A stretch of 27,320 bases of DNA from Candidatus Lambdaproteobacteria bacterium (lineage in GTDB: Bacteria > SAR324 > NAC60-12): positions 1 through 27,320 of the forward strand of contig DTUH01000213.1 of the NCBI GenBank assembly GCA_012964265.1, in the 5' to 3' direction. The notes beneath the pieces are model-generated. The model was not told the origin of the DNA and ran no database searches. It saw only the letters and a program-made list of their open reading frames with translations. Positions 1-27,320 of this stretch are shown piece by piece (positions within the stretch are counted from its first letter, which is position 1; each line of letters starts with the position of its first letter). The position numbers and the translations under genes were made by a program.

Positions 1-96
1 CGTGACGACTACCGCCGCATTTTTATTCCCAATTCCACACTCGCGGATCCCATCATTGAAGGACTGGTCAAGGCGGGCTGGAATCCGGAGGAGTGA
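1..96 (+). CDS. 3' end of a CDS running in from outside the window (RDDYRRIFIPNSTLADPIIEGLVKAGWNPEE*); function unknown
   Basis: Frame 1 is open from base 1 to TGA at 94-96. The sequence is protein-like but too short to assign. Confidence 0.45.
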   Translation, partial: RDDYRRIFIPNSTLADPIIEGLVKAGWNPEE

Positions 97-284
97 ACAC
101 CAATCAGGCGCTATTGATGGTGGACACCTGTTGTTCCGGCAATGTCACTGGAACTGTGGCTCCTAGCTCTAATCACTTCTCACTGTAGTTTTGGGCTCCG
201 GGAAACAGTGCAGCGAGATCCGGATTGTTCGTCTCTGATGCGTCAGGCAACGCTTGAAATCGGAAATGCAAGACACTTCTTGAC

Positions 285-674
285 TTAATTTATGAGCAAT
301 AATCCAGGAACAGATTCAAAATGTTTGTCGGCTGTAGCAATTGCGATTCCATTTTCCTTGGCCACAGCTGCTATCCACATGTCATTCGTTGGAATTGGTT
401 TCCCGGCTTTTTTCAGGTCAAGAAAAATCTGGCTGTAATGGCTCGCAGTTTTTTCCGTGACGTCCACCACTTTAACCCGCGGTGAATCCAGAAATTCATT
501 GAACAGTTTCAAATTTTGCTCAACCTTGGTTCCAAACCTGAAACCTGAAAGCAGTTCACCGATCACAATTGAACAAACGAGTATACTTTCCGCTTTCATT
601 AATACTTCTGTCGCATAGTCGTTATTTTTCATGGCCAAACTGTAAATATTTGTGTCAATAACTACGGCGTTCAT
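285..674 (-). CDS. vapC: VapC-family PIN-domain toxin (ribonuclease)
   Basis: PIN acidic motifs VVIDTNI, IGEL, PTNDMWIAA and TADKHF. ATG at 674 overlaps the antitoxin stop as ATGA; the ORF-track GTG at 680 is an alternative start. Confidence 0.92.
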   Translation of the reverse strand: MNAVVIDTNIYSLAMKNNDYATEVLMKAESILVCSIVIGELLSGFRFGTKVEQNLKLFNEFLDSPRVKVVDVTEKTASHYSQIFLDLKKAGKPIPTNDMWIAAVAKENGIAIATADKHFESVPGLLLIN

Positions 675-931
675 TTCCACAATTCAGCGTCTATGGATTG
701 AAAATTCTTTTGCGTTTTCTCAAATGCTTCATATTCGTCTTCTGTCCACTTCCCGAAAAGAAAGTTTAAATCAGAGTATTGCCTGGTGTGAATCTTGTTT
801 TTTTCCAGTCCAAGACTTTTCCGCAGAGAATTCAGGATCAATTGATTCACGCTGAGTGATTCACTTTTTGCGGTGCCTTTCAGTTTATTTTCAAGGTCTT
901 TATCAACGCCCCTGATAGTTATTGCTTTCAT
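671..931 (-). CDS. vapB: Ribbon-helix-helix (FitA/VapB-like) antitoxin
   Basis: MKAITIRGVDKDLENKLKGTAKSESLSVNQLI fits the RHH beta-alpha-alpha pattern. GGAG RBS lies upstream of ATG 931, directly upstream of and coupled to the PIN toxin. Confidence 0.85.
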   Translation of the reverse strand: MKAITIRGVDKDLENKLKGTAKSESLSVNQLILNSLRKSLGLEKNKIHTRQYSDLNFLFGKWTEDEYEAFEKTQKNFQSIDAELWK

Positions 932-943
932 TTTTTCTCCATT

Positions 944-1000
944 TGATATCATATTTAGCATCTTTATGACATCATAATATATAACCGTTCAATTTGTCAA
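944..1000 (-). promoter_or_regulatory. sigma70-like vapBC promoter with two palindromic operator candidates
   Basis: Minus strand TTGACA (1000-995), N18, TATGAT (976-971). TGATATCA at 944-951 is a perfect palindrome. TGACATCA at 967-974 overlaps the -10. Confidence 0.6.
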
Positions 1001-1107
1001 ACAATTCTTTCATAATAATCTCATTTCCCGACAGGACAGAGACATAAGTTGTTAACTTTCCCTTTAGCAGAGTGGACACAATCAATCGACAGTCACGAGT
1101 TTTATCG

Positions 1108-1184
1108 TGTCATTCCGAATGAATGTGTGGGATCTTATGAGATATCGTCACTTTTTCAGATCTCTCCCTTCGGCCGAGATGACA
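1108..1184. repeat. CGTC/TGTC-type REP-like palindromic element (inverted dimer)
   Basis: Left arm TGTCATTCCGAATGAATGTGTGGGATCT (1108-1135) and right arm AGATCTCTCCCTTCGGCCGAGATGACA (1158-1184) form an imperfect inverted repeat with TGTCAT...ATGACA ends, as in this REP class. Confidence 0.65.
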
Positions 1185-1252
1185 TGCCGCAAACTATAAT
1201 ATCAGTATCTTAGGGGAATTCGTGACTCACTAGTTATTAAAAGCATCAACTA

Positions 1253-2227
1253 TTAATAAACTCCTGCACGCAAAATGTAGTAAATCTGGACGATGCCGAT
1301 GGGACGATTTTCCGGATCCGCGACAACAAGACAAGTGATGGAGTGTGTTTCCATGACATGCAGTGCTTTCGCGGCAAGTTCTTCCGGAGCAATTGTTTTT
1401 GGATCTGTGTGGGCAAATTTAAGCAAAGGTTTGTCAAGAAAAGACTGTTCGTCTTCAAGCAGCCGCATTAAATCTCCGGTGGTAAATACACCACTGATTT
1501 TTTCATTCTGATCGACTGCGACTACTATTCCGAGGTTTTTCCTGGAAAGAATATTCATTGCTTCCCGCATTAACATATTTTCGGGCACTACAGGCAATGT
1601 ATCACCTGCCACCATAACATCCTTTATTCTGATTGTCAGTTTGCGTCCCAAACTACCCCCAGGATGAAACGTGGCAAAATCGTCCTCACGAAATTGCCGC
1701 TGCTCAAGCAAACACATTGCCAGAGCGTCTCCAAGAGCCAGTGTGGCGGTACTGCTTGCGGTGGGAGTCAGCCCCAGCGGACATGCTTCTTTTTCAACAG
1801 CAACACTCAAATGAACTGTGGCTGCCTGTGCCAGAGTCGAATCCGGTTGGCCGGTCATTGCAATCAGCGGGACACCAATCGCATGAATATGACCGATCAT
1901 CTGCACAACTTCACTGGTTTCTCCGCTGTATGAGAATGCAATTACAACATCCTGTCTGGTGATGATTCCCAAATCGCCGTGAGAGCTTTCTCCCGCATGT
2001 AAAAAAAGCGAGGGGGTTCCGGTACTGGTAAGAGTGGCGGCAATTTTTTGAGCAATCAATCCGCTTTTGCCCATTCCGGCCAGGATTACTTTTCCCTGAC
2101 AGGCAAAAAGCAAATTAACTGCTTCCTCAAATTCTGGGCCCAGACGTGCGATCAGTCCATCGAGTCCTGCAATTTCAATTTTTAGCGTATCACGTGCACG
2201 CTTCAACAAAGGTGACATTTTTGTCAT
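1253..2227 (-). CDS. kdsD: Arabinose-5-phosphate isomerase, KpsF/GutQ family (SIS plus two CBS domains)
   Basis: GMGKSG, IAATLTSTGTP, HGDLG, EACPLGLTPTASST and FHPGGSLG motifs; C-terminal CBS pair. Confidence 0.93.
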   Translation of the reverse strand: MTKMSPLLKRARDTLKIEIAGLDGLIARLGPEFEEAVNLLFACQGKVILAGMGKSGLIAQKIAATLTSTGTPSLFLHAGESSHGDLGIITRQDVVIAFSYSGETSEVVQMIGHIHAIGVPLIAMTGQPDSTLAQAATVHLSVAVEKEACPLGLTPTASSTATLALGDALAMCLLEQRQFREDDFATFHPGGSLGRKLTIRIKDVMVAGDTLPVVPENMLMREAMNILSRKNLGIVVAVDQNEKISGVFTTGDLMRLLEDEQSFLDKPLLKFAHTDPKTIAPEELAAKALHVMETHSITCLVVADPENRPIGIVQIYYILRAGVY

Positions 2228-3354
2228 CCGTATAAAATCCCCTGTTTGGTAAAATGCCGCATTGTTGCGGAGTCCCGCAAATCGCCTGCTTTGAGAATAA
2301 CGGCATCTGTGTTGTGGTTTCCTTTTTTACTCGATAGAGACCCGCCAACTGCTAAACGATAAGGAGGAATTACAGGTAATAAAAATGTTTTATCGCCTAC
2401 CTCACATTTCAAAGGCGGAACAAAATCTCCTGTGTCTTCATCATAAACTTTCTTTCCGGAAGCCATGATAACTCCGCTCGCAATGACAGAGCCTTCACCT
2501 ATGATTCCAGTTACTTCACACATCGCACCTATTTTGACGTGATCCTCAACAATCGATGCCAGGCGTCCAGCAGGCTCCAAAACTCCTTCAATTCCGGAAC
2601 CTGCTCCAAACTTTACGTTTTTACCGATTTGAGCACATGACGCAACACGGGCTCCTCCGTCTATCATACAGCCTTCTCCGGCAATATAAGCTCCAATGTT
2701 GATAAAGGCCAGGTTCATGATTACGGTTTTTGGACCAATGTAGGCTCCGGTCCGCACAATGCAGCCCGGTGCATAACGAACTCCGCCGTTCACAAAATCA
2801 TCTTCAGTATAATTCGCCGTTTTCAGCGGAATTTTGTCCCAGTATTTTCCTTCCATCCTTTCGTTGGCGTGTGTGCCAAAATAATTTAAAACACCGTCAA
2901 TCGTATATGGTTGTGGTTCCCAAATTCCGTTGACTTTTTCTGCCGCCCTGACCTTTCCCTGACTTAACAACTCGATAAAAACCTCACATTCTGCGGCAGA
3001 TGCTTTTTGTCCGGAAAGATTTGTCAGCAAATCCCTGCATGTGCTTTCCACAATTTCAATCCGCAGAGACTCTCTTTTTTTAAGGCCCAGCAGCAACTCC
3101 AGTTTCTGATGTTTTCCCGGATTTTTACGGGCGTCTTCTACATGTTCTCCAAAAAGCTTCAGCCCTTCTTTTGCTGCATCCAGGCTGATTTTGCCTTTTG
3201 CGTCTGCAATATGCTGGAAAACCTGAATCGAACCCTGCCGTCCCGAAATATTTGGGATGATGGAAACCAGTTCGTCACGTTCATTGTAAAGACGCAGCAG
3301 CACCGTTTTTTCTGTAGTGGGAATTGATTTCAGATTTTCTGAAAATAGTTTCAT
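2224..3354 (-). CDS. dapD: Tetrahydrodipicolinate N-succinyltransferase (DapD) with an N-terminal DUF2322-like domain
   Basis: C-terminal ~270 aa carry GKVRAAE, WDKIPLK, NIGAY, SCAQIGKNV and GVLEP with hexapeptide repeats. The N-terminal ~100 aa (F.ENL...IPN..G.QGS...A..GL.LF.EH..DAR.NPGKH) resemble DUF2322. Confidence 0.85.
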   Translation of the reverse strand: MKLFSENLKSIPTTEKTVLLRLYNERDELVSIIPNISGRQGSIQVFQHIADAKGKISLDAAKEGLKLFGEHVEDARKNPGKHQKLELLLGLKKRESLRIEIVESTCRDLLTNLSGQKASAAECEVFIELLSQGKVRAAEKVNGIWEPQPYTIDGVLNYFGTHANERMEGKYWDKIPLKTANYTEDDFVNGGVRYAPGCIVRTGAYIGPKTVIMNLAFINIGAYIAGEGCMIDGGARVASCAQIGKNVKFGAGSGIEGVLEPAGRLASIVEDHVKIGAMCEVTGIIGEGSVIASGVIMASGKKVYDEDTGDFVPPLKCEVGDKTFLLPVIPPYRLAVGGSLSSKKGNHNTDAVILKAGDLRDSATMRHFTKQGILYG

Positions 3355-3407
3355 AGGCTTCCTTTCATTTTAAGTATCAGCATCATTGTAGAAGAGAGTG
3401 TTTACAG

Positions 3408-4778
3408 TTAAACATGTTTCAGCGGAGGTTTTCCCAGCGGAAAAATATTAAAGCCGATTTCAAATAATTTTTTGTGATCAAGATGATTTCGTCCGTCAAA
3501 AATAAAAGCAGGTTTGGCCATTTTGTTAAAAATCCTCTCGAAATCCAGCTCGCGGTATTCCGTCCACTGGGTGACAAGGGCAAGTGAATGTGCGCCTTCT
3601 GCAGCTTCGTAAACATCTTCGAAAAATTTCACATCGCCTTGCATTTCCTTCAGATCAATCCTGGCATTTTCCAAAGCTTTTGGATCATGCACCCTGACTT
3701 TTGCGTGTTCACCCAATAATTTTTCACAGAGCGGAATTGCGGGTGAATCCCGTGTATCTCCAGTATCCTGCTTAAAGGCAAAACCAAGCAGTGTAATTGT
3801 TTTTCCGGCCAAAGTATTGAATTGTTCATGGAGTATATTTTGAAAAAACCGGTCGGTTTGCCAGTCGTTGATGCGTACAACACTGTCCCAGTAATCTGCA
3901 ACTTCCGGCAGACCGTAAAATTCGCAAAGATACGATAAATGCAGTATATCTTTGCGGAAACACGAACCTCCAAAACCGATGCTGGCCTCCAGGAATTTTG
4001 AGCCGATTCGCGTGTCCATTCCAATTGCTTTGGAAACTTCCGCAATATCTGCTTCAGTACGTTCACAAAGAGCTGAAATACTATTGATTGAAGAAATACG
4101 CTGTGCGAGCATAGCGTTGGCCACCAGTTTTGACAACTCACTGCTCCAGACATTGGTCAGCAGTATGCGTTCCCGTGGAACCCAGTGGGCGTATAATTCT
4201 GCCACCGTCTCTGCTGCTTTGTGTCCATTTTCATTTTCTTGGCCTCCAATCAAAACACGATCCGGAGTTGTTAAATCCTCAATTGCGGTTCCCTCTGCCA
4301 AAAATTCAGGATTTGAAACCACTGAAAATTGGGTCGAACTTTTTCCGGATTCAAGAATATGCGCCATCGCTTCTGCGGTACGCACCGGCAGTGTGCTTTT
4401 TTCGACAACAATAACTTTTGGCTTGCGGCAATTCTCTAAAATGTCACGTGCGGTTTTTTCCCAGAATTGCAAATCCGCTGCTTTTCCGGCACCTTCTCCA
4501 AACATTTTGGTGGGAGTGTTGACTGAAACGAAAATAATGTCTGCATCCGTGGTTGCTTCAGCAACATCGGTATGAAAAAACAAATTCCTTCCGCGTGCCT
4601 CCTGAACAACTTCGAGCAATCCCGGTTCATAAATCGGCAACTCGTCACTGTTCCAGCGGTCAATCCGCTCCTGGTTTATATCAACAACGGTTATTTTGTG
4701 TTCGGGACAATTTTTGGCGATCATCGCCATCGTCGGTCCTCCAACATAACCTGCACCGATACATAGAATATTACTCAT
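3408..4778 (-). CDS. ugd: UDP-glucose 6-dehydrogenase
   Basis: CIGAGYVGGP NAD-binding motif, VEKST, SNPEFLAEG, catalytic GFGGSCF and GFAFKQDTGDTRDSP. Confidence 0.95.
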   Translation of the reverse strand: MSNILCIGAGYVGGPTMAMIAKNCPEHKITVVDINQERIDRWNSDELPIYEPGLLEVVQEARGRNLFFHTDVAEATTDADIIFVSVNTPTKMFGEGAGKAADLQFWEKTARDILENCRKPKVIVVEKSTLPVRTAEAMAHILESGKSSTQFSVVSNPEFLAEGTAIEDLTTPDRVLIGGQENENGHKAAETVAELYAHWVPRERILLTNVWSSELSKLVANAMLAQRISSINSISALCERTEADIAEVSKAIGMDTRIGSKFLEASIGFGGSCFRKDILHLSYLCEFYGLPEVADYWDSVVRINDWQTDRFFQNILHEQFNTLAGKTITLLGFAFKQDTGDTRDSPAIPLCEKLLGEHAKVRVHDPKALENARIDLKEMQGDVKFFEDVYEAAEGAHSLALVTQWTEYRELDFERIFNKMAKPAFIFDGRNHLDHKKLFEIGFNIFPLGKPPLKHV

Positions 4779-4817
4779 TTATTTTGTTTATGTGTAAGTT
4801 AAAAAATTTTGTTCTCT

Positions 4818-6455
4818 TCATTCAGCAAAAAGCGCTGGCGCCAAATCATCCGGAATCGCCTGTCCAAGCAGGACAAAATTAGTCGCGGCAACATGACTCA
4901 AATTATTGTCGTAATCTTCACCAAACGGTTTAAGTTGATACTCGCCGCCATACAAAGGATCGTAAATTAAAAACGGTACTGGATTAAGTGAATGCTTTGT
5001 GCTCATTTCCAGTGTTCCGCTTTTATTTGTAATCAGCATTTGGTCAGCATTGCCGTGATCTGCTGTGACGACGAGAAGTCCATTCACTGCTTCGATGGCA
5101 CGTACAATCTTGCCTAAAGCCGCATCTGCTGCTTCAACTGCATGAACCGCTGCCTGAAAATCACCGGTGTGTCCAACCATATCCGCATTTGCGAAATTTA
5201 TCAAACCGTATTGATATTTTCCGGAACGGATAAATTCCACGGCTTTATTACTGATTTCTCCCGCTTTCATTCCTGGCTGCTCTGCAAAAGAAGGAATTTT
5301 ATCTGAGGCAATCAAATGATAATTTTCCATCGACGCATCCAGCGGTTCACGATAACCTCCATTATAGAAAAAAGTAACGTGGGCGAATTTTTGTGTTTCT
5401 GTCAGTCGGAACTGCTTGAGGCCAATTTCCAGAATACGCTTGCCGAAAGGATCATCCACTTCCGGAGTTCCCGCTAGAAAATCCGGAGGAATTTCATTAT
5501 CCTGATCGTACTGTGTCATTCCTGCAAACAGTATTTGAGGACGAGCACGTTCAAAATGCGGAAAATCTTTTGCCAGCATCGCCTCCGAAAATTCGCTTGC
5601 ACGATCGCCGCGAAAGTTTGTAAAAATGAGCGCGTGCTGATTTTCGATTTTCCCGACAGCCTCTCCGTTACGGACAAGGACAAATCCCGGAATATCCTGA
5701 TCTATGATCTCAGGATTGAGTTTCCGAAAATGTTCAATAGCACTCCGGATGGAAGGAAAGCGGTTTTCGGATTTTCCATGCACATGAATATTCCAACCAG
5801 CTTCCACTTTTTCCCAATTGTTGTCACGATCCATTGTCACAACTTCACGTCCGCCGCCGCTTGCAAAAGCATAATCGATTTCAGCACGTTGACTCTTTAA
5901 TTCCGAAAACAGCTTTTCAAAAGGTTCCGTAAAATCCAGTGCGGATTGTACTCCAACGTCTCTTCCGTCAAGTAACGCGTGCAGATAACAGCGTCTTAAC
6001 CCTGCCTGAAAAGCATGCCTAATTATTGCTTCCGTGTGATCAACGTGGCTGTGGATATTCCCGTTTGAAAGCAGTCCCAGCAGATGGAGCGGTGTATCAT
6101 GCGTCACACAGTTTTGGATATGCCGACTTAAAACCGGATTTTCAAAAAACTCTCCGGATTGAATTAGTTTCTGAATCAGCGTTGGCCCCTGCTCCTTGAT
6201 CATTCCTGCACCCATCGTCATGTGCCCAACTTCTGATCCGCCCAAATCCATATCGTTTGGCAAGCCGACATGAAGTCCGTGTGTCCAAAGCTGGGTGTAT
6301 GGATAGTCATTTGTCAAGCGGCTCATCACAGGTGGTTTTGCCTGATAGATGGCGTTTGTCTCATCGGGTTCACCAATGCCCCAACCGTCCAAAACCACAT
6401 GAATCAACGGGCCTCGTCCAGAAAAATGCTGTTGGAGGTTTTTTAGAGTAAGCAT
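4818..6455 (-). CDS. gpmI: 2,3-bisphosphoglycerate-independent phosphoglycerate mutase
   Basis: VLDGWG, catalytic SEVGH, DGRD, NFRGDR, TETQKFAHVTFF, NFANADMVGHTG and TADHGN. Start is placed at ATG 6455 because the ORF-track start at 6563 overlaps the upstream gene. Confidence 0.95.
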   Translation of the reverse strand: MLTLKNLQQHFSGRGPLIHVVLDGWGIGEPDETNAIYQAKPPVMSRLTNDYPYTQLWTHGLHVGLPNDMDLGGSEVGHMTMGAGMIKEQGPTLIQKLIQSGEFFENPVLSRHIQNCVTHDTPLHLLGLLSNGNIHSHVDHTEAIIRHAFQAGLRRCYLHALLDGRDVGVQSALDFTEPFEKLFSELKSQRAEIDYAFASGGGREVVTMDRDNNWEKVEAGWNIHVHGKSENRFPSIRSAIEHFRKLNPEIIDQDIPGFVLVRNGEAVGKIENQHALIFTNFRGDRASEFSEAMLAKDFPHFERARPQILFAGMTQYDQDNEIPPDFLAGTPEVDDPFGKRILEIGLKQFRLTETQKFAHVTFFYNGGYREPLDASMENYHLIASDKIPSFAEQPGMKAGEISNKAVEFIRSGKYQYGLINFANADMVGHTGDFQAAVHAVEAADAALGKIVRAIEAVNGLLVVTADHGNADQMLITNKSGTLEMSTKHSLNPVPFLIYDPLYGGEYQLKPFGEDYDNNLSHVAATNFVLLGQAIPDDLAPALFAE

Positions 6456-6474
6456 TTGATTTTGGTGAGTTTTC

Positions 6475-7224
6475 TTATTCAATCCGCAGAACACATTTTT
6501 CTGGTAAACGTTCGTAAAGAAAATCGAAGGCTTTTTCCAAATAAGTGGAATCTCGACATTCAAGAGTCAACTTTACGTCATAGTCAGATCCAGATACTTT
6601 GGGATATGAACCCAGCATCAGTTCCGGAAATGCTTCCTGGGTTGCATCGAGTGACTCCGCGATTACACCTTCATCAGCCTTGAGATATATTTGTTTCAAA
6701 ACAATCGGAGTTGTCCGGAAGCGTTCCTTGATGGCTGAAAAACGGATTTTCAAAAATTCCGGAATTCCCGGAAATACAAATATATTGCGAAACTGCAGTT
6801 GTGGACCCCGACCTTCGGCATATTCAATCAGTTCCGAACCTTCCGGAATCATCGCCATTCTGCGGTGTGCGGATGTCATTTTATCGCCGTGATAATTACG
6901 GATGACTTTCATGATCAGAGGTGATTCAAAAAGTTCTATCCCAAAACCATTGGCGATGGAGGCAACTGTAATATCATCATGAGTTGGACCGATACCACCA
7001 CTGGTAAAAACCCAGGTGAAGCGTTCCGAAAAATCCACCACAGTCCGACCGATGATTTCCGGAATGTCCGGAATTGTGATAATTTGCTTGACCTCCACAC
7101 CGAGAGGTCTCAATTCCTGACACAAATAAGGTGAATTTATATCCGTCACCTTTCCGGATAAAATTTCGTTTCCGATGATTATTATGCCTGCGGTTTTCAA
7201 TTCCTTACTCCAACTGTATTTCAA
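6475..7224 (-). CDS. CinA-like molybdopterin-binding (MoCF) domain protein without a PncC domain
   Basis: IIIGNEILSG, FTSGGIGPTHDDIT and PGIPEF motifs. The C-terminal LGSYP domain is typical of COG1058-type proteins. TTG start is uncertain. Confidence 0.8.
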   Translation of the reverse strand: MKYSWSKELKTAGIIIIGNEILSGKVTDINSPYLCQELRPLGVEVKQIITIPDIPEIIGRTVVDFSERFTWVFTSGGIGPTHDDITVASIANGFGIELFESPLIMKVIRNYHGDKMTSAHRRMAMIPEGSELIEYAEGRGPQLQFRNIFVFPGIPEFLKIRFSAIKERFRTTPIVLKQIYLKADEGVIAESLDATQEAFPELMLGSYPKVSGSDYDVKLTLECRDSTYLEKAFDFLYERLPEKCVLRIE

Positions 7225-7291
7225 AAAGAATGGCGGACATCAGGCCCGTAGTCTTGGTGGATAAAAAAGTCCATACTACTAATTTTCACAG

Positions 7292-8689
7292 TTATTGAGT
7301 GCGTTTGATGATGTGGTAGCCAAACTGAGTTTCGACTACTCCGCTCACCGCACCCAGTTCCAGGTTGAAAACGACCTGATCAAATTCCGGAACCATTTGT
7401 CCACGTGTGAAACGACCTAAATCACCACCTTTTGGTCCGGAAGGTCCGTCGGAATGTTGATGTGCCAATTCAGCAAAATCAATTCCGTTTTTAAGGTCCT
7501 TCAATATTTTTTCTGCCAATTTTTTGGCTTCTTTCCGGTTGCGTTTTTTGGTGGCACGCAGAGCGCCTTCGAAGGTTATTAGGATGTGACTCGCAGTTAC
7601 CGCTTCTGAAGCAACACGTCGGAAAATCAAATATCCAAAGGCAGAATCGACAGGATCACTTATTTGTCCCACTTTTAATTTAAAAGCAGGTTTCAGGAAA
7701 TCCGACAAATTCGGCTGTTTTGAGGATAAAAGCGGCAACTTGGTTTGTTGTGGTAAATCCGAAAACCGGTTGATTAAATCAGCAAAAACAACCCCTTTTC
7801 GCCGAGCTAAATCTGTCAGTTTTTCTGCAACTTTTTTTGCACCGGGCTTATCGTAGTATATATTTTGTTTAGCTGTCCGGGCTCCTTTGTAAGTCACTAC
7901 CAGCATTTCAACACTCACTTCATCTGCATCTGTCTGTCCTGAATTTAGAATTTTTGCCGGATCTAGTTTTGCAGTTGTTGCGGGAATTACTTTTTTGTTT
8001 TTTTCAGCAAGTTCTTTGTTACGTTCTGCAATCAGTTTTTCTGCAGTTTCCGGATCAAACGATTTGGCAGATTCACCTTTACGGATGATTGTCACGGTCT
8101 GAATCAAATCCCCTTTTTCAATGGCATTGACCACATTCATCCCTTCAACAACTTCACCAAAAACCGAATGTTTATTGTCAAGATGCGGTGTTGGGACATG
8201 TGTAATAAAAAACTGACTGCCGTTTGTGTTTGCGCCGGCGTTGGCCATGGAAAGAATTCCGGGTTTGTTGTGTTTTAGCTCCGGATGAAATTCGTCCGTA
8301 AACGTATAACCGGGCCCACCCGAACCTGTTCCGAGAGGATCTCCACCTTGAATCATAAAATCCTTGATCACCCGGTGGAAACTCAAACCGTCGAAATATC
8401 GTGCCTTTTTGGTTTTGCCGCTTACAGGATCTTTCCACTCTTTTGTTCCTTCAGAAAGTCCGACAAAATTGGACACGGTCACCGGCACACGTAGGTAAAA
8501 AAGCCGCAGCATAATTTCACCTTTTGAGGTTTTCATTTGTGCGTACAATCCATCCGTAAGCGTTCCTGCCCAAACTGTTCCTGAAATTAGAAATGATGTA
8601 AAAAGAAAAAACAGCAACTTTGAGATTTTATTGGAAAAACAAGTTTTACCTGAATGTAAATAACTCATGAAAATTCTGATCAGGGTCAT
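7292..8689 (-). CDS. Exported peptidyl-prolyl isomerase: cyclophilin domain plus two parvulin domains
   Basis: Signal-peptide-like N-terminus. Cyclophilin motifs [32 protein letters not shown] and LDNKHSVFG. Parvulin motifs [19 protein letters not shown] and ETQFGYHII, plus a degenerate first parvulin ending DSAFGYLIF. Start may be ATG 8668. Confidence 0.9.
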
Positions 8690-8843
8690 GCTAAAAAAAT
8701 TTTGAAACTATGATTTAAAACAATTAAATGATAAAAAGTTATCATTTGAGGCTAGCTTTTTGTGTTGATGCTCTCAAGTTATTTGTGAAATCAACTCTAT
8801 GCATCTTTCGATTGTCGCGCTTGAAATCCACCAATTTTTAAAA

Positions 8844-9431
8844 TCAAGAGGAGTTCTCCAACAAAAACTCAACTGCGTCCCATAAATCAGCTTTCCAATA
8901 ATCCGGCTCCGCGGACGCCTTTCCGTCCTGACCGGCATGTCCGGTACGTACTCCGATAGAGCATGTTCCCCATTTCGCTGCTGCCGCAAAATCACCGATC
9001 GAGTCTCCAATTAAAACTGATTCCGCCGCAGAAAATCCATGTTCCGCTGCAGCCTGTTCGAGCAGTAAGGTTCCAGGTTTACGGCAAGCGCACGGCTTAG
9101 GTTCTTTTCTTCGCTGACCATTTTTCCAGTCAGGATGATGCGGACAATAATATTGTCCGTCAATATGCGCTCCGGATTTTTCCAGTTCGGACCCCATTTT
9201 TGCAGTTATAGTTTGAAAGACGGTCTCACTCAAATCACCTCTGGCAAACGCTGCCTGATTCGTAATCACGAAACACTGCCAGCCCTTAGCATTAAGACGG
9301 GCCACAGCAGCGGCGCTTTTCGGAATCATCACAAACTGCTCCGGAGTCAGTATCGGTCCTGGCTCCTGATTGATTACACCGTCACGGTCCAAAAGGATGA
9401 CACGTAATTTTTTTGCAGTATACTTTAGCAT
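8844..9431 (-). CDS. gmhB: D,D-heptose-1,7-bisphosphate phosphatase-like HAD-IIIA hydrolase
   Basis: LDRDGVIN, ITNQ, zinc-binding CPHHP...CACRKP and IGDSIGD motifs. Confidence 0.82.
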   Translation of the reverse strand: MLKYTAKKLRVILLDRDGVINQEPGPILTPEQFVMIPKSAAAVARLNAKGWQCFVITNQAAFARGDLSETVFQTITAKMGSELEKSGAHIDGQYYCPHHPDWKNGQRRKEPKPCACRKPGTLLLEQAAAEHGFSAAESVLIGDSIGDFAAAAKWGTCSIGVRTGHAGQDGKASAEPDYWKADLWDAVEFLLENSS

Positions 9432-9470
9432 TGATTTGATTCCATTCAGAGTGTCAAAACGTTGGTTTGG

Positions 9471-10535
9471 CTATTTTTCCGAAGCATTAGCTAACTCCCG
9501 CACTGCATCAAAGAACTGAGGCCACTTTCGTTGCTGTTCTTCAAAAAGAAGCGCGAATTCTTCTACTCGACTTTGGTAACGCTGCACACCAAGCAAATGA
9601 GTGTTGTTCAGTTTTTGTTTAAACCAGTTGTCATAGGAAAGTACTTGAAATTCATTTTTTTGACTGTCATAATTTTCTCGCAATTTATAAAACAATTCCT
9701 CTTTTTTTTGCAGCTTTACTTCATCCGAAATTTCTGCTGCAAAGATGATTTTCATTTTATCAAAAGTTGTGTTAATCATTTGCCGGAACAGACGACGATC
9801 TTTTTCGGCACTTAAATACCACTGATAAATATTTTCCCTGTTACCCTCAAACAGATCGGTATTTTCAGAGTGAATCAGATATTGCCGCAAACCCTCCTGT
9901 TCTACAAAAACCGCAAAAGATTCATTGAAGGCCGTGTCGTTGTTAACATAAACAACTTGGTGAGCCATTTCGTGAATCAGGGTCGCAATCAATTCTGCAT
10001 CACGCTGGAGCAGAAAAGTACTGAGTACGGGATCCGAAAAATAATTCGGCAGCCAGGGTTTGTTGAGCCAGCCAAGTGTAGAGTAGGCGGTAACCGGTTC
10101 TACCGAAACATCAAGCTCCTGCTGCTTCATTTCTGCAGCGTATGAGTGGGCATCGTTCTCATCAAAGTAGCCGCGGTATTCCTGACAGCCTGCAAACCAG
10201 TAACACCATTGATATGCTTTCAATTCAAGAGGGGGTGCCGCCGTTACTACCATCGTCACATAAGGACGCCCCAGGTCAACATAACCGGTGTAGCCTTCAT
10301 TATCCGGAAGAGCCATTTCCACAATTACGAAAGTCCTGACACTTTCCACCAGTTTCAGTTTTTGTTTTAATTCCGGAGATGTTTCAGGAGAATTCAGCAA
10401 CTCACGAATATCCTGCTTGCGGTTCAGCAGGTCGAGGTGTCCGGAAGCGGCCTGCCAATAAAATCCCAGGTCTGAGCAGCCGCTTAAGATAAATACTGCT
10501 CCAAGAGATAATAGTAAAACGGTCCAGGCACGCAC
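9471..10535 (-). CDS. Predicted zinc aminopeptidase lipoprotein
   Basis: Lipobox ILSGC, zincin HEMAH with downstream NESFA, and WCYWFAGCQEYRGYF and AYSTLGW motifs of the predicted-aminopeptidase family. Confidence 0.82.
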   Translation of the reverse strand: MRAWTVLLLSLGAVFILSGCSDLGFYWQAASGHLDLLNRKQDIRELLNSPETSPELKQKLKLVESVRTFVIVEMALPDNEGYTGYVDLGRPYVTMVVTAAPPLELKAYQWCYWFAGCQEYRGYFDENDAHSYAAEMKQQELDVSVEPVTAYSTLGWLNKPWLPNYFSDPVLSTFLLQRDAELIATLIHEMAHQVVYVNNDTAFNESFAVFVEQEGLRQYLIHSENTDLFEGNRENIYQWYLSAEKDRRLFRQMINTTFDKMKIIFAAEISDEVKLQKKEELFYKLRENYDSQKNEFQVLSYDNWFKQKLNNTHLLGVQRYQSRVEEFALLFEEQQRKWPQFFDAVRELANASEK

Positions 10536-10558
10536 AGCTAAATTATTTTAATGGGAAA

Positions 10559-12637
10559 TTAGTTCAGGAATTTTATAAATTCGGATGCAGGTTTCAAAAT
10601 TCCGGCATGTTTATTCAACAGTTTGTCATCTGCGTCGAGAATCACGTACAAGGGAAGGGCGACGGTTTTGAAGCGTTTGATTTGCATTTGTTGGTTCTCT
10701 ACTGCTTTTTCACCTCCATCAGTGTAAAGCTGAAGCAATACAAAATTCTGTTGAAAACGGTCCATCACGTCCGGATGGGAAAAAATGTTTTTTTCCATCC
10801 AGCGGCAGTTAACGCATGTGTATCCGGTAAAGTCAATAAACACCCGTTTGTTTGCTGCTTTTGCCTGTTTTAAGGCCACAGACAAATCGTTTTGCCAGGG
10901 CAAAGAAAACGCTTTAATTTCTCCTGAACTTCCAGAACTTGCTGTATAACCAGGTCTGGTTTCTGAAAATGTTTGCAGCACCGGCGGTAAGTAGGTATCT
11001 ACCCACGGGTTGAGTGGCACGCCAACCAATCCTCGCACCAGATAAATTCCCAACATGGCAAAAAGGAAAGCAGTGGCAAATCCGGTACCTCCTGTTTTTT
11101 CAACACGAACATGATGTATTTTTACAGCACCTAATAAAAACAGTGCCCCAATTACGCAAAGTACAACCCACGCCGCCAAAACAAAATCTCTATCAATCAC
11201 ACCCAGCTGCCAAACTAAATCTGAGTTGCTGAAAAATTTGAAAGCCGCTGCCAGTTCAAGTAAACCCAAAATGATTTTCAGGTGCTGCATCCAGTTTCCA
11301 GACTTGGATTGCATCGACTGGATAAGACGCGGAAAAATTCCCAGCAAGAAAAAAGGGAAAGCAAAAATAGTTGAGAAAACTAACATTCCCACAATGGGCC
11401 AAAACCACATTCCCTGAGAAGCGGCAATCAACATGGTTCCCACAAATTGTACGGTACAAGTGAAAGAAGTCAGTGTGAAGGCAAGTCCCATTGCCAGTAC
11501 CCCCGCCGTTCCACTCAAATGTCTTGACCAGCGATCCGCAATATTTCCCAATCCACCCGGTGCATTCAATTGTATAAAACCCATCAGGCTGAAAGCAAAA
11601 AGAGTGAACATTGCGCCAATCGCCAAATTGACCCAGCCATTTGTGGCAAACTGCACCGCACCCGCTGCCCCCAAAACCATAGAAAGCAACATGCCTGTAA
11701 CCGTGTAGGTTCCCACGATTCCCGCGCCAAAAAGGGCAGCCAGTCGTAATGTTTCTCTGGCGTTTGCATCACCCTGTTTTGTGAAAAAAGCGACTGTGAC
11801 CGGAATCATCGGAAAAACACAGGGTGTCAGCAAAGCCAATAATCCTGCAATGACCGCCAGTCCAATAAAACTCCAAAAACCTTCCTTGAGTGCATCTTCA
11901 ATTTCAGAAATCTCTTCCGGAGGATTATCAACCGCAAACTGTGGAATTTTAAATTCAGCACGGACGATTCCTGTACCAAGTGGAATTTGGAGGGAAAACT
12001 GCTCAGTTTTTGGAGGAAGGCAAACACGGTCGCTGCACGCTTGATAACTTAGATTTCCATTGTAGCTTAAAACATTACCACCGCTTAACTCTTCAGGAAT
12101 TTGTATGTTTTGGAATAAAGTAACTTTCTCTTCGTGAAAGCTCAACACCATATCCAGGACTGGATCCGGAGCCGTTATAGGATTGCTTTCGTAAACTGGG
12201 CCGATTAATAGCAGCGACTCATCTTTGATCGTCAATGTGGTGGGAATTGGAGCGAAATCACCATCACCCGGAATCACGGAAAAAACGTGCCAGCCCTGCT
12301 GAATTTGCAAATCCAAAATAAGACGGGCATGTTCTCCCGGACGAGGTTTCTCAGGTTCGAGCATTACCTGAAAAGAAACAACGTTTTCAGGAATTTCAAA
12401 GTCATCATCAAACTGAGCAATCGCGGTGGTTAGCAACCAGGGGGTGAACAGCAAAATCAAAAACATTATCTGCCCCAGCAAAAGCATTGATTTGCCTGGA
12501 CTTGATTTAGCTCGATTAAAGGGGGGCATGATTTGTGGGTTTTTGGAGTTGGCTTTAAATTGCGCAGCTAAGGCAAGTAAAAAAGACAGTAGGGAAAATC
12601 TGCTGAAACTGCTGCCAAAACTTTTTGAACTTAGCAT
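10559..12637 (-). CDS. dsbD: DsbD-family thiol:disulfide interchange protein (N-domain, CcdA-like membrane domain, thioredoxin domain)
   Basis: YQACSDRVCLPP, TPCVFPMIP, SFTCTVQF and DFTGYTCVNC. The true start is probably downstream (ATG 12529 or 12487). Confidence 0.88.
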   Translation of the reverse strand: MLSSKSFGSSFSRFSLLSFLLALAAQFKANSKNPQIMPPFNRAKSSPGKSMLLLGQIMFLILLFTPWLLTTAIAQFDDDFEIPENVVSFQVMLEPEKPRPGEHARLILDLQIQQGWHVFSVIPGDGDFAPIPTTLTIKDESLLLIGPVYESNPITAPDPVLDMVLSFHEEKVTLFQNIQIPEELSGGNVLSYNGNLSYQACSDRVCLPPKTEQFSLQIPLGTGIVRAEFKIPQFAVDNPPEEISEIEDALKEGFWSFIGLAVIAGLLALLTPCVFPMIPVTVAFFTKQGDANARETLRLAALFGAGIVGTYTVTGMLLSMVLGAAGAVQFATNGWVNLAIGAMFTLFAFSLMGFIQLNAPGGLGNIADRWSRHLSGTAGVLAMGLAFTLTSFTCTVQFVGTMLIAASQGMWFWPIVGMLVFSTIFAFPFFLLGIFPRLIQSMQSKSGNWMQHLKIILGLLELAAAFKFFSNSDLVWQLGVIDRDFVLAAWVVLCVIGALFLLGAVKIHHVRVEKTGGTGFATAFLFAMLGIYLVRGLVGVPLNPWVDTYLPPVLQTFSETRPGYTASSGSSGEIKAFSLPWQNDLSVALKQAKAANKRVFIDFTGYTCVNCRWMEKNIFSHPDVMDRFQQNFVLLQLYTDGGEKAVENQQMQIKRFKTVALPLYVILDADDKLLNKHAGILKPASEFIKFLN

Positions 12638-12657
12638 CAGGATAAATTAAGCATCGC

Positions 12658-12984
12658 TTACTCGTCAGTTCCTACGAGTATCGGCTCCATACGCATTGCA
12701 GGGCTGCCATTCCTTACCCAAAGGCGTACCCGTTCGACAGTCACGCCGTTCGGCTTTGTGATACTGGAAAGTTCTTCCGCATAAATAATGTCTTCTGACC
12801 TGAATTCAAAAACGTCACCCCGGGATTCCAGCGGACTCGACAGCAACAAAAGCATTTTCGGATTGTAGTGTGGACGCAGCGCACCACAAAATGGAGTTGA
12901 TTCCTGCTCCAAAGTATCGGAACGTCCGCTCCGCTTTTGTATTTCGTAATACTTTCCTTCTTCAAGTAACTTGACAAAGCTCAT
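12658..12984 (-). CDS. Small conserved hypothetical protein
   Basis: GAGG RBS upstream and tight packing between ilvC and dsbD. It resembles small deltaproteobacterial proteins I recall being labelled 'inorganic pyrophosphatase Ppa', but no PPase catalytic motif is visible. Confidence 0.7.
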   Translation of the reverse strand: MSFVKLLEEGKYYEIQKRSGRSDTLEQESTPFCGALRPHYNPKMLLLLSSPLESRGDVFEFRSEDIIYAEELSSITKPNGVTVERVRLWVRNGSPAMRMEPILVGTDE

Positions 12985-13002
12985 ACTAACCTCAAAGAAC
13001 GC

Positions 13003-14046
13003 TTATAAATTTTCCGGACGCAATTGACGTAATACCTTTCCGGCCTGCCACATTTCCTGATTGCTGACTTCCTCAAGTTCGATTTCCAGTTTTTCCCGGT
13101 AATCCGCTTGAGAGTTTGAATCAATGGATACTTTCGCCTCAGTTCCATCCAGTACACTTTGGTAACACTTTTCAACCACAGGTTTTATTGCATCCCGAAA
13201 ACGCGGCGCCCAATCGAGCGCACCACGTTGAGCAGTTGTCGAGCAGTTGGCATACATCCAATCCATGCCTTTTTCCGCCACCAAAGGATAAAGACTCTGC
13301 AGGGCTTCTTCTATTGTTTCATTATAGGCTTCTGAAGGTGAATGTCCATGTTCACGCAAGACTTCATATTGCGCGAGAAATGCTCCTTGAAGCAGTCCCA
13401 TCAAAACACAACGTTCACCTGTGAGATCGCTGTGAACTTCATTTTCAAAGGTAGTTTCAAAAAGGTGTCCGGAACCAATTGCGAATGCTGTGGAAATACA
13501 CCTTTCACGGGCACGTCCGGTGTAATCCTGATGAATCGCATAAGAAGCATTTATTCCGCGTCCTGCCTGAAAATGTGTGCGTACAGTCAGTCCGCTTCCT
13601 TTTGGTGCAACCAAAATTACATCAACATTTTCTGGTGGAATAATGTTTGTATCCTGTTTAAATACGATGCCGAAACCATGTGAGAAATAGAGGGCGTCGC
13701 CATCATTTAAACTTGCTTTAACCATCGGCCAGGCAGAAATTTGTCCGGCATCTGAAAGCAAATATTGTAGAATGGTCCCACGCTTAGCGGCCTCTTCCGT
13801 TTCAAAAAGCGTTTCACCTTCAATCCAACCTTCCGCCAGAGCTTTGTCCCAGCTTCGGCCTTTACGCAGTCCCAAAATAACCTTAAAACCCTGATCCCGC
13901 ATATTCAATCCCTGCCCTCGACCCTGAGGTCCATAACCCAAAATTGCTGTAACTTCATTTCCCAGAATGTTTTTGCATTCTTCTATCGGATAGTCCGAGC
14001 GTTCGACAATGGTTTCCTTTATCCCGTTAATTTCTATGTCCTTCAT
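13003..14046 (-). CDS. ilvC: Ketol-acid reductoisomerase
   Basis: ILGYGPQG, LLSDAGQ, YFSHGF, VAPKGSG, SDLTGER, GHSPSEAYNE and CSTTAQRGALDW. RBS GGAG. Confidence 0.95.
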   Translation of the reverse strand: MKDIEINGIKETIVERSDYPIEECKNILGNEVTAILGYGPQGRGQGLNMRDQGFKVILGLRKGRSWDKALAEGWIEGETLFETEEAAKRGTILQYLLSDAGQISAWPMVKASLNDGDALYFSHGFGIVFKQDTNIIPPENVDVILVAPKGSGLTVRTHFQAGRGINASYAIHQDYTGRARERCISTAFAIGSGHLFETTFENEVHSDLTGERCVLMGLLQGAFLAQYEVLREHGHSPSEAYNETIEEALQSLYPLVAEKGMDWMYANCSTTAQRGALDWAPRFRDAIKPVVEKCYQSVLDGTEAKVSIDSNSQADYREKLEIELEEVSNQEMWQAGKVLRQLRPENL

Positions 14047-14111
14047 TCTTTCTCCAGTTAATAAATATTTTTTTGTTTACAAACGATCTGCTTCAACAAA
14101 TTCTCACCTAC

Positions 14112-14140
14112 ACTATGCCGAATAAAACCGTAAATGTCAA
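14112..14140 (-). promoter_or_regulatory. sigma70-like promoter upstream of ilvC
   Basis: Minus strand TTGACA (14140-14135), N17, CATAGT (14117-14112). Confidence 0.5.
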
Positions 14141-14188
14141 TTCAATCAGCTATTTTACGAGCAAAACAAACTGCTAATTTAGGCTTTT

Positions 14189-16756
14189 TCAGACTGCTTG
14201 TACTTTTTCAGAAGAGGGTGTCGACAGGGAAACCAGCGAGACTTCTGATTCATCTGCGGAAAATTTTACTGCACCATAATCTTTTGAATCGTCAGTCAGT
14301 TCAGTGAGTCGGTGCAGTATTTCTTCACCCGTTGCTGGAAGATTCAGTCGAGGAATCACGTCATTTCTTACACATGATAAAGCATGCTTGACCGCAATCC
14401 AGACGGACAAACAAAGCATCAGCGGAGGTTCACCAACCGCTTTGCTGCGGCGGACGTTGATTTGATGTTGCTGATTTTCGATGGTATCTACATTGAAAAT
14501 TTCCGGAAGATCCTGGATATTTGGAATTTTGTAGGTCGTCGGCGAATAAGACAAGAGCTTACCTTTGTCAGTATAACGCAGCTCTTCGTTTGTTACCCAA
14601 CCCACTCCCTGAATAAAACCTCCGACAATTTGCCCTTTGTCAATTCCCGGATTGATTGATTCACCAATATCAAGCAGCAAATCTGAACGCTCGAGCTTGA
14701 GATGTCCAGTAAAACGGTCAATGAGTACTTCGGAAACGGCCGCACCGGTCGTGTAATAAAAAAATGGTTCGCCTTTCTCTGTATCACGATTGAAATTAAT
14801 TTCAGGCGTCGCATAAAAACCTCTCTCTCCCATACTTACTCTTTCCATAAAAGCCAGTTTTACCAGTTCCTGGAAAGTGATTTTATTTTCCGGAAAGCGA
14901 ACCTTACACCGATCATCATAAATTGTTCCGTTTTCAAAAATAATATGTTCCGGAGATGGATCAAAATCACTATCAGGAGACAACAAATAACGACTCGCAA
15001 ACTCAGTCAAATTCTTCCTGATTTTCCGGCATGCGTTTACCGCAGCCATTCCATTCAAGTCGGTACCCGCGGAAGCGGCGGTCGGTGGCGTGTTGTTGTT
15101 TTTCTCCGTGGAAGTAATCATCATCCGCACATCTTCATAGGATATGGTGAATTCATCAGCCACTAACTGCCTTATTTTGGTATTCAGTCCCTGCCCCATT
15201 TCCGTGCCTCCGGTAGAAACCTGCACCGTACCGTCTCTGAAAACATTTACCAGCGCATTTCCCTGATTGAGAAATTTGGTGGTAAAGGAAATTCCAAACT
15301 TCATCGGTGTTAAAGCAAGTCCACGCAGATGAGTGGTTGACTGTCGGTTAAACTCTTCGACCTCTTTCAAACGCTGCCGATATCCTGATGTATCAGCCAG
15401 TTGATCAATGATTTCCGGAAGAAGATGATTCCGCACAACCTGTCCATATGGAGTGACATTGCGTTCAGCATGAGCATAACAATTGAGACGCCGAATCTCC
15501 AAAGCGTCTTTTTTCAAAACAAGGGCGATTTCCTGAATCATGTTTTCAATATTCGCCATTCCCTGCGGACCTCCGAATCCACGAAATGCTGTATTGGGCG
15601 GAAAGTTTGTTTTGCAGATAGTTCCCTTAAAAATCAGGTTCGGAATGAAATAGGCGTTGTCCGCATGGAATAACGTGCGCTCCAGGATTGCGGTTGACAA
15701 GTCAGCACAAGCTCCGCCGTTGGAGTAAATATCCAAGCTTACTCCGGTAATCTTTCCTTCTGCTGTGAACGCGGCTTTGTAATGAATTTTGTACGGATGC
15801 CTTTTACCGGTGGAACTCATATCGTCGTCTTTGGTGTAAGCTCCCCGAGCCGGTCGCTTGGTTTTTGCGGCCACCAATGCCGCCATGACTGCCGGGATTA
15901 CTGCCTGGGTTTCCTTGCCGCCAAAAGCACCGCCCATGCGTTTGCATACACTAACCACTTCGTGAAATCCCAATCCTAAAGCCTCAGCGACAACTTCCTG
16001 AATTTCGGTTGGATTCTGGCTTGAAGAATGAACATGAATCTCGCCGTGCTCTCCCGGCCAGGCGATTGCGGCTTGAGATTCCAAATAAAATTGTTCCTGA
16101 CCATTGCAGACAAATGTTCCTTGCAAAGTGTGTTCTGCCGCGTTCCAGGCTTTTTCAAAATCACCCTGTTTAAATTCACGGGTAACGCCTAAAAATTGTT
16201 TTGCCGCAAGCGCCTCGTCGATGGTTAAAACCGGAACCAGTTCTTCGATTTCGAGTTGCAGCCTTTTTTTGGCGTGTAGAATCGCTTTCCGGGACTCACC
16301 CGCGATAATCGCGATTGGCTGTCCCACGTATTCCACAACACCTTCTGCCAAAAAGTGTTCATCCTGAATAACCGGTCCATAAAGATTATGTCCTGGAATA
16401 TCCGCACAGGTAAAAACTCCTGCAATACCATCCAGTTGAGCAAGTTCATCGGAATTTAAACTCACAATTTTTCCGTGCGCAACAGGACTTGCGATAAAAT
16501 CGACGATCAATTCGTTTTTTGCGAACGGCAAATCATCCACAAACAAAGCCTCACCTGTTACATGACCTACCGCAGAATCGTGTGGTACCTGTTTTCCAAC
16601 AACTTTCATGGGGTCTCTTTTTTGTTTAGTCGAACTTTCAATAAAATCACGTTTCGGTATATTTCGTGCCGACGTGATATCATCCGCAAACAAATCTTCA
16701 CCGTCCACACTGTCCCGTTCTGAGTCATACGAAACCTGTTTCCCATTCACCTTCAT
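14189..16756 (-). CDS. xdhB: Xanthine dehydrogenase molybdopterin-binding subunit
   Basis: QEQFYLESQ, RMGGAFGGKETQ, NTAFRGFGGPQG, GGTEMGQGL, TAASAGTDLNG and catalytic SKAVGEPP. Confidence 0.95.
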   Translation of the reverse strand: MKVNGKQVSYDSERDSVDGEDLFADDITSARNIPKRDFIESSTKQKRDPMKVVGKQVPHDSAVGHVTGEALFVDDLPFAKNELIVDFIASPVAHGKIVSLNSDELAQLDGIAGVFTCADIPGHNLYGPVIQDEHFLAEGVVEYVGQPIAIIAGESRKAILHAKKRLQLEIEELVPVLTIDEALAAKQFLGVTREFKQGDFEKAWNAAEHTLQGTFVCNGQEQFYLESQAAIAWPGEHGEIHVHSSSQNPTEIQEVVAEALGLGFHEVVSVCKRMGGAFGGKETQAVIPAVMAALVAAKTKRPARGAYTKDDDMSSTGKRHPYKIHYKAAFTAEGKITGVSLDIYSNGGACADLSTAILERTLFHADNAYFIPNLIFKGTICKTNFPPNTAFRGFGGPQGMANIENMIQEIALVLKKDALEIRRLNCYAHAERNVTPYGQVVRNHLLPEIIDQLADTSGYRQRLKEVEEFNRQSTTHLRGLALTPMKFGISFTTKFLNQGNALVNVFRDGTVQVSTGGTEMGQGLNTKIRQLVADEFTISYEDVRMMITSTEKNNNTPPTAASAGTDLNGMAAVNACRKIRKNLTEFASRYLLSPDSDFDPSPEHIIFENGTIYDDRCKVRFPENKITFQELVKLAFMERVSMGERGFYATPEINFNRDTEKGEPFFYYTTGAAVSEVLIDRFTGHLKLERSDLLLDIGESINPGIDKGQIVGGFIQGVGWVTNEELRYTDKGKLLSYSPTTYKIPNIQDLPEIFNVDTIENQQHQINVRRSKAVGEPPLMLCLSVWIAVKHALSCVRNDVIPRLNLPATGEEILHRLTELTDDSKDYGAVKFSADESEVSLVSLSTPSSEKVQAV

Positions 16757-18234
16757 GCCACCTCTTTATTGTCCTGCGTGTCACAACATTCATGAAAAAA
16801 CTTCATCAAAATGTTTTCCGCCAACTGCGACCGATAATCCGAAGATGAGCGGACATCTGAAATTGGACTGATTTCCTCACGAGCCAATTTCCCTGCTTCC
16901 TTGAAAATTGCCAGCACCATCGGTTTACCCTGCAAAAACCTTTCTGTGTTTGGCAAACGCAGAACAACCGGACCCACTCCGCCAAAAGCTAGACGCGCTT
17001 TTTGTATTTTTCCATTTTTCAACTTCAGCAAAATTCCGGCGGTAAAAGTTGAAATATCCAAGTCTTTGCGTTTGGAAACTTTATAGAGTTTCAGTACATC
17101 CTCCACTTCAGGCAGATTCCAGCGAATTCTCGTAATCAGTTCCTCCGGTTTCATTTTAGTTTTTTTATAACCTTGATAAAACTGATTGATCCTGACCCAG
17201 CGTTTTCCCACCGATGCATCCGGTTGTGATCTGCTCAATTCTATTTCCGCGTCAATTACATAAAGGAAAGGGAGGGAGTCCGCAATCGGCGACGCATTTG
17301 CGATGTTCCCGGCCAGTGTTGCAGCGTTCTTGATTTGTCGTGAGGCAAAAATTGAGATGATTTCTGCAAGCTGAGGAAGGTGCTGTTGACAATATTCTCC
17401 CAGTTTTGTCCAAGTCACTCCGGCTCCAACTGTTACGGTTTTATTTTCAATCTCAAGAATTTCCAATCCAGTCAAATGCGTCAGGCTCATTATGCAATTT
17501 GGCTCAATACGCTCTTTGTTCATCTGAACCGAAATATCTGTTCCGCCGGCAACAATGGTCACATGCTGATTTTTTTGCTTAAATTCAAGAGCTTCTTCCA
17601 AAGTCGCAGGCACAAAAAACTGTACTTGTTGAACTGCACCATTCCATTTTTCCTCATACTCACAAAATACTGGTTCAGCAAGTTGTTCCGTAAAATCTGC
17701 AAGCATTTCCTCAGTAGCGAAACGTTTCGAAACTCTGGGAATGGCTTGCTGTTTCAGAGACAAGCCTGCATCGATTATTTGTTCATAGCCGGTACAGCGA
17801 CACAAATTTCCGGTTAAGCCCTCCTGTATGGAATGCCTCGTCAGGGTTTCCTTTGTTTCAAGCATCGCTACCAGCGCCATCACAAATCCCGGTGTACAAT
17901 ATCCACATTGTGATCCAACCGCGTCAACCATCGCTTTTTGTACGGGATGTATTTTTTGTCCCTCGTCCTTCAAGCCTTCCACTGTAATGACGTGAGCACA
18001 ATCCAGTTGAAACAGGTATTGAATACAGCTATCAATTCCCTCATAGTGCAACTCAGAATTCCGGACACGTCCGATGAGTACTGTACAGGAACCGCAGTCA
18101 CCCTCAGCGCAAACTACTTTGGTGCCGACCAAACCTAAATCACATCGTAAAAAATCCGATAGTGATTGAAAACCGCGCACCCCGGAAATTTGGTAGCGCC
18201 GACCATTTACATAAATTAGCAGGTAGTCACGCAT
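16753..18234 (-). CDS. xdhA: Xanthine dehydrogenase small subunit (2x[2Fe-2S] plus FAD)
   Basis: GTKVVCAEGDCGSCTV, QCGYCTPGF, GNLCRCTGY, AGGTD, ATLAGNIANASPIAD and YKVSKR. Stop overlaps the xdhB start as ATGA. Confidence 0.95.
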   Translation of the reverse strand: MRDYLLIYVNGRRYQISGVRGFQSLSDFLRCDLGLVGTKVVCAEGDCGSCTVLIGRVRNSELHYEGIDSCIQYLFQLDCAHVITVEGLKDEGQKIHPVQKAMVDAVGSQCGYCTPGFVMALVAMLETKETLTRHSIQEGLTGNLCRCTGYEQIIDAGLSLKQQAIPRVSKRFATEEMLADFTEQLAEPVFCEYEEKWNGAVQQVQFFVPATLEEALEFKQKNQHVTIVAGGTDISVQMNKERIEPNCIMSLTHLTGLEILEIENKTVTVGAGVTWTKLGEYCQQHLPQLAEIISIFASRQIKNAATLAGNIANASPIADSLPFLYVIDAEIELSRSQPDASVGKRWVRINQFYQGYKKTKMKPEELITRIRWNLPEVEDVLKLYKVSKRKDLDISTFTAGILLKLKNGKIQKARLAFGGVGPVVLRLPNTERFLQGKPMVLAIFKEAGKLAREEISPISDVRSSSDYRSQLAENILMKFFHECCDTQDNKEVA

Positions 18235-18235
18235 T

Positions 18236-19879
18236 TTAACTTTTCCCTGAATAATGTTCCGTGCCGTTTTTGTTCATCCCAGTCATCATCTGTCCAATCA
18301 AACTTACTGAGGCTTCCTCTCGCGAAAGAATGCCGACTATGCGTCCGTCAAAGATCACGGCGATCCGGTCGGCGACCGCCAGCAATTCATCCAAATCCTC
18401 AGAAATCCACAGCACCGCTAAACCGCAATCCCGTGCCTGACAAATTTGGTTCCGGATGAAACTGGTTGCGTGAATATCCAAACCGCGAGTAGGTTGAGAA
18501 GCCAGCAGTAAACTCAGTGGCCGCGAAATTTCCCTAGCAAGAATTACTTTCTGCATGTTTCCTCCGGAAAGCAGTCCAACCTGAGTTTTTGCTGAAGGTG
18601 CGCGAATGTCAAACTCCTGCATTTTCTCTTGACCATAATCGAAGATATTTGAAAGCTTGAGGAGTTGTTTCGAACAAAACTCCGGATTGCGAAAATCCCG
18701 CAGCAGGAAATTATAAGCAATTGACATTCCGGAAGAAACTCCATACTTCTTGCGATCCTCCGGAATATAGCCGACTCCGCGGTCAATCATTTCGTTCACA
18801 GTAGGATTTTTCAAAGACACATCTTCAAACTGAAACGTACCCTGAGTATGAGGACGCAAACCGCTCAAAACGTCAGTCAATTCCGGTTGACCATTTCCGG
18901 AAACTCCGGCCATACCTAATATCTCTCCGGACCGTATTTCCAGCGAAATTCCCTTCAAAGCCGGATGTCCCAAATCATTCGCCGCATGAATTTCTTTTAG
19001 GGCTATAGTCAACTTTCCGGACGTTTGCTTTTGCTGATGCGAATCTGAACTGACTTCATCCCTTTCTTCAATTACTGTTTTACGCAGAAATTCAGAAACT
19101 TTAATTAAGTCCTTAGCTTCCAAATTACCGATCATCAAATCAGCCAACTCTTCCGGATTTGTTTCATCTCTCCGCAAAGTTGCCATCACCTTTCCACGAC
19201 TCAAAACGGTAATTCGATGCGAGAGCGCCATCACTTCTTTCATTTTATGCGTGATAAAAATGATGGAATGTTTTTCATCCGTCATGCGCTGCATAATTTC
19301 ATACAAGGCTTCCGATTCCCGTGGAGTCAAAACTGCTGTGGGCTCGTCCAGAATCAAAATGCGCGCGCCTCTAAACAGCACTTTGACAATTTCAACACGT
19401 TGCTGTTCGCCTACAGAAAGCTCCTGAATTTTCTTTTCCGGATCTACAAACAAATCATAGCGCTCACTGATTTCCCTGATTTGCTGATGGACCTCTTTCA
19501 AATTAAGTCCTACAACTCCGGGCATTCCAAGGATAATATTTTCTGCAACAGTATGGTTCCTTACCAGCATAAAGTGCTGAAAAACCATGCCGATACTTTT
19601 CTCAATCGCCTGACGTGGATTGGTGAAATTTACCTGTTCGCCAAAGACTCGCATCTCTCCGGCATCTGCGGGATAAAGTCCGGCTATCATGTTCATCAAG
19701 GTTGATTTACCGGCGCCATTTTCACCAAGAATTGTATGAATCTCTCCCTCACGCAAATTAAAATCAACCGAATCATTTGCGACAATTCCAGGGAATTTTT
19801 TTGTAATTCCTCTCAATTCCAGAGATAGTTGCTGCGGTTGTTGCAGAGTTTCCATTTCAGTTGAGTTCATTTTATACAA
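18236..19879 (-). CDS. ABC transporter ATP-binding protein with two NBDs, nucleoside/purine (CUT2) type
   Basis: GENGAGKST, LSVGEQQRVEI, LDEPT, GVSGNGQ, LSGGNMQK and QPTRGLD. TTG start is uncertain (ATG 19870 or 19855 are alternatives). Confidence 0.92.
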   Translation of the reverse strand: MYKMNSTEMETLQQPQQLSLELRGITKKFPGIVANDSVDFNLREGEIHTILGENGAGKSTLMNMIAGLYPADAGEMRVFGEQVNFTNPRQAIEKSIGMVFQHFMLVRNHTVAENIILGMPGVVGLNLKEVHQQIREISERYDLFVDPEKKIQELSVGEQQRVEIVKVLFRGARILILDEPTAVLTPRESEALYEIMQRMTDEKHSIIFITHKMKEVMALSHRITVLSRGKVMATLRRDETNPEELADLMIGNLEAKDLIKVSEFLRKTVIEERDEVSSDSHQQKQTSGKLTIALKEIHAANDLGHPALKGISLEIRSGEILGMAGVSGNGQPELTDVLSGLRPHTQGTFQFEDVSLKNPTVNEMIDRGVGYIPEDRKKYGVSSGMSIAYNFLLRDFRNPEFCSKQLLKLSNIFDYGQEKMQEFDIRAPSAKTQVGLLSGGNMQKVILAREISRPLSLLLASQPTRGLDIHATSFIRNQICQARDCGLAVLWISEDLDELLAVADRIAVIFDGRIVGILSREEASVSLIGQMMTGMNKNGTEHYSGKS

Positions 19880-20067
19880 TCAGTGAAGTAGTGGAATCCA
19901 TATTTTTTGGATACCTGAACGAAGAAAAACTTTCTGCTTAAGCGTAATACTAGCCCTTTTCTTGAGTAAACGGCAAGTTTTTTTAGCGATTAAATAATGA
20001 AATTAAGGAAGGGTTTTTGGAGGATCAAAGTGAGATCCGGCAGCCACCTTTAAGCAGAAAAGAACTT

Positions 20068-21684
20068 TTAAGCTGAGCCGCCGTTTTGGATTAAACCCAG
20101 CACCGTTTTTGGAACTTGATTAGCCTGTGCGATCATTGCAGTGCTTGCCTGCAGCATGATTTGATCTTTAGTGAGATTCGACATTTCAGCGGCCATATCT
20201 GAATCCCGGAGAGTCGATTCTGCCTGAGTGATATTTTCTTCCGCGATTTTGAGGCTGATCAGGTTACTCTCCAGCGTATTTTTTTGAAATGAACCCAATT
20301 CCCCGCGGTAAACAGAGATTTGATCAATAACCTGCCCGACAATTATTGCCGCGTCTTTTGCACCCTGTGGCGTTTTTACATCAATGTCAGCAAGACTCTG
20401 GAAACCGCTCTTGTTTTTTATTCCGTTACCCATGAGACTGGTACGGACGTTTGCAAAAGAGAATGCGGAGTTTGATTTTTTATCAAGCCCAACCTGAAAT
20501 TCTTTTGACAGCTGAGAAACATGTACATAACCTTCAATTTTAGGATTATTCGGTCCACCGACAATGTCTTCGTTTTTTTGCTCAATCAACTCTGTGCCGG
20601 TCTGTTCACCTGCATCATCAAAAATCGGAATTTCATTAAAGCCTAATTCCTTATCATACTTGATTGTTATACCAGCGGCTTCCATTCCCTGCAAAGTCGT
20701 CAACAGTTGCCCCTCGCCCAAAGCCATTTCATCGTTGATTGTACCTTCTACATTTTTTCCGCGTTCAGACGTTTGGGCAATATTCGCTTCCGCGGAAAGT
20801 ATTCCCGCAACCGAACTTGTAACAGAAAACGAACTTGAATCTCCGAAATAATTGTGCCGCACCAGTAATTTATTGTCCGGAGTCTCCATGACCTGAAGAT
20901 TTAAACCATTATCCGCAATTTCTTGATTCAAAGCATAAACAACTAATCCGCGTATTTGCGCCGACATTTCGGACGCGGGAAAACGTACGGGATCCTGATC
21001 AACATCCTTAAGCATTTGCTCAATGTCCCGGCCCATCTGACTGCCGGAGGTATTCAATGAAATACTTCTTCCACCTTCATTCAGCAGAATTTGCAGACCG
21101 TTCCGGATGTTATTGACATCAATTACGACTGTACCACTTTTCCGGGCTCGTGTTGCAATTTGATGAATATCCACTTTCCAGCCTTGTTCAGGAGTAGCTG
21201 ATGTCGTTGCTTCTGCAGAGACAAAGCGCAGAGAATCGCCCACAGTAGTACCATGTGCTCCCATGCTGCCGTCGAGCAGCCTCTTTCCGCCAAATTCAGT
21301 ATTTTGCGAAATTCGATCAATAGTACCAAGTAAATCCTCAATTTCCGCTTGATCGGCAGTTAACATGTCTGAGCTGTTAGTTGCTTCATTCATGGCATGT
21401 ATGGTCAATTGTTTGATTTTAATCAAGAGGTCACTGACTTCATTTAAGGCACCTTCCGCGGTTTGCATCAATGAAACAGAAGATGAAACATTGTTATAAA
21501 CCTGCTTAAGTCCTACAATATTTCCTCGCAATCTTTCTGACGCAATCAGTGAGGCAGGACCATCTGCACCTGTATTTATCTTGACCCCGGAACTAAGACG
21601 CGCAATACCGCCTTTCACCTTGCTGAAGTGATTGGAAGCATGTCTCAATGTGTTTAAGGCTGATGGGTTTTGTCTTATTTTCAT
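20068..21684 (-). CDS. fliC: Flagellin with a large central variable region
   Basis: N-terminal RLSSG.KIN...D, QTAEGAL.E and NTEFGGKRLLDGS; C-terminal RGELGSFQ, AES.LRD.DMA.E and AQANQVP. Confidence 0.93.
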   Translation of the reverse strand: MKIRQNPSALNTLRHASNHFSKVKGGIARLSSGVKINTGADGPASLIASERLRGNIVGLKQVYNNVSSSVSLMQTAEGALNEVSDLLIKIKQLTIHAMNEATNSSDMLTADQAEIEDLLGTIDRISQNTEFGGKRLLDGSMGAHGTTVGDSLRFVSAEATTSATPEQGWKVDIHQIATRARKSGTVVIDVNNIRNGLQILLNEGGRSISLNTSGSQMGRDIEQMLKDVDQDPVRFPASEMSAQIRGLVVYALNQEIADNGLNLQVMETPDNKLLVRHNYFGDSSSFSVTSSVAGILSAEANIAQTSERGKNVEGTINDEMALGEGQLLTTLQGMEAAGITIKYDKELGFNEIPIFDDAGEQTGTELIEQKNEDIVGGPNNPKIEGYVHVSQLSKEFQVGLDKKSNSAFSFANVRTSLMGNGIKNKSGFQSLADIDVKTPQGAKDAAIIVGQVIDQISVYRGELGSFQKNTLESNLISLKIAEENITQAESTLRDSDMAAEMSNLTKDQIMLQASTAMIAQANQVPKTVLGLIQNGGSA

Positions 21685-21782
21685 TGCCGTCTAATAAACT
21701 TAAAGTTTAATCAAAGCACATTTTTGTGTGGTGCTTAGAACAGATTTCTCCGGACTTTATCCAGAGAAATCTCTCGTGTTTT

Positions 21783-21809
21783 AAATCGGCAATTTTCAAA
21801 AAATCTTTA
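21783..21809 (-). promoter_or_regulatory. sigma28 (FliA) promoter of the flagellin gene
   Basis: Minus strand TAAA (21809-21806), N15, GCCGATTT (21790-21783); consensus is TAAA-N15-GCCGATAA. It lies about 100 bp upstream of the flagellin ATG. Confidence 0.72.
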
Positions 21810-21835
21810 ACAATATTTCAAGTTTATCGGCGGCT

Positions 21836-22417
21836 TCACTTTTTAGCCAGTCCAAGTATAAATATTTCCACACTTTCTGAACGTGAACTTTTTGGTTTAC
21901 ATAACTTGACCTGGGCAAATGAATTACTAAATTCTCGTCGCAATTCTTCCAGCGGCGCCCCCTGAAAAGCTTTCACCAGCAACGTTCCCTGTGTACGCAA
22001 CAAATCGTCTGCCAACTGCAAAACCTGCTGGTTCAGCGCATAAGAACGCAGCGCGTCAGTTCCACGAATTCCAGTAGTTTTTGGAGCCATATCACTCAGG
22101 ATCACGTCAACCATCCCACCGTTCATTTCCAGATCCTTTGCAGTAAGTTCAAAAATATCTGCCTGCAAAACTTTGACATTTGCCGGTAGTGAAAGATTAA
22201 CGGCCTGCAAGTCCACCCCGAAAACCTGCCCCTTCAGACCTACTTTTCTGCTCGTGTACTGTAACCACGAACCCGGAAAGCATCCTAAGTCCAGCACCAA
22301 ATTTCCATTTTGGATGATCCGATGTTTCTTATCAATCTCCTCCAGTTTATAGGCAGACCGGGCAACATAACCCTCACGCTTTGCTTTGTGAAAATAATGA
22401 TCCTTTATTTTTTTCAA
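21836..22417 (-). CDS. rlmE: 23S rRNA Um2552 2'-O-methyltransferase (RlmE/FtsJ)
   Basis: GYVARSAYKL.EID, LDLGCFPGSWLQ, SDMAP, LLVKAF and SRSESVE. TTG start overlaps the radC stop. Confidence 0.93.
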   Translation of the reverse strand: MKKIKDHYFHKAKREGYVARSAYKLEEIDKKHRIIQNGNLVLDLGCFPGSWLQYTSRKVGLKGQVFGVDLQAVNLSLPANVKVLQADIFELTAKDLEMNGGMVDVILSDMAPKTTGIRGTDALRSYALNQQVLQLADDLLRTQGTLLVKAFQGAPLEELRREFSNSFAQVKLCKPKSSRSESVEIFILGLAKK

Positions 22418-23805
22418 AGTAATCCTTGATCAGCAAAACTTGTGTAACTCTCATTTCCAACAATCACATGATCCAGTACCGGTATGCCCACCAGTTTCCC
22501 AACCTCTACCAGACGTTCTGTAATCCGTAAATCCTCCTGCGAAGGTTCCGGATCCCCTGACGGATGGTTATGGATGCAAATCAGAGCTGCCGCACGATGC
22601 TCAATGGCTGAGGCAAAAACCTCTCTGGGATGTACCAGACTTTTATTAAGAATTCCTTTGCTGACATCTTCTTCAGCTAAATAACGGTGTTTATTGTCCA
22701 ATAAAACAATGATAAATTGCTCCTGTTTTTTCCGTGACAATTGTTGATGAAAATGATTAAAAATATCACGGCTTGAACTAAACTGATCCTGCGGTTTCAG
22801 CTTTTCAATTCCGTAGTTTTTGCACAGTTCCCTCATGGCCTCTACGCGCAAAATCAGCTTTGAATCGAGCGGCTGCTGTTTTTCCAAATCCCGCAAACCT
22901 TCACGACTCCAATCTTTGAGCGGCGCTCCCCGGTTAAGTGAAGCCTGAAGTGCTTCGGCTTCTTCCGGATTAGAAGTCAGCAGCCAGCGCATCAATTCCG
23001 GAATATCTTCTGCTGAAATTTGATTCCTCTGTATTTTTTCTTCAATCGTCACCATTGCAGTATTGCCTTCATTTGCGTACCAAAGGCATTCTGCGTTAAG
23101 TTCACAATTATCGCAGTCAGGCAAATCACCGCAAACCCCTGCTAAGTCGGCATATCTCCCATCTCCGGAAAATGCCGCAGCCATCCGGTCTGCTTCAAAA
23201 GCACTGTTAAAGACGGTTTGCTCCTCACAGATTGCTATCCATATTTTGGGATGTGATTCAGAAATATTTTTGGAATCCGGTAAAGATCCATGTGAAAAGC
23301 GCCACCATGCACGAAAACCATTTTGACTGTGTGGTACAGTTACACCTTCCTGCCAGAGCCACTGAAGGGCGACCCAGACTTCGTGTTCCTGAAATATTTT
23401 CCACCACAAAGTCAATATTTCAAATGTTTTCAGTTGCAGCGAATTAAGGTTTGTTTTTTTAACAATTTCCATAAAAAGCATCACAACACCTGCCAGCTTT
23501 TCTCTTTGAAAATCGTTCAGTCCCTGGCATTTCCCCAGCATTCGCAGAGCCTCATCTCCACGGCAATAATGCGGATCAAGCAGATTTATTCCCTCGAAGA
23601 GCGGCTGCAGTCCCGCAAATCTGGTCAACTCTTCACTCACTTCAAACAAAGGAAGAATGCGCTCTAGCAAATTCGCTGCAAGATTTTTCCGACTAAGGAG
23701 ATTTATGTTACTTGAGTTAATCTGGGCGATTGTCCAAGGGTGCTGTATCAGGCAAGGACCTGCTTTTTCCCGTAAAGCCTGAAAAAAATGTGACTGCGCT
23801 GTCAT
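22414..23805 (-). CDS. radC: RadC/UPF0758 JAB-domain protein with a ~250 aa N-terminal extension bearing an EndoIII-like 4-Cys motif
   Basis: C-terminal EQFIIVLLD, VHPREVF, HNHPSGDPEPSQED and VLDHVIVG. CGDLPDCDNCELNAEC lies at 23086-23133. Confidence 0.88.
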   Translation of the reverse strand: MTAQSHFFQALREKAGPCLIQHPWTIAQINSSNINLLSRKNLAANLLERILPLFEVSEELTRFAGLQPLFEGINLLDPHYCRGDEALRMLGKCQGLNDFQREKLAGVVMLFMEIVKKTNLNSLQLKTFEILTLWWKIFQEHEVWVALQWLWQEGVTVPHSQNGFRAWWRFSHGSLPDSKNISESHPKIWIAICEEQTVFNSAFEADRMAAAFSGDGRYADLAGVCGDLPDCDNCELNAECLWYANEGNTAMVTIEEKIQRNQISAEDIPELMRWLLTSNPEEAEALQASLNRGAPLKDWSREGLRDLEKQQPLDSKLILRVEAMRELCKNYGIEKLKPQDQFSSSRDIFNHFHQQLSRKKQEQFIIVLLDNKHRYLAEEDVSKGILNKSLVHPREVFASAIEHRAAALICIHNHPSGDPEPSQEDLRITERLVEVGKLVGIPVLDHVIVGNESYTSFADQGLL

Positions 23806-24105
23806 TATTGTCCCGTGCTGCTTTGTACTGTTAAAACTTCAGAAAAACGCTGCAACACATTTTAAGAAAATGTATTGTAATTCTTAGGTATTTAAGACAG
23901 AATGCTCTGAAGAAACAAGAGAACCTGCAACATAATGTAAAGGCTCTCTTTGTCTTTAGCCTATCATGTTTCAGGCTTATTACTATTTATTTTTTGGGGA
24001 AGTTCCAAGTGTTAGGTCAGTAAATGGCAGCTGAAATCGGATAGCACTATAATATACTGATAATATTGATAATATAATTAATAGTCGAATTTATTTAAGG
24101 ATCTC

Positions 24106-25074
24106 ATGTTAGACAAAATTGGAACCCTTTTAGGAATGATGATAGGAGTATCGTTGGTAATTTTCGGGATAATTTGGCCGGATCACCTTTCGAATTATTA
24201 CATGTACCAGTTCAGAGAATTTGAGATGACTCTGGAAGCATTAAAAGCGTCTCAAGCTTCCATCGAAGAAATACGGGCTCTGAAAGCAAATTTTGCTGAG
24301 TTTCAGGACTCATGGCTTGGCTCTGTTTCCCGCTTCGCGGATTTAAAATCATTACTGATTGTGCTTGGTGGATCCTATGCGGCGACCTTAATTGCCTTCC
24401 GTTTTGGCGATGCAATGCGCGCAATTGTCTTTATCGCCAAGGCCTTTTTAAAAGGAAAGGCGGACAAGGATTTCCTGGATGTTTATCATACAATAATCGG
24501 CCTCTGTGAAAAACGGGCCAATAAAGAATTAATTACTGATGAAGAAATCAGTGCAGTCAAAAACACAGACCTGCAAAACTGGCTGCAGGATTTTATTGCT
24601 GTCGATTTGGTTACCGAAGAAATGATTGAGGAAATTGTGCGTTCCGAAATAGAAATGTACAACTATCGTTCTTTTGAAGAAATAGATATGCTGGAATTTA
24701 TGGGACGTGCCTCACCGGCCTTTGGCATGATTGGTACAGTTGTCGGGCTGATTCTGATGCTGGGCAGTGTTGGCGGAGAAGGTGGCGCGGACATAGCAGG
24801 GTTGATGGGAGGCATGGCCGTTGCGTTGATAACTACCCTTTACGGGGTTTTACTCTCGCAGTTAATCTTTTTGCCAATCGCCTCCAAGCGTTTTCAACTC
24901 AAGGAATCGCAAGTCCTGCTAATGGAAATGATCAGGGAAGGACTGCTCTATCTGAAACGCAGAGAACTTCCCGAAACCGCCGCCAAAGATTTAATAATTT
25001 ATCTTCCTCCCAAGCTGCGAAAGAAGGTAATTAAAGAAGAACAGGCTGCAATGGGTCAAGGGTTGGGGTTGTAA
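24106..25074 (+). CDS. motA: MotA/PomA-family stator A subunit, divergent, with an insertion between TM1 and TM2
   Basis: SLLIVLGGS, SPAFGMIGTVVGLILML and MAVALITTLYG motifs. AAGGA RBS. Confidence 0.85.
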   Translation: MLDKIGTLLGMMIGVSLVIFGIIWPDHLSNYYMYQFREFEMTLEALKASQASIEEIRALKANFAEFQDSWLGSVSRFADLKSLLIVLGGSYAATLIAFRFGDAMRAIVFIAKAFLKGKADKDFLDVYHTIIGLCEKRANKELITDEEISAVKNTDLQNWLQDFIAVDLVTEEMIEEIVRSEIEMYNYRSFEEIDMLEFMGRASPAFGMIGTVVGLILMLGSVGGEGGADIAGLMGGMAVALITTLYGVLLSQLIFLPIASKRFQLKESQVLLMEMIREGLLYLKRRELPETAAKDLIIYLPPKLRKKVIKEEQAAMGQGLGL

Positions 25075-25075
25075 C

Positions 25076-25714
25076 ATGAGTCGAAGTGGTGGTTCTGAGG
25101 GAGGGTGGTTAACGACTTTTGCGGATTTAATGACCCTGTTATTCTGCTTTTTCGTTTTGCTGACCACGCTTTCCACACAACCTAAAAATTGCGGCGAACT
25201 GGAACAGTTTCTCAAAAATAACAAAGATAAGTTCAGTAAGTATGAACTTCGCTCTACCAAGCTCAGTTGCATCGTTTCGTTGCCGCAGGATTTCCTTTTT
25301 CGTTCCGGAGACGCCGTTCTCAAGAAAGGAGCTTACGAAGCTCTCTCACCACTTTTTTTTCAAATCCTTAAAATACCGGAACATAAATCAGATTTGCTGA
25401 CCGTGGAAGGTCACACGGACAATGTACCAATGCGCAGCAAAAAGTTTCCCAGTAACTGGGCGCTCAGTTCTGCGCGGGCTACCATAATTGCAAGCATGCT
25501 CATAAACCGTATCAAATATCCGGAAAATTCCATCTCAATTGTCGGATATGCTGACACTCGCCCCAAGACCGGTTACACGGATGCTGCCGGTTCACCCCTC
25601 AAAGGCAGTGCCCTTAAAAAAGCCCGTAAGATAAACCGGCGCGTCGAAATCATCCTCACAACTCCACCAAAATCCATAGAGTATGCAACTCTTCTTTTTG
25701 GAGAGGAGAATTAA
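25076..25714 (+). CDS. motB: MotB/PomB-family stator B subunit, short, with an OmpA-like peptidoglycan-binding domain
   Basis: WLTTFADLMTLLFCFFVLL with the conserved Asp; VEGHTDN, NWALSSARA, GYADTRP and NRRVEI. Confidence 0.88.
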   Translation: MSRSGGSEGGWLTTFADLMTLLFCFFVLLTTLSTQPKNCGELEQFLKNNKDKFSKYELRSTKLSCIVSLPQDFLFRSGDAVLKKGAYEALSPLFFQILKIPEHKSDLLTVEGHTDNVPMRSKKFPSNWALSSARATIIASMLINRIKYPENSISIVGYADTRPKTGYTDAAGSPLKGSALKKARKINRRVEIILTTPPKSIEYATLLFGEEN

Positions 25715-25932
25715 ACTGGATTCGTTTCAAAACCGAATAATTCCCGCACTGAAAATCGCAACACTTCGGATAGACGATCAAGCGTTTCAAAAGAAGGCGC
25801 ATGAATGCCGCGTTCCATGAAAGACACCATCTCCACGGACAAATCAAGCTTCTCCGCCAACTGCTCTTGAGTCAGACCACGGACTTTCCTCATCAGTTTT
25901 AATCGTTTTCCAAATTTCTTGCGCAACTCCAT
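25711..25932 (-). CDS. XRE-family helix-turn-helix regulator (C-protein-like size)
   Basis: FGKRLKLMRKVRGLTQEQLAEKLDLSVEMVSFMERG. Start is placed at ATG 25932; the ORF track gives 25941. Converges on motB with a 4-bp overlap. Confidence 0.88.
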   Translation of the reverse strand: MELRKKFGKRLKLMRKVRGLTQEQLAEKLDLSVEMVSFMERGIHAPSFETLDRLSEVLRFSVRELFGFETNPV

Positions 25933-25939
25933 GTTGCAC

Positions 25940-25968
25940 ATAATAACGTAGTATTATTTTGTGTACAA
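25940..25968 (-). promoter_or_regulatory. sigma70-like promoter positioned for a leaderless XRE transcript
   Basis: Minus strand TTGTAC (25968-25963), N17, TATTAT (25945-25940), 7 nt, ATG. No SD is present. Inverted repeat ATAATA-N6-TATTAT at 25940-25957 overlaps the -10. Confidence 0.5.
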
Positions 25969-26280
25969 CGTAGCCATACTGCGTTGTTCTCAGAGAAATG
26001 AACTATTATTATTCGGATTAGGACAATTTTCTTTTATCTTAAAAAATAGTTAATATTTGGGGGATCATTTGATTGTTCCTTTGCGGTTCCTCACTAAAAT
26101 AGGTTCATCTCCGAAGAAAAGAGGCCCCTCCATTTTTATGTCTGTGAATGCAAGGAAATTAGAAAGATCATTCAATTAGGAACTTTAGTATTTATTAGGT
26201 ATCGACCTCAATCTACCTGTCTGTAAAGTTTTGAATTGGTGACTTTATAGACTCTTTTATAATTTTACACAAAGGTCAAA

Positions 26281-26646
26281 ATGAAAATTTTCATAACAAT
26301 ATTGATTCTATTCTCAACTATTTTTTCCCTAAACGGATGTGCTAATATTGGTTCAATGAAAAAAACAAACCAACTTGAACCTGGAATGACCACAAGTCAG
26401 GTTAAAGGAATTTTGGGTAATCCAGGATCAACTGAATTTAAAGGGAACAAATGGATCTGGAAATATTCTTTACATAAACCATGGGTGGGGTTTGTTCCTC
26501 ACTATCTAGTATTTGGAAAAAAGTCAAAACTTCTTGAAGCATGGTTTGCAGATCAAAACGAGTACTTCAGACAACAAAGTCTTTGGTTACAGGCTTACCC
26601 ATCTACACAAAAACATGAAATTGATTTGAATATAAAGAATGACTAG
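26281..26646 (+). CDS. SmpA/OmlA (BamE-like) domain lipoprotein
   Basis: Signal peptide with lipobox LNGC; QLEPGMTTSQVKGILGNP...WKY pattern. Visibly more AT-rich than the core genes. Confidence 0.78.
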   Translation: MKIFITILILFSTIFSLNGCANIGSMKKTNQLEPGMTTSQVKGILGNPGSTEFKGNKWIWKYSLHKPWVGFVPHYLVFGKKSKLLEAWFADQNEYFRQQSLWLQAYPSTQKHEIDLNIKND

Positions 26647-26699
26647 TTATTTGTGGAAATTAGGGCAAATTCGAGATTACCTATGCTTTATAGATACGG

Positions 26700-26803
26700 C
26701 TAGAGTAGAGAACCATGTTGCCCCTGCCCTACTACATCAAATAGTGCAAACGGTTTTCCCGTACATTACTATTTGATACCCCGGAACGGTGTCCGGGGCT
26801 ACC
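26700..26803 (-). mobile_element. Degenerate group II intron 3' remnant (mini-D4, D5-like, D6-like)
   Basis: Minus strand reads GGTAGCCCCGGACACCGTTCCGGGGTATC-AAATAGTAATGTACGGGAAAACCGTTTGCACTATTT-GATGTAGTAGGGCAGGGGCAACATGGTTCTCTACTCTAG. The TG..CGGGAAAACCG..GCAC..TTTGATG and CTCTACTCTA features match bacterial group II intron 3' ends as I recall them. Confidence 0.6.
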
Positions 26804-26856
26804 AATCTCAAGAGAAGAAATACTACCACTTGGTTCAGCCTACGGTCAAAAAAATA

Positions 26857-26919
26857 TTTTCTGAACGTTCAGAAAAATCCTGAGCAAAGCAAATTATTCT
26901 GAACGTTCAGAATAATTTG
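26857..26919. repeat. Two perfect palindromes sharing the core TTCTGAACGTTCAGAA
   Basis: TTTTCTGAACGTTCAGAAAA (26857-26876, 20 bp) and CAAATTATTCTGAACGTTCAGAATAATTTG (26890-26919, 30 bp). The cores are 38 bp apart and each is followed by TGAGCA. Confidence 0.9.
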
Positions 26920-27320
26920 AGCAGATCCGCCCCATTTCCGTGATACTCCAGCAGTCTCCTTCTTTCCGAATCAGTTTTTGACGAGAGCTCATTTCGAGAA
27001 GCAACCGTTCCAGGGAGATCTTAGTAAATATTTCATGCTTCAATTCAATTTTTTGTTTTGCTCCATCTTCCAAGCACTTTAAAACCAATTTTTCGGCTTG
27101 TGCCATTGGGCTATTTTTATCTTTGAAGGAAAGCAGCAAAAAGGTATAAATTTTTTCTGCAAGTGTTTCCAGGTGTCCAGAAAGATCCGCCCTCCCCCGG
27201 AGATAAAGCGCCAGTTTATCCTCTGTTCCGGAATTCCTTACAAACACTGTAGCCGCAGGAATTCCCTTTTCCAAAACACGCAGCAGCAGCATTTCGGGCT
27301 CCTCCTGTCGTTTCACAATG
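26894..27320 (-). CDS. 3' part of a probable alpha-D-phosphohexomutase-superfamily protein with a C-terminal extension (5'-truncated by the window edge)
   Basis: The frame stays open to the window end. VFVRNSGTEDKLALY resembles the domain-IV motif VRxSGTEPxxRxY. Confidence 0.55.
   Translation of the reverse strand, partial: IVKRQEEPEMLLLRVLEKGIPAATVFVRNSGTEDKLALYLRGRADLSGHLETLAEKIYTFLLLSFKDKNSPMAQAEKLVLKCLEDGAKQKIELKHEIFTKISLERLLLEMSSRQKLIRKEGDCWSITEMGRICSNYSERSE

Follow-up and report, generated by a model that had tools for sequence, protein, structure and literature searches.

What is the short, hairpin-rich spacer that lies between two converging genes of a marine SAR324 bacterium, and does its RNA still do anything? 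The question arises in a 27,320-nt stretch of DNA from a Candidatus Lambdaproteobacteria genome (assembly GCA_012964265.1, contig DTUH01000213.1), taken here at its full length and called the window. A first-pass annotation, whose coordinates and letters both proved correct on re-reading, had described the minus strand of the spacer as a D4–D5–D6 RNA of group II intron type that kept its stems and lost its catalytic signatures, and had suggested that it was domesticated. The analysis described below leads to a more modest reading. The 78 bases at 26777-26700 (minus strand), which comprise D5 and D6 and adjoin an unrelated small repeat hairpin, are very probably a mobile bacterial group II intron reduced to its dead, 5′-truncated tail, a drifted and non-splicing piece in which the D5 stem survives in a shifted register. 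As delimited by a covariance-model match and by comparison with a class of related introns, this decayed 3′-terminal fragment is composed of an AUC linker, D5, a GAU linker, D6 and a last base G.

Detection of the Element

General-purpose searches passed the element by. At gathering level, Rfam found no intron family in the whole window, and RF00029, the model proposed in the first-pass annotation, whose gathering threshold is 40 bits, gave no match on 26400-27100 even at E ≤ 10. BLASTn for further copies, the other check proposed there, had a divided outcome. In its own genome the spacer is single copy, but among 61 related genomes its positions 26765-26735 produced a 31-nt match (90%) that coincides exactly with the D5 of a genuine intron in G023, itself scoring 45.9 bits with RF00029 and 76.9 bits with RF02005. 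A BLAST search with the region of another copy in the same genome, on contig C128, missed the window copy, so that a covariance model was needed.

Such a model, R1, was built from two copies only, the one on C128 and one from a genus relative (G004), with the window left out. It matched 26773-26700 at 50.3 bits (E = 4e-11), the runner-up in the window reaching 11.3 bits, and with it no canonical intron of the family scored as high as the window copy (at most 47.2 bits). The AUC at 26777-26775 agrees with the class consensus AUCGG. Compared with the canonical copy L187, the window copy is identical at 55 of 72 positions (76%), with D5 and D6 both covered. The proposed derivation from group II intron D5–D6 is thereby upheld, R1 supplying the covariance-model similarity on which it had been made to depend, and so are its parts: the D5-like hairpin is present at 26771-26739 with ACGG-GAAAA-CCGU as its upper stem and loop, and is followed by GAU and a D6-like stem that ends in CUCUACUCUAG at 26700. 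The silence of RF00029 in 26400-27100 and the lack of a gathering-level Rfam match in the window would also suit a chance resemblance, in which an ordinary cluster of intergenic hairpins merely looks like D5 and D6. That reading is refuted by the score of an independent lineage model and by the agreement with canonical copies at 76% of 72 columns spanning both domains, and its probability is practically negligible. Remodelling of D5 into a perfect hairpin in a shifted register is why the element escapes RF00029.

The Intergenic Spacer

Upstream of the relic and co-oriented with it lies the C-terminal part of a phosphogluco/mannomutase-like gene (26894-27319, minus strand), whose match to PGM_PMM_IV is below the cut-off (17.9 vs 23.1 bits, E = 0.003). 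From the other side a BamE-like lipoprotein gene (26281-26646, plus strand) converges on the relic, its stop 53 nt from the relic's 3′ end; no homologue of this gene was found in the 17 other genomes of the genus. Read along the minus strand, the spacer presents twin palindromes, a flank of about 50 nt, a REP-like hairpin, D5, GAU and D6. The palindromes, two 16-nt copies of TTCTGAACGTTCAGAA at 26859-26874 and 26897-26912 (together spanning 26859-26912), stand 38 nt apart, the first overlapping the last codons of the gene and the second being followed by a minus-strand T-run. The pair is conserved where the orthologous gene ends in most of the genomes of relatives and metagenome lineages that were read, with a single palindrome in a few, and one metagenome contig is without one 38-nt palindrome unit. 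Single copies of TTCTGAACGTTCAGAA occur at other loci and have the look of a putative protein-binding site.

The 3′ flank of the phosphomutase-like gene (26894-26820, minus strand) includes a CCAA...UUGG segment with GUAGUA that had been offered as a D3 relic. This assignment was rejected: the flank matches at 78% a locus downstream of the orthologous gene in G013 (C215:22426-22505) that has no D5/D6, and is host sequence.

The short hairpin that had been counted, as 26803-26775, with the D4–D5–D6 unit does not belong to the intron either. Located at 26803-26779 on the minus strand, it consists of GGTAG followed by CCCCGGA-loop-TCCGGGG, and the intron homology ends exactly at it. Its family, with the plus-strand consensus TTT-CCCCGRAACGGAGTYCGGGG-CTACC, has 41 matches at up to 2 mismatches in 7 of the 18 genus genomes (loci examined: L005 and L021-L055), and the reversed control pattern has 0. 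Since it is a dispersed REP-like repeat whose copies elsewhere have flanks unrelated to D5/D6, its candidacy as D4 was rejected. The stems of the family show compensatory swaps among G-C, A-T and C-G pairs, and tandem arrays of 36, 37, 54 and 73 nt occur. A short GC-rich hairpin with conserved flanks, dispersed as well as tandem copies and compensatory stem swaps are all features held in common with REP elements. Y1 transposase genes are present in 11 of the 18 genus genomes and were not found in the assembly of the window. Four copies (L025, L026, L032 and L052) have conserved, coding-looking flanks in common, and a second REP variant, CCCCGCCACGTAGTGCGGGG, precedes the C128 relic by 36 nt.

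Structure of D5 and D6

R1 aligns D5 without gaps. The homologue of the catalytic triad, A26770, G26769 and U26768, then reads AGU and keeps a G.U wobble, and in the upper stem and loop (26762-26750) no base departs from the class consensus. Given the gap-free alignment and the match of the preceding AUC to the AUC of the class, the 5′ strand is to be read as UAGUAAUG against AAGCCGUG in the class, and the 3′ strand as CACUAUUU against CACGGUUU. Under the alignment of the first-pass annotation the triad had been read as AAU next to a UAA bulge, an arrangement rejected on the same two grounds. Its statement that the AGC/CGC triad is gone is accordingly right as to the changed C, but overstated in that AGU with its wobble remains; AGC itself is found in 13 of the 17 aligned class members. 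Pairs 4 and 5 of the stem, C-G in the class, have become U-A and A-U, both of them compensated; pair 1 is U.U, and pair 6 is A.C, a state also found in C128. The lowest-energy stem, however, is in a register shifted from that of canonical D5, and is a perfect 10-bp inverted repeat in which the 10 nt at 26777-26768 are 100% complementary to 26745-26736 (minus strand, overall 26777-26736).

D6 (26735-26703, minus strand) has fared differently. Three changes in its 5′ strand turned GAGGGA into GUAGUA, and of the six canonical pairs scored, three no longer form, so that the claim of preserved stems holds for D5 but not for D6. The homologue of the branch A, A26706, is buried in the lowest-energy fold by pairing of GUAG (26735-26732) with CUAC (26708-26705); this pairing had been foreseen, but it occurs in a shifted register. 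At the last position the C of the class is replaced by G, which bears out an AG rather than an AY end. Of what a functional D5–D6 would have, the copy thus shows neither an AGC/CGC triad nor a bulged branch A nor an AY end.

The rest of the ribozyme is missing as well, as had been stated. Rfam gave no match to a D1–D4 family in the window, where no 5′ GUGYG was found either, and there is no RT/maturase ORF near the element; the stretch between the stop of the phosphomutase-like gene and the REP hairpin is only ~90 nt long and is host flank. In the genome of the window neither RVT_1 nor GIIM was found, nor was RF02005 at E ≤ 1; the genome is 84% complete, so that an RT may have been missed. With D1–D4 and the IEP missing, the triad C changed, the base of D6 disrupted and the 3′ end AG, the relic almost certainly would not splice, in agreement with its earlier description as splicing-dead.

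The Parent Intron Class

A pattern scan for this D5 subtype over 185,579 species genomes returned 91 matching stretches, from which 63 distinct D5–D6 sequences were read. The hosts are Desulfobacterota, Zeta- and Gammaproteobacteria, SAR324, archaea and others, and one match, labelled 'SAR324 cluster bacterium', agrees with the G004 copy in its D5–D6 and in the letters on either side, which makes the genus of the window SAR324-like. The class consensus is nearly invariant, with AUCGGAAAGCCGUG, an ACGG-GAAAA-CCGU cap, GAUGAGGGAGGGCAGG and the end CUACUCUAC. In a 17-sequence class alignment, 96% of the D5/D6 structure cells are paired and covariation is above that of all shuffles. Identity at 70 of 72 D5–D6 positions between MAGs of Gamma- and Zetaproteobacteria implies recent horizontal spread.

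A full-length member of the class encodes an En-less RT/maturase of ~455 aa (TIGR04416). In a PDB search, the best solved relative of the IEP of L129 was the GsI-IIC RT (1.2e-58), with a IIB protein at 3.6e-47, so that, of the RTs with a solved structure, those of class C (IIC) appear by sequence to be the nearest to the class RT. Class C introns are known to insert after the stem-loops of intrinsic terminators or attC sites (Robart et al., 2007, as cited in PMC4424553). The present class resembles them in its short, En-less IEP nearest IIC RTs and in relics that lie downstream of co-oriented genes, two of them directly after hairpins. It differs in that its triad is AGC and that no attC-like site was seen, and its membership, assigned on RT similarity only, is putative. 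Three copies inspected start at about UUGACCG/GUGUCCG, and since a hairpin precedes the 5′ end in only one of them (L187), class C insertion behaviour is at most putative for the class.

Truncation is usual in the class, and many members are incomplete. Internal deletions, loss of the ORF or a break inside D5 are seen in G023, G032, L187, L110, L125, L127 and L182; homology is lost inside D5 in L125, L127 and L182, and internal deletions occur in G023 and G032. Several further observations were made along the way. The Desulfobulbaceae MAG CAXXDG01 has about 20 class matches (L111-L152 and others), and L111 and other Desulfobacterota copies have a long insert in the D6 region that runs into ...GUAGUAGCCGCGUGCGGCG and is possibly a nested or tandem intron. 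In G032 and G023, two relatives from the same family, RF00029 matches a 96-nt sequence below threshold (~29-32 bits, e.g. G032:C28:341367-341462) in >30 copies, a candidate D5/D6-like repeat family.

Sister Copies and Distribution

Two sister copies of the relic are known in the genus: the one on contig C128 of the same genome (L056:1461-1536; RF00029 35.1 bits, below cut-off) and the one in G004 (L069:1501-1572; RF00029 34 bits). Both are tails without an RT, situated after a DUF790 gene and a VapBC pair, and both have the triad AAC; the same G-to-A triad change is present in L125 and L184, copies from other phyla. All three genus copies come after a co-oriented gene and between convergent genes, and the two in the window's genome adjoin REP hairpins at different truncation points. 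R2, a covariance model made from all three, the window included, found no fourth copy in 64 genomes of the order, the scores falling from 84.7 to 48.8 bits. Upstream of the C128 relic, the ~130-nt segment L056:1258-1391 is another dispersed repeat, which recurs at ~70% in several genus genomes and on contig C272 of the same genome.

Metagenomes provided 80 loci with relatives of the upstream gene, the best 50 of which were searched with R1. Among these 50 the element is present in L201 only, a locus of the same species (99% protein identity) where its sequence is identical. Lineages at 86%, 76% and 71% protein identity have other sequence at the site of the element. The element is absent from the same site in sister lineages, an insertion polymorphism. 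The difference extends beyond the relic: the interval 25715-26893 is a species-specific, AT-rich island of ~1.1 kb (G+C 0.37 vs 0.44) that contains an Xre-type HTH ORF (25711-25941, minus strand), the BamE-like gene, the REP hairpin and the relic, and the other sequence in those three lineages makes it private to the window species. Most relatives read have a MotB/OmpA-like gene that converges on the phosphomutase-like gene directly after the second palindrome. No attC-like or other long inverted repeats were seen around the cassette-like gene of the island. The species was recovered in 17 DNA runs of marine and vent-plume studies, and 19 runs from 11 studies have part of the stretch; in the DNA contigs the element is unchanged. 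The data are contigs only; the one RNA run, X18, covers just 25616-25662 and 25858-25953, with imperfect matches, run X19 is probably DNA, and none of the RNA contigs reaches the element.

Decay Versus Selection on Structure

L187 and L129 come from different classes of Proteobacteria and are identical at 70 of 72 positions (97%), against 55 of 72 for the window copy and L187. Of the 17 changes that separate the latter two, 11 run from GC to AT; the region has a G+C content of 37-42%. This divergence pattern is, as judged from the comparison of sequences, the signature of relaxed constraint. Lineage homology, insertion polymorphism and relaxed constraint, by which a truncated relic is recognised, are all found at this locus.

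The stability of the D5 hairpin is at odds with simple random decay and counts against reading the element as a mere relic. In a decay simulation, nine random substitutions were placed in the 42-nt D5 region starting from the class consensus, under three models. An MFE as low as the observed −14.5 kcal/mol or lower was reached in 8% of uniform, 1.8% of AT-biased and 0.5% of GC-weighted AT-biased trials (P = 0.08, 0.018 and 0.005), and a perfect stem of at least 10 bp, a statistic chosen after the sequence was seen, in 0.06-0.26%. With frequencies this low, the D5 hairpin is better kept than independent decay predicts. What has been kept, however, is not the catalytic structure. Six of the nine changes in the D5 region improve the shifted pairing and two break pairs in the canonical register; likewise, the changes in D6 gained the shifted GUAG/CUAC stem and broke the canonical one.

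Hairpin-templated (quasipalindrome) mutation is an established mechanism that yields clustered changes in one arm and thereby perfects a palindrome. The perfect stem is most simply read as the outcome of such mutation or of weak generic selection for a stable hairpin, not of maintenance of a catalytic D5, and templating may be what made the stems perfect. In the first-pass annotation, both strands of D5 were said to have changed together with pairing preserved, and selection on structure was deduced from this. Two pairs are indeed compensated, but the perfect stem lies in a shifted register; the compensatory change is real, but ambiguous, since templated mutation would give a shifted perfect stem as readily as selection would, and a single sequence with a post hoc statistic cannot decide between the two. 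Within the species, L201 differs from the window by 23 SNPs in 3423 nt, of which 0 fall in the element; only 0.7 would be expected there, which leaves this comparison without power. A bolder proposal would be that SAR324-like bacteria keep a few D5–D6 tails of dead introns beside REP hairpins as working RNA hairpins of 3′ UTRs, or else display a selection-free 'hairpin healing' in which quasipalindrome templating re-registers the stems of dead ribozyme fragments and mimics covariation. We regard this as a long shot.

Alternative Explanations

The excess stability of D5 bears most directly on the idea that the structure was exapted, the REP hairpin and the hairpins derived from D5 and D6 serving together as a 3′-end barrier, or as a terminator or stabiliser of the converging transcripts, under selection for stability and not for catalysis. 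Three consecutive stable hairpins do stand between convergent genes (z = −1.9 for the 161-nt fold), the D5 stem exceeds what random decay predicts, and changes in the 5′ strands of D5 and D6 both create complementarity in new registers. Such a role is nonetheless unlikely. A scan of 26700-26803 on both strands found no terminator-like site, neither hairpin being followed by a T-run, which also tells against the terminator suggested earlier; the upstream gene already has its own palindrome and T-run, sister lineages do without the element, and the z-score of the fold is unremarkable. The fate of the catalytic parts tells against a different kind of activity, that of one half of a split intron whose D5–D6 RNA would complement, in trans, a D1–D4 RNA encoded elsewhere. 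D5 can act in trans in vitro, and the upper half of D5 is intact here; yet the genome has no RF02005 match at E ≤ 1, no exon-like coding sequence adjoins the 3′ end, the triad has lost its C, and both the base of D6 and the last nucleotide have changed, all of which makes a split intron highly improbable.

The sister copies invite yet another reading, that the window, C128 and G004 modules go back to D5–D6 but now form a functional ncRNA or repeat family of a new kind, which might, for instance, tag cargo genes for an RT or recombinase that moves them. The genus (g1) does hold three such modules, all of them intergenic and without RT or D1–D4, C128 and G004 have the change to AAC in common, and the window copy sits inside a species-specific island. 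The AAC triad, however, also occurs in L125 and L184 from other phyla, there are differences between the copies at 17 of 74 positions, biased towards AT, and the only hits of R2 in the 64 order genomes are these three, the next ones (at most 48.8 bits) being ordinary introns. The neighbours, a DUF790 gene, VapBC and the phosphomutase-like gene, are unrelated, and no RT or GIIM was found in the genome; neither further conserved copies nor a transcript nor an RT or recombinase alongside the modules came to light. A functional family of this kind is very unlikely. Domestication of the D5–D6 tail more generally is unsupported, given an element seen at this site in the same species only, three copies in 64 genomes, no RT and AT-biased divergence.

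Origin and Significance

The dead tail of a mobile intron could have arisen in a few steps. An intron would have inserted downstream of the phosphomutase-like gene and co-oriented with it, in a variable spacer and right after a REP-type hairpin. Its last ~78 nt would have been left either by reverse transcription that stopped early or by later deletion of the rest, and the remaining piece would then have drifted, mainly from GC to AT. Abortive reverse transcription after insertion behind the hairpin may thus be the origin of the fragment. Loss of the 3′ terminus is the commoner route of fragmentation (PMC4496777), and the 3′ end kept here goes against it. In other respects, the relic conforms to what has been described for truncated and inactivated introns, which make up most bacterial group II intron copies (Zimmerly & Semper, 2015, PMC4424553), and for the fragments of RmInt1 (PMC4496777): it is partial, has neither IEP nor core, lies in an intergenic region among repeats, is confined to one lineage and has diverged fast. 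It differs from them in comprising the last 78 nt only and in having its D5 remodelled into a perfect shifted hairpin. Dead intron fragments being common in bacteria, the finding is real but ordinary.

Its interest lies in what it teaches about recognising such pieces. A real intron remnant can sit wholly below an Rfam model and yet be plain to a lineage-specific one. Compensatory changes in one decayed hairpin are no evidence of domestication; here the register is shifted, the element is species-specific and no RT was found. A very widely transferred intron class is documented, with near-identical D5–D6 across phyla, and a REP-like repeat family is added for a marine SAR324-like genus, with relics of the intron class lying after such hairpins in the genome of the window.
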